Shown here piece after piece: positions 1 to 64,000 of a stretch of DNA of 64,000 nt; the stretch's first letter is position 1; every line of letters starts with the position of its first letter. The DNA is from Selaginella moellendorffii. Taxonomy: Eukaryota; Plantae; Lycopodiophyta. Location of the stretch: contig NW_003314264.1 of assembly GCF_000143415.4 (NCBI RefSeq), positions 3,047,710-3,111,709 on the forward strand. The letters are read 5' to 3'. Under the pieces are notes generated by a model. It saw nothing but the letters and a program-made list of their open reading frames with translations. It had not been told where the DNA came from and did not search any database. The position numbers were made by a program, and so were the translations under genes.

Positions 1-624
1 TACCCAGGTGGCTCACGTAAAGCCACGGTGTTCCAAAATGGTGTCCCAAAGTCCCAGACTGTGGAAAGGAAGAGGGGTAGCCCTCTGGTGGGGTGATCAA
101 GGACACAGTCACTCAGTGAGGAAGTCCTCGAGGATAGTGGGACTTAGTGGTCGGGCCGGTGGCCTTGATCCAGTGGCAGTGTTGGCGAACACAGCCAAGG
201 ACAGAAAGGGACTTGGTAGGGACCGGAACAGAGATATTGGGGAAGGCTATTCCCCATGTCTATAGGCATCCTAAGGATGTTAAGGAGTCGATCTGGGATG
301 ATCCCTCATGGACGGATGACCCAGTCTTTGAGAGACGGGATTGGAATGCAGATGGTGTTGGACCACCAGTGTGACCAAGGTAATTGGGCATGGCCTTAGC
401 GTAACGGGCCGGTACGTTGTTGGTACCTTGGGGTGTCGATCATGGGATTGGACACGTGGAGCACTTGGACCAAGTGCTAAGGTTGAGGGGCATGGATGCC
501 ATTCTCGAGGCTAGCAAGCCCCAAGTCCGGAGTTGGACTTATGGAGGTTGTGAATGAGACTCCTCCAAGTGGTCGGAGGTGTGGTTAAGTGACTAAAGTA
601 GAATGGAAAAATTAGTCGCTTACA
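1..624. mobile_element. Probable LTR end of an unrelated retroelement nested in the 5' leader of gypsy copy 1
   Basis: Non-coding tract ends ...GTCGCTTACA at 624 (LTR-like CA terminus), exactly where similarity of copy 1 to the copy 2 leader begins. Confidence 0.4.
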
Positions 625-724
625 TTTTGGTTTAGATCTAGCTTTTTACATTGTCTAGATCTACCATTTCTTTCCAGCTTTTTGTCATTTCTCTTATTTT
701 GCTTTTTCTTTTTCCTTCATCTTC

Positions 725-1657
725 ATGGCCGATCCGCAATCTCCTCCTTTGACTCTAGAGCAGCAGTTGGTTCACTTGCTTGATGCTATGCGCTTGCAAT
801 TGAACAACCAAACTCAATTGATGGCGGCATTCACGGCACGTGGTCCAACTCCTCCTGCTCTTGGTGCATATCCTCGCGTTCGGCCGGAGTTCTTTCGTGG
901 GAATCCTGGGGATGATGTGTACCATTGGTTCGATCACTTCACGGTGATTGCCACATATCATTCTTGGGATGATGCTCGACGTTTGCATGAGTTTCCCACG
1001 TGTCTCCAAGGGACGGCGTTGCAGTGGTACAATGGATTGAGTGCGGCCACTCGTGGGGATTGGAGTGTTCTTCCGGACATCTTCAAACGCGCCTTCGGAC
1101 ATGCCGACGATTGTGACGATGCCTTCCAACAATTGCATCGTCTTCGTCAAGGGCCATCTGAGTCGGTGATGCAATTTGGCGTTCGTTTCCGAAGTCTTTT
1201 GCTTCGTGTGGAGCCTAATATTTCGGAGCGGATCAAGCTAGGAATGTTGTGGCCAGCACTTCGTCAAGATCTTGTTGGCCTTGTGCATGCACTTGCTCCT
1301 GCCACCTTTGACGATGCTCTTCGCTTGGCACAACGTTATGAGACGTCACCTCTTCCACTTCTCGCTGCACGTCCTTCAGCTCCACTTCCTATGAGTGATA
1401 GTCCTGTTCCAATGGAGGTTGATGCTGCTGCTACTCGAGTCCAAGGACAAGGGCGAGGATGTGGTCGTGGCCATGATGTTCATTGCTGGGCGTGTGATGA
1501 AGTTGGTCATACTTATCGGCGTTGTCAGCGCTTTCTGGATTGGCAACCTCCATTTCCTGGGTGGAGACCTTGGCGTCAGCAACGTCCCATTGGTGCTTCT
1601 GCGGTGGAAGGTTTGGATACTGAGGTGCATTCGGGAAACGAGGAGTCGCGCGAGTAA
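725..1657 (+). CDS. gag: Gag (retrotransposon capsid + CCHC zinc knuckle)
   Basis: LQGTALQWY, LRQGPSESV, PMEVD, CWACDEVGHTYRRC. Confidence 0.9.
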   Translation: MADPQSPPLTLEQQLVHLLDAMRLQLNNQTQLMAAFTARGPTPPALGAYPRVRPEFFRGNPGDDVYHWFDHFTVIATYHSWDDARRLHEFPTCLQGTALQWYNGLSAATRGDWSVLPDIFKRAFGHADDCDDAFQQLHRLRQGPSESVMQFGVRFRSLLLRVEPNISERIKLGMLWPALRQDLVGLVHALAPATFDDALRLAQRYETSPLPLLAARPSAPLPMSDSPVPMEVDAAATRVQGQGRGCGRGHDVHCWACDEVGHTYRRCQRFLDWQPPFPGWRPWRQQRPIGASAVEGLDTEVHSGNEESRE

Positions 1658-4600
1658 TGGAGGGACCTTGCGCGAATAAGTTAGTGACCCCTCCATCTTT
1701 CTTTCGGGAGTATCATCAAGGGGTTCACTCGGCACTGGTTCATCCAGTGTTTACTTTCCAAGCTCGTTTTTATAACAAGAGGTCTCCTATTCTTCTCTCC
1801 ATGTTGGTTGATACAAGTTTGAGTTTATCTTCTATTGCTCGACCTGTTGCCACACATTGTCGTCTACACTTGTGTCGTGCGGCGGATCCAGTTTTCATTC
1901 TTTATGGCAACGGCCGTACACATGCATGTGCACGAGATGAGGCGGACCTGGTTGTGCGTGTGGGCGATCTTGAGCTTGAGTTGCAGTCATTGCGGGTGGT
2001 GCTGAGTCAAACTTTTGACCTCATTCTTGGTATGGATTGGTTGTAGCGCAATCATGCCAAGTGTGACTTTGAGGCTTCTCCCCCTTGTCCCATATTTCCT
2101 TATGTTTCATCCATTCCTCTCACTTCCGTATCTCTTCGTCCCTCTACTTCTACCTCTGCTTCCATTACTTTTGTTCCCCCACTATTTCCTCTTGTGTTTC
2201 CATTTTGTTCTGCTCTTCCTTTTTTCGATCCCTCCGATGATCTTTGTGTTGCAGCTGTTGACCAGCTCATGAAGGAGTATTCTGATCTCTTTGAATTTGA
2301 CCTATCGTCTGGGGCCAAGATTGCCACACGTCATCCCATTCCAACCGGGGATGCTCGTCCAATCAAGGTTCCTGTTCGTCGTCGGTCACCCAAGGAGACC
2401 AAGATTTTACGTGCAAACGTCAAGGAGATGTTGGAGAAGGGTGTTATTCGGAAGTCGCGGAATCCTTAGGCATGTGAACCTCATCTTGTGACGAAGTCTG
2501 ATGGGAGTATTCGTTTCTGCATCGACTATCGTCTGTTAAATGAAGTGACGATCCCGGACGTGTACCCTCTTCCTCACACTGCTGATCTCTTGGATCGTTT
2601 GGGGTGAAGTCATTGGTTCACCAAGCTCGATCTTGCTTCTGGGTATTGGCAAGTACCGATGGCCGAAGAAGATATTCCTAAGACTGCTTTTCGTACACCA
2701 TTTGGTTTGTACGAGTTCTTGGTGATGCCGTTTGGTTTGAACAATACTCCAGCAACTTTTCAGCGGATGATGGACGAGGTTCTTTGCGATATGCCGGAGG
2801 TGACGGCTGACTTCATTGATGATGTCCTGATCCACTCGGAGGGGACGTGGGAGGAGCACGTTCGTGATGTTTGTAAAGTGTTGGATCGGCTACGCGACGT
2901 TGGTTTAAAGTTGAAGCGGTCAAAGTGCGTGTTTGGGTCCAAGGACACAACTTATCTTGGGTACCGTATTTCTCGTAAGGGTTTGCAAGTTGATCCTGAC
3001 AAACTTGTGGCTGTTCTAAAGTTCCCTACTCCAAAGTGTGTGAATGATGTGTAGCGCTTTTTGGGTAAGGTGCAGTATCTCGGTCGTTTTGTGGATCATC
3101 TTTCCGATCGCACTACACCATTGCGAGCGATGCTAAAGTCATCAATGTCATCTTTCATCTGGTCTCCGGATTGTGAGCGAGCGTTCATGAATCTCAAAGA
3201 GCTATTGACGACTCCTCCAGTTTTGGCATATCCTGACTACACTCAACCTTTTATTTTGTGCGTGGATGCTTCTGACATTGGTTTTGGAGGTGTGTTGATG
3301 CAAGAGAGCTCGAGTGTGCCTGGTCAGCGCCATCCCATTGCATACATAAGCCGTACATTACAACCAGCGGAGATGAACTACTCCACGACAGATAAGGAGT
3401 GTTTAGCAACAGTCTAGGGTTTCGAGAAACTTCATGCATATCTACATGGTTCTCGGATGTTACTTGAAGGTGACCATGCTACTGTTACTTCATTATTGAA
3501 GCGAAAGAACCTGGTTGGTCGTACGGCTCGATGGGCTTTGAAACTTCAGATATATGATTTCGATGTTGTTCATCGCCCAGGGAGTTCTATGGCTGATGTT
3601 GATGCCCTTTCTCGAGCTCCTCTTCCTTCTCCACTCTCTTCTCATGTTTCTGACGAACCTGTTGTTCCAACATCTGTGGATTTTCTAGATGAGGATTCTG
3701 TGCCGTCGGCGGTTGCTGTCCTTGACGTTCAGTGTCCATAAGGCATAGAGCAAGATCTACCTTCTCTTAATGAGGTTCACGCGGCTCAAAAGATTGAGCC
3801 GTGGATTCGAAGGCTTCAAGATGGGTTTGAGAATCCTGCATCACTTGCTGATGACTTGCCTTTCCGGCATTTACATTCTCAATATCGCCTTGAAGATGGC
3901 CTTTTTTATTTTGTGGGGACGGATCCTGATGATCATTTACGGCTGGTGGTGCCTTTGGTGTTTATTCCGCGGTTTCTCCATGCCTACTATGATTCTCTTG
4001 TTCTAGGTGGGCATATGGGACACCGTCGTGTCACTGAGAAGCTGCGCAGGTCTTTCTATTGGCCAAAGATGCGACGTGATATTATCCGGTATGTGCGTAG
4101 CTGCGTTTGGTGCCAAGCTCGTAATACTCCTCCTTGTATTGCGGAAGGACGGTTGGAGTCAATTGCAGTTTCCTGTCCGTTTGAGTTGGTGGCGTTTGAT
4201 CTTATGGGACCTTTTCCACGATCGACTGCTGGCAATGAGTGTGTTATTATTGCTTCTGATTACTTGACTCGTTGGGTGGAAGTTGGTGCTCTTGCTAGTG
4301 CCTCTGCAACTGCTGTTGGATACTTCCTCCTCAATTGAGTGGTGTTCCAGCATTCTTGTCTAGAGCGGATTCTTTCGGATAATGGTCCTGCATTTATGGC
4401 TGAGGTATTTCATGTTTTGACATCTCGGTTGGGGATACGCCACACTTTTACGAGTGCTTATCATCCACAATCAGATGGTCTGGTGGAACAGCTCATTCGG
4501 ACATTCAAAGGGATGATTGCGAAGTATGTGAACTTTCAGCATTCGGATTGAGATGGTTATTTGCCGTCTCTTCGGTATGCCTATGTCACAGGGGTGCAGA

Positions 4601-5150
4601 GTGCTGTTGGTGCTTCACCATATAAACTTCTATATGGGCATGATCCAATATTACCAACAGAGCTAGGTTTACCTTCACGATTGCCACGAGCTCCTGATGC
4701 TAGGTCATGGGATCAATATTTGACAAGCATTCTTCCACTTGTCCGAGCAGAGTCTGCTGAACACTTAGGCCGCGTACAAGTGGGACAACAACAGCGCTAC
4801 AATTCCCATCATCGTCCACCTGCGGAGTACAAAGTGGATGATTTGGTGTTAGTCCGTTTTCCCCATCTTACGGTATGTAGTTTATCTAAGGGGCTCCTTG
4901 CGCAGTGGAAAGGACCGTATCGGGTGTTGCGGCAAGTTGGACCACAAGTTTATGAGGTTCGGCATGACGTTTAGCAAGCCGATCCTCCGGAGATTGTGCA
5001 TGTGCAGCGGTTAAAACGCTTCATACAAAGGGATCAAGAGTAGTTAATACCGTCTACAGATCTGCCGATGCCTCCTGACGTTCCTCCAGATCCCGGCCCA
5101 TCTACAAGAGAACCCTGATGGCCTTCCATTATTCCGAGAGGAGGGGATGA
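1657..5150 (+). pseudogene. pol: pol (PR-RT-RNase H-integrase), disrupted by multiple stop codons
   Basis: Collinear ORF fragments at 1657, 2194, 2659, 3061, 3457, 3856, 4339 and 4561 with LVDT, DLILGMDWL, FIDD, ADALSR-like and SDNG motifs. Confidence 0.9.
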
Positions 5151-5325
5151 TGTGAGGGCCAAGTGTACAGCTACGATGTCGTATACTAATATTAGCGTAG
5201 TGGGATTTTGGTAGCCGTCGGATTGGTTTCAATCCGGACCACTTGCTGCTGTATATAAGCTAGGGTTTTTGGGCTAATTGATATGCACATTTCTGTATTC
5301 CTGTTCCATATTCCATGCACTCACA
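5151..5325 (+). repeat. 3' LTR of gypsy copy 1 (175 bp)
   Basis: TGTGAG...CTCACA termini, directly after the purine tract; homologous to 5458-5633 and 10275-10442. Confidence 0.9.
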
Positions 5326-5457
5326 GTACCAAATTGAAATTCATTATAATTTATCATTTTTAAACAGATGGATAGACTAAATATGTAAATGCTCAAATTG
5401 AAGATTATTTATGGTACTATGTTGCATTAAATTAATGTATTTAGGTTAAAATTATTG

Positions 5458-8400
5458 TGTGAATGCTTGAAATATGGAAAGGGAATACAGAAAATGTGCA
5501 TTTTAATTAGCCCAAAAACCCTAGCTTATATACAAGAGCCAGTGGTCCGGATTGAAACCAATCTGACGGCTACCAAAATTTTATTACACTAATATTAGTA
5601 TACGACATCGTAGCTGTACACTTGGCCCTCACATCATCCTCTCCTTTTGGAATAATGGAAGACCATCAAGGTTCTCTTGTAGATGGGCTAGGATCTGGAG
5701 GAATTTCAGGAGGAGGCATTGGTGGATCTATAGGTGGTATTAATTGCTCTTGATCCCTTTGAATGAAGTTTTTCAACCGCTGCACATGCACAATCTCTGG
5801 AGGATCGGCTTGCTGGATGCTATGCCGAACCTCATAAACTTGTGGTCCCACTTGCCGCAACACCCGGTACGGTCCTTTCCACTGAGCAAGGAGCCCTTTA
5901 GATAAACCACATACCGTAAAATGGGGAAAACGGATTAACACCAAGTCATCCACTTTGTACTCCACAAGTGGATGATGATGGGAGTCGTAGCGCCGTTATT
6001 GTCCCACTTGTACATAGCCTAAGTGTTCGGCAGACTTTGCTTGGACAAGTGGAAGAATGTTCGTCAAATATTGATCCCATGACTTAGCATCGGTAGCTCA
6101 TGGCAATCGCAAAGGTAAACCCAACTCCATTGGTAATATTGGATCATGACTATATAGGAGTTTATATGGTGAAGCATCAACAGAACTCTGCACCTTTGTG
6201 ACATATGTATATCGAAGAGACGGTAAATAACCATCCTAATCCAAATGCTAAAAGTTCATATATTTCGCAATCATCCCTTTGAACGTTTGAATGAGCCGTT
6301 TCACTAAACCATTTGACTGTGGATGATAAGCACTCATAAAAGTGTGGCGTATTCCCCACTGAAATGTCAAAACATGAAATGCCTCAACCATAAATGCGGG
6401 ACCATTATCCGAAAGAATCCGCTCTAAACAAGAATGTTGGAACACCACTCATTTAAGGAGGAAATATCCAACAGTAGTTCCAAAGGCACTAGCAAGAGCA
6501 CCAACTTCCACCCAATGAGTCAAGTAGTCAGAAGCAATAATAACATACTCATTACTAGCAGTCGACCGTGGAAAAGGTCCCATAAGATCAAACGCCACCA
6601 ACTTAAATGGACGGGAAATTGCAATTGACTCTAATCGTCCTTCCGTGGCACAAAGGGGAGTATTACGAGCTTGGCACCAAACGCAGCTATACACATACCG
6701 GATAATATCATGTTGCATTTCTGACCAATAGAAAGACCTATGCAGCTTCTCGGTCACACAACGATGTCCCATATGCCCACCTAAAACAGGAGAATTATGG
6801 TAGGCATAGAGAAACCGTGGAATAAAAACAGAAGGCACCACCAGCCGTAAATGATCATTAGGATCCATCCCTACAAAATAAAAAAGGTTGTCTTCAAAGC
6901 GATATTAAGAATGTAAATGCCAAAAAGGCAAGTCATTAGCAAGTGATGCAGGATTTTTAAACCCATCTCGAAGCCTTTGAATCCATAACTCAATCTTTTG
7001 AGCCTCGCGAACCTCATCAAGAGAAGGTAGATCTTGTCCTACGCTTTGTGGACACTGAACATCAAGTACAGCAACTACCGTCAGCACAAAATCCTCATCT
7101 AGAAAATCCATAGATGCTGGAACAACAGGCTTGTCAGAAACATGAGAAGAGAGTGGAGAAGGAAGAGGAGCTCGAAAAAGGGCATCAGCATCAGCTATAA
7201 AACTCCCTGGGTGATGAATAACATCAAAATCATATATCCAAAACTTTAAAGCCCATCGAGCAGTATGACCAACCAAGTTCTTTCGCTTCAATAATGAAGT
7301 AACAGCAGCATAGTCACCTTCAAGTAACATCCGAAAACTATGTAGATATGCATGAAGTTTCTCGAAACCCCAGACTACTACTAAACACTCTTTTTCTATT
7401 GTGGAGTAATTCATCTCCACCGGTTGTAATGTACAGCTTATATATGCAATGGGATGACGTTGACTAGGCACACTTGAGCTCTCTTGCATTAACACCCCTC
7501 CAAAACCAATGTCATCCACGTGCAAAATAAAAAGTCGACTGTAGTTAGGATATGCCAAAACTAGAGGAGTCGTCAATAGATCTTTGAGATCCCCGAACGC
7601 CCGCTCACAATCCAGAGACCAAATGAAAAATGACGTTGATGACTTTAGCAATGCTCGCAATGGTGTAGTGCGATCAGGAAGATGATTCACAAAACGACCG
7701 AGATACTGCACCTTACCCAAGAAGCACTGCACATCATTCACACACTTTGGAGTATGGAACTTTAGAACAGCCACAAGTTTGTTAAGATCAACTTGCAAAC
7801 CCTCACAAGAAATATAGTACCCAAGATAAGTTGTGTCTTTGGACCCAAACACGCACTTTGACCGCTTCAGCTTTAAACCAATGTTGAGAGCCAATCCAAC
7901 ACTTTACAAACATCATGAATGTGCTCCTCTTACGTCCCCTCCATCAAGATATCATCAATGAAGTCAGCAGTCACCTCCAGCATATCATAAAGAATCTCGT
8001 CCATCATCCGCTGGAAAGTTGCTGGAGCATTGTTCAAACCAAATGGCATCACCAAGAACTCATACAAGCCAAATGGTGTACAAAAAGCAGTCTTACAAAT
8101 ATCTTCTTCGGCCATCGGTACTTGCCAGTACCCAGAAGCAAGATCTAGTTTAGTGAACCAACGATTTCACCCCAGATGATCCAAGAGATCAATAATGTAA
8201 AGAAGAGGGTACACATTTAGGATCGTCACTTCATTTAACAGACGATAGTCAATGCAGAAATGAATACTCCCATCAGGCTTTATCATAAGATGAGGTTCAC
8301 ATGTCCAAAGACTCAGTGACTTCCGAATAACACCCTTTTCCAACATCTCCTTGACGTTTGCATGTAAAATCTTGATCTCTTTGGGTGACCGACGATGAAT

Positions 8401-10442
8401 AGGAACCTTGATTGGACGAGCATCCCCGGTTGGAATCAGATGACGTGTGGCAATCTTAGCCCCAGACGATAGGTCAAATTCAAAGAAATCAGAATACTCC
8501 TTCATGAGCTAGTCAACCGCTGCAACACAAAGATCGTCGGGGATTGGAAAAGGGAAGAGCAGAACAAGATGGAAACACAGGAGGAAATAATAGGGGAACA
8601 AAAGTAATGGAAGCAGAGATAGAAGTAGAAAGACGAAGAGGTACGAAAGTGAAAGGAATGGATAAAACATAAGGAAGTATAAGACAAGGGGGAGAAGCTT
8701 CAAAGTCACACTTGGCATGATTGTGCTATAACTAATCCATACCAAGAATAAGGTCAAAAACTTGACTCGGCACCACCCACAATGACTGCAACTCAAGCTT
8801 GAAATCGCCCACATGCACAACTAGGTCCGCCTCATCTCGTGCACATGTATGTGTACGGCCGTTGCTATAAAAAATGAAAACTGGTTCTGCCACATGACGC
8901 AAGTGTAGACGACAACATGTGGCAACAGGTCGAGCAATAGAAAATAAACTTGAATCTGTATCAACTAACATAGAGAGAATAATAGGAGGCCTTTTATTAT
9001 AAAAACGAGTTTGGAAAGTAAATACTAGATGAACCGGTGCCGAGTGAACCGCTTGATGATACTCCCGAAAGAAAGATGAAAGGGTCACTGACTTATTCAC
9101 GCAAGGTCCCTCCGTTATTCGTGTGACTCCTCATTTCCCGGATGCATCTCGGTGTCCAAACCTTCCACTGCAATAGCACCAACGGGACATTGTTAACGCT
9201 AAGGTCTCCACCTAGGAAATGGAGGTCGCCAATCCGAAAAACGCCGACAACACCAATAAGTATGACCAACTTCATCACACGCCCACTCTTCGCTTGGCAC
9301 AACGTTATAAGACGTCACCTCTTCTACTTCTCTCTACACGTCTTTCAGTTCCACTTCCTATGAGTGATGGTCTTGTTTTAATAGAGGTTGATGTTGCTGC
9401 TATTTGAGTCCAAGGACAAGGGCAAGGATGTGGTCATGGCCATGATGTTCGCTGCTAAGGGTGGCGGGAGGAAATGCATGCACAAGTTTAACAAGATCTT
9501 GACGAAGTGCTGGCCATAACATTCCTAGCTTGATCCGCTCCGACATATTGGGCTTTGCACGAAGCAAAAGATTTTGGAAACAAATGCCAAATTGCATCAC
9601 TGACTCAGATGGCCCTTGGCGAAGACGATGCAATTGTTGGAAGGCATTATCACAATTGTCGGCATGGCTAAAAGCACGTTTGAAGACATTTGGGAGAACA
9701 CTCCAATCCCCACGAATGGCTGCGCTCAAACCATTGTACCATTGCAATGCCATCCTTTGGAGACATGTGGGAAATTCACGCAAACATCGAGCATCATTCT
9801 AAGAATGATATGTGGCAATCACCATGAAATGATCGAACCAATGGTACACATCATCCTTAGGATTTCTGTGAAAGAACTCCGGCCAAATGCGAGGATTGGC
9901 ACTAAAAGGAAGAGGAGTTGTACCACGTGCCGTGAATGCTGTCATCAATTGAGTTTAATTGTTCAATTGCAAGCACATAGCATTAAGCAATTGAACCAAT
10001 TGCTACTCCAGAGTTAAAGGAGGAGATTGTTGATCTGCCATGAAGATGAATGAAAAAAAAAGAGCAAAAGAAGAGAAATGACAAAAAGCTAGAAGGAAAT
10101 AGTAGATCTAAATAATGCAAAAAACTAAATTTAAACCAAAATTTTGAAAGGGAAGAACAAAAGAAAGGAAATGGAAAAAGCTAGATCTAAACGATGCAAA
10201 AGTTATATTTAAACCAAAATCCCAAATTCAAATACTCTTCAGGGACAATCAAAGGTGCCCTTTACCTCCACTAATGTAAATGCTTGGAATATAGAAAGGG
10301 AATATAGAAAATGTGCATATCAATTAACCCAAAAACCTCAATTTATATACAAAAGCAAGTGGTCCAAATTGAAACCAATCTGATGCTACCAAAATCTCAC
10401 TACACTAATATTAGTATACCGCCATACACTTTGGCCTTCACA
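5458..10442 (-). mobile_element. Ty3/gypsy LTR retrotransposon copy 2, full-length and degenerate
   Basis: LTRs at 5458-5633 and 10275-10442; 4-bp TSD ATTG at 5454-5457 and 10443-10446; gag/pol fragments homologous to copy 1; candidate tRNA-Ala-like PBS (TAGTGGAGG) next to the 5' LTR. Confidence 0.95.
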
Positions 10443-10779
10443 ATTGTATATTTCCCAATTGCATCATATACTTTCCAAAATTATAGAATTTCTTTATCAA
10501 ATTTGACAGAGAAAGGTATACAATTTTGTAAAGTTTGTAAAATTTATTGGACAAATTTGTGCAAATTGCAAAATTTAATGATAAATTTACTTTAATTGAA
10601 ATATTTATTACATATGTTAATGATCATGGACAAATTGCATGACTCTGCTCATTGCAGAGAGATTAACTTCGAAAAGGTCACTTCAATTGGAGATGGAGGG
10701 GAGTATCTTGAAGCCAGCTTAAAGAGCATAAGATTCCACTCCCGGGGAGTCTTTGACTAAAACTCGTTTGGTGTCTGTT

Positions 10780-11350
10780 TTATTCCACCATTTCTCTGTA
10801 TTTGGAGAGAGCTTCCCTGGAAAAGAGATACAATCAGGAGAAACTAGTGAAGAAAAATAGAATCCATCCAACCTTCGCAAATTCAGTTGGTTTTCATACT
10901 CCTGTAGCTTCATCTTCTGATTTCGAAGAGTCTAGCAAGAGAAAACAAACTTAGAAAAGTTCTATACAATGTCAAACTTACCAAGGGCTTGGAGCTGGCC
11001 GCATGAGGAGCCAGGAGCTGCTGGCACCTCTCGAATCGATTGCCAAGTTCATTTACCTAGAGAGCACCAATTGGTTCGTAATAAAAAATGTTTGCTCAAT
11101 GCTACCAGATCATCCACGCGCTGGTCTCGCACTCCCCTCTCGGTAGCGTCAGCGATCGCCTCGATCAACTGGCAAGAACAAACAAGAGAAGTCTAGACTG
11201 TTATCAATGACAAGGAGTATTTACCGGGAACAAATGGAACTGCGACAGAAGATTGGGCGCGGCGCCGAGCTGGGGCTGCTGCTGCTGAACCATCGGCTGC
11301 TGCGGCATTCGCAATTGCTGCTGATGGATTCCTCCCGACGACCACGACAT
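10780..11350 (-). CDS. MED9: Mediator subunit 9-like, five small exons (not captured by the ORF track)
   Basis: Manual splicing gives a Q-rich N-terminus then SQFHLFP/LIEAIADATERGVRDQRVDDL/VNELGNRFERCQQLL/...QKMKLQEYENQLNLRR/EALSKYREMVE*, resembling plant MED9. Confidence 0.8.
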
Positions 11351-11364
11351 TGCTTTAACCACTA

Positions 11365-11373
11365 AAACCCTAG
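11365..11373 (+). promoter_or_regulatory. Telo-box-like motif AAACCCTAG between divergent MED9 and PPR starts
   Basis: Motif seen; another copy lies at 13702-13710 upstream of BSL. Confidence 0.35.
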
Positions 11374-11381
11374 TCTATGGA

Positions 11382-13526
11382 ATGGACAATGTAGCTCTTA
11401 AATTTCCTCGATTCACTCTCCCTGTGAACAATCCTCCAGTCGAGGATCATTCCCGGGCGATTAGCCTCGAATCCTATGCTGAGCGTATCAAGAGCACGTC
11501 CAGGAACAGGGATCCCTCCTCGGGGAAGCATCTCCACGCTGAGATCTTCCGAAGCGATCACTGGAACAATCGCTACCTCGCGAATCTGCTGGTGGAGATG
11601 TATGGCAAATGCGGCCTCGTTGGAGAGGCGCGCAAGGTCTTCGACGCTATCGAGGAGCCGAATTCCTTCTCCTGGAACATCATGGTCGCAGCCTACGCTC
11701 AAAACGGGCAGCTCGACCACGCCAAGAAGCTCTACGACCGGATGGCGATCAAGGACGTGATCGCGGGCAATGTCCTCATCACCGCATTCGCGCAGGGCGG
11801 GCGGCTGCGCGAGGCGAGAGATTTGTTCGATTCGATCCCCCGCCGCGATGCGGTGTCGTGGAACGCGATGATCCGGGGCTATGCCGTGAACGGGCATTTG
11901 GACGAGGCAAAGCAATGCTTTGCAAAGATGCCCAACCCTAATTCCGTGACCTGGACAACCATAGTGGCGGCTCTCGCGGAGAACGGTAATATCGACGATG
12001 CTAAAGCGATGTTTGACAACATGCCGGAGCGCAATGTGGTAGCCTGGACGTCCATCGTTGCGGCATATGCACAAAACGGGCATCTAGACGAGGCAAGAGA
12101 GCTCTTTGAGAAGATGCCGCATAGAAATTCCTATTCCTGGAACACAATGATCTCCGTCTACGTCCAAAACAAGGACCTCCACGAAGCCAAGAGGATATTC
12201 GACGCGATGCCCGGAAAGAACCTCGTATCTTGGACCCCGCTTATATCGGCATATGCCCAAAGCGGGCATCTGGACGAGGCAAAGAGGCTCTTTGACGAGA
12301 TGCCACAGCCGGACGTGGTGCTGTGGACAGCCATGATCAAAGCATATGCGGAGAATGGGAATATTACCGAGGCCCGGCGTACCTTTGACCTCATGCCACA
12401 AAGGAATATTGTCACCTGGAACGTGATGCTGGCGGCGTACTGCCAGGTCGGCCTCTTGCGTGACGCCACGCGACAGTTCGAGGAAATGCCCGAGCGGGAC
12501 CTTGTGTCGTACACAACGGTCATTTCAGCTGAGGCGCAGTACGGAAGGCTTGAAAGGGCCAGAGCTTTGTTTGACGAGATGCCGCTGCGGGATATCGTGG
12601 CATGGAACACTATCATCGCGGCATATTCTCAGGCTGGGAATCTGTCCCAAGCAAGGAATCTATTTGAAAAGATGAGCACTCACGACGTAGTGAGTTGCAA
12701 CATTATGATCGATGCGTATGCCCGCTTGGGCTACTTGGAAGAAGCGAAAAGGGAACTTGGAAAAATGCCCAGGCAAGACGTGATCTCCTGGACAACACTT
12801 ATTACAGCATATGCCTTCTTTGGGTATGTGGAAGAGGCCAAAGCGTTGTTTGATTCCACCCCAGAAAAGAATCTTCTGGCGTGGAACACGCTGCTAGAAG
12901 CGAACTGCCAGCACGGCGAACTGGATGATGCCCGGGCATTGTTTGAGAATATGCCAGAGTGGGATACCATATCCTGGACGATCATGATCACGGCATATGC
13001 CCACAAGGGGCATATTGCCCAGGCGCAGCGCTTCTTCGACGGCATCCAGCACCGCGACGTGGCGTCCTGGAACGCGATGATCGTCGCCTATGCCCTAAAC
13101 GGCTACCGGGCGCGATCGATCGAGCTCCTGGGCGAACTAGGCGTCGCGGGAATGGATCCCGACGAGGTGACATTCACAAGCGTCATGGGCGCGTGCGGCC
13201 ACGCGGGGTCCGTGGACGCCGCCCGGGATTACCTGCGATCGATGCGAGTGGATCGTGGATTGGCGCCCCGGGAAGAACACTACGCGTGCGTGATCGATGC
13301 GCTGTGCCGCGCGGGGCAGATCCATAGGGCCGAGGATCTAATCGCGAGCATGCCGTTTCTTCCGGGGATCACGGAGTGGACGAGTCTGATCGCCGCGTGT
13401 AAGTCGCAACGCGACGTGGAGAGGGTGCTCGCGCGGGTGTCCGAGCTGGAGCCCCACAACTCCGAGGTGTACGTGCTCCTCTCCAATAGCATCATGCCAC
13501 GGAGCGAGAGGGTGACGTCGGTGTGA
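11382..13526 (+). CDS. PLS-class PPR protein with long short-motif array and E domain, no DYW
   Basis: Repeated SWNAMI.AYAQNG motifs; C-terminal HYACVIDALCRAG...MPF.P...W.SL..AC...YVLLSN. Confidence 0.93.
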   Translation: MDNVALKFPRFTLPVNNPPVEDHSRAISLESYAERIKSTSRNRDPSSGKHLHAEIFRSDHWNNRYLANLLVEMYGKCGLVGEARKVFDAIEEPNSFSWNIMVAAYAQNGQLDHAKKLYDRMAIKDVIAGNVLITAFAQGGRLREARDLFDSIPRRDAVSWNAMIRGYAVNGHLDEAKQCFAKMPNPNSVTWTTIVAALAENGNIDDAKAMFDNMPERNVVAWTSIVAAYAQNGHLDEARELFEKMPHRNSYSWNTMISVYVQNKDLHEAKRIFDAMPGKNLVSWTPLISAYAQSGHLDEAKRLFDEMPQPDVVLWTAMIKAYAENGNITEARRTFDLMPQRNIVTWNVMLAAYCQVGLLRDATRQFEEMPERDLVSYTTVISAEAQYGRLERARALFDEMPLRDIVAWNTIIAAYSQAGNLSQARNLFEKMSTHDVVSCNIMIDAYARLGYLEEAKRELGKMPRQDVISWTTLITAYAFFGYVEEAKALFDSTPEKNLLAWNTLLEANCQHGELDDARALFENMPEWDTISWTIMITAYAHKGHIAQAQRFFDGIQHRDVASWNAMIVAYALNGYRARSIELLGELGVAGMDPDEVTFTSVMGACGHAGSVDAARDYLRSMRVDRGLAPREEHYACVIDALCRAGQIHRAEDLIASMPFLPGITEWTSLIAACKSQRDVERVLARVSELEPHNSEVYVLLSNSIMPRSERVTSV

Positions 13527-13791
13527 CGGCACGATGGAGGCGTGCAAATGGTGCTGACGTGGACAACATCTGGCAGTGATGTGGACTTTCTTGTACGTTT
13601 TTTTCCAAGAGATGGGAGGAAAAGAGCTCCACGCCTAGAGCCTAGGTTTTTAGTACTCGCGCGGTTGGCCGGGAATTTCCAGCTCCAGGTATTTTGCTCT
13701 CAAACCCTAGCGATCCGGCGCCGTGCGCGCGACGGCGGCTCCAGAATTCCTGGTGAAATATCAATGCATTTGAGCTGCTTGATCTTCTGCC

Positions 13792-16700
13792 ATGGAAGTC
13801 GAGGCGGATGCTCCGGTCCAGGAATCTAGTGAATCCGAGGCCCCGAAGGAGGCGGAGGTAATGGAATCGCAGGACGCTGTTTCCAGCTACAGAGTTGTAG
13901 ATGCGGTTGCAGAGAGCGAAGGGGATTGGCCGGGGCCAAGATGTGGGCACACTCTCACAGCTCTCGCTCCAATTGGCAAGGAAGGCACTGCCGTCTACAT
14001 TGCCCATCGCCTTGTGCTGTTTGGAGGTGCCACGGCTCTGGAAGGAGCATCTGGAACTGGACCGCCCCTCTCGCCGTCTTCTGGAGACCCAGGAATCAGT
14101 AAGTGTTGTTCTTCGTTCTTCCTTTTGTTTTCTCGGGAATTAATGAGTCCCGTGATCTCCAGGAATCGCTGAAGTCACTGCAAACGTCCATTGCTTTGAC
14201 ACTGCTTCGAAAAAATGGCAAAAGTATGTTACTCTCTATTTTTTTGCGTCTTTCTTTTTGTTGTTACTTCTTTGGACGATTCTCTTATGGTCGATGCGAA
14301 TTTTGCAGGCTCAATCCTTCAGGTATCGCTCCATCTCCAAGAGCTGCTCATGCTGCAGCGGCAGTGGGTCCGATGGTTGTTTTCCAGGTACGTGTTTTAC
14401 TTTCGGAGAACTTTGCAAATGGTTTTGCATTGTAGGGTGGCATCGGTCCTGCTGGACTCTCATCGGATGACTTGCATGTCTTGGATTTGTCTCAGCCCGA
14501 GGCAAAATGGCATAGGTAGAAGATTTCATGTAACGGGAATGTTGCTTGACTTTTATTCTGCAGGGTGGTTGTCAAAGAAGGACCACGGCCAGGCCCACGC
14601 TATGGGCATGTTATGGCACTAGTTGCACAATTCTTGATACTGGTTTCTGGGAACGACGGTACAGTTATGAGTGCTAAGGCTTTCAAGTTTATAAGCGATG
14701 TATACTTGAGCAGGTGTTCGACTTTTCTCGGATGTTTGGGTTCTAGACACGACGAAGAAGCCTTACCAATGGGAGAAGGTTGAAGCCGGTGGCGATGGAC
14801 CTCCGCCTTGCATGTAGGTTCATGGGTAAACATCAAACCCCGTCACTTTTTCTTGTTCTAACTGCGCTGACGCTCATTATCAGGTATGCAGCCGCAAGCA
14901 CACGAAAGGATGGCGTACTTCTATTTTGCGGTGGGAGGGATTCAATCGGTGTGGTAAGGTTTCTACACTTTCCCATTAAACAAAGTCCCTGATGCCTGAC
15001 TTTGTAGCCTGTTCCTGGTATATATCGTCTTGTGAGGAATCAAATTGGGCACTGGCACTGGGATAGGTTGCCTGGGACCTCACCTTCTCCTCGGTATCAG
15101 CATGCAGCGGTATATTGCTTCCACTTATCTTGAAAATATTAACTCTCCTCTATTTGAAGGCTTTTGCAGATGCCAGATTTCACATTTCTGGCGGAGCTCA
15201 AGGGCGTGGACATATTGTGGATGACGCGTCGTCTTTTGCAGGCAAGTCGTGGAACCCGTTTAATCAAACAGCTTACTTTTTTTGTTCAATCTAACAGTTT
15301 TTGATACTATTTCGGGAGTCTGGTACGAGGCTAAGTCCACTGGTGCCTCCGATGAGTCTCTTGCACTCACTAAACGTTGTAGACATGCTGCGGTGGGCCT
15401 GGGGAAGACTATGTACATTTATGGCGGCTTGAAATCAGGTGACATTCTCCCCTCACATGCCTTGTCTATGTTCTCATTATGTACTTGTAGTTTAGGTGTA
15501 CTGTTTAGTGACCTGCTGGTTGCTGACGACGAGAAGCTGGAGGCTGCTTGCCGTCGGAACGAGAGCAGAGCGACCATACGGTAATTGTATGTTTTCCGAA
15601 GTCTTAAATAGCTTCAACTTTAAAATCTTCAGGAGAGATCCGAACGATCTTCATCTTTTGGTTGAAGCATCGGCTGCTGAGGCCGCGGCTATCACCGCTA
15701 TCATGGGTAAGGTACAAAGCCAAAATAACGGGGTTGCAGTTGAAAGTGTCTCGCCATCTTCCGACTTACCTATGCCCAATGCCATGCCCGGCTCGGACGT
15801 TCGACTTCATCACAGAGCGGTAAGTAAAACAGTGAAGAATGGATCTAATGCAGAGGTGGTGTTCTCCGATTGCTCTAGATTGTTGCCACAGAGCCGGGAG
15901 GTGGAACGTTACGAAGTCTAGTGAGGCAGCTCTCCTTGGACCGTTTTGAAAACGAGGGACTAGGGGTCACTCGTGAAATTTCGAAGAGAGTCTTAGAAAG
16001 ACAAATTTCAATGTACGGTGTACATAAGAAGGTGTGTTTCTCTGCTCGTTCGATAAGTTCGTACTTACCAGGATACTGTTTTCAGGTTTTGGCTCTCTTG
16101 TTAAAGCCCCGAGAATGGAAACCTTCCTTGCGGAGAAATCTATTTCTTGAGTTCAACGAGGTTCTAGAGCTCTGTGACTCGGCAGAAAACATTTTTAGAG
16201 CCGAGCCTAATGTTCTAAAATTGAAAGCTCCCGTCAAAATTTTTGGCGACATCCATGGGCAATTTGGAGATCTGATGCGCTTGTTTAACGAATACGGATC
16301 GCCGTCTACAGCCGGAGATATTTCGTAAGACTTTTCTACAAGGCTTTTCTTTGGTTTTAACACATTGTAGTACTGGCTACAGGTACATTGATTATCTTTT
16401 CCTTGGTGACTACGTGGATCGTGGGCAACATAGCCTGGAAACTATTTTCTTGCTGCTAGCATTGAAGGTAGCACTTTACATTTATCACGCAGACTGATAA
16501 GTTCTCTCACTGGTTTTAGATTGAGCACCCTGAACACGTGCATATGATTCGAGGCAACCACGAAGCTCAAGACATCAATGCGCTCTTTGGCTTCCGCACC
16601 GAGTGTGTAGAACGAATGGTTTGTGTGCGTTTCTACAGTGCACTGTGGCGCCTAACTATTGAGCTTTTGGACAGGGCGAGTGGGAAGGAGTATGGGCCTG

Positions 16701-17513
16701 GCACCGCATGAACCAGCTCTTCAACTGGCTGCCCCTTGCCGCAGTGATAGAGGAAAAAATTATCTGCATGCACGGTGGGATTGGCAAATCCATCAACCAC
16801 ATTTCTCAGATCGACAACCTTGTTCGTCCAATCACAATGGATACAGGATCCAATGTCCTGATGGATCTTCTTTGGTAAGCTGGGCGGTTCTGTCATCTTC
16901 AAGCGCCTGACTTGTGTTTGACAGGTCCGATCCAACTGAGAACGACAGCATCCAAGGCATTCAACCAAACGCTCGTGGACCAGGCCTGGTTACGTTTGGC
17001 GTAAGTAACTCTCGATTGGAACAAAACTTGCTCATGGAGTCATCGTCGTTTTGCAGCCGGACAGAGTGATGGACTTCTGCAATAACAACAACCTGGACTT
17101 GATCATCAGAGCGCACGAATGCGTGATGGATGGGTTTGAACGATTCGCCCAGGGGCACCTGATAACTCTCTTCTCTGCGACAAACTACTGCGGTTAGTCC
17201 GTCAATCTTCTCTTTTGCGTGGCCTTTGAGCGTTTCGAGCTCTTGCAGGCACGGCCAACAATGCGGGAGCGCTCTTGGTCCTCGGGAGAGACCTCGTCGT
17301 TGTGCCAAAACTGATCCATCCATTGCCTCCGTTCGACGAGGACGAGATGGACGTGACATGGATGCAGGTGAGAAAAAACGAGATGAAAAGCTTGGCAATG
17401 ACGACATGGTTTTGTGTGTATGATCTCAGGAGTTGAATGCCCAGAGGCCGCCGACGCCAACGAGAGGAAGACCGCCGTCTGTGGCGGATCGAAGCTCTCT
17501 GGCTTACATCTAA
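13792..17513 (+). CDS. BSL: BSU1-like kelch-repeat Ser/Thr protein phosphatase (PPKL), multi-exon
   Basis: [11 protein letters not shown], kelch repeats, GDIHG, GDYVDRG, RGNHE, SATNY, C-terminal [14 protein letters not shown]...SLAYI*. Confidence 0.93.
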
Positions 17514-17673
17514 CGTGTAGTTTGTATCGTCGTTTGGTTTCGTCCTTGTACATTCCAGATGGATTAGTTCTCCAACTGTTTTACAAATTCTTTCAAAGTG
17601 CTCACGAAAGGATAGTGTTATAGCATAAACGAACAAATAAAAAACTTCAAAACTTCGAAAGATAACGTCTAAG

Positions 17674-17745
17674 ATCAGAGTGGCGCAGCGGAAGCGTGGT
17701 GGGCCCATAACCCACAGGTCGGAGGATCGAAACCTCCCTCTGATA
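17674..17745 (+). tRNA. tRNA-iMet(CAT), initiator
   Basis: ATCAGAGTGGCGCAGCGGAAGCGTGGTGGGCCCATAACCCAC...GATCGAAA...CTCTGATA; A1-U72 pair and initiator-type T-loop. Confidence 0.97.
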
Positions 17746-17868
17746 ATTTGACAGTCTAATTTTTCGACCTTTAAAAACTATCAAAATACACACTATCCGA
17801 AAAAATTCACAAAAAGTATTTCTACTGCTTGGAAATATTCTTATCGTATCCACAGGTTTTAGGGCGGC

Positions 17869-18275
17869 ATGGCGATGGCAATAGGAGTGTTGCGGCTCGC
17901 AAGCCCAGTGCTGCCCCAGCAGCAGTCGATAGCTGTGGTGCCCATGGCTCACACTGGCCGGAAAACCAGGAAGGGCGCCAAGATAATGAAGTCGATCTAC
18001 TCGCCTGCTGGCTTTAACATCCGGCGCATCCGACTGCGAAAGAAATGGAGCGAAAATCCCCCTCCCACCGACGCCCCCGCGTCGCCGAAATCGCCCAGGC
18101 CTTCGCCCAAGTCCGCCCGGGCCAGCCCAGACAAATGTAAGTGCCAAACCACCACTTCTTTCGTCAAATTTCAACAAATTCGTGTGTTACAGCAGCAGAG
18201 ACAGCAGTCGCGACCCCGGAAGCAAGCCCAGAAGCGGCAGAGGCAACGACAGCAACTGCATCGAGCGAGGCTTAG
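17869..18275 (+). CDS. Small hypothetical protein: transit-peptide-like N-terminus, basic core, Pro/Ala/Thr/Glu tail (two exons)
   Basis: ORF from 17869; GTAAGT...CAG intron at ~18138-18191; second exon SAETAVATPEA...EA*. Confidence 0.5.
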
Positions 18276-20556
18276 CCACTCCCCTGTTTTTAGGGTTCTT
18301 CGCGAGAACCGTTTATCAATTCGTAAAAACAAAAAATCTCTATTTACATGAGAGCAGTAGTTGGGCTCTACTCTGAGATCGAACGCTCCAGCGGATGATA
18401 GGGCCGTGGAATGCAAAATTCCCCTCCACCGACACTGCCAGCCTTGAATTTCAGAGGCTCAATCTCTCTTAGAGTAGACCTCATCCAGTAAAGGAATTGC
18501 CTCTTGAAGCCTCCTCATGCCATATTTTCCATTTTCAATTGGAAAAGTAACTCTAAAGGAACCAATGTTATTCTTGTGTAAGTTCTCTTAGTCCAAGTAT
18601 CTGCAAAAAAACATCATAAAAGGATAAAAAAAGAAATTTTTGGTTGGAATTTGCATAAAATATAACTTTACATTTTTGTACTTGATAATATTTATTACAC
18701 AATAATATTATAATATTTAATATAATATTTATATTATTTATTACATAACACCATTAAATATAATATTGTAATTTTAGTGTGAGAAAACTTTGAAACATAA
18801 CATAATAAAGAATCAATACAATGAAAGAATAATGTTTGGAAAGCTAAACTTTAAAATTGTAGTCATAAAAAAAGTACTATTAACTAAAACGTTTTTAATA
18901 GCTATATTTTGTATAATATTTTTTAAAAAAAATTCTAATTTAGTAAAAGGAAGCATTTAGTGAAATTTTGGAAATTAAAAAAAATAGTTGGAATGAATAT
19001 CAACTTTAAAAATATAATTTTCTTTATATATAATTTATTTATAGTTTTAAAGTTTTATTTTTAAATTCTAGCTTTATTTCTTTTTGTTTTGACACATTTT
19101 TCAGAAACTTAAAGCTAAAACAAAGTTAACAAGTTTTTATATATGTATTTATATCAAAATGTAAAAATTTTAATAGTAGTATTAGGTTTCTTACTTTGGA
19201 CTGTAATCTTTAAAATATATGAACAATGGAGTTCAGGTCGACATGGGGAGCATGGGGTTTTTCCAAAGATTATTATTGAAAAAAAAATTAATGAAAACTT
19301 AAATAACATTAAGATATAAACTAGCATTTTATTGTAACAAATATAAAATAAAAATTATATTATAAATTTACATAATAAATATTAGTAAGTATGATATAGT
19401 TTTATTAATATATATACCATTTGTAACAGAGTATTTCTCATTCAACCCCAAAATGAAAAGTGCTCTTGTAGCATTTGCAAAAGTTGAACTTTATGATATA
19501 GTTTACCTCCCAAAGTTTTAAGTTTTCTCCATTACTCCTAATCAACAATTTACCATTTGCACATTTTTGACACTTATAATAAACTTGATGAACCACTTGC
19601 CATACCTTACCTGAAGTGGTAGCATTCTTCACAATCAAAACATCCTCAAACCTAACTCATTCAATCAAAATCATCATTGAGGCGATATAAACATCCTTGA
19701 AGTCCTCTACATGCATTTGTATCTCATTTGTTATTCTGGGGACAACTTCCCAAATTCTACTTCATTCAACTGTGATTGCAACAACCCCTTTCCAATTACT
19801 AACCCAAGAACCTTTGGGTTATTTATTTCAACTTTGTCTCAACAATTGAGAACCATCTAAAAGCATTCTCATGTGACGAAAGAAGCTTTGATCCCTTAGA
19901 TCCACTAGATTTCCTTATCACTTAAAGATCAGTGTCCCTTGTAGTCACACCTTTTAATGGCAACCTCTTCACAACCTCCTCACCAATTAAAGCACCGACT
20001 TAAGAAATACTTAATTCTCTATATTGATCAAAAGGATAGAACTTGCCTCCATAAGTCCAACAGAAGACTTAGATTCCTGTGAGTTGCTTCTGTAGTCGTT
20101 TGCAAAGAACTGGATCTAAAAAAGCCTTGATTTCTTTGTGTTTTAGCAGATTAAATTCAAACAGATGCATTAAGAATTGAATTGATCTCTCAGAGAACAA
20201 TCGCTCTCGAGAACTCCCCTGCTCTTTCCTTGTAAATTAGATCAATTTCTTGTTTTCTCTTTCACAGGTGGTAAGTTGTAGAAAAGCTTTCTCATAGATT
20301 AGTTTTAACTTGTAATATCAATCTGCCAGAAGAGAGAAATTCTCATGTGAGCATGATCATAACCTACAGGGTTACGAGATCGCCTATTACGGGCTGTAGT
20401 CGTCCCTGGAAATCTCCTGAATCCTGGAAGGAAGAAATGTTTGTAAGAAGTTTGTGATCTATAGAGATTATAAATCATGAGAACTCACAAGCTTACAAGT
20501 ATAAATACATATCGTAAAGCACTGATTCCAATTTACATGCACACCCATCTTCTCAT

Positions 20557-22575
20557 ATGGAGGCACTGGATGGATTGAACTCGGTACAACAGCAGGGTCT
20601 CTCCCGGGGTCTCGATTCCTCAGAGAAAACCGCAAGTTTTGTGAGGCTTCTCCAGCAGCATGGAGACCAGAAATCGCTGTCAGCCGGGAGGCATCTTCAC
20701 TCTCAGGTGGCAAGAGCAGGACTTGACAGAGACACATACCTTGGAAATCTCATTGTGAGAATGTATAGCAAGTGTGGAAGCCTCGATGACGCTCGCCAAG
20801 CATTCGAGAGGATTCATCGCCCGGACTCCGTCTCCTGGAACAGCATCATGGCCGCTTATATAAAGTGCGGGGAGATCGAACAAGCCAGGCGGGTGTTTGA
20901 TTCCATGCCCAGAAAGAGCATCGTCTCGTGGAATGCGATTATTGTTGCATATGCCCAGTCTAGGCATATGGAGATTGCAAAAGGCTTGTTTGACGCGGCA
21001 CCTTGTAAAGACGTGGCTACGTGGAACGGTATCTTGACAGGATATGCGGACAATGGTCTTGTGAGCGATGCGAAGAATGTTTTCGAAAAGATGCCGGAGA
21101 GAAATGTAGTGTCGTGGAATGCTTTGATTGCAGCATTGGCCAAGAACTGGCATTTTGACAAAGCGTTCGCGGCATTTGCGAGGATGGACGTCCAGCCCAA
21201 CGCGGTGACGTTTGTGACGGTGCTGGACGCGTGCGTCGGCGCCGGGGCGACGGGCGGGGGACTAGCTGCCGGCCGTCACGTCTTCGCCCGCGCCACGGCC
21301 ATGGGAATGGTGGGCGCCGAGATCAAAGTGGGCAACGCGCTCGTCAACATGTTTGCCAAGTGCGGCAGCCTCGAGGACGCCAGGGCGACGTTCGATCTCA
21401 TGCCCCGGAAGAACGCCCGGTCCTCCACGATCATGATCGCCGCGCTGGGCAGCTTTGGGCGATTGGAGGAGGCGCGATCGGTGCTGGATTCCATGGAGAT
21501 CAAGACGCTCTTCGCGTGGAATGCGATGATCAGCGCTTATGCCCAGGCCGGCCGCGCGCGCGACGCCCTAGAGACGTTCGAGCGCATGGACGTGGAGCCC
21601 GACTCCATCACATTCATCGGCGTATTGGAGGCCGCCAGCTGGACGGGTGACCTAAGCACCGGCCTCCACGCACACGCCAGCATGGCACGGTGTGGCATCC
21701 ACGTAGACACCCACGTGGGCAACGCGCTGGTTAACATGTACGGCAAGTGCGGCAGTGTGGCGCACGCCAGGGAGGCGTTTGAGGCGGTGCGTGACAAGAA
21801 CGTGGTGACTTGGACGTGCATGATATCGGTGTATGCCCAGAACCGGCATGCCAGCGCGGCATTCCGGACGTTCCAGCTCATGGACCTCCACGGTGTCGCG
21901 TCCAACGAGGTGACGCTCGCTAACGTGGCAGACGCATGCGCCGAGCTGGCTGAGTTCCCTGGCATGGCCAAGGCCGTACACGAGGTGGCCATGGAGTTGG
22001 AGCTAGACCGCGACGTGGTTCTTGGGAGCGCGCTTGTTACCATGCACGGCAAGTGTGGTAATCTCGGCGCCGCGCGGCGGGCATTCGATCGGATCGAGCG
22101 GCGGAATCTCGTCTCCTGGACGGCGATGATCGCGGCGCTGGCCGAGAATGGGGATCGCGAGGGTGCCTGGGATCTCTTCCGGGCTATGGAGCTGGAAGGG
22201 ATCGAGCCGGACGAGGTGTGCTTCATGGGAGTCCTGGCGGCGTGCAAGAACGCGGGCGAGATCCAGACCGGATTCGAGTATTTCCAGTCCATGACCGAGG
22301 ATTACAGCATGGATCCATCGCCGGGGCACTATACCTTCTTGATCGATCTGCTAGCGCGATCCGGGAAGCTGGAGCTCGCCGAGGATCTGATCCGAGGCAT
22401 GCCATTCGAGCCCCAGGCGTGGACGTGGACGTCCCTGCTGGGGGCTTGCAAGATCCACTGGGACGAGCGGCGTGGGGCGATGGCGGCGCAGCGCGCGCTG
22501 GTGATCGATCCGCGCAGGACGGCGGCGTATGTGATCCTCTCCAATATTTGCGGCAAGAACAGTGTGGGAGTATAA
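20557..22575 (+). CDS. PLS-class PPR protein with E domain
   Basis: P-L-S motifs (NALVNMYGKCG), ends AYVILSNI. Confidence 0.93.
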   Translation: MEALDGLNSVQQQGLSRGLDSSEKTASFVRLLQQHGDQKSLSAGRHLHSQVARAGLDRDTYLGNLIVRMYSKCGSLDDARQAFERIHRPDSVSWNSIMAAYIKCGEIEQARRVFDSMPRKSIVSWNAIIVAYAQSRHMEIAKGLFDAAPCKDVATWNGILTGYADNGLVSDAKNVFEKMPERNVVSWNALIAALAKNWHFDKAFAAFARMDVQPNAVTFVTVLDACVGAGATGGGLAAGRHVFARATAMGMVGAEIKVGNALVNMFAKCGSLEDARATFDLMPRKNARSSTIMIAALGSFGRLEEARSVLDSMEIKTLFAWNAMISAYAQAGRARDALETFERMDVEPDSITFIGVLEAASWTGDLSTGLHAHASMARCGIHVDTHVGNALVNMYGKCGSVAHAREAFEAVRDKNVVTWTCMISVYAQNRHASAAFRTFQLMDLHGVASNEVTLANVADACAELAEFPGMAKAVHEVAMELELDRDVVLGSALVTMHGKCGNLGAARRAFDRIERRNLVSWTAMIAALAENGDREGAWDLFRAMELEGIEPDEVCFMGVLAACKNAGEIQTGFEYFQSMTEDYSMDPSPGHYTFLIDLLARSGKLELAEDLIRGMPFEPQAWTWTSLLGACKIHWDERRGAMAAQRALVIDPRRTAAYVILSNICGKNSVGV

Positions 22576-22658
22576 AGAACAGAAAGAGGGGCCAGGAAAT
22601 ATTTAGGGTTTGTGCCCTTCTTCCTCTTTCTTGTTTTGGCGCTCGATCGATCGCAGCG

Positions 22659-24116
22659 ATGGTGAGCCGCTTTGCTACTCTCTATGTGTTCTAACCCGTG
22701 CTCTTCCATGGCAGAGTGGATCGCCAAGGCGTGGCGGAAGAAGGTACTCCTTTTCTCCTCTTCTTTCTCTCCGCGCCTAGGTTTTCTTACGCCCGCGCTT
22801 CTTTCTCAGGTACTCGTATTCTCCATCGCCTCGGAGAGGGCGCTCCAGGTCGAGGAGCCCGCCACATTGCAGAAGGTATCACTCGTTCGTTCTTTCTTTC
22901 TTGTTTTCTTGCTTTTCTCTTTGTTTTGGCTAAGTAATGCACAGCAGCTATAGGGGCGATGGCCGCGACAAGGACGACGAGATCTCGTGCAATCCCGGAA
23001 ACAATCTCTACGTTACTGGGCTCTCGACTCGAGTGACTGAGAAGGACCTCGAGGACTATTTCTCGAAAGAAGGCAAGGTAAGCGTTATGCTTTTTCGATT
23101 TTGGTGTGATGAGTTTTGATTTGTTCTTGGTTTTTGAGTTCCAGGTAGTGGAATGCAGGCTTGTGGTGGATCCTCGAAGTCATGAATCGAGGGGGTTTGG
23201 GTTTGTGGCACTAGAATCTCTGGACGATGCGGAACGCTGCATAAAACGTTTGCACCACTCCAATCTCGAGGGCCGGATCATCACAGTTGAAAAGGTACTC
23301 TACTCCAAGCCGTGATGCTTCTCCAAAAATGGTGGTCACGATTCATCAATCAACCGCTTCTTCCCTGCTCAAAAAAAAATCACCACTTGCATCAACCAAT
23401 CAGTTCATCTCAACAGCTGCTCCGAATGATCCTCCCGAGCACTCTAGCACTCTAGCCAAAAACTTCAAGCTTGTTGGTGGTCTCCTCAGCAAGCTCAGCT
23501 CCAGCTCCTTCCATAAACATCTAAACAAAGCCATAGCTGCATCGAGTGGCCTCAACAGCAATAGCTCTTCCCTATATCAAACTCTTCTGCAACTTTCACG
23601 TCCCTCCGGTGTTTGAAGGTTGGCTTGATCTGACTAGTTCTCTCGAAAGTTTTAGTTTTTTCTTTTTCCTCTTTACAATCTAACAACGCGATTCTCTCTT
23701 TGTTCTTCAGGCCAGGAGGAGCCGAGCGAGAACCCCGACGCCCGGCAAGTACCTCGGAAGTAGAAGTGAGTACCAAAAACAAAGCTTTTCTTTTCATTTG
23801 AAGTTCTACTCGAACGTTGGCGGTCTGATTCGAACAAAAACTGTCAGCTGCAGCAGGCGGTGGAGGACGATCTCACGGACGCCGACACGACGATCGAGAC
23901 CACCGCGACGATTACTACCGCGCTGGCAATGGCGGTGGCGGCGGCTACCACCGAAGGTCACCGCGGTACTCGCCGTACAGGAGGTCGCCGCGGTACTCGC
24001 CATACCGCGGCGACTATGATCGCTCGTACTCGCCGCCGCCGTACCGGCACCGCAGGGAGTACGACCGGTCCCCGCCGAGTTACCGACGCTCACCTCCATC
24101 TTATTACCATAGGTGA
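22659..24116 (+). CDS. SR45a: SR45a/TRA2-like RS-RRM-RS splicing factor
   Basis: ATG-only first coding exon; RS exons; NPGNNLYVTGLSTRV, RGFGFV, ITVEK/ARRSRARTPTPGKYLG; RRSPRYSPY repeats. Confidence 0.88.
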
Positions 24117-24275
24117 AAAGTTGTTGTTCTTCTAAAAAATTATTAGGGTAAAAATTAGGGAAATTTTTAGGGCTTATGGACTATGCGGGATTTCCGCGGC
24201 ATTTGTTCGTCGGGATTTCCATAGCGCGAATTGAATGGCGATTTGCGAACAGCCATCGCCATCGCTCCTCCTGAG

Positions 24276-27200
24276 ATGATCAGGAAACAAGTATGGGGGC
24301 GGGGAGTGGCGATCGATCGCGGCGTGGAGGCGTCGCTGGCGGCGCTAGAGAGCAGCTACTCCCAGGAGCCGCTCAATGTGTACGCGTCGCTGATCCGGCA
24401 GTGCGGCGACGCGCGAGCGTACCTGGACGGCCGCAAAATCCATCGCCATCTCGAGAAGAAGGGGTATGCCAAGAACAGCACTCTCGTCAATTGCCTGATC
24501 CAGATGTATGGCAAATGCGGACAGCTCGAGGACGCGCTGGGCGTCTTCGAATCCTCGGACAGGAGCGAGCACTCGTGGAGCACCATCATCGGCGCCTTCG
24601 CCAAGAACGGGAGGAAGAAGGAGGCGCTGGATCTCTACAGGAGATTCAGGGGCGAGGGCGCGCGGCCTAGCGGGAGCTCGGTGCTCATCAGCGCCATGGC
24701 GGCTTGCAGCTGCCCGGATGATATTGCCGAGGGGCGGGAGATCCACAGGGCTATCGTCTCGGCTGGATGGCTGCGCAGATCATCGGACAAGGTCTCGGAC
24801 ACCATCCTGGAGACCGCGGTGTTTAGCATGTACGCGAGGTGTGGCAGCATGGACGAGGCACGGGAGATCTTCGATCGAGTGCCGGACAAGGACGTGGTGT
24901 GCTACACGATCATGATCTCGGCGTATGCCCAGAAGGGGTATCACAGGGAAGCGCTCGAGCTCTACGAGGAGATGGACGAGCGTGGAGTGGATCCCAACGA
25001 CAAGACCTTTGCGTGCGTTCTCTCGGCTTGCGCGGGGCTCAAGGACATGGAGAGAGGGAAGAAGGTCCACAGGAGGATCCGGGAGAGCGTCGCTCGCGTC
25101 GACACCGTGCTCCAGAACGCGCTGCTCAACCTGTATGCCAAGTGTGGGGATTTGGAGGAGTCGCGGAGGATCTTCGAGGCGATGGAGAGGAGGACGGTGG
25201 CGACTTGGAACACGATGATCACGGCTTACGTCCAGCACGATTTCTTCCAAGAGGCGCTGGAGGCTTTTCGCCGGATGGACGCACCACCCAGCTCCATCAC
25301 TTTCACGTCGGTTCTCGGGGCCTGCTGCTCCCCCGACGATCTGGAAACTGGTAAAGCCATTCACAGGCAGATTGGTGGTAGTTCTCCGCAAATTCAAGCT
25401 GACGAGATTTTGCAGAACTCGCTCGTCACCATGTATGGGAAGTGTGGGAGCCTGGAGGACGCGGAGAGGGTGTTCCATGGGATTCGTAGGAAGAACGCTT
25501 TCTCGTGGACTGCGATGATCACGGCTTACGCGCAGAATGGATATGAAAGGAGAGCGATCGAGGTATTTGGTGATATGATGTCGGAGGGAAGGGTGGAACC
25601 GGATCCTATAACTTATGCTGGCGTTCTCACTGCTTGCAGTACTCTCGGCGACTTGGAAACCGGTATGAGGATTCACGCGTTGATACGTTCCAAAGGAGTG
25701 GAGTCCGCGATGGTTTCGACTGGGCTGATAGACTTATATGGAAAGTGGGGTTTCTTCGAGGACGCATTACAGGTTTTCGAGAGCGTTCGAGACAGGGACG
25801 TGGTTATCTGGACTGCCTTTATCGCCGCTTGTGTCTACCACGGACAGTCGGGTTTTGCTCTCGAGCTATTCAGAAAGATGGAAGCGGAAGGCTTACAGGC
25901 AAATAACGTTACTTTCTCCAAGATTCTTGCTGCTTGCAGCAACTTGGAAGACTTTGAGACAGGGAAAACCATCGAAGACCGCATATACACGTTGGGCCTA
26001 GAATATGACGATGTTCTTCAAGATGGGATACTGTCCTTGCACGCCAGGTGTGGGAGTTTGGTCGGGACCAGAGAAATGTTCGACCGGATGCCGCACAGAA
26101 CCGTAGTAACGTGGACAACTATGATAGCAGCTTACAACCAACGGGGGTACTCTATGGAGGCACTCGAACTCTACCACTGTATGGACATTGAGCCGGACGA
26201 CATCGCTCTCTCAAACGTTCTCCAGGCGTGTAGCAGGCTTAAAAACTTGGAGCAAGGCAGGGCAGTCCATTCACGTATTGCCTCGAGGGACTTTGAGCCG
26301 AGCTTGATGGTTCAGACGCTGCTGGTCGACATGTACGTGAAATGTGGGGATCTGGCTGAAGCAAGGAGAACATTTGACGGTTTCAAAGCGAGGGACGTGA
26401 TCTCTTGGACGTCGCTCATCACGGCCTACAGCCACGAGAACTTTGGACGGGAGGCGCTGGAAGTGTTTCACAGCATGGAGTTGGAAGGCGTGGAGCCAAA
26501 CAGCATCACCTTTTGCACCGTCATAGATGCTTGCTCGAGGCTGAGCTCGCTTCTTCCTGGCAGAGCTCTTCATTCGCGCGTTGTTGCGACGGGTCACATT
26601 TCGGATGAGTTTGTCGGGAACGCACTCGTCAGCATGTACTCCAAGTTCGGCCGCGTAGACTTCGCAAGGATGGTTTTCGACAGCATTCCGGTGAAGAGAT
26701 ATCCGTCCTGGCGCGTGATGCTGGTGGCCTTGACACAAAACGGCCACTCTCACGAGGCTCTAGAGATGTACAGCCGGATACACCTGGAAGGTTTCCGGCC
26801 CGGGAGTCCGATCTTCTCCGCAGCTTTGGTCTCATGCACGGCTCTCGAGGACGTGAGCAGAGCCCGGGCGATTCACGGCGTGATCAAGTCGAGTGACTTC
26901 TATCCAGACCTCGTCCTCAGCAACGTCTTGATGAACGTCTACGCCAAGTGTGGAGAGCTGGAGAAAGCCCGGCTGGTCTTCGACCAGATGACAGAAAAGA
27001 ACGAGGTCTCCTGGACGACAATGATCGGCGGCTACGCGCAAAACGGCCGTCCAGCGGAAGCTCTAGAGCTCTACAAAGCCATGGACGTCCAGCCGAACTT
27101 CATCGCGTTTGTGCCGGTTATAAGCTCCTGCGCGGACCTGGGTGCGCTCGTCGAAGGCCAGAGAGTCCACGCGCGGCTCTCAGACGCAGGCCTCCAGAAC

Positions 27201-27785
27201 AATGAAGTGATCGTCACCGCGCTCGTCAACATGTACGCCAAGTGTGGCAAGCTCGGGCTCGCGAGGGAGTTCTTCGACAGCACCTATTGCCCGGACGCCG
27301 GCGCGTGGAACTCCATGGCGACTGCCTACGCTCAGTTCGGTCACGGCAGCCAGGTGCTGGAGCTCTACCGGGAGATGTGCTTGCAAGGCGTCCAGCCCAA
27401 CGGGATCACGCTCCTCAGCGTTCTGGTGGCTTGCAGCCATATGGGAATGCTGGAGGAGTGCGAGCACCGCTTCGAGTGCATGGTCGCGGACCACGGCATT
27501 GCTCCAACGTCGGAGCACTACTCGTGCATGACAGACTTGCTGGGGAGGTCAGGGAGGCTGGAGGAAGCCGAGAAGGTGGTGAAGATGGCGAGCGGCGAAT
27601 CCGGCAGCGAAGCGGCCAGTCCGGTGGCTGTGTCGGCGTGGATGAGCTTCCTGGGAGCTTGCAAGACGCACAACGACTGGGGTAGAGCGGCGGGGGCGGC
27701 GGAGAAGCTGTACGAGCTGGATCCGGAGGACTCGGCTCCTTACGTGCTTCTTTCGCAGACTTACAGCCCACAGGCAAAGAAGTGA
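24276..27785 (+). CDS. Long PLS-class PPR protein with E domain
   Basis: Many PLS triplets, ends SAPYVLLSQTY; first ATG at 24276 (ORF track start 24231 is TTG). Confidence 0.93.
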   Translation: MIRKQVWGRGVAIDRGVEASLAALESSYSQEPLNVYASLIRQCGDARAYLDGRKIHRHLEKKGYAKNSTLVNCLIQMYGKCGQLEDALGVFESSDRSEHSWSTIIGAFAKNGRKKEALDLYRRFRGEGARPSGSSVLISAMAACSCPDDIAEGREIHRAIVSAGWLRRSSDKVSDTILETAVFSMYARCGSMDEAREIFDRVPDKDVVCYTIMISAYAQKGYHREALELYEEMDERGVDPNDKTFACVLSACAGLKDMERGKKVHRRIRESVARVDTVLQNALLNLYAKCGDLEESRRIFEAMERRTVATWNTMITAYVQHDFFQEALEAFRRMDAPPSSITFTSVLGACCSPDDLETGKAIHRQIGGSSPQIQADEILQNSLVTMYGKCGSLEDAERVFHGIRRKNAFSWTAMITAYAQNGYERRAIEVFGDMMSEGRVEPDPITYAGVLTACSTLGDLETGMRIHALIRSKGVESAMVSTGLIDLYGKWGFFEDALQVFESVRDRDVVIWTAFIAACVYHGQSGFALELFRKMEAEGLQANNVTFSKILAACSNLEDFETGKTIEDRIYTLGLEYDDVLQDGILSLHARCGSLVGTREMFDRMPHRTVVTWTTMIAAYNQRGYSMEALELYHCMDIEPDDIALSNVLQACSRLKNLEQGRAVHSRIASRDFEPSLMVQTLLVDMYVKCGDLAEARRTFDGFKARDVISWTSLITAYSHENFGREALEVFHSMELEGVEPNSITFCTVIDACSRLSSLLPGRALHSRVVATGHISDEFVGNALVSMYSKFGRVDFARMVFDSIPVKRYPSWRVMLVALTQNGHSHEALEMYSRIHLEGFRPGSPIFSAALVSCTALEDVSRARAIHGVIKSSDFYPDLVLSNVLMNVYAKCGELEKARLVFDQMTEKNEVSWTTMIGGYAQNGRPAEALELYKAMDVQPNFIAFVPVISSCADLGALVEGQRVHARLSDAGLQNNEVIVTALVNMYAKCGKLGLAREFFDSTYCPDAGAWNSMATAYAQFGHGSQVLELYREMCLQGVQPNGITLLSVLVACSHMGMLEECEHRFECMVADHGIAPTSEHYSCMTDLLGRSGRLEEAEKVVKMASGESGSEAASPVAVSAWMSFLGACKTHNDWGRAAGAAEKLYELDPEDSAPYVLLSQTYSPQAKK

Positions 27786-28150
27786 GACCGCGATCGAATA
27801 TTCCGCCACTCTTGAGCTTGATGCTTTGAAAGGCTGAGATTAAAGATGCCCTTATGTTTACTCAACTAAAAGCTCTTCAGTGGGGTTAGAGGGTGGTCGC
27901 ATCAAACCTGTATGTAAATTAGTTTAAATGTTTGTTTCGGATTGCAGTTGAACTTTTAACTTCTTTTAAGTTTAAGATTAAATAAAGGGAAAATTGCCTT
28001 TATATCGTGTCCAAAAAAGCCTTTGTGAAGTTTAATAACTCAAATTAATATTCTATTTTTTATGTATATATCATTATAATTAACCTAAAAAATACTTTAG
28101 TTTTTCGTTTGCATAAGGGATAGTAATGGATGTACCAAGAATATACATAT

Positions 28151-28342
28151 ATTCTAGAATATTTTAATATCTAACGTTTGTTATTCATTTAGATTAATCT
28201 TCTACATATAATTTATAAACATGTTTATAATTTATAAACTTTCATAAACACTTCCTAATATATTTGAGTTTATTCTATTATCTAATAGATGATATGCAAT
28301 AAGATTAATCTTGTATTTGTAAATTATAAATATGTTATAATT
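28151..28342. repeat. AT-rich dispersed repeat, copy A
   Basis: Similar to 36695-36888; palindromic core TTATAAACATGTTTATAA. Confidence 0.7.
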
Positions 28343-29406
28343 ATAAGCTCTCATTTATCAATTGGATTACTAAATATGAATAACACTACTATTAAGCAAA
28401 CCATTGCTACAAGAAAATTATTAATATAGTTAGCATTTTGGTGTATTATATATAATACAATTTTAGGATAATCACAGCTAAAAGGCAATATATGATTTGA
28501 TCAACAAAATATTTACTTGAGATTCATATTTCTTTAAGATGTTCTTAAAGTTTTGGATCTAAGATTTAGTTTGCTTCATGGATCTAAAATCTATACTTTA
28601 TTTGTGTTTCTTTAGGTAAAAGTTATACTTTTCTTATATTTTGTAATTCTTATGTATTCTTAACTTCATAACAATATCAAGATGGCCTTTTAAAGTTATT
28701 CTTGGTCGAGAAGCCATCTCCAAAGAAGAGAAGAATTCCACCAACCATAGCTCCCAGCCCATGACCATGAATTTCTTGATTTGTCCAGATCCAAATTTTC
28801 TTCCACAATTGTTGTTGCCAGTTGCTTTTTTGCCTCATCAATTCTTTCATCGTGGATGACCTTGCTCAAGAAAATCTTTATGTCGAAGATTATGTAGCCC
28901 CACTTCTTCTTTTGATCAACACTTTATTCTCGTGAGTTTCTTTGTGTTCCAAAAAATATCTTACCTGTTTACCCAACCTGCTTTACACCAACTACTTCTT
29001 TCTTGTCTCATCATCCAAATCAAACAGCATCTTCTCAAACAAAATTGTTAAGATTCTGCTGCTAATCATGGTATGGGGCAGTGACCCATTTGGAAGCAGC
29101 TTGAACCAAGTAGCAAGAAGCATCAAAACATTAGGCATGGTAGAATCGCTTCTCAACCACTCCAACGAAAAATTCGAGCATTTTCAGCTTGCTGGTGGCT
29201 GCCCATGTCCTCCTCAGCAGCATTTGCCAGCTTGATAATCACTCGCTCTAAGAACTTTGCCACCTTTTCCATGGCTTAGGGATAGACTTTGGACGAACAA
29301 CTTCAGAGTCTGCTACAATTGTATACAATTCTCGCAAAAAGGGACCAATGTAAAAGAACGCATATTATCTGGGTATTCTGTTTTTCAGGAGCATATTCAG
29401 AGCATG

Positions 29407-30151
29407 TCAAATGTTTTGAAAAGTAAAAGGCCCGCCATTGGAGCACGGCTTGCCGCAGAGCCCCGGATTGGCTCCCGCCTCTAGGTATGGCACAGTGAGG
29501 AGACGTTCAAGTAGTTCATGTTCTTGAGCGCCAGGAATTCCACTGGAATCTTGCCGGTCAAGGCGAGATTCAGCGTCTTCAAACTCGTGAGATTGGCGAG
29601 GCTGGGAGGGATGGCGCCAGTGGAGCGCCGTGAGTTGGCCAAGCTCTGGTGGGATTCTCCCAGTGATGTGGTTGGAGCCGAGGCTCAGCACTGCGACGAG
29701 GTCATTTCGTCTTGGATCATTGGGATCTTGGAGAACCAGCTCGGGTGAGCTGCGACGAGGTCGATCCGGAAAAGAAGTTCCCTCCCAAGTCAAGAACTTC
29801 CAGATGACGCAGCTTAACCAAAGGCAGGAGGTACGGGACCATCCGTGCCATTATCGTGGACGCTGAGAGTCCAGAGCTGAGAGAGGCTTCCCAGTTCTGG
29901 AGACAGCGTACCTCTTAATCCCATTGCCTCCAGCTTGAGCTCGCTCACACGTCCGCTAGCTCCGTCGCATTTGACACCAGGCCAGGCACAGGAGCTGGAT
30001 TGCTGAGTCTATTTGGTAAACAGGTTACTCCAATCCACGTGCGCACTTTTAAAGCCACTAATACCTTCTCGTCTTCACTGTTGCAGGATGCCGCAGTGGT
30101 GCCATGAACAAGGAGTGAAACGAGTAAACCAACGAGAAGTGTTCGAGACAT
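29407..30151 (-). pseudogene. Secreted LRR protein pseudogene (left-arm copy)
   Basis: Signal peptide, W.GVTC cap, LSLGSNHITGRIPPELG, NPGLCGKP; frameshifts and deletions. Confidence 0.8.
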
Positions 30152-30182
30152 TACAAGGGAACCCACAAGCCAATGATGATAC

Positions 30183-30320
30183 TGTTAAAGTGGCAATCCG
30201 TACGACATACGGACAGACACAGTGCCAGCTAGAGGAGACGCGTCGTTTTTGGTTGTACATTGACCAAAATCTCATGAATGAAAATCCATTCGATGGTCAA
30301 ACACAACATGGTATCAGAGC
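30183..30320 (+). mobile_element. Short LTR (TGTT...AACA, 126 bp) plus tRNA-iMet PBS; mirrored at 30678-30815
   Basis: CAACA followed by TGGTATCAGAGC at 30309-30320. Confidence 0.7.
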
Positions 30321-30846
30321 AGATCTATGATCTTGGATGACCAGAAGGAGAGACCATAGCTTCCGAATTCTGAATGCCTAAACTCACAACTTCTGAATTG
30401 TGAGTTTAGGTAGAGCCAAATCTGCTACTAGATCAAAGGAAGGCAGTGCTAGAGGATGAAGAGGAAGAGGAGGAAGAGGAGGGGGTGGAGGTATCTTCGT
30501 AGGAGGCACCCCTACCCACTCAATCCAGTTGTATTCCAGTTTGCAACTAAAACCCTAACTACCCGAGCCAACAATCTCCTCATCGTAATGCGCCCAGTGA
30601 TATGTCTCACTCTTGCTAGTGCATGCCTATGCATCCTATGCTGGTCTCTCCTTCTGGTCATCCAAGATCATAGATCTGCTCTGATACCATGTTGTGTTTG
30701 ACCATCGAATGAATTTTTATTCATGAGATTTTGGTCAATGTACAACCAAAAACGACGCGTCTCCTCTAGCTGGCACTGTGTTTGTCCGTATGTCGTACGG
30801 ATTGCCACTTTAACAGTATCATCATTGGCTTGTGGGTTCCCTTGTA

Positions 30847-31589
30847 ATGTCTCGAACACTTCTCGTTGGTTTACTCGTTTCACTCCTTGTTCATGGCACC
30901 ACTGCGGCATCCTGCAACAGTGAAGACGAGAAGGTATTAGTGGCTTTAAAAGTGCGCACGTGGATTGGAGTAACCTGTTTACCAAATAGACTCAGCAATC
31001 CAGCTCCTGTGCCTGGCCTGGTGTCAAATGCGACGGAGCTAGCGGACGTGTGAGCGAGCTCAAGCTGGAGTCAATGGGATTAAGAGGTACGCTGTCTCCA
31101 GAACTGGGAAGCCTCTCTCAGCTCTGGACTCTCAGCGTCCACGATAATGGCACGGATGGTCCCGTACCTCCTGCCTTTGGTTAATCTGCGTCATCTGGAA
31201 GTTCTTGACTTGGGAGGGAACTTCTTTTCCGGATCGACCTCGTCGCATCTCACCCGAGCTGGTTCTCCAAGATCCCAATGATCCAAGACGAAATGACCTC
31301 GTCGCAGTGCTGAGCCTCGGCTCCAACCACATCACTGGGAGAATCCCACCAGAGCTTGGCCAACTCACGGCGCTCCACTGGCGCCATCCCTCCCAGCCTC
31401 GCCAATCTCACGAGTTTGAAGACGCTGAATCTCGCCTTGACCGGCAAGATTCCAGTGGAATTCCTGGCGCTCAAGAACATGAACTACTTGAACGTCTCCC
31501 ACAACCACCTCACTGCGCCATACCTAGAGGCGGGGCTCTGCGGCAAGCCGTGCTCTAATGGCGGGCCTTTTACTTTTCAAAACATTTGA
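30847..31589 (+). pseudogene. Secreted LRR protein pseudogene (right-arm copy)
   Basis: MSRTLLVGLL..., GTLSPELGSL, TGAIPPSLANLTSLKTLNL, LNVSHNHLT, GLCGKP; broken frames. Confidence 0.8.
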
Positions 31590-31679
31590 CATTCTCTGAA
31601 TATGCTCCTGAAAAAAAGAATGTCCAGATAATATGCACATTGGTCCCTTTTTTGCTAGAATTGTATATAAAGGGTTTCA

Positions 31680-32066
31680 GACTCTGAAGTTGTTCGTCCA
31701 AAGTCTATCCCTAAGCCATGGCGAAGGTGGCAAAGTTCTTAGAGCAATTATCGAGCTGGCAAATGCCGCTGAGGAGGACATGGGCAATCCAAGCCAGCCA
31801 CCAGCAAGCTGAAAATGCTTGAATTTTTCATTGGACTGGTTGAGAAGTGATTCTACCATGCCTAATGTTTTGATGCTTCTCAAGCTGCTTCCAGATGGGT
31901 CACTGCCCCATACCATGATTAGCAGCACAATCTTCACAATCATATTTGAGAAAATGTTGATTGATTTGGATGATGAGATGAGAAAAAAGTAGTTAGTGTA
32001 GAGCAGGTTAGGCAAGTAGGTAAGGTATTTCTTGGAACACAAAGAAAAAACTCACAAGAATAAAAT
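31680..32066 (+). pseudogene. IWS1/TFIIS N-terminal-like fragment (mirrored at ~28800-29310 minus)
   Basis: AAEED...LLPDGSLP...IDLDDEMRKK*LV*SRLGK*VRYFLEHKE.TH.NK resembles IWS1 LPDGSLP...REQLKKSGLGKVIMFL. Confidence 0.5.
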
Positions 32067-33086
32067 CAAACACAACAACAAGCAAACCAATAGTTCACTA
32101 TAAATAATTTGCTATAGCAACATTATTTACTTAAAATATTATATGTTTTGTAAACCATCAATTATTGGAAATTTTTACAGTTTGTAATGACAAGATGATC
32201 TATATCCCAAGCAATTAAATTTTTAAGTCACTCAGCTTGAAAAAACATTCATGAAAACATAGTCCTTCTAAGGAGATTGGCAATCAAAAGAGACAGCAAG
32301 AGTTGAGCACCTTGGTGGTAGTTCTCAGTGACAAAATAGGTGTTGTGTGAGTAGGTTTTGTATTAACTTCTATCATTCTTCGTTATTTAAGTTTGTATTT
32401 GGGAAGGATATATGATCTCAATCACTATCTTTAGAGAAATTATATCCAATCTTTTTGCATGCTCCAGATATGTAGAGCTCATTAAATTTGCAACCAAGAA
32501 CTCCAGCATCTTCACTATGGCATTGTCCAGCACCTTTACTTTGGCATTGCCCACCATTTATATGCTAGAGTAGAAACCAAATGCTGAAAGAGCATTAAAC
32601 ATTTCGGTTCATCTTTACAATGCATTATAAACATATTTATAATTGCAATAAACTAGAATATACTTCAGGTGTTTTAAGAAAGTTATGAATATCGTGGTAA
32701 AATATACCAAATATATTTTGAGTATAGGCACTTTGAATATATAAGGAATCGTGTGAAAACTTCAAGATCTCGCCAAAAATTTGGTGTTCAGCATTGTTAA
32801 CTAGAACTTTTGATCTGGATTGTTCCAAACGTGAAAGGCAAGGCATTTGATCTCCTCCAGTAGAGAAGATAATTAGCTTTTTCATGCTCACACTGGCAGA
32901 GACGACCAGATTGGTAGAGAAAAAAGATTGGTATATTATACCTCATTCCTTGCTTCGTGCTGCTCCTTTTCCCCGTGCATTGAACAAAAACCTGCGAGGC
33001 ATTTAGGAAGCATAACTTTATCTATTAAATTTTTTCTCCTTGACATTTAGCAAAATTGATTAATTTCCAATACACTTCTATATGTG

Positions 33087-34085
33087 CTAGGTTGACCAAA
33101 TCTCTTTCCCCAAGTCCATCATATAAAGCCTGGCATGACCATCGTTTTCCATAGCCAGAACATATGAATACTTGCATCCATAGCTCGTTTTCGTCTTCCA
33201 GCTGACCCCTGCAATCCAGTGACCATGAGCACCCCATTCGTCCAGAGAGACAAAACACACGCTTGATCCCTCCCATGGAAAATCCTCCTCATGATCTCCC
33301 CGCTGTGACTACTTCTCACCACGAGATCACAGCCGGCCTCCATAGACAGCCTAAACTCCGTGCTCGGAGAGATTAAGCTGTTCCCCTTGGGTAACGTCGA
33401 TCCCTGGGGATGACTCCCGCCAACTAGAGAGGTAGAAAAGATCCAGCAATTCCCGACGTCAAGGTCAACAGCCTGGGCGACCGAGTCAACGACTGTGCTG
33501 ACTTGGTCAACGACCACAGCGTGGACGATACTGCCGCTGCCTGATCCACCTTCTTCAGGCCTATCGCCAGGATTGTGGTCGAATGGGGTTTGCTGGAATT
33601 CATACTCAATCCCATAGTAGCCGAGCACTATGTTGACGAGGCCATACCAGTTCTGTATTGGACCCGGGTCTAGCAGCTCTTGTCGGATGGTTGCAATCAT
33701 CCGCTCAACGCTGTCCAGGAGGTCGCTCCCTAGTAGGCTCGCACGACTCGGCGAGACAGAGCAAATGCCTGCGTTCTCGGTGTAAGGTTGGTTATAGAGC
33801 CACACTCTCACGCGGACGTAGGCATTGTTTGCGTACGGCACCACGAATCCCACGCTCCTCCCTGCAAAGTAGCCAAATTGGGCTCTAAATCTCCTCCCCA
33901 TGAAGTTCTCGAGGCGAACCATCAGGTCTTCGACACGCTCCACTGCAAGCAGCGCATAACCAAGTCGAAACCTGAAGATCCCACCAAAACGGTGATCCGC
34001 TGGGGGACTGTTCATAAGAGAGGAGATTTGAGCTCATGAGCAAAACAAGAATTAGAGCTGCAACAATGAACGCCATGTTTTTCAT
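33087..34085 (-). pseudogene. Secreted protein: unknown N-domain + C-terminal bulb-type (GNA-like) lectin; two apparent frameshifts
   Basis: Signal MKNMAFIVAALILVLL is out of frame with the 298-aa ORF; STLPKGNSLIS...LSMEAGCDLVV; shifted frame VSWKTKT...YVLAMENDGHARLY...IWST*. Confidence 0.7.
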
Positions 34086-35557
34086 TCTCACTCGCTTCCT
34101 AGTTCTGTGAGCAAATATCTCTTATTTATATCAATGTAAGTGATACAAATGTCTTCAGTTAGAACGTACTTTTTATTTTTGGCATATTAGCTGAGTGATC
34201 AAGGAGAGATTGTGTAAAAATTTATTTTAAAATAAATTTTAAAAATTTATATTGTGTATTAAATGTTTAGTTTACTTCGAACTGAGCTTTCTATCTATTT
34301 ATTATATATTTATTTTCATATTTTTCCACATATTATTTATGGCAATAAATATGTGATTGGCATTATATATTTACACATGTACATATTTATTTTTTTGTTT
34401 TGAGTTGTGCAAAAATATTATGCATACATTCACTTTTCAATTGTTATATAAACAACTGAAACATGATTGTGCATATAATATTTTTGTCATGAGGTATGCC
34501 ATGTATGTGTGGGGCATGACACATTAAACTGCTAGAGAAGATTAATGCCATGTCATCTCAAACAATATTATATTACCATAAATCTAGTGAAGGTATTTTT
34601 TTTTCTATTTTTGTGTTATTAAACATAGATTTGTGATCTCTTGATTGTGATCATCTTTCTTATCTCATTTCGCTTTATGACTCAATTTTTATGTCTTGGA
34701 GGCATATTTTAATTGCAATATATGATGGAAAAAATCACATGCAATTGATTCGAGCATAGAGGTAAGAGCAAAACATTTTTTTAGGTATTTGGGGCATTAG
34801 GTGCAATTGTTTTTCTGTGAGCAAATGGATTTTATTATAGTCATGACATAATGTTAGCTTGATTTATTTTTTACATTTTTAATCATGTGCTAAAGTTTAT
34901 GGTATTGTAATGGTTTGTTTGGGCTCGTTGTGCAAAAAGTTTTTTATTACCTTATTGAGGAGATAATCTTGAGTATTCAGCAATTGAGTTCAGCCCATAA
35001 CATCCAAAATATATTTAAAATCCAACTCACACACTAGAAAATGTCATATCTAAAAGCTCTAAGTCTAAATTCTAATGAATAAAAAAAATTGATTAGGAAT
35101 TAAATTTTTGTAATGCAAAAAAATCACATATACATCACTCATTTTACTTTGTCATGTATACATGGTAAGCATTAATGCATGCCCATGTGTATAAAGCTGT
35201 GTTCAAAATATTATTTTCTGGGCTATATATATATGTCACAACAATTTAAGTATATAAGTGATTTTGTTTTTTTATATATTTTGTAGGCTTTTACAATCTT
35301 TTGCCAGACCACCCACCCCAAGTACACCTCCTTTCTTGGGAGGTGTATATCCCCCTAAAACTGCTATTATAAATTATATGCCATATATTATTATATAATG
35401 TTTTTGATGTTATTCTATTCTTTGAGCCCTTCTAGGTGCTTATATTTATTCTTATTTACTGTTATGATTTCTAAATAAACAGAAAATATCTAGTTATCAA
35501 ACCAACAGATAATATAGTAGTGTTTAAGCCTATTATATTGTTTTATAAAATTATATC

Positions 35558-35571
35558 CACACACACACACA

Positions 35572-35649
<78 letters not shown>
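35558..35649. repeat. Compound microsatellite (CA)n-(AT)~37
   Basis: Seen directly. Confidence 0.98.
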
Positions 35650-35653
<4 letters not shown>

Positions 35654-36694
35654 GTTTACTAATAAAAAAATTATTAAAAGATACTGATGATACAAATAAT
35701 CTTCAATATTTAAAAGAGTGGGATTTCCTTGATAAAATTTAAGTGCACAATCTAAATAAAGTACAGAAATTTTTAAATGCAATATGTCCCCACACTCAAA
35801 AGTCCTTAAAACAGTTTGATTGTTTTTTCTTCTCATGGACAAGAATGGTCCATTCTAGCTCCTTGTGTAGACTAATTTATGCGAAGAGGGGATTCATGCA
35901 AGGATATTAAGAGCAACAGCTTAGATACTTGCCTACTGAATGTTTATGGAAAATCCAGGAGCATGGATGAGTGCAGCATGTGTCTAGTGCCTAGGAAGTA
36001 AACCCTCTGTGACTACCTGAAAATGGCAAAGCCATCTAGACATTGGAGCTGGATTACTTGATACACAATCCCTACATAAAACTTATCCCAGCCTCTTCGG
36101 CTCTTTGCCAGCCAGCTCCCCAACATCACCTTCTCCCGCCTCTTGGACTGCTGCATTGACAGGCATGCGTTTTCAAGGCCAATGGCATCTAGTGTTGCAA
36201 GTTGTTTTTGTAGAAGAAGTACATCCCATCAGACAGGATCCAAAGTCCATGGGCTAGCTACAACATATGAGGTTGTCTATGGGGAAGGCAGGGATTAATG
36301 ATTTGCTACCTATGGCTTATCCATGTGTTTCTAGAGAGGCAGCAGATGGCTTCCTAGATTGCCCAGATGCTTGAGATCTTTCCTCTCAAGCTCTAAAACC
36401 TATCTTTTATGCTCTTCCTCTGCAAAAGCACATTCAAGTATATTCTTTACACCCTTAAACCAAATTCTTCTTAAGCAAGGTACAAAATTATTTTAACTAT
36501 TAAATTGTTATTAATTTTTTGGACAAAAGAAATTTTAGATTAATATTGATGTTAAGGTTAAGGTTAAGATGGCATTTTTCTAAAACATTAACATTTTTTT
36601 TTAAATTTGAAATGAAAATTGGCCTTTTTTGCTGTTGATGTCTATTATTGGTTTGCTTAGGGGTGGTAGAGAATATACCTAGATTATGCTTGGA

Positions 36695-36888
36695 TATTCT
36701 AGGATATTCTACCATCTAACAGTTGTTATTCATTTAGATTAATTTTATATTTATAATTTATAAACATGTTTATAATTTATAAACTTTTCTAAATGCTTCT
36801 TAGTATATTCTAGTTTATTCTACCATCTAATGGTTGATATGCAATAAGATTAATCTTGTATTATTAATTATAAACATGTTTCTAATTA
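36695..36888. repeat. AT-rich dispersed repeat, copy B
   Basis: Similar to 28151-28342. Confidence 0.7.
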
Positions 36889-37009
36889 AAATTCCATTTT
36901 ATTAATTAAATTAATAAATAAGAATAACAAGAAAACCATCCATGCACAGAAAATTATTTTAGTATTTTTCAGTTACCAAAAAATAGCATAAAAAAATCCT
37001 TCGTACTCT

Positions 37010-37082
37010 TGGTCCCGCTGAGTTTCGAACTCAGGATCTTTTGCGTGTAAAGCAAACGTGTTAACCACTTCACTACAGGACC
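37010..37082 (-). tRNA. tRNA-Val(TAC)
   Basis: GGTCCTG...TTTGC TT TAC AC GCAAA...GTTCGAAA...CGGGACCA. Confidence 0.9.
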
Positions 37083-37169
37083 CATCCAATGAGAGAGAGA
37101 GCAGCAAAATTTCCCTCCCCCAAAAAGCCCACTCAAGTGTGCAGCTAAAAGTAAATTTTGACTTTGAGG

Positions 37170-37242
37170 TGGTTCCACTGAGTCTCGAACTCAGGACCTT
37201 TTGCGTGTGAAGCAAACGTGATAGCCACTACACTATGGAACC
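37170..37242 (-). tRNA. tRNA-Val(CAC)
   Basis: GGTTCCA...TTTGC TT CAC AC GCAAA...GTTCGAGA...TGGAACCA. Confidence 0.92.
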
Positions 37243-37353
37243 TAGTTGACACACAGATGAAATATTCCTTTCTGCCACGTGAAATCCCAGCACTGGACCC
37301 GTTTAGTGCGATTTACTTTGGGAAAATCTTGCGTGAGGGTTGTGTCATCATCT

Positions 37354-37426
37354 GGTTCTATAGTGTAGTGGTTATCACATTTGCTTAACACGCAAAAGGT
37401 CCTGAGATCGATGCTCAGTGGAACCA
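37354..37426 (+). tRNA. tRNA-Val(AAC) with variant T-loop (GATCGAT)
   Basis: GGTTCTA...TTTGC TT AAC AC GCAAA...TGGAACCA followed by a T-run. Confidence 0.85.
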
Positions 37427-37488
37427 AATCCCCAGTTGCTCAAATTTTTTTTCTTTCCTCTTTACGCCACCGCACCACTTCACCGCCA

Positions 37489-38688
37489 ATGGATTTGGAC
37501 TACGTGAAGCTCGGCGATGGAAGATTGGTAGCGTTTCGGGAGCTGGGCTGCCCGCGCGAGGCGGCGTTGCGATCGCTCCTGGTTCTCCACGGACTTGGAT
37601 CGTCCCGGATCGCAGCGATTCCTGGTAGGATTTCTCCTCTCTTTTTGCCTCTTGTTGAGCTCCAAGAAGAAGAACCAAGAATGTAGGTGTTCGCCAGGAG
37701 CTCCTGGAGGAATTTGGCGTGCGGCTGGTCGTGATTGACAGGGCAGGATATGGCAAGAGCGATCCCGACCCCAACCAGACCCTGCGCTCGTCGGCGGTGG
37801 ATTTGGAGGCCATCATCGACAAGCTGGAGCTGGGGCGCAGGGTGTGGCTCCTCGGATACTCGGGCGGCGCTGGCTACTGCTGGGCTGCCGCGCGGTACAT
37901 TCCTCACAGGATCCACGGCATTGCTCTCTGGGCGCCCGTTGGAAACTACTGGTGGAAGGTAGGCAAACTCTTTCCTTGAAAAGGATCACTCTCTCGTGTT
38001 CTTGTGATCTTTCTACTTTGAGCAGGGAATTTCGGATGCTCAGCGCAAGTCCATGATCTCGACTCTCACTCCAAACACCAAGCTTCTCTTCTCGTATATG
38101 AAGTATGTTCCACCTTCGATCCTCCGCCTCTATGCGCGATTTGTGCTCGCTCGCCGAGCGGGGCAGCGATGGGTGGATCACTGCAAGGCGACGCTTTCTC
38201 CCCCGGATCAAAAGCACCTCGCGCAGCACGAATTCGCCGGACTCCTGCTCAAGTAAGTCACTCGCTAGATTTTTGTCTCTCGCTCGCGCCAACTTTGCGG
38301 AAGCAGGGACAACCTTGAGTCGATCACTTTCAACCAAGGCGCTGGGCTGGCCAAGGACTTGGAGCTGCTTTGCTCCTGCGACTGGGGATTCGAGCTTGAC
38401 GAGGTTGGGCGGTGCTTCGCGGGGCCGATCCACATCTGGCAGGGAAGCGACGACCGGCTGGTGTCGCTGGAGCTGCAGCGCTGGATCAAGTCGACGCTGC
38501 CGCAGACGGTGGAGCTCCATGAACTCGACGGCGAGGGCCATCTTTCGTGGTTTTGCTTCAACGACGACTCGCATCGCCGTGTGTTTGAGACGCTCTTCGC
38601 CCAATCCCCTGCGTCGGAGATGTCATATCGATCAAGCGATCGCTCCTATTCTACGAGGAGAAAACTAGAGAACGCGAACCTGGTTTAA
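37489..38688 (+). CDS. Alpha/beta-fold hydrolase (four exons)
   Basis: LGDGRLVAFRE, LHG..SSR, DRAGYGKSD, GYSGG nucleophile elbow, WQGSDD, EGH. Confidence 0.92.
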
Positions 38689-38758
38689 GCAAGCTCGCCA
38701 TCGACCGTTTTCGCTTGATTGTAAACGAGCTAACGAACACTTATCGCAACTTGAGTTT

Positions 38759-41700
38759 TCATCCAAATCTGCCAGTGTTGAAAACGTCAGGCGGTCTATA
38801 CGGCCGAGGCCCAGCCACAGCTCTTGTGGTCGTCGAAATGGTGGTGTTCACAGGAGCCGGGCGCGGAGTAGCAGCATAGTATCCAGTCCCAGGATAGCTT
38901 GTCGATGGCAGCGAGCGTGAAATCCCAAACCTTTCCAGTCCAGACGTGGCACAGGAGACCTGCTGGTTGCTAATAGCTGGAGAGAATTGCTGCTGCTGGC
39001 TGCTGCTAATAACCGGAACGAATTGCTGCTGGCTGCTGCTAATAACCGAAGAGAATTGCTGCTGGCCGCTGCTAATAACCGGAGAGAATTGCTGCTCGCT
39101 GCTAGCGGTGAGAAAGTGCTGGCTGCTAACCGGAGGACTGTCGCAGCTGAGGGAGATGGTCTGGAACAGATCCGACGGCAAAAGATCGCTTGCGGACGGA
39201 TACACAGTCGGACTCTTGCATGACGAGGAAACTTGCGATGAACTTGTAGTAGCTGCTGCGGAAGACTCCACCTTGATCACCTGGCGGATCGGCATCGCGC
39301 ATACCGGGCACGAACTCCTGGAGTATGCACAGGAGAGACAGCAGCACATATGCGAACAATCCAGAAACACCTGCAATACATTTGCACAGCCATTAGATAA
39401 AACGTAGAAAAACAAAGACAACACTTACTGTGCTGGCATTCCGACTCGAGCACACGACGCAGCTTGATCGCCCAAGAGAATTTTCTCGTTGGCTCCCAAT
39501 AGCTCCCAGGCTACTACCACCTGTGGGAGGAGTTCCTGTTCTAGAGACTGGTTGATCTATCGCTGATGCTACTCGACAAGATGTATTCGCTAGTGCTAAT
39601 GCCTGGCGAACGTGAGGAGGCGCATACGTACCGGGCTTCACCGTTGGAAGAGAAGGAAGCGGTAGAAGCGGCTCATCAGTACGATGACTAAAATTCTCGG
39701 CTTGGTATGTTTTCATAGATGGTGAAGGAACTCTGGGCTGAACCGCAACTCCCTGACAAGGCGAAGGTGAAGAAGAATCGGAAGTTACGCTCTCAGCCTG
39801 TTCCTGCTCCTCATAATCCCCGTCCACGTCCATAGAAACTGCACATACTGAGTCTTCTGAAAGACCCTGGCTGATCCGTGGTGATGTCTCATCGTCTGTT
39901 GCTTCTGACTCAAACAAGGACCATCTCATGCCTTCCACACCGTCGTATAGGCTCTCGAACTTTCTCGAGTAAACTCTTGATTTGAGAACTTGAAGACGAT
40001 CCTCCAAAGAGCTGAAGCACACGCATACGCCATGAGTAATATCGAAATAGAAAAACCTATGAAGGTCCAGACCTTTGAGTCAAAGTTGCCAATCCAAATA
40101 CCAAGACCTTACAGCCATGATGCATATCAGTAATCTCGGAAGCGCTGTCAAGAGAATCTAAAAGTTCGTCAATGATTAATAGACGGCTGCTCTCGTCAAC
40201 TGCGATAGAAAATGTTAGAGACATTCAATGCTACAAGTCACATACCGCAACGAGTAGCTAGGCACGCTTGAACTAATTTCCATGATATAGAATCCATTAA
40301 CATATCAGGGTATTTTCCTTCCAGATTCTTGATTAGTTCTTCAGCTACTTCTTTAACTTCTACACTGTTCAACACATCAAACAAGGTTAGCATCACAGAC
40401 GAACGATGCGATGCATACTCAACATACCTCAATATACCTTGAAGGATTCTATGACCATTTTCTAAACCTGTAAGTTTTTTAGCATGACGGGCTACAATCA
40501 CAGCCGCTTTCATTGATCGATCGTCGGGTAATGACCACCGAATAATTTCAACAAGGAGTGGTCCAGTTACCTGCCAAAAGATGTGAACCCGCAGGTATCC
40601 AGCAAACGAGATCGTACCGGATGAACTCCAATGTTTAAAATATCAGCATTCGTTGTCATCTCCATAGCTAAATGCGCTAAACTTTTCACAGCTTCATCTT
40701 CAGGAAAACGAGGTTGTGGACCAGGACATCTAAGCGATGATATCAATCTCTCAGCCTGGAACATAAGATGAGCAAGTAGAAATGTCGATAATAGTCTACA
40801 GTATATACTGACCAACCATTGGATGACATATGCTCCAGATTGATGTAGAGACATAGCCGCCTACAACTTGGAGTTAAGGTCAAGATCGGGGACCACTGTT
40901 CCACTTACCACTGATCCAGTGATGCCCTTCATTACTAACCTAAGCTCTTCAGAACCTTGCACTAACGAAAGCTGGAAGAGAGTCAGGCCAAGGAAACATT
41001 AAGAACAAAACATACCATTTTCTGTACAGAGAAAGTCCCACGGGGATCATGAGCAGCTTTAACAAATCCATTCTTCCGGCATAGCGACCGAACAAGTGCA
41101 GTAAAAAATGATTCTCCATTTGTCGTGTCGTCACGAAATGCTGCTGCATAATCTAGCATGCCCTGAAGCACATAATTTGCTGATCCTGGATACCAAAAAC
41201 GAAGTGAGATTTCCATAAGAGCAGCAAAAGAAACAAACCATGCAGTGCTAGCCTCAAAGCAAAAGGAGTAAGCACATCCCGACAAGTCTTTGCCACTTTA
41301 TGCCGTTTAGAATAGTCTTCCCGCAGCATAAAAACTAGATTGATAGCTCTCTGGGCATCGTTCGTTGGTTAGCAGCATGCACAAAGAAAGGAGAAATCAG
41401 AAGAGCTCTCACCTTATCAAACGCCATAGCATGGATGTCTGCGTCTGGCCGGAGAGGAGGTATCACATACCCAGGAGGAACTTCGGCAACTTTAAACACC
41501 ATTTTCAGCCCACCAGTCGCGGCTCGGCAAGGAATGTAGTCATTTCCTCTGCCGATCGACATGTTTCCCCTCCTCCCAAAAATATTTTCTTCGGGTAAAG
41601 GTCTATACTCTACCTTTGCTGGAAAATTTACTGTTTCATTCTTTGTTGGTGGAGCGTCGAGGTACCCTTCGATCGTTTGCCGGCAAAATGGACACTTAAC

Positions 41701-41896
41701 ACCCTTATCAGCCTGCCAGGGAAGAACTTTAGCAAGGAACCACAAGCCAAGCGCCAAGGAAACAACGAACCTTATATACATTTGCTATTCGAATCTTTTG
41801 TACGCAGTCCTTGCAAGCCCGATGCGAGCAGGGACTGAAATACACATCGCATTTGGCCGCGTCGCAGATTACGCAGCACGAATCCTCCTGCGCCAT
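38759..41896 (-). CDS. Protein with N- and C-terminal C3HC4 RING fingers flanking Pumilio-like helical repeats
   Basis: CVIC...PCSH..C..C/CPFCR; LALHGSANYVLQ, AHDPRGTFSVQK, SLHQSGAYVIQ; CVVC...DCSHMCCC..C...CPVC. Confidence 0.7.
38960..39135 (-). repeat. Coding ~33-bp tandem repeat (SSQQQFSPVIS-like)
   Basis: Recurrent GCTGCTAATAACCGGAGAGAATTGCT. Confidence 0.8.
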
Positions 41897-42230
41897 CGCC
41901 CCGGCGATTCCCACAGCCGGAAATGCCCCGCCTGCCAAGGCCGCGGCGAAAGCCCTCGCCTTGGATCGATTGATCGATTGATCAAGGGAAGGCAAGAAAC
42001 TGACCTCGGCAGCTCCAAAATGTCGCCAGCGCCGCCGATCCAGGCGACCGACGGGAAGAATGGAACTCAAAAATCGAGGCGCTCGCTCTTCGCCCGGCCC
42101 AGAAATATGCGTGAGGGGTTTTAGGGGTGACGCGCCAAAAGACTGTGGAGTACGGCCACTACGGTACGACAGTGATACACAACGGTCATGGGTTCGATTC
42201 CATTCCTAAAATCACGCCATAGACGACTCA

Positions 42231-43902
42231 TCATCTCAATCTCCGGTTTAGTAGCTTCCACGCTCTCAAGGCCGAGTGCTTGAGCGACGCCGCGAGGCTG
42301 CGTTTCTTCGTGGACTCTCGATCCAAGGTCTTGTATGCTGCTGCTAGGATGAAGATCGCGGGGTTTAATCTGGAAGATCCGAAGGAGTGAGGATCCGGAA
42401 GAACAACAAAGCTAGCCATCGCTTACTTCGAAGGCGAAGGGATTTTCCTCTTGGGCTTAAACGTCTCGATGTACCAGCCGCCGATGTTGTGAGTGAGTGA
42501 TCTGGGCTGGAACAACCAGTATCTAAAACATTCCCTTCGTCGGTCATTCCTTCCTCTGGAAAAACAAGAAAAGGAAGAAAAAAGCAAACGTGTGATTCAC
42601 CTGCTAGGCAACAGCCACGCTCGCCTACACCGGCAATCACAGTGCATTCTCTCGTCTCCAATTCTATACCAGTGAAGATGCCTCACCTGTAAGTCTGGTC
42701 AGGTCATGCCGCTTTCATAGAGAAACTAAACTCCAACTAGAAATTCAAGCCGTCGTGTACGTACCATGGGTGTCCTGTGCTGTAAAACAGTGTGAGTAAC
42801 GACGCCCTCTCCGTCGAAAACAACGCCTTGGAGCCCCGCGTCCATGGCGGCCAGTCCCTGTATTCTTCCCAGGAGCTCGCCAGCACCGGCGTCATCGTCC
42901 GAGTAAACCGAGATAGAGTCGACGATAAAAGGCTCTTCCCGGATGTCTCCAGCGTACAAGGGCCTTCTTAGCGCGTAAGCTGCGACTCTTCCGTTGATCT
43001 TGAGCTCTAGCTTGTCATAAGCTGCTGCGTCAACCATCCGCCATAGCTTTTGCTCGTCGTCCCACGCTTGTCTCTCCCTGGGGAAGTTTTTAAGCTGGAC
43101 CCGCGACACCGAGACGGTGGCGAAGAGAAACCGGCCGTAAACGAGCTGGAGTATGTCACCGACGAGAGTGCTGGCCCTTTCCTCGGCCTCGAAAGCATCC
43201 GGTATCCCGCGGAGACCTCGACACTCTGGGCCATGGTAGATGTTCTTCAGCGCTGCCGCCAAGTCCGTGAGGAATGCCTGGTAGAGGTTGGTGGTGTGTC
43301 CCAGCTCCGACCTTTGATGGACAATCCTGGTAACTTTGGATCGGTACTTCCTCAACCATTCCACCACCTCCGAGTCATCAGCAGCGTCTGCGTAGGAAAA
43401 GCCACAGTTGGAGCTCTCCCAGTTTCTAGACGGCTTTGCTTTTCTCGAGGGCGGTGCTTGGGATGAAGACGATGGTGATGACACTGATCCAAACGATGAA
43501 AAAAACTCGCTGTCATAGATGGAACGCTTATGTGGGTCGGACAAGATCTGTGCAAGGAAGACAGTGAGCTCCACTCGAAAGAATGTAATCCCTTGCAGCC
43601 TACAAGCACCCCAAGCTACGCTAAGCTCACGAATAGCAAAACTAAAGCCAGACCTGGTACGCAGCTAGAACGCGGATGAAGCGGGCAGCGCTGTCTCCCC
43701 CGCCGCCAGCGCCTTGCAAATCCGGATGCGTCGCCTTGGCCAGCTGCTGGAACGCCTTCTTGATGTCGGCATTGGAGCAGTCGCGCTGAAGCCCTAGGAC
43801 CTGGTAGGCACTCTCCACCATCAGTTTGACGAAGCCCAAAAGTTTAGAAAACGGCCAAAGGGAAAATGTAGCTACTGAAATTTTTGGTCTGCCAATCGAC
43901 AT
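42231..43902 (-). CDS. DnaJ-domain (class C) protein
   Basis: AYQVLGL...IKKAF...THPD...F..V.AAYQ/ILSDP.KR..YD; C-terminal LNPAIFILAAAYKTLD. Confidence 0.85.
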
Positions 43903-43973
43903 CACTGTTCACATGAACCCCCACGTTAAGAATCGCAGAGAAAAAAAGAAAGAACGAAAGAAAGAGCGAACTC

Positions 43974-45431
43974 CTATGGCGCGGAGCTACGATCCGGTTG
44001 AGCTATCAGTTGCTGGAGCGTCATCTCGTGGCAGAGTTGGAACGAATCGCCGGACCAAATGGACTTCGCCAAGAACTCGTTGGCACGGTCAGTCGGATGA
44101 AACTCGTCCCACCATACGTGGGTGCTTGCGTTCTGACAGGCCATTTCTGGGAGCAAGCACATCAGCCACCCTCCGAATCGTCCCATACCACAGCACGCGA
44201 CGGTTGCAGTCTGGAAACCTGAGATTTGTTAAGGTGATCAGATTTTCACAAGGAAGAATTTTAGAATGGTGCATACGTACCAAAGCTCGAAGGATTTTGG
44301 ACGATCGGGAACAAACCGTCGTATATGTCGCAGTAGATAACGTCCAGATCTGTGTGGCTTTCATACATCTTCTCCACTTCGACTCGTAAAGCGTTGTTGT
44401 ATTCCTCCACCATGAAGTTGATCTCGGAGATACAGCTGCCCGTTTTGCTGCCGTCTTCGTATAGAAAGTAAGGTGTGCATCCGAGAGGACCAATACCCAC
44501 GACGACCATTTTACGAACGCCGACATCATACAAGATCTGGGGAGAACGCATCAGCAAAGCATAAACGCTGTCTAGACCAGTACCTTGAGCTGTGAAACCA
44601 GCGTTGCTACGAGCAAGTTGTTGAAGTCCAGTGGCGAGATGTCAGATTCTACACCGGAGACGTTCCTCAAGTAGTAGTGAATGAAGTCGTTGCTTCCGAT
44701 GGAGATGTAGTGCAGAGATCTGGACATCAACTTGCGAGCAGCTTCTCGTCCGTGATTAAACACCAGTTGGTCTTTGAAATCAGACACTTGCTGGATCTGT
44801 TCGACCAGAGGAATGTGTTGGCCCTGTATGGTAAAACACCCGAAGCCTCAATGACTTGTATTCGAAGAACAAAGAGAAAGAAAAATTACCAGGTCGCCAC
44901 CACTTTCACTGAGAATTCCAGCCCCAGCAGAAGCGAAGTTGGCACCGTGTCGCATGGTAGTGATGTTAAGTCCGCTCAGGAAAGGAGCCGGGAAAGGAAG
45001 CCCGATGAACTTTGCTGGAAAAAAAAAACACAAAAAAACCAGGCTATCAGATAATGCTTAAACCAAACGTTACCAAGGTAGTCGATGCTCAAGCGACCAT
45101 TGCTAAATCGTCCAGTCGGCTCGTGAGTGTCGAAATCCTTGCCATACGGAGGAATATCGGCTCTGGCCAGCGTCCTGAGGAAATTGTTGTTGCCGACATC
45201 GACAGTGGAGTCGCCGTAGACGAAATACGCTGGAACGAGCGGTACTGCGGCATTCTCCTGAACCAGCGGCTGATCTTGAGCATGAAAGAGCTGCGCGAGT
45301 GCAAGAATGCAAACTAGTGCGAGAAATCGAGCTGCATTTTCAGGAATTTGCCTCAGATATCCAAGAAACCGCCACGGCGCATAGCAAAACCAGAATCTTG
45401 AGCGATCGCACGAACCTGGGCCTGGCGCCAT
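43974..45431 (-). CDS. GDSL esterase/lipase (five exons)
   Basis: [39 protein letters not shown]. Confidence 0.95.
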
Positions 45432-45748
45432 GATCAATCCCTCGCGCTCGTCCGCAAAACCCTACCACATAGGCGCGAAATACAAAAGCCCTTTTAGTTT
45501 TATACAATATTCTTGCATCTTTTTAACATTAAGCTCTTGTTTTATCTTTAATTGGTACAATGGTTTTCTATACACTGGGATATTGGATTTGTCCCAAACA
45601 AATCAACACGAAACTCTCGATCGACTTGCGTCTATACGAACGATTCTTCTATCCTCCTTTATCATCGTGCTAACTGGTCGTGAAAATCCTGGCACAAAAA
45701 TACCAAGCACAAAAGAAATCAAGCATCGAACTATCGAGAAGACAACTT

Positions 45749-48033
45749 TCACAGTACCTTGAGCAAAGAGGCATCGTCGTTCGCTTCCTTCGAAGAAGAG
45801 CTGCTTCTCGAGCTCAAGCTTCCGCTGGACGAGTGTTCCCGAGTCAGGTAGAGAGATCCCCTCGTCAGAGTGGAAAAGTCTGGAGGAAATGGATCTCTGA
45901 TCTCGCTGGCGCTGCTCTGAGAAGAATCGGACGTGACTGGAGGACCAACACGGAGCTTGTTGATGCGCTCGAGCCGGTCTTGGACTTCCATGGAAAGATG
46001 GCCAAAGCACGTCACGCAGACGCAAGTGCTGTCGAGGCCGCACCTCCCAACGGGACCATGAGGAGAAATTCGAGTGTGCTTGACGCAAAACACTCGCTGA
46101 CACTCCCGGCAGTAGTGCTTGCTAAATCTCATACGCCAGTCCGTCGGGTTGTACCACCGATCAAAGCGATGCTTGCAGCCATCGTAGTTGCAACTGCAGA
46201 GTCACACGGCGTCGGTTAAGTCCGCTGGTGAAAAAACGACCGAACTCAAGGCTTACCGGTGCCGCCTTCTTTGCTTGAGAGCGGAGGCTTCCAGCTCTCT
46301 CAAGGAACCGCCGGCGCTTCGTTCGCTTTCATTTAGATTCGCAGGCGAGGAAAGAGACCGAGCTTCCACCGTTTGTCCCGAGTCCGCACTGTCCTCTAAA
46401 GCATCCAGTTCGATCGCGCTGGACGACTTCCCCAGTTTGGTGAGGGTGCTGGCCATGCTGACAAATGTTCTCGCTATGTCCAGCTTCTTGCTCTCGTTTA
46501 ACTGGGCGTTTTGAATAGCGGCGAGCATCTCATCTATGGTGCAGTCTGGAGTCGAGTATCCTATAGCGTCACGGAAGCTGTCGCTGGGACTGAGAACTTT
46601 TTCCTCCATGCATTCCGTCGACCTTAGTTGCGGGCACGCTTGCTTCGACAAGATAAAAACCTTCCGCTGTATTGACAGCCATCCCCGGCATAGCGACACG
46701 AAACCACGAGCCAATGTTCTCAGCCAAAAGTTTTCACTGTCCCGAGCCGCATAAACTGTCAAAGTCGCACGCTTGAAGAACTTTCTCAGCACAACCACTG
46801 CGGCCAGCGTCATGCGGAAAAAGAAGCTCTGCCTTGAAAGAACTCCCAAGAGAAAAAGCCCGCCATTGACAGACCATATCCATCCCCAAGGAGTAGTGCT
46901 CGTCTCGACCGATTCTTGCTGCTTGAGGTTCACCACCTTCGCACCATGAACTAATGGCGCAGGAACGAAGTCCGAATTCTTTGCAACCGGATTCAATGTA
47001 ACGGAGCGAGGTGACGCTGTGCAGTTGGTGATAGTAACCCACTCGGACGGACCATGACCACCCCAAGTTTGCATCCTGTAAGAATAAGCCTTTCCCAGGA
47101 ACAACTCGCCGCTGTCAAAAAACGAAGTCTCTTTCGTATCGGCCAGTGGCAACCACGCTGATGCTGCCCCGGACCACCTATAGAGCCGATACTTATGAAA
47201 CGGTGGATATCCAGCAGTCGCCGGAGGCTCCCAGTTGATCTGAATGCCACCACAACTCGAAGGTTGGCAACCCATTCCCTGAGGAGCACCGGGAGTGGTT
47301 CCAAACCCGAAGATCAGACGGACAATGGCACCTGTTATCTTCCTCCGGTGCAACGAGCTCGACACTCCAAGTTCTTCCGCAAGAGCACGGCCTTCGTTCT
47401 CAATGAGCGAAAGGAAGTCAAGCCCGTCGATGGCGTTTCGTTGGAAGGCATCCGCATACTGTGGAAGCTGCAAGCCGTGTGAGACCCAGTTCACAACCGT
47501 ATCAGCTGTGAGCATATTTTGCAAGTGATCCTGTTAGAGTTTGACACGGTAAGTGCTACGTAAAGCCAGAAAAAAAAAATCAACGATTCACCTTCATCTC
47601 CTCGGAAGAAATTGTTGTTCCTCCATAGCTAAACTCAAAGTTTGGCCCAAGAGGAGGAGCATCCCTTGACGAGCCCCCGGCCTCTTCTTTAACATCAGAC
47701 GAAGCGTCCAGTTCGGACAGAAACTGGACCACAAATAAAAAGAGTGGTGTTGAAAAATCTTCCAAACAAGTAGCGCATACCTTAGTCGCTTCATGACGCT
47801 CGATCTGTCCATCCCCGTCTCGATCGACCGAGCAAAAGAATTTGTGTAGATTGTAAATCGTGCCTGTCTCACACACACACACGAAATCCCTGAATGAGAA
47901 CGCGAATCACTGCTCATTTCGGACAGGATGCACCTCTGGCGGAATGGCAAGTAGAAATCCTGGCGAGCAGCGCAAGAACTAGAAGAATCCAGAAAATCTT
48001 GGGGCAGCCCCAGCGGCTCATCGGCCGAACCAT
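45749..48033 (-). CDS. Signal peptide-EF-hand-SAM-FN3-TM-FYVE-like zinc finger protein (STIM-like EF-SAM), ~677 aa
   Basis: Exons 48033-47934, 47863-47781, 47723-47592, 47530-46257 and 46193-45749 join in frame through GT-AG introns; EF loop DRDGDGQIERHE; SAM VVNWV...LPQY...HRRKI...IFG. Confidence 0.8.
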
Positions 48034-48677
48034 CTGATCGAATCAGGCCAAAGAGGCAGCCACATTCACCGCTGCGCGATCGCCACAGCGGCGCCAGGAG
48101 CGCGTACCTGGAGCGTCCGGAGGAGGATCGCTGCCCGTGACGAAGCCGATCATCGAGCCGGCCCTCGGCACCTATATACAAGCCTCCATTAGGGAAAGCT
48201 ATTGGGCTAAGTAACGAAAAAGTAAAAGATCGCAGCCGTCCAGCCAGGCATCACGGGCCGTCGATTGGGTCCCTCTTGCCGGTGTTTTAGCCTGGGGGAG
48301 CTGACTCTCACTGGTACATGTGTGCAACGTGAGATCGATTCTTTTCGCTACCTACGTATCCAGCATGGTGGAAAAAGCAATCATCTCTTGACAGCTCTGA
48401 TGTTTACATTGTTCACGAACTTGATTTGGTCAATCTTATCGAACAGATCCAGAAAATGCCTGGAACTCAAACGATAAAAAAGCTTTGATAAAATCTCTTT
48501 CGGTGATGCTATGTGATCACCACCATCGCTACTAGCCGCCTGTACTACACGAAGAGAGCGAGAGAGATCTCGTCCGAAAGGAACGGCTGGGATTGGGCAA
48601 CGAACGGTTGCCCCTTTTCCGCGCCAACAGAGTTTTTGGATCTTTAGGTCAGCCAATCCCGGGAGAAGGATCGATCG

Positions 48678-49611
48678 ATGGCGTCCGCGAATGCGCCCTA
48701 CGCGACGCTGTACAACCAGCCCAAGTACGAGTCGCGCAAGCAGGCGGACTTACCGCCGTGGGAGAAGGAGCAGTGGGCGTGGAAGAAGAGCAAGACGTGC
48801 AACAGCGGCGGACCCAATGTGGGCGCGACGCCCGACTTGATCACGCCCGAGCCGCTACCGCCCGCGGTACCGCCCGCGGTAAGCCCGGTGCCGTGCGCCC
48901 AGTCGGCCCCCTTTGGGACCGAGGAGAACATGGCCAACCACACGGACAAGGTACGCTCGCGACACGTGTTAGGTTTGAAGTAGGGATGTGTTGAGATATC
49001 CCACATGCACTGGCGTGGAACTGGGGCAGGGTGTGGGTATAAAGAGCGAGGGTTCATTCGAGTGATATTATAGAGCCGTGTGGTCAGCGCAAAGCGAACT
49101 ATTCTTTCGCCTTTTACTAAAGAATACCGTGTGCTGGCCACATTAAAGCGGCATATCAAAATTTTTGGGCCGCCTCTGCAAAGGGGCACCAACAAATCTA
49201 AGTCACTAAGAAGGAAAGCCAGTTCTTGGGAGATAGTTCTTGTTCTTAAGATCTGTTCCTTTCGATCTTACTTTGATGTTTTGTCGTGCAGCCTGATGCC
49301 GATATCATTGCGGAGAACAACAGGGCTCCGTGGGAGCGAGAAGAGAGCCCCTACTTCTCCAAAGTGGTCAGTGGATCAATCGAAACCCAATCTAAACAAA
49401 AATTCAAGGCCAACGGTGATGACCCTTTATTGTGTAGTTTATGAGCTCTGCGACGCCCCCGCCGTCTTACCTCCACACCGCGCGTTGGAGGTGATCAAAG
49501 GAAGAAGAAATCGAAGCTCGACATTGTACGGATATAATCATTCCGTACTGTTACCGCTAAGCTGGCATTATTTACCTAGCTTTCTTCGTGCGTGCGCTGG
49601 GACAAGTAAAT
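48678..49611 (+). CDS. Hypothetical Pro-rich protein (spliced; 3' end uncertain)
   Basis: GC-rich exon MASANAPY...NHTDK then GTACGC donor; downstream exon PDADIIAENNRAPWERE. Confidence 0.45.
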
Positions 49612-49764
49612 AGCCGAGGTGATCCAGAAGCAGCGGTAGAAGACCAATGACGAGAAATGGAATAGATCGCGAGAATTTGATTTTCCTGTTGATCAATGCC
49701 AGGTTTTGTTCGCTTATATTTGTGTTGTGGTAACAACGGGACGAGTGGGGTAGGGTTTTTGGCG

Positions 49765-51166
49765 ATGCAATGCTGCGCGTCCCGGGGGTGAGTCTCGTCC
49801 CCATCGCCGCGATCCAGGGTGGGAATTCGAGGCACAAAGCGCGAGATTTCGCTGCGCGATCCTCCTACCTGGTTTGTGGATCTGTCGCGAGAGAGAAGCA
49901 ATTGCGACGTTTGCTAATGTTTGCTTATGTAGGGAAATGAGAATGGTGGTTCCGCGTCCTCAGAGGGTGGTAAATCTTTCTTCGTGGCTCGATCGATTCG
50001 AGGATTTTGCTCTAAAGATCCTATCTTCCTTGCAGGACGCGACGGAGTGACGAGGGTGAAGTTCGTGCTACAGAGACAATGCATGTTTGGCGAGCATTTC
50101 AAAGTGATTGGCGGCCATCCAGCGCTGGGGGAGTGGGATCCCAGGGCAGCGATACCTCTAGAGTGGTCTGATGGTCACAATTGGACGACAGAACTAGTAA
50201 GCACCACTCTAGGACGTAAGTGTGGAGTGGATTTCTTCGTTTCTCTTCGTCACCCTCATTGCGTGTTTCTTGCTCAGGACGTGCCACAGGGGAGCGTCTT
50301 CGAGTATAAGTTCGTATTGCAATGTCAGAATGGATGGATTCACTGGCAGCCCGGCCCCAACCGCGTCTTCTCGACGCCGGAAAAGAAGCCGTCGCTGGTT
50401 GTCTCCCAGACTTGGGATTTTGATGCCAAGGGTATGGAAGACGGCGACGCCACTGAAGCTCGAGAGGAAAGTTTATCAGGTGCTGAAGAAGCTCGTGGAA
50501 AGAGCATGCTAGAAACTGAAGCTCCACAGGAAACCATGGCAGATACAGAAGCTCGTGGAAAGAGCATGCTAGAAACTGAAGCTCCACAGGAAACCATGGC
50601 AGATACAGAAGCTCGTGGAAAGAGCATGCTAGAAACTGAAGCTCCACAGGAAACCATGCCAGATACAGAAGCTCGTGGAAAGAGCATGCTAGAAACTGAA
50701 GCTCCACAGGAAACCATGCCAGATACAGAAGCTCGTGGAAAGAGCATGCTAGAAACTGAAGCTCCACAGGAAACCATGCCAGATACAGAAGCTCGAGAGG
50801 AAGGCACGGCCTTGGCTAGCGAGGGTGGAGATCAAGCAGCCATTTCTTCCCTGGAATCAAGACAGCTTGGTGAGCAAGCAGGATCAGACAGTGAACAAGA
50901 AGAACAAGAAGAACAAGAACAAGCTTTTGAGGCCTGCATCGAACTCCCTGATACTCTTCCCAATTTCGACAGCGCGAAAGTATGTTGCTTCTTTCTTTTC
51001 CTTTGCTTTTGGTGGCATGAGCTTTGCATTCCAGGAGAGGGATGTGATCGAGGTGCAAGTTTCAGAGGTTCGTGTGGAGCCTCAGCTCCAGCCTACAAAA
51101 CTCACCGTGTGGCAGAAGGATCGTACCTGGTTTTCAAAAGTGCTTTCATTCGTTTTTAAAAGATGA
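49765..51166 (+). CDS. CBM20 starch-binding-domain protein with acidic repeat linker
   Basis: VKFVL...FGEHF.VIG....LG.W.....L.WSDGH.W, FEYKF, WQPGPNR; last exon ...WFSKVLSFVFKR*. Confidence 0.85.
50488..50795 (+). repeat. Coding minisatellite, 5 x 60 bp (EARGKSMLETEAPQETM[A/P]DT)
   Basis: Near-perfect units differing at one position. Confidence 0.97.
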
Positions 51167-52182
51167 CAAGGTCTCGTGGTTTACTTCTGTGTTTGCGAGA
51201 TCGTTATTCGCATGAAGTCGATGAGCGCACAGAGGCGGCCAAAGAATTTAGTGTCGAATGCCGCATAGGAGTGTAATATCTTAACTCATCTTCGCAGACG
51301 CCGAGAGATTTAAATATCTATAATAATGATTTTTTTAACCACGTCTTGATGTTTGCTCTCAAGGTTGTTAATTGCAGTGTGAAGCGAAGAAAGTGTTATG
51401 AATGTCTAGATCTGGCCAAAAAAAAAGTTTAAACGACAAAGGAAATCCAATCAATGGTATTCTAGTATTACTAAAGCATCCAAGAGGCTTTCAAAAACTA
51501 AATTGGATACTAAACTGTGTAGGGAGTTGGGAGTTTCATTAGGATTTACAAACATCTCACTATCATTTTCTTGGGCGAAAAATAAAATTTATTTAGCCAT
51601 ATTCTAAAAGTTTCAAGAAAGATGAATCTTATAAGCCTTGGAATGTACTTCAAGCATGAATTCGAACTATAAACTACAGATTCCACTAAAGAAAAACATT
51701 GTGGGCCCAATCACACTCCAGTGACCTTGAGGCTAAGAAGAACAGTTAGTGAGCCACTCCTCTTGCTGCCTCCCTATTGCTCCCTATTGGACAACGGTCA
51801 TTGAGTGTCAATGCCAGTTAACACATTGCATGTATAGTTGAATGGCATTGTAGAAGGTAAATGTTTTTTTATGTGTTTGTAATGGGATTTTGTAGCTAGA
51901 TATACCTTGGCTTAAGGAAATTATTATGCTTATAATTACTTCTTCAATTCTTCTTTAGATCTGGTTAAAGTGGAATACAACAATAACTGTTATATCTGTG
52001 AGCCAATACATGTAGGCCCAAGCATGTTGAAACACTAACTAGTTTTTTATTTCTGTCATTTGGATCTCTAAGATAATCTGCATCTGCAAATCAAATGATT
52101 TGAGAGCTCCCCTTGTCACCTGTGTTGCTGAGTACAAAAGACCCAAGTGCTTGTCTCTGCAAGGTAGTGAAAAAATTTCATT

Positions 52183-52495
52183 GGAGCAATTAGCTGGACA
52201 AGCAAGAAGTAGTCCATGGTGGCAACCTCAACAACATGAATCATGCATCAGCCATCAAGCAAGTTATCTGGCTCAGTAAATTATTTCAGGACTTGGGAGT
52301 TGCACACACCTCTACACCGACTCAGCTCTACAATGACAATTCCTCAGCTGTGCAACTTGCTCACAATCTTATACTTCATGGCACAAAACACATTGGGGCC
52401 AGATTTCACATTATGTGGGATCATGTCTCCTGCCAGCAAATATCTCTCAACCACACCCTGCTGACATTTTCACTAAGGTTTTGGCACCACAAACT
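52183..52495 (+). mobile_element. Ty1/copia RNase H remnant
   Basis: GAISWTSKK*, IWL..LF.DLG, LYNDNSSA..LA.N, TKHI..RFH, ADIFTK. Confidence 0.85.
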
Positions 52496-53048
52496 CTTGG
52501 AAAACACTTGGCTGGGCAGCCAAGTGTGTTTTACGCTTCTTTGTTTTCAGACAGCATATTCTCAGAAACTGCCTTTTGCATTTATCCAGGGAGACATATC
52601 CATCGAACTTTTTCCTGCGCTTATGAATGGGACAGATCCTTGTCGCTATTTTTTCAGGCTTCTTCAGCACTACTCGCGTTTCATGATCAGCAGCACGGGA
52701 CTTCGACACAGAAACGATTCTAGCAGGGTCCGCCGAATGCAACTGGAAAGGTAACTGCTCGGTTTTTAACATGATGTTGGAAATGATTCTTCTCCTGTCA
52801 AGTAGCCAGACAATGTCCCAGTTTTCGAACTCAGCCCGGAAGTTAAAAGCGGGACCGAACAGCTGAATGTTTACGCCACCTAGACTAGATGGAGATGAGA
52901 AACGAAGAAAGGAGATTTCAGTTGTAATTGTTCCAGTAAACCAACTCTCGGCTGTTGATGACGACGCTGTTCTCATAGAGGGGCATCACACGAGCTAGAG
53001 CAATGAGAAAACAAAATCCAAGGGATATTTTACAGGAAAACTTCCATG

Positions 53049-55010
53049 CTATGCCCTGGCGTGGACGTTGGAGAGCAAAACGAAGGGGCCACCATCCTGG
53101 TTTTCCAGATTGTGAAGCTCCGTGGCTGCCAAAGATGCCTTTTGGACGTTTCCTTGCAATCCACAGGCGCTCAACACCGATCTCCACGATACAGTGCCAG
53201 GCTCAAAAGGCATCTCTAGAACAATCTCCTGTGCATCCCCAATCCTGCCCAGCCTCCCCAGCAGATCGATCACGCAGTTAAAGTGGTCGACCACGGGAGC
53301 AATCTCAAAGTCGCCAACCATGGACGAAAACTCACAGCACGCGGTGGCCAGCATCCCGGCATGGCTGCAGACGGATAGAACACACACGAAGCTAACCTCG
53401 TCCACTTCGATCCCTTCCAGCTCCATCTCCTTGAACAGCTGCAGCGCCTCCGCCCCTCGCTCGTTCTGCGCATACGCAGCCAGCATCGAGTTCCAAGCCA
53501 CTCGGCCGCGATCCTCCATTCGATCAAAGATCTCCCTGGCGGCCTCGGGACACCCGCATTTCGCAAACATGCTCACGAGCTTGGTGTCGATACCGGCGTC
53601 CGGCGGATGGACGAGTTCTTCCACGATCATGTGAATAATCTTGGCCTTCGTAGTGCAGGCGAGCCCGGAAGACGCATCTATGACTCCCATCAGTGCGGAC
53701 TTGTCCGGATCGACGCCCTCAATCGCCATGCATTGGAAAACTTCGAATGCATCCCTGCTATGTCCGTTCTGGGCATACGCCCAAAGCATGGCCGACCATG
53801 TCAGCGTGTTTCGAATCGGCATGGATTGGAAGATGGAATGCGCTCGCCCCGGCAAGCCGGCCGATCCGTAAGCTGCGATTGCCGCCGTTGAGGATGCGAC
53901 GTCCCACTTCGGCATCCGGCAGTAGACAGCCTCCGCGTGAGCAAACTCCCCGTTCTCGGCATCTGCTGCAAGCATAGCGCTCCAAGAGACCAAGTTCCTC
54001 TCCGGCATGCTCGTGAAGAGGTATCTAGATTCCTTCAGATGCTCGCCCTTTCCTAGAGCCGTGACCATTGCTGTGCTAGAAACTACATTGCTATGTGGGA
54101 TCTTGGCGTAGATCTCTTTCACTTGATCCAAATCGCCCGCCTCGGCAAATGCCGTAAGAAGCGCGTTCCAAAATGGAAGATCTCTCCCGGTCGCCTGATT
54201 GAACAGCGCCATGGCCCGATCCAAATCGAGATTCCGAGAAAACCCCAGCATCATTGTGGTACACGACACGGCGTCTCTTTCATCCATCGCCTCGAAAATC
54301 ACCAACGCGCTGGCAAAATCCCCGTGCTCCACAAACGCGCTCATCATCGCGTTGCAGCTGGGCACATTCCACTGCGGCATCCGGTGAAATATCTCCTCCG
54401 CTTCTCTGAGATTCCCATTCTCGGCGTTCGCGACGATCATCGCCGTGCAAGGCACGACAGTGCGCTCGGGCATGGCATCAAACAAGATTCCCGCCTCTAA
54501 AAGATTCCCTTCCTGGGCATATGCTGTCACAACGATGCTCCACGAAACGACGTTGGCGACGGGCATCCGTGCGAATAAACCGCGCGCCTCATCCACATAA
54601 CCGCGCGCGCCATACGCCGTGATAACCACGTTCCAGACGACGATGCTGTGCCCGGGCATCTTAGCCAGTATATGCTTAGAATCAGCAAGATGCCCATTAT
54701 GGGCATATGCCGTGACAAGGATTGTCCACGAGTAAACGTTTCTCTGGTGGATCGCATCAAATACTTCGCGCGCTTCGATGACGCTGCCACAGCTGCCGTA
54801 CATCTGGACGAGAAGATTCCCCACGAATCTTTCTCGATCCCGGCGACCGTGGCGGGCGAGGAGAGAGTGGAGTTGCCTGCCCCTGGAGAGCGATCGCGCG
54901 CTGCCAAATTGCCTCAGCAGCTCGGCGCAGCGCTTCAGTTCTAGCTGGGGATCCGGTTCCTGAAGCTCGATTTTGGCTGCAATTGTAGCAATCGATCTCC
55001 GGAGTCCCAT
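53049..55010 (-). CDS. PLS-class PPR protein with E domain
   Basis: PPR motifs, ends GPFVLLSNVHARA. Confidence 0.93.
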   Translation of the reverse strand: MGLRRSIATIAAKIELQEPDPQLELKRCAELLRQFGSARSLSRGRQLHSLLARHGRRDRERFVGNLLVQMYGSCGSVIEAREVFDAIHQRNVYSWTILVTAYAHNGHLADSKHILAKMPGHSIVVWNVVITAYGARGYVDEARGLFARMPVANVVSWSIVVTAYAQEGNLLEAGILFDAMPERTVVPCTAMIVANAENGNLREAEEIFHRMPQWNVPSCNAMMSAFVEHGDFASALVIFEAMDERDAVSCTTMMLGFSRNLDLDRAMALFNQATGRDLPFWNALLTAFAEAGDLDQVKEIYAKIPHSNVVSSTAMVTALGKGEHLKESRYLFTSMPERNLVSWSAMLAADAENGEFAHAEAVYCRMPKWDVASSTAAIAAYGSAGLPGRAHSIFQSMPIRNTLTWSAMLWAYAQNGHSRDAFEVFQCMAIEGVDPDKSALMGVIDASSGLACTTKAKIIHMIVEELVHPPDAGIDTKLVSMFAKCGCPEAAREIFDRMEDRGRVAWNSMLAAYAQNERGAEALQLFKEMELEGIEVDEVSFVCVLSVCSHAGMLATACCEFSSMVGDFEIAPVVDHFNCVIDLLGRLGRIGDAQEIVLEMPFEPGTVSWRSVLSACGLQGNVQKASLAATELHNLENQDGGPFVLLSNVHARA

Positions 55011-56401
55011 TCACTCCATGGTTGAGATCTAGGGTTCTCTCGTCGTGATCCAGCGGCGGCATTGGCAGCTACCAGGCTCTGGACGAAGAAATCTCTTTGG
55101 GATCCAGTGGTAGCGAGGAAGATCCTCCATTCCAAGCTCCCAGCAGCAAAGGGCATACTGGCAATGAGCTCGGCGGCATCGCGCGCGCGTCCTCCTCGGC
55201 ACAGCGCATCGATCACACAGCAGTAGTGGCTCCTCCAAGGTGTGATTCCAAAATCCGTGCTCATGGACGCGAAGCAATGCCGCGCCGCCGAGAATCTGCC
55301 GTCCCGGGCCAGCGCCGCGAGAACAGACACGAAGCATCCAGCGTCGGGAAGAACCTCCGCCATGAGCTTCATCCCATCGAAAATCTGGAGCACTCTTTTG
55401 GAATCTCCACTCTGGGCATTTGCTGCCAGCGCGGTGTTCCACGCGATTTCATCCTTTTGGCCCGGCATTGCGGAGAAGAGCTCATTCATCGATCGGGTGT
55501 GTCCAGCCATGGCAAGCGCCACGAGCATCGCGCTCCAAGAGAAGAGATCCCGGGCAGGCATCGCCGCGAAGAACGAGCTTACCTCTTCTAGATGCCCCGT
55601 TTGGGCAAATGCCGAGATCATGGAGTTCCAGGAGACAAGATCGTGAAACTCCATCGAATTAAAGATGTGCTTCGAAGATTCTATTTGACCGTTTCGCGAG
55701 TACGCAACAAGCATTGCATTTTGTAGTGCTAAATCGTGTTCGTGTGATGAATCATAGATCGCCTTAGAGATCTCCAAATCCCCGCTCTGGGCAAGGGCAC
55801 TAAGGATTGCCGTCGAGGAGATCAAGTCCCACTCGGGCATGGAAGTGAAAACCTCCTTCGCCATCTCGCAGATGCCAGATTTTTCGCACGCTTGTAACAA
55901 TGCTGTCCAGGAGATCAAACTTCGCATCGGCATCGCCAAGAACAGCGCTTCCGTTTCCTCCAGATGCCTCGCCTTGGCAAAAGCGCACGTCATTGCGTTC
56001 CAGGTGATCAAGCTCCGGTCCTCCATCTGATCAAACACCGTCTTCGCGGCGTCGAGATCGCCGTGCTGTGCGTGCGCGCAGAGCATCGCGGTGGCGGATA
56101 TGAGATTCAGGAGCGGCATCCGGTGGAAGAATTCGGCGGTGTCGTGGTAGCAGTCGTTTGAGACGTAGGCGACGAACATAAAGTCCCAGGAGAAGGAATC
56201 GCGCGCGCCCATGGAGTCGAATATCCTCCTCGCGTTCCTGGCGCTCCCACAGCGCCCATACATTGCTATCAGATGGTTGCAAAGGAAGACATCGCAATGC
56301 TTGAGCTGGATCTCTTGCTCGATCCTCTGGGCTTGGCTCAAGTGTGAGCATGTCATCACCAATCTAATGCATTCCTCTCTATCCATACTAAGTAGTTCCA
56401 T
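54941..56401 (-). CDS. Divergent PLS-class PPR protein with degenerate E domain
   Basis: PPR motifs; HYCCVIDALCRGG...MPF; atypical tail overlaps the next PPR ORF. Confidence 0.85.
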   Translation of the reverse strand: MELLSMDREECIRLVMTCSHLSQAQRIEQEIQLKHCDVFLCNHLIAMYGRCGSARNARRIFDSMGARDSFSWDFMFVAYVSNDCYHDTAEFFHRMPLLNLISATAMLCAHAQHGDLDAAKTVFDQMEDRSLITWNAMTCAFAKARHLEETEALFLAMPMRSLISWTALLQACEKSGICEMAKEVFTSMPEWDLISSTAILSALAQSGDLEISKAIYDSSHEHDLALQNAMLVAYSRNGQIESSKHIFNSMEFHDLVSWNSMISAFAQTGHLEEVSSFFAAMPARDLFSWSAMLVALAMAGHTRSMNELFSAMPGQKDEIAWNTALAANAQSGDSKRVLQIFDGMKLMAEVLPDAGCFVSVLAALARDGRFSAARHCFASMSTDFGITPWRSHYCCVIDALCRGGRARDAAELIASMPFAAGSLEWRIFLATTGSQRDFFVQSLVAANAAAGSRRENPRSQPWSEWDSGDRLLQLQPKSSFRNRIPS

Positions 56402-56459
56402 AGCAAATCAGCAAGAAGTTCTTTCTTCTTCCTTCCTCTCCCTTCATTTCTTCAACACT

Positions 56460-56981
56460 CTACACTCTTGCTCTGCAAATTGGACAAGAGGTGCTCAGCG
56501 AGAGCCACTTTTGGATGCACGGCGAGTGGAAGCTGTGCGAGCATTTGAGAAACATCCGCTCGCCCACCATTCGATGAGCAGGATCACTCTCCTCTTGCAA
56601 TTCACCTAGGCATATAGCGCAGCGCTCGTCACCAATGATTCTTCTTGATCCCGCGGCGATGGAGGGCTGGATGGAACAATCAAGCATTTCCAAGAATGGC
56701 CTTTCTGTCCCGTGGCGAGCGGGAAGAACACCAGTTATCCTGTGCTCCTCCTCTCCGATGAAAAAGCTGTGCTCCAAATCGAGCTCAATCTCTTCTTCGC
56801 CACGGCAATTGAGAACTCCTTCCAGAGCTGATAAGCTGAGCAACACGTAGGCAATAAGCATCGATCCCAGCGCTGCTACTCCAATTTGGATGAGAATGTA
56901 GCCCTTGGCAAACGGCAGCAGCACCATTGCCAGCAGTAAGCACACAAGGCTGGCGCCCATATCTTGCAGCATTTCAACCAT
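56460..56981 (-). CDS. Membrane-anchored RING-H2 E3 ligase (ATL-like)
   Basis: Two hydrophobic N-terminal segments; CAICL...C.H.FH..CI.KWL.....CPICR. Confidence 0.88.
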   Translation of the reverse strand: MVEMLQDMGASLVCLLLAMVLLPFAKGYILIQIGVAALGSMLIAYVLLSLSALEGVLNCRGEEEIELDLEHSFFIGEEEHRITGVLPARHGTERPFLEMLDCSIQPSIAAGSRRIIGDERCAICLGELQEESDPAHRMVGERMFLKCSHSFHSPCIQKWLSLSTSCPICRARV

Positions 56982-57449
56982 CTTCTTCTTCTTGAATCTC
57001 CTTCTTTGCAAGCTAGTTATTTTGGAGGACAAGAAGCTTCTAATGCAGCCATTGAGTTCTCCTTCTTCTTTGATTCTGTCACTGGATAAAATCCTGCCAA
57101 ATGCGAGTGAATGAAGAATCGCTGGGAAAGATCAGGATCAGTGATCCTGGTCGCCTGGCTACAACGAATCCCATATACAAGACTTTCAAAGATTGCGAGT
57201 GTCGCCAGTACTCTATACACTGTCCCTGATATGTTTTCTATGAGTGTAATTTCACGGTGCATTTATTTATGGACATGGTGTGATGGTTCGTTTTAAAGAA
57301 CCCTCTTGCGTGTCTTGGAATATATAACCACGATTTCAACCATGAACACTAAAGAAACATCCTAGTGTCACGCTTTGATTTTTCAGGTGTTGAGAAGATC
57401 ATGTAAATAAAAACTCTGTAATTTGCTTTCCTGTTACATGCCAATACAA

Positions 57450-59257
57450 TCAAAATGTTGGAAGAGGTTTTCCAGCTAGAAAGCTTTGGAACATTGCGAG
57501 CGCTGGGCCTGGTCGATCCGTGGGAACCATGTGGCCGGCTCCTCGAATCGTCGCAAACGTGAGACCTTCGTATACCTGAGTCCATCCTCCAACCTTTCAA
57601 ACACACCCCCCATGTTATAATCGACCAATTGAAGTTAGAAACCAACCTCATCTTCGTAGTCCCACGTATACCAGGGCGTGTGTACGGTGAGATTGAGAGC
57701 ATCGATCCAGCTTCGGCTTGATAGTGTGGACACAACGGAATCCCAATCTCCACTGGAAAGTAAAACCAATGCTTAGCAGCACAAAACAAGTTAAAGAGGT
57801 ACCTGTAAATCCAGATTCTTATGCCGCTTGTAAGAAGCTTTTTGTACACAGGAAGCATAGAACCATCAAAATCTGACCTCGAATACCCAAAGTTGATAGT
57901 GTCGCTGGACAAAAACACGTTTAAAACTTGGACATTTCTTTGAGCGAATATTGATTTACCTGCACATACTCCAATCCACAGGACGCCTCGCGACATGAAG
58001 GGCTTCCTGAACGTCGTGCGAGTTGAGGAACGACCCTATCCAATCTTCGCAAGTATCGTACACTCTCCGCAGCAGATTCTTGTGAAGGTCGACGTCACGT
58101 CGACGGTTTCTCACCTGGATGGTGCAGTCGTCCCTGTACACGTTGTACGGGTTGATGAACTGCGTGAGCCTGTTGATGCCTTGGTTTGCGGCGCTGCACT
58201 TGGCGGCGTCACCTTTCGGGGAGAAGCAGTTCTCCATAGCCTCGCTGTATATGTCATCGGAGATGATCGAGTGTGTGTGCAGGAACTCGACGTTCCCGGG
58301 CAGCTCAAACTTGCTGTCCGTCCAGGCATTGCCAATCTGTGGCATTTGGATCGAGACAGCGTTAGTGTGATCGAACTGACTTTAAGTAAAGATTAGATCT
58401 AGCATACCGCGATTCCTTTGAAGTTTATGGAGCCGCCTTGAGAGTTGTAGCTCAGGATCTTTGATGCCAATGTTGGAATGTAATGCCCTGTGCCGCGTTT
58501 TTCAACACCACAGGTCTAAAGCATGATCCACTCTCGAGCTTACCTGCATAGCTCTCCCCAGTCACGTAGAAATCGTTCTTGGAATACTCTGGGAAAATTT
58601 TTAGCCACTCTATAAGAAACTGTAAATTCTGGTCGGCTGTAGAAACAAATTATCAAGTGTTAAAAGAATAACTGAAAAGAGGTTAACGAAACAAACCGGT
58701 GTTATCATCTGTATATGAATCATCAGAAGAATTCGAGTATGAGAAGCCCACACCGGCAGGGGACTCTAGAAAAATGATATTTGCATCTGCAAGTAGAGAT
58801 TGGCAATCTTGTTTGCCAGCAATCTATTAAATTTTGTATGATCTTACTCTTGTTCCATGAGTATGCGTTGAGCTTGAGACCATTCTGCGACGGCCGGAAA
58901 GGTCCGAGCTCGCCAAGAGCACCCGATCCGACCGAAGAACAACCGGGACCTATACAAGCAAAAGCTCTAGAGATTCTTAGCAAAAACGAACCGCGTTTTC
59001 GTTCTTTCTTTACCTCCATTGAGCCACAAGACGAGAGGTAACGAAGATGGAGCGTTGCTAGTAGTGTCTGCCTCGAAAAACCAATAGAAGAGTGCCTTGC
59101 CTGACTTGATTGGAATGTTTCCAGCGTAGTGTTTGAATCCAACTTGTGGCTGTCCCGGAAGCTTGGTGACAAGCTGAGATGGATCTGCTGCTAGAGAGAG
59201 TGAAATTGCCAGGATCGCAATTGTGGAAGCTGCAAGCAAAGAGCTTTGAGCTGCCAT
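57450..59257 (-). CDS. SCPL: Serine carboxypeptidase-like, clade II
   Basis: [43 protein letters not shown]. Confidence 0.95.
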
Positions 59258-59716
59258 GATTTGTTACTCTCTGATTGGTCTTAGTGACTTTATATATACA
59301 TTTTAGTATGAAAGATTCAGTACTCAAGAACACCTTACGAATCCATTCTCAATAATTTGTCGCCAGATGTTACAAGATTTATCTGTGGATGTTTATAAAG
59401 TAAGATGGATTCTTTCTTTGCTTGATTCTCCATTTGGAGAGATTACGCCAGCAAGATGGTCAAACTGGAATGTTTGACAACGTGACAAATCGGTGATTTG
59501 CAAATTATAGTGATGCTTTGGCAAAGTTTTCCTCCATCACTTAGTAGATTTGCTCCGGCATTTCATCGAAGAGTCCCTTTGGCCTCTCTGTGCGTAGGCT
59601 GATACAGATTATGCGCGTTCTGTGCGTAGAGCTCGTTCCACCCATCGCATCTAAGGCATAGCTTATCCGTTTTAAGCAAATTTCGTTACGTATGGAAGCA
59701 TATTCTCCTTCTTCCA

Positions 59717-61504
59717 ATGCCGGAAGCGCAGCACGACATCGCGCAGCTCATCAGGTCTTGCGGGAATTCCAGAAATCTCCTGAGGGCACAGGAGCTCCAT
59801 CGCCGGATCCTTGCGGAAAACCCACGCGACAGGTTTCTGGCCAATTTGGCGATCGAGATGTTTGGGCGATGCGGCAGCCCGGAGGACGCTCGTCGGGTGT
59901 TCGATCGGATTGAGAGTCCCAATACGTTCTCCTGGAACATCATGATCTCGGCATATGCCCACAATGGATACGCCACCGAGGCGGGAGAGTTCTTCGCCCG
60001 AATTCCCCGCCCGGACGTGATCTCGTGGACGGCCATGATGAATGCATACGTGGAAGCCGGTGATCTAGCCCGAGCTAGAGTAATATTCGATCAAATCCCT
60101 GAGAAGAATCTTGTGTCGTGGAACGCAATAGTCGCAGCATATGCCATAAACGGGCATTTGCAAGATGCTAAGAAACTCTTTGATAAGATGCCCGTGAAGA
60201 CGGTAAACGCGTGCACAGCGATGGTGGAGGCTTACGGATCCAACGGCGAGCTACACAAGGCACTCCACGTGTTCGAATCTGCACCGGACAAGGACACCAT
60301 CCTGTGGAACGCAATGATCCAGGCATTCATCCACAACCAGAATATCCCCCAAGCCAGGAGGATCTTCGAATCGATGCCCAGGAGAGATTCCTCGTCCTGG
60401 AACACGATGCTGGCCGGCTACGCGGGAGCGGGCGATCTGGGGCAGGCCAAGTGGATGTTCGATGCCAATCCGACCAAGACCGTTGTTTCGTGGACGGCCA
60501 TGATCACGGCGTACGCCTTGCACGGACTCATGGAAGCCGCCATATGCGTGTTCCGCGCGATGCCGTACAAGGACGTGGTCGCCTGGAATGCGATGCTCCA
60601 GGCGTTCGCGGACAATGGGGATCTCCAAAGCGCGCGGATGATCTTCCACCAGATCGATCGCCCGGATCCGGCGTCCTGGAGCGCGATGATCGCGGCGTAT
60701 GCCCAGCACGGGCATCTCGACGACGCGCGGCGTGTCTTCGATTCCATCCCGGCCAGATTGCTGCGCCGCAGCGTCGTGCCGTGGAATGCGATGCTGGCGG
60801 CCATCGCGCAGCTCGGCACCGCAGCTGCGGCCGTGGAGTTCTTCTCCCAAATGCCCACCAAGGACGTGGTCTCGCACACGCTCGCCATCGTCGCGCTCGC
60901 GCGCAATGGCGATTTAAACGACGCCAGGAGAGTTTTCGATGCGATGGAGAGGCGAGATCTCGTCGCTTGGGCCGCGATGCTCGCGGGCTACGCTGGAAAT
61001 GGGCGATTGGACGAGGCCGAGGCGCTGTTCCAGAGAATGCCACAGAGCAGCGTTGGATCGTGGAGCGCTGTGATCCACGCGTGTGCGCAAAACGGGCAAG
61101 GGGAGGCGGCGCTGGATTTCTTCCGGAGGATGGAGCAAAGAGGAGTGGAAGCTGACGCGCTGGCGATCATGGGAGTTCTCGCGGCGTGTAGCCATGTTGG
61201 ATCGGTGGAAGAAGCGTGCTACTATTTCACTTCCATGGAGATTGACAGGGAGATCCTTCCCAAGTTGGAGCACTACCACTGCATGGTTGACGCGCTGGGA
61301 CGGTCGGGGAGGATGAGAGAGGCCGAGGAACTTATCCACACCATGCCGTTCCTTCCAACTTCTATATCGTGGACGACGCTTCTGGGAGCTTGTAAGATCC
61401 ACAAAAACGTCGAGCTTGCCGAGCTTGCTGCGGAGAACGCTCGCCGGCTCCAGCTACAGAACATTGCGTCCTACGTGCTGCTCTCGAATTTGATTGCTGC
61501 ATGA
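59717..61504 (+). CDS. PLS-class PPR protein with E domain
   Basis: Short-motif array; ends ASYVLLSNLIAA. Confidence 0.93.
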   Translation: MPEAQHDIAQLIRSCGNSRNLLRAQELHRRILAENPRDRFLANLAIEMFGRCGSPEDARRVFDRIESPNTFSWNIMISAYAHNGYATEAGEFFARIPRPDVISWTAMMNAYVEAGDLARARVIFDQIPEKNLVSWNAIVAAYAINGHLQDAKKLFDKMPVKTVNACTAMVEAYGSNGELHKALHVFESAPDKDTILWNAMIQAFIHNQNIPQARRIFESMPRRDSSSWNTMLAGYAGAGDLGQAKWMFDANPTKTVVSWTAMITAYALHGLMEAAICVFRAMPYKDVVAWNAMLQAFADNGDLQSARMIFHQIDRPDPASWSAMIAAYAQHGHLDDARRVFDSIPARLLRRSVVPWNAMLAAIAQLGTAAAAVEFFSQMPTKDVVSHTLAIVALARNGDLNDARRVFDAMERRDLVAWAAMLAGYAGNGRLDEAEALFQRMPQSSVGSWSAVIHACAQNGQGEAALDFFRRMEQRGVEADALAIMGVLAACSHVGSVEEACYYFTSMEIDREILPKLEHYHCMVDALGRSGRMREAEELIHTMPFLPTSISWTTLLGACKIHKNVELAELAAENARRLQLQNIASYVLLSNLIAA

Positions 61505-61565
61505 TACGAGATCAAAACTTTGAAACGGTGCAGAACCACACGAGAACGAACCTGTTTGTGTAGTT

Positions 61566-64000
61566 TCACTTTGGAGTGGCACAGATCTGGCGGGTGATCG
61601 TTCCATTGAATAACGCACACGCCTGAAAGAAGAAAGCGTTTACTTCTGCGTGGAACAAAGTCTCAACATACCAGCTTCGCACTAAGTCCGATCTTATGAA
61701 GGTCCTGGAGCTGAGAGTTTACACGTATACCACCTTGAGTTAGTATGTGACATTTGCTAGCAAGTCTAACCTCCTTGATTGGCGATTTCTCATTTTCCCG
61801 TAACTGTAGTATGTAGTCCGCTCTCTTTTCTCCAATACCCTGTGAGGTGCTACTGCTTAGAAAGTGTTACAATTTGTTAAAACTCGAGCACACCTTAAGC
61901 GCCAGCAATTCCTCTCTATAAACCGAAAGATCAGCGAGTTAAAGCTCATGCAAGAGCGAGTCAATACAAAAATGAGTACCTCTTTCCTCTGTTTAAGACT
62001 TGGATGTATTCCTTCATTAACGTATCCTGTCCAGTTTTTGCATGGTTAGAAAGACCGAGGAAGGGTAAGCGACAGTTTTATTACCTGGACAAGCTGGCTT
62101 CGCATGTTAAGCTTTTCCAATGGTGTCTGGCTCGAGGACGAGTCAGGCAGGCACTGGAAAATGGGACTTAAGTCGAAACTTTTTTCTTGATTGGATGGAA
62201 GAGGAGAGAGCGCCTCACGCATGGAAGTTCCTAGACAACGAAGCTTTGCACTGAGCGGAGGAGATTTCGGGCTCCCGAGGTTGAAAGGAGAAGTTGGAGC
62301 CACGTTTTCTTTCTCGAATTCTTCTGCATCACAGTGGAGTTTCGGTGGCGAAAGCATTACAATTTTTGTACCTGTATGTGCTCCAGTCTGAAACGTAGGC
62401 AGTTCTTTAAAAACTTGGAATTTCAAGCCCGTGTCTGTCCGGAACCGGCTGCAAAAAATCGAAAGAGTCAAACCATAACCCGGTACAACTCTTCACTTCT
62501 GAACCTGACTTCTGATTCCTCTTTGCAAGATTTTTGCAGCGATGACTTTCCCTTCAGACCCGCTGGGGTGGATCTTTGCAATGGGGAGAATAACCTGGCT
62601 GGAGATTTTGCGCAGTTCTTACTTCTTTCCTCTCGCCAAGCTTTAAGTTTTGCTTCCATGTCAACTTTCTCGTGTGGATCGTCTTCAGCGAACTTATTCA
62701 CTATCTGTCTTGACTTTGCGGCAAGATTTAAGGTATGTATTGCTTCTTGATACGAGCCCGGGTTCTACTGAATATAAGGTTTAGTACGAAAGCATTTTGT
62801 AAAATTGCCAGCAAAACTTACCAGGCATGCAATCATAATGGCACAGCTTGTTCCTCCCAGCGAGTCTTGCAAGATTCGTGTCAGCTTGCTGTCCCTGTAT
62901 GGTATCCTAGTTTCTTTCGAGTTCAGCGCACAAATCACGTTTGAAAGAGCAAACAATGATTGATTGATACGACTGCTTTCGGCTAAACGGACACCTTCAT
63001 TTCCAGACCGACGATTATCCTCGTTTCCTGAGACATCAGGCAAATGCATTGAAAACTTTAAAGCATAGAGATCGTTAGAAGCGATGCCATACCTGCAAGA
63101 TCAATAAGGTTGAGCTTCCCGACTGCCATCTTCTCGATGTTATCCAGGTTTCCAGTTGTTACTGACACAGTCAAGATGGCATGACTTCGACTAGAAACGT
63201 CATTTAGTTCAGTCTGGCCCGTCTTACGGCCGGAACAGCCTTTTAAATACACCGCTTGAAACTCCTCGATATCTTTAACAAGAACCTGTTTGAGAATTGA
63301 AGCTTTGAACAAACGACGAAAGGGACAAGGAACTATGCCTTACCTGGGATAAACCGCGAAGCTGAATATGTCCGTGGATATCATCCATCACAGAAACTTC
63401 CATTCGTTTTGGTTCCAAAAGGTCATAGCAGCGATCCATATATATCTCACAGTATGATACATTTATGGTGGCCTCCACCGCATTTGCTATGGAGAGGATT
63501 GCTGCCATAGTTAAGGGAATGAGCCCATCTTTTCCCACTCCCTGGAGAGGAAAAAAAAGAAGAAGAAAAACTTGATTCATTCACAAGGAAGAAACAAGAG
63601 AAACCTCACCTGCATTGTGTGGGTTTTGCCACTGCCAGTAGCTCCATACGCAAAAACCGTAGCGTTGCAACCACGGAAAAGTATCGGAACGATTGGTTCC
63701 ATCTCCATCTTAAATATGTAGCTGATATGGTCCTCGGCTCCATAGCAAAAGTCGAGCTTGTAAGTCTCTCTCCTACTGTTAGACAAAGAACACACAAAGT
63801 TGCCAAGAAAATGGAAGTTTATCCTCTTTCCTTACCCAGTGATCTCGTTCTTTATGTGAAGACTACTCGATTCCGTGTCATTGTCCCTGCTAATGCCAAG
63901 ACAGGAATTCTCGCCTTCTTCCGCGGACAGGAACGGCCGGATCCGGCAAATCACGCGAATCCTCGAGCTGGGCGCGTTCCTGGCGACCCTCGCGGGAGTC
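61566..64000 (-). CDS. Kinesin-10 (KIF22/Kid-like) with C-terminal helix-hairpin-helix; 5' end beyond window
   Basis: [35 protein letters not shown]...[12 protein letters not shown]. Confidence 0.92.

Follow-up and report, generated by a model that had tools for sequence, protein, structure and literature searches.

The minus strand of the window (the whole stretch of 64,000 nucleotides of Selaginella moellendorffii DNA that was analysed) carries a STIM-like gene that is real, expressed and spliced as modelled here. Its product is a type I protein that spans the membrane once and has an extracytosolic EF-SAM-FN3 part, and the order of its domains is signal peptide, canonical EF-hand, degenerate EF-hand, SAM, FN3, one transmembrane helix, cytosolic helices, divergent FYVE-type finger and Ser-rich tail. 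By sequence profiles and by predicted structure, the EF-SAM part taken as a whole unit matches the EF-SAM of STIM and nothing else. The explanation that we consider best, and which we hold with moderate confidence, is that the protein belongs to an old family of type I membrane proteins in which a STIM-type lumenal EF-SAM Ca2+ switch would have a FYVE-like finger as its output, perhaps in the ER and together with Orai.

The initial annotation had joined five ORF pieces in an open frame of 677 aa. The four junctions between these in-frame exons were all present in RNA contigs from 4 runs of 4 studies and are thus supported by reads, but the proposed end of the gene had to be moved. A fifth intron of 69 nt (45689-45757, GT..AG, with ends reading GTACTG...TGCCAG) was seen in RNA contigs, its joint 45688|45758 being present in 3 of the 4 runs. 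Since this intron is spliced out, the apparent stop at 45749 is removed and not used, and the coding sequence runs on into a sixth exon. The corrected coding sequence has six exons and 683 aa, and ends at 45662 instead of 45749. The 5′ leader of the transcript occupies 48034-48182 (RNA contigs reach 48168-48182) and carries short upstream ORFs, including one at 48043-48171. Exon 1 (47934-48033) contains the start codon at 48033, the signal peptide and the first base of codon 34, and its junction with exon 2, 47934|47863, was found in the RNA contigs of 4 runs. Exon 2 (47781-47863, junction in RNA) encodes the entering helix, the canonical EF loop (47790-47825) and the exiting helix, and exon 3 (47592-47723) an acidic/disordered linker and the second EF loop (47598-47633). 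Exon 4 (46257-47530) covers the SAM (47303-47512), FN3 (47021-47290), the transmembrane helix (46835-46891), two cytosolic helices (46640-46828) and a disordered linker; exon 5 (45758-46193) covers the divergent FYVE-type finger (46007-46192), a helix with the pattern L..E.Q..LE..NKLR (45947-45997) and the Ser-rich tail. The first four introns measure 70, 57, 61 and 63 nt and are all GT..AG. Exon 6 (45662-45688), also seen in RNA contigs, encodes the last eight residues, DFHDQLAR, and supplies the true stop codon. The NCBI model LOC9637430 of the same species (P0001) has the same length, all the junctions and the identical C-terminus DFHDQLAR; it differs from the corrected protein by 13 substitutions (98% identity) and is probably the other haplotype. 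The homologues of Ginkgo and P0028 end in a related K(D/Y)(F)H.

All the features that had been listed from the DNA (signal peptide, EF loop, second EF-hand, SAM, FN3, hydrophobic segment followed by RKFFKR, and finger) were located in the translation. The signal peptide comprises residues 1-33, with a hydrophobic peak at residues 5-34, and the N-terminal hydrophobic segment is conserved in homologues. The second hydrophobic segment, with RKFFKR after it, lies at residues 319-358. A hydropathy scan of 8 homologues gave a signal peptide and one transmembrane segment at the equivalent place in 4 (Chlorokybus, Tetraselmis, Physcomitrium and the stramenopile-type P0095), and no clear transmembrane segment in the other 4. 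The predicted topology, with an N-terminal signal peptide and one transmembrane helix, agrees with the earlier proposal that the EF-SAM lies outside the cytosol. A two-transmembrane or hairpin reading of residues 319-368 was set aside in view of these 4 homologues and because the zinc finger belongs in the cytosol. Basic residues follow the transmembrane helix, whose region has a conserved S-R-Q/H-S..FF motif. When the C-terminal part was modelled with AF2, this helix and the two that follow reached pLDDT 85-93. The juxtamembrane helices are two in streptophytes and none was seen by eye in the chlorophyte sequences; the finger is the sole cytosolic element common to the whole family.

The FN3 domain (residues 186-275) is bracketed by the Cys pair C193/C275, which is invariant in streptophytes. 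In Selaginella, Pfam fn3 gave E 0.044 and 14.4-15.7 bits against a cut-off of 25, and in the orthologue P0006 it gave 28.2 bits, above the cut-off. Searching with the FN3 section of the family profile brought up multi-FN3 giant proteins with E from 1e-45 to 1e-177. Judged by these profiles, the domain passes at family level, the Selaginella sequence alone being below threshold. FN3 is typical of cell-surface proteins, and the EF-SAM could face the apoplast, not the ER lumen; this is a point against store sensing.

The Cys/His finger (residues 531-592) had been described as FYVE-like. The profile matches bear out the FYVE type, but the Pfam score is below threshold and the finger, as its sequence indicates, is divergent and not a canonical FYVE domain. 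Across 19 members, the stramenopile ones included, 11 Cys/His are invariant, and the paired Cys/His show the cross-brace pattern of FYVE domains (eight zinc ligands) such as those of Vps27, EEA1, Hrs and WDFY3. When the finger profile was compared with the PDB, every match down to E 0.075 was a FYVE domain (Vps27 at E 1e-3, WDFY3, EEA1 and Hrs). Pfam FYVE (PF01363) was found in 7 of the 19 members, with a best E of 2e-7 reached by some stramenopile ones; stramenopile members retain (K/R)RHHCRxC. For Selaginella it gave 14.2 bits against the cut-off of 27.8. In place of the R(R/K)HHCR PI3P signature, the green lineage has KHYCRE and Selaginella SKHYCRE. The Selaginella finger also lacks WxxD and RVC and has a longer first spacer, and the family differs further from FYVE by an invariant insert of its own, H-T-x-x-S-P-H-G, with extra His. 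The finger was poorly modelled by AF2, with pLDDT of 39-82 by ten-residue block.

By comparison with STIM1/STIM2 (2K60, 2L5Y, 6PW7), the protein has in common the signal peptide, a lumenal canonical EF-hand, non-canonical EF-hand and SAM in the same order and without a linker, a single transmembrane helix, a cytosolic C-terminal effector part and the occurrence in Orai-bearing lineages. When the EF-SAM packing as predicted is laid over the solved units, the fit has Z of 9-12.7 and TM scores of 0.52-0.67. It is nevertheless, on sequence grounds, not a member of the STIM family, considering that SOAR/CAD and a polybasic tail are both missing and that FN3 precedes the transmembrane helix. STIM has CC1, SOAR/CAD, an inactivation domain, a Ser/Pro region with an EB1 motif and a polybasic tail, which the Selaginella protein lacks; the latter has instead FN3 between SAM and membrane, and a divergent FYVE-type finger with a conserved helix after it. 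The identity is only about 20%, and the family occurs outside Holozoa. Pfam SOAR (PF16533) had no match at E≤1 in five family members, and no part of the cytosolic region resembled CC1-SOAR/CAD. The C-terminus is Ser-rich up to its end in DFHDQLAR, with no polybasic tail. The transmembrane helix does not directly follow the SAM as in STIM: between the end of the SAM (residue 181) and its start (residue 319) there are about 135 residues of FN3 and spacer. A further comparison is with protrudin (ZFYVE27), a FYVE protein that is anchored in the ER and acts where ER and endosomes touch. Like protrudin, the protein is membrane-anchored with a FYVE-type finger toward the cytosol, and could in this way hold the membrane in which it sits against a partner membrane marked by a lipid; protrudin differs by its hairpin anchor, the lack of a lumenal sensor, and its FFAT and Rab-binding motifs.

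By analogy to STIM1/2, Ca2+ on the canonical loop (D47, D49, D51 and E58) would make the EF pair clamp the last SAM helix, and the ectodomain would be compact and monomeric. With falling lumenal Ca2+, the EF-SAM would loosen and oligomerise. The clustering would then be relayed through the transmembrane helix and its conserved S-R-Q/H-S..FF motif into the cytosol. There the FYVE-like fingers, brought together, may bind a lipid of the membrane, or a partner, more avidly at a contact site. Placing the protein in the ER, with a retained Orai channel as its partner, is speculative. A rather unlikely, though not negligible, alternative is that the protein acts as a receptor or in adhesion, at the cell surface or in endomembranes. 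Its ectodomain would be in the apoplast or the medium, with Ca2+ always high and acting as a structural cofactor, and its finger would serve in endosomal sorting or in ER-endosome/vacuole tethering, like protrudin, with no store sensing or Orai gating. A membrane-adjacent FN3 is typical of ectodomains, the intact (K/R)RHHCR signature of the stramenopile members suggests PI3P-positive endosomal membranes over the plasma membrane, and neither a SOAR-like region nor an evident ER-retention motif in the C-terminus was found. However, STIM1 too occurs in the plasma membrane as well as in the ER, the whole EF-SAM unit matches only the STIM Ca2+ switch, and the Ca2+-ligand positions have been invariant for more than 1 billion years, which is no harder to reconcile with sensing than with a structural role.

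The reading as a STIM-type switch leads back to the EF-SAM unit. The canonical 12-residue EF loop DRDGDGQIERHE (residues 47-58) has ligands at positions 1, 3, 5 and 12 and Gly at position 6; the D at position 1, the G at position 6 and the E at position 12 do not vary across 25 family modules. Pfam EF-hand_1/6 matched exon 2 alone with E 2e-4, and the single-hand EF models gave 20.9-23 bits in Selaginella, just below the cut-off of 25. The second loop FSYGGTTISSEE (residues 92-103) is degenerate, as it is throughout the green lineage, and canonical in the haptophyte and stramenopile members. In the AF2 model, the strand at model residues 66-68 pairs with the strand 21-23 of the first loop as in a paired EF-hand, and a helix comes next. 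The SAM (residues 112-181) was matched by Pfam SAM_2 with E 2e-9 and 37.8 bits (cut-off 20.5) and by SAM_1 with 33.4 bits (cut-off 23). Pfam SAM was matched in all 25 family modules, and the model of this domain has five helices.

That the EF-SAM resembles STIM as a unit, as had been suggested, is borne out by both sequence profiles and predicted structure, the comparison being made with PDB chains and structure libraries. A single-sequence search with residues 30-190 against PDB chains found the EF-SAM of C. elegans STIM over 137 residues at E 1.3e-4, STIM2 at E 1e-3 and STIM1 at E 5.5e-3. The profile of the 25 family modules matched STIM2 (2l5y) at E 3.7e-15 and C. elegans STIM (6pw7) at E 1.5e-14, each in an unbroken match over about 144 of 154 positions; calmodulins attained comparable E-values only by summing multiple EF-hands. 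With a SAM-only profile, STIM SAMs took the best single-domain scores, with 43 bits for STIM2, 40.5 for STIM1 and 36.4 for C. elegans STIM. SAMD5 came next among single SAMs with 35.3; the lead of STIM over non-STIM SAMs is just 5-8 bits. Pfam EF-hand_STIM1 (PF25578) gave 14.7 bits with the whole protein and 16.7 with the EF-SAM piece, not reaching its cut-off of 32.2, and weak matches in 11 of the 25 modules (best E 1.2e-3). A word-index search with region 45-191 of P0087 returned only members of the EF-SAM-FN3-TM-FYVE family.

The AF2 model of residues 33-185 was obtained from an alignment without STIM sequences and had pLDDT 86.3 and pTM 0.79; its two-domain packing is a prediction of a network trained on STIM structures. 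With this model, the top three Foldseek matches in the PDB were the three STIM EF-SAM entries, at full length, with TM scores of 0.52-0.64. VIA gave for them Z of 12.7, 9.3 and 9.1 over 129-139 aligned residues, against no more than 7.8 for SAM-only matches. In the Swiss-Prot part of AFDB, the top eight were all STIMs (E 2e-6 to 2e-5, TM scores 0.63-0.67) and the next match had E 0.03, and the shape searches of AFDB clusters and the Atlas returned STIMs and members of the family itself. It is improbable in our judgement that this likeness is a convergence, with EF pair and SAM fused independently, AlphaFold copying the STIM packing on which it was trained, and no Ca2+-controlled oligomerisation switch. 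The identity of the EF-SAM to STIM of just 19-22%, the EF-hand_STIM1 score below threshold, the modest lead over the SAMs of SAMD5 and ANKS1B, and the presence of an LPQY-type motif in many SAM domains would fit such an origin. It has to contend, however, with the same domain order, in which the exiting helix of the second EF-hand joins the first SAM helix without a linker, with a second EF-hand degenerate in the same way as that of STIM, and with the same topology of signal peptide, lumenal module and single transmembrane helix. STIM SAMs are moreover the best single-domain matches, a pTM of 0.79 came from an alignment without any STIM sequence, and in the SAM alignment the hydrophobic positions of the last helix align with those that anchor the STIM helix in the EF cleft.

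The family was found in the land plants Physcomitrium, Ceratodon, Sphagnum, Selaginella, Diphasiastrum and Ginkgo and in the algae Spirogloea, Closterium, Chara, Chlorokybus, Picocystis, Pyramimonas, Tetraselmis and Gonium. Beyond the green lineage there are members in Mucochytrium (labyrinthulid) and in Pavlovales (haptophyte), both two-module forms, and a structure cluster of oomycetes matches too. The family tree follows the species tree, in line with an old family passed on by vertical descent. Neither the best 150 representatives of a HMMER profile search nor two lossy word-index searches showed a member in angiosperms. The HMMER profile included FN3, and multi-FN3 giants made up most of the best 150 and hid STIMs and weaker members, which makes the angiosperm absence less secure; the word-index searches gave 7 matches each and missed proteins present in the collection, and are weak evidence of absence. 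The family occurs, as proposed, in lineages with reported Orai, but the distribution is far wider than non-angiosperm plants, extending to chlorophytes, a haptophyte and stramenopiles. According to the literature (PMC7016017, PMC8318260, and PMC11085791 with the legend of its Fig. 8), the lineages with the family have Orai and are said to lack STIM, and angiosperms are without Orai. Reviews published between 2011 and 2024 hold that Orai occurs without STIM in groups such as green algae, early land plants and diatoms, and that another protein must replace STIM (PMC8318260, PMC11085791, PMC7016017, PMC11506743). The distribution of the family parallels the published one of Orai. In the literature, no paper was found on the EF-SAM-FN3-TM-FYVE architecture or on a plant or algal STIM-like protein, the mentions of "EF-SAM" in plant papers being irrelevant, and the family is undescribed as far as could be found.

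The phyletic pattern is also that of genes tied to flagellate gametes, a point against the link with Orai. A role in flagellate cells (zoospores, spermatozoids), in which the angiosperm loss would track motile gametes and the co-distribution with Orai would be incidental, is in our view improbable: green algae, bryophytes, lycophytes, Ginkgo, haptophytes, labyrinthulids and oomycetes all make flagellate cells, but the conjugating algae Spirogloea and Closterium have the gene without flagellate stages, the Selaginella transcript is present at ordinary depth in RNA runs of at least 4 studies, which does not suggest sperm-restricted expression, and such a role is compatible with any molecular mechanism.

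Returning to the STIM-type switch, we tentatively propose, with more doubt than confidence, that an EF-SAM lumenal sensor worked in early eukaryotes with Orai, a channel whose presence in the last eukaryotic common ancestor has been inferred. Among plants, green algae, haptophytes and stramenopiles the sensor would be widespread as EF-SAM-FN3-TM-FYVE, and animal STIM would be a holozoan derivative that lost FN3 and finger and gained CC1-SOAR. If this is true, store-operated Ca2+ entry would be ancestral and not have arisen in animals, and a functional store sensor would exist in non-angiosperm plants. The protein is a concrete, expressed candidate for the missing sensor, conserved from chlorophytes to gymnosperms and carrying the module that defines the sensing mechanism of STIM. 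Physcomitrium and Chlamydomonas, with their established methods for knockouts and Ca2+ imaging, offer direct test systems. Even without Orai gating, it would mark the first occurrence of a STIM-type EF-SAM module beyond Holozoa and would alter the account of the origin of the module; a FYVE-type output would show the same lumenal switch wired to a different cytosolic read-out. Two further members, P0023 and P0028, were placed by the tree alone; the former is sister to Ginkgo, with 49% identity, and may be a case from conifers or Gnetales, lineages lacking motile sperm.

The gene, on the minus strand, is expressed. Its five ORF pieces are spliced via four GT..AG introns (70, 57, 61, and 63 nt), which gives a 677-aa open frame, and alignment of RNA contigs to positions 45600-48200 of the window recovered all four predicted junctions in 4 runs from 4 different studies. 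A fifth joint, excising 45689-45757, was present in contigs of 3 of these 4 runs. Since the apparent stop at 45749 lies inside this intron, the real coding sequence has six exons and 683 aa; the initial annotation, with five exons in frame and about 677 aa, was right in its junctions and lacked the sixth exon. The coding sequence ends at 45662, with the C-terminal residues DFHDQLAR. By comparison with the Selaginella moellendorffii NCBI model LOC9637430 (protein P0001), it has equal length and identical junctions, and considering that 13 residues differ, the window probably carries the other haplotype.

The protein begins with a putative signal peptide (aa 1-33, hydrophobic peak), followed by a canonical EF loop, DRDGDGQIERHE (aa 47-58; Pfam EF-hand E 2e-4 with the exon searched alone), and a second, non-canonical one, FSYGGTTISSEE (aa 92-103), located by module conservation and the AF2 model. 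The linker between both loops is acidic and poorly ordered (pLDDT 51-66). The SAM domain (aa 112-181) was detected by Pfam SAM_2 with E 2e-9, and the FN3 domain (aa 186-275) is sub-threshold in Selaginella, reaches 28 bits in one orthologue and belongs to a family profile that strongly matched FN3 arrays. A TM helix (aa 319-337) and two further helices (aa 340-402) were modelled with pLDDT 85-93, and a stretch predicted to be disordered follows aa 402. The C-terminal part is formed by a Cys/His finger (aa 531-592) whose 11 ligand positions are invariant in 19 members, a conserved helix (aa 596-612), and a Ser-rich tail (aa 620-683). Taking into account the signal sequence with one TM, the basic residues after it, and the Cys pair C193/C275 that flanks FN3 and is invariant in streptophytes, a type I topology fits: EF-SAM-FN3 would lie outside the cytosol, as a luminal sensor had been proposed to do, and the finger inside. 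A hydropathy scan of eight homologues placed a signal sequence and a single TM equivalently in four; in the other four the TM was not clear. It was also possible to see a polar motif, L-S-R-Q/H-S..F-F, where the TM reaches the cytosol (P0001 aa 336-343). S337, R338, and F343 are invariant in the 5 land-plant sequences compared, and an LSRH..FF consensus is kept across 14 Viridiplantae sequences. Such a motif is unusual in a simple membrane anchor and may have a role in signalling across the membrane.

The proposed likeness of EF-SAM to the STIM module was borne out for the unit as a whole. The Selaginella segment alone, searched against PDB chains, matched C. elegans STIM EF-SAM over 137 residues with E 1.3e-4, STIM2 with 1e-3 and STIM1 with 5.5e-3, and this single-sequence query gave comparable scores to SAMD5, with its isolated SAM, and to an isolated EF protein. 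When 25 modules were combined into a profile, a continuous match covering about 144 of the 154 positions was obtained both for STIM2 (E 3.7e-15) and for C. elegans STIM (1.5e-14); calmodulins equalled these E-values only through summed EF hands. With a SAM-only profile, the top single-domain scores belonged to STIM2 (43 bits), STIM1 (40.5), and C. elegans STIM (36.4), a modest margin over the next, SAMD5 (35.3); liprins owed their high rank solely to carrying three SAMs, each scoring about 20 bits. An AlphaFold2 model built from an alignment devoid of any STIM sequence (pLDDT 86, pTM 0.79) had whole-length PDB matches to three structures only, all STIM EF-SAM (Foldseek TM 0.64, 0.60, and 0.52). 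With VIA, the STIM entries reached Z 12.7, 9.3, and 9.1 (129-139 residues aligned), whereas matches covering SAM alone did not exceed 7.8. Among Swiss-Prot models, the top 8 matches were all STIMs (fly, worm, human, mouse, rat, and cow), separated from the next by more than 3 orders of magnitude in E-value, and in AFDB cluster and ESM Atlas searches STIMs were interspersed with family members. Ca2+-ligand positions 1 and 12 and Gly 6 of the EF loop are invariant in 25/25 modules. In the green lineage the second loop is degenerate, comparably to the "hidden" EF hand of STIM; in members from haptophytes and stramenopiles it is canonical. The hydrophobic anchor positions of the last SAM helix of STIM2 align with those of the family SAM. 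At the level of predicted structure, EF-SAM is equivalent to the STIM unit. We consider it highly probable that the module is a STIM-type unit, most likely through common descent, with the low identity (about 20%), the modest SAM margin and a packing that is predicted as caveats.

Membership in the STIM family itself did not hold. Pfam searches of family members did not find SOAR, EF-hand_STIM1 stayed below threshold, the polybasic tail of STIM is missing, and, unlike in STIM, FN3 lies between SAM and TM; therefore this is a separate family sharing the STIM sensing module, and not a STIM orthologue. The suggestion of a FYVE-like finger fared better. Every PDB match of the finger profile down to E 0.075 was a FYVE domain (Vps27 at 1e-3, WDFY3, EEA1, and Hrs), and Pfam FYVE matched 7/19 family members (best E 2e-7). 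The signature (K/R)RHHCR is kept in stramenopile members, whereas in the green lineage it reads KHYCRE, with neither WxxD nor RVC present. The label "FYVE-like" seems fair from these matches; PI3P binding is not to be presumed.

Relatives were sought with the luminal profile in one exhaustive HMMER search, and by cluster look-ups and word-index searches. Full-length members were obtained from mosses (Physcomitrium, Ceratodon, and Sphagnum), lycophytes (Diphasiastrum and Selaginella), the gymnosperm Ginkgo, streptophyte algae (Spirogloea, Closterium, Chara, and Chlorokybus), and chlorophytes (Picocystis, Pyramimonas, Tetraselmis, and Gonium). Two transcript sets are also members, one sister to Ginkgo (49% identity) and the other placed among vascular plants in the tree. 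From oomycetes, a shape search retrieved a 70-member cluster carrying fn3 and SAM. Since the family tree agrees with the species tree, vertical descent since at least the origin of green plants is indicated. No angiosperm appeared among the single-stretch HMMER matches, best 150 representatives listed, an absence that is only moderately secure. Tandem double EF-SAM-FN3 forms occur in the labyrinthulid Mucochytrium, a Pavlovales haptophyte and other marine eukaryotes, and most double-module proteins examined also have the finger. Two complete modules precede the TM in the stramenopile, haptophyte, and other marine members P0087, P0095, P0083, P0110, P0104, P0105, P0116, and P0034; some double-module members show an extra N-terminal EF loop, and each module of the haptophyte protein has two canonical EF loops.

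Orai has been reported in green algae, moss, Selaginella, and gymnosperms (PMC7016017, PMC8318260) and in the haptophyte Emiliania (PMC7016017), its tree lists oomycetes and brown algae (PMC11085791, Fig. 8), and it is missing in angiosperms (PMC7016017, PMC8318260, PMC11085791). The family occurs in Orai-bearing lineages, with a good overlap by informal comparison. The same phyletic pattern is that of genes linked to flagellate cells, to which the protein could be tied with the Orai overlap incidental; however, the conjugating algae Spirogloea and Closterium carry the gene, which argues against a purely flagellar reading. For a Ca2+ sensor, if STIM is taken as the model, Ca2+ bound at the canonical loop would hold the EF pair tightly against the final SAM helix; a Ca2+ drop would loosen the unit and lead to oligomerisation, and this clustering, relayed via the TM, would give the cytosolic fingers avidity for lipid or a partner. 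That the protein resides in the ER and that its partner is Orai are speculative.

STIM has been described as absent from plants (PMC11506743, a review) and its origin placed near animals (PMC7016017). In the searchable literature we found no published account of the EF-SAM-FN3-TM-FYVE-like architecture or of a plant or algal STIM-like protein, and database names of the named members are only "hypothetical" or an automatic "Calmodulin". A 2016 survey dismissed a Phytophthora infestans "homolog of STIM-1" with the SAM motif alone in common (PMC4820453); it may be a family member. Overall, the initial observation was confirmed with one intron added, and its interpretation is partly supported, holding for the STIM-type module, topology, junctions, and distribution. 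The interest of the finding is high because a long-standing question becomes directly testable.

Around the coding sequence, the transcribed 5′ leader (48034-48182, minus strand) contains two short upstream ORFs, which might affect translation: the first starts at an ATG inside the listed ORF 48043-48171 (minus), and the second, 15 codons long, overlaps the start codon of the main frame. Intron 1 contains a short (CA)n/(GT)n run (47868-47882), immediately before the acceptor site. About 225 nt past the stop starts a gene (44976-45437, minus) with a signal-like N-terminus and a block typical of GDSL esterases/lipases. On the plus strand, an ORF at 48678-48983, whose product begins MASANAPYATLYNQPKYE, starts about 645 nt upstream of the start codon; given this spacing and the divergent orientation, both may have a common promoter region.
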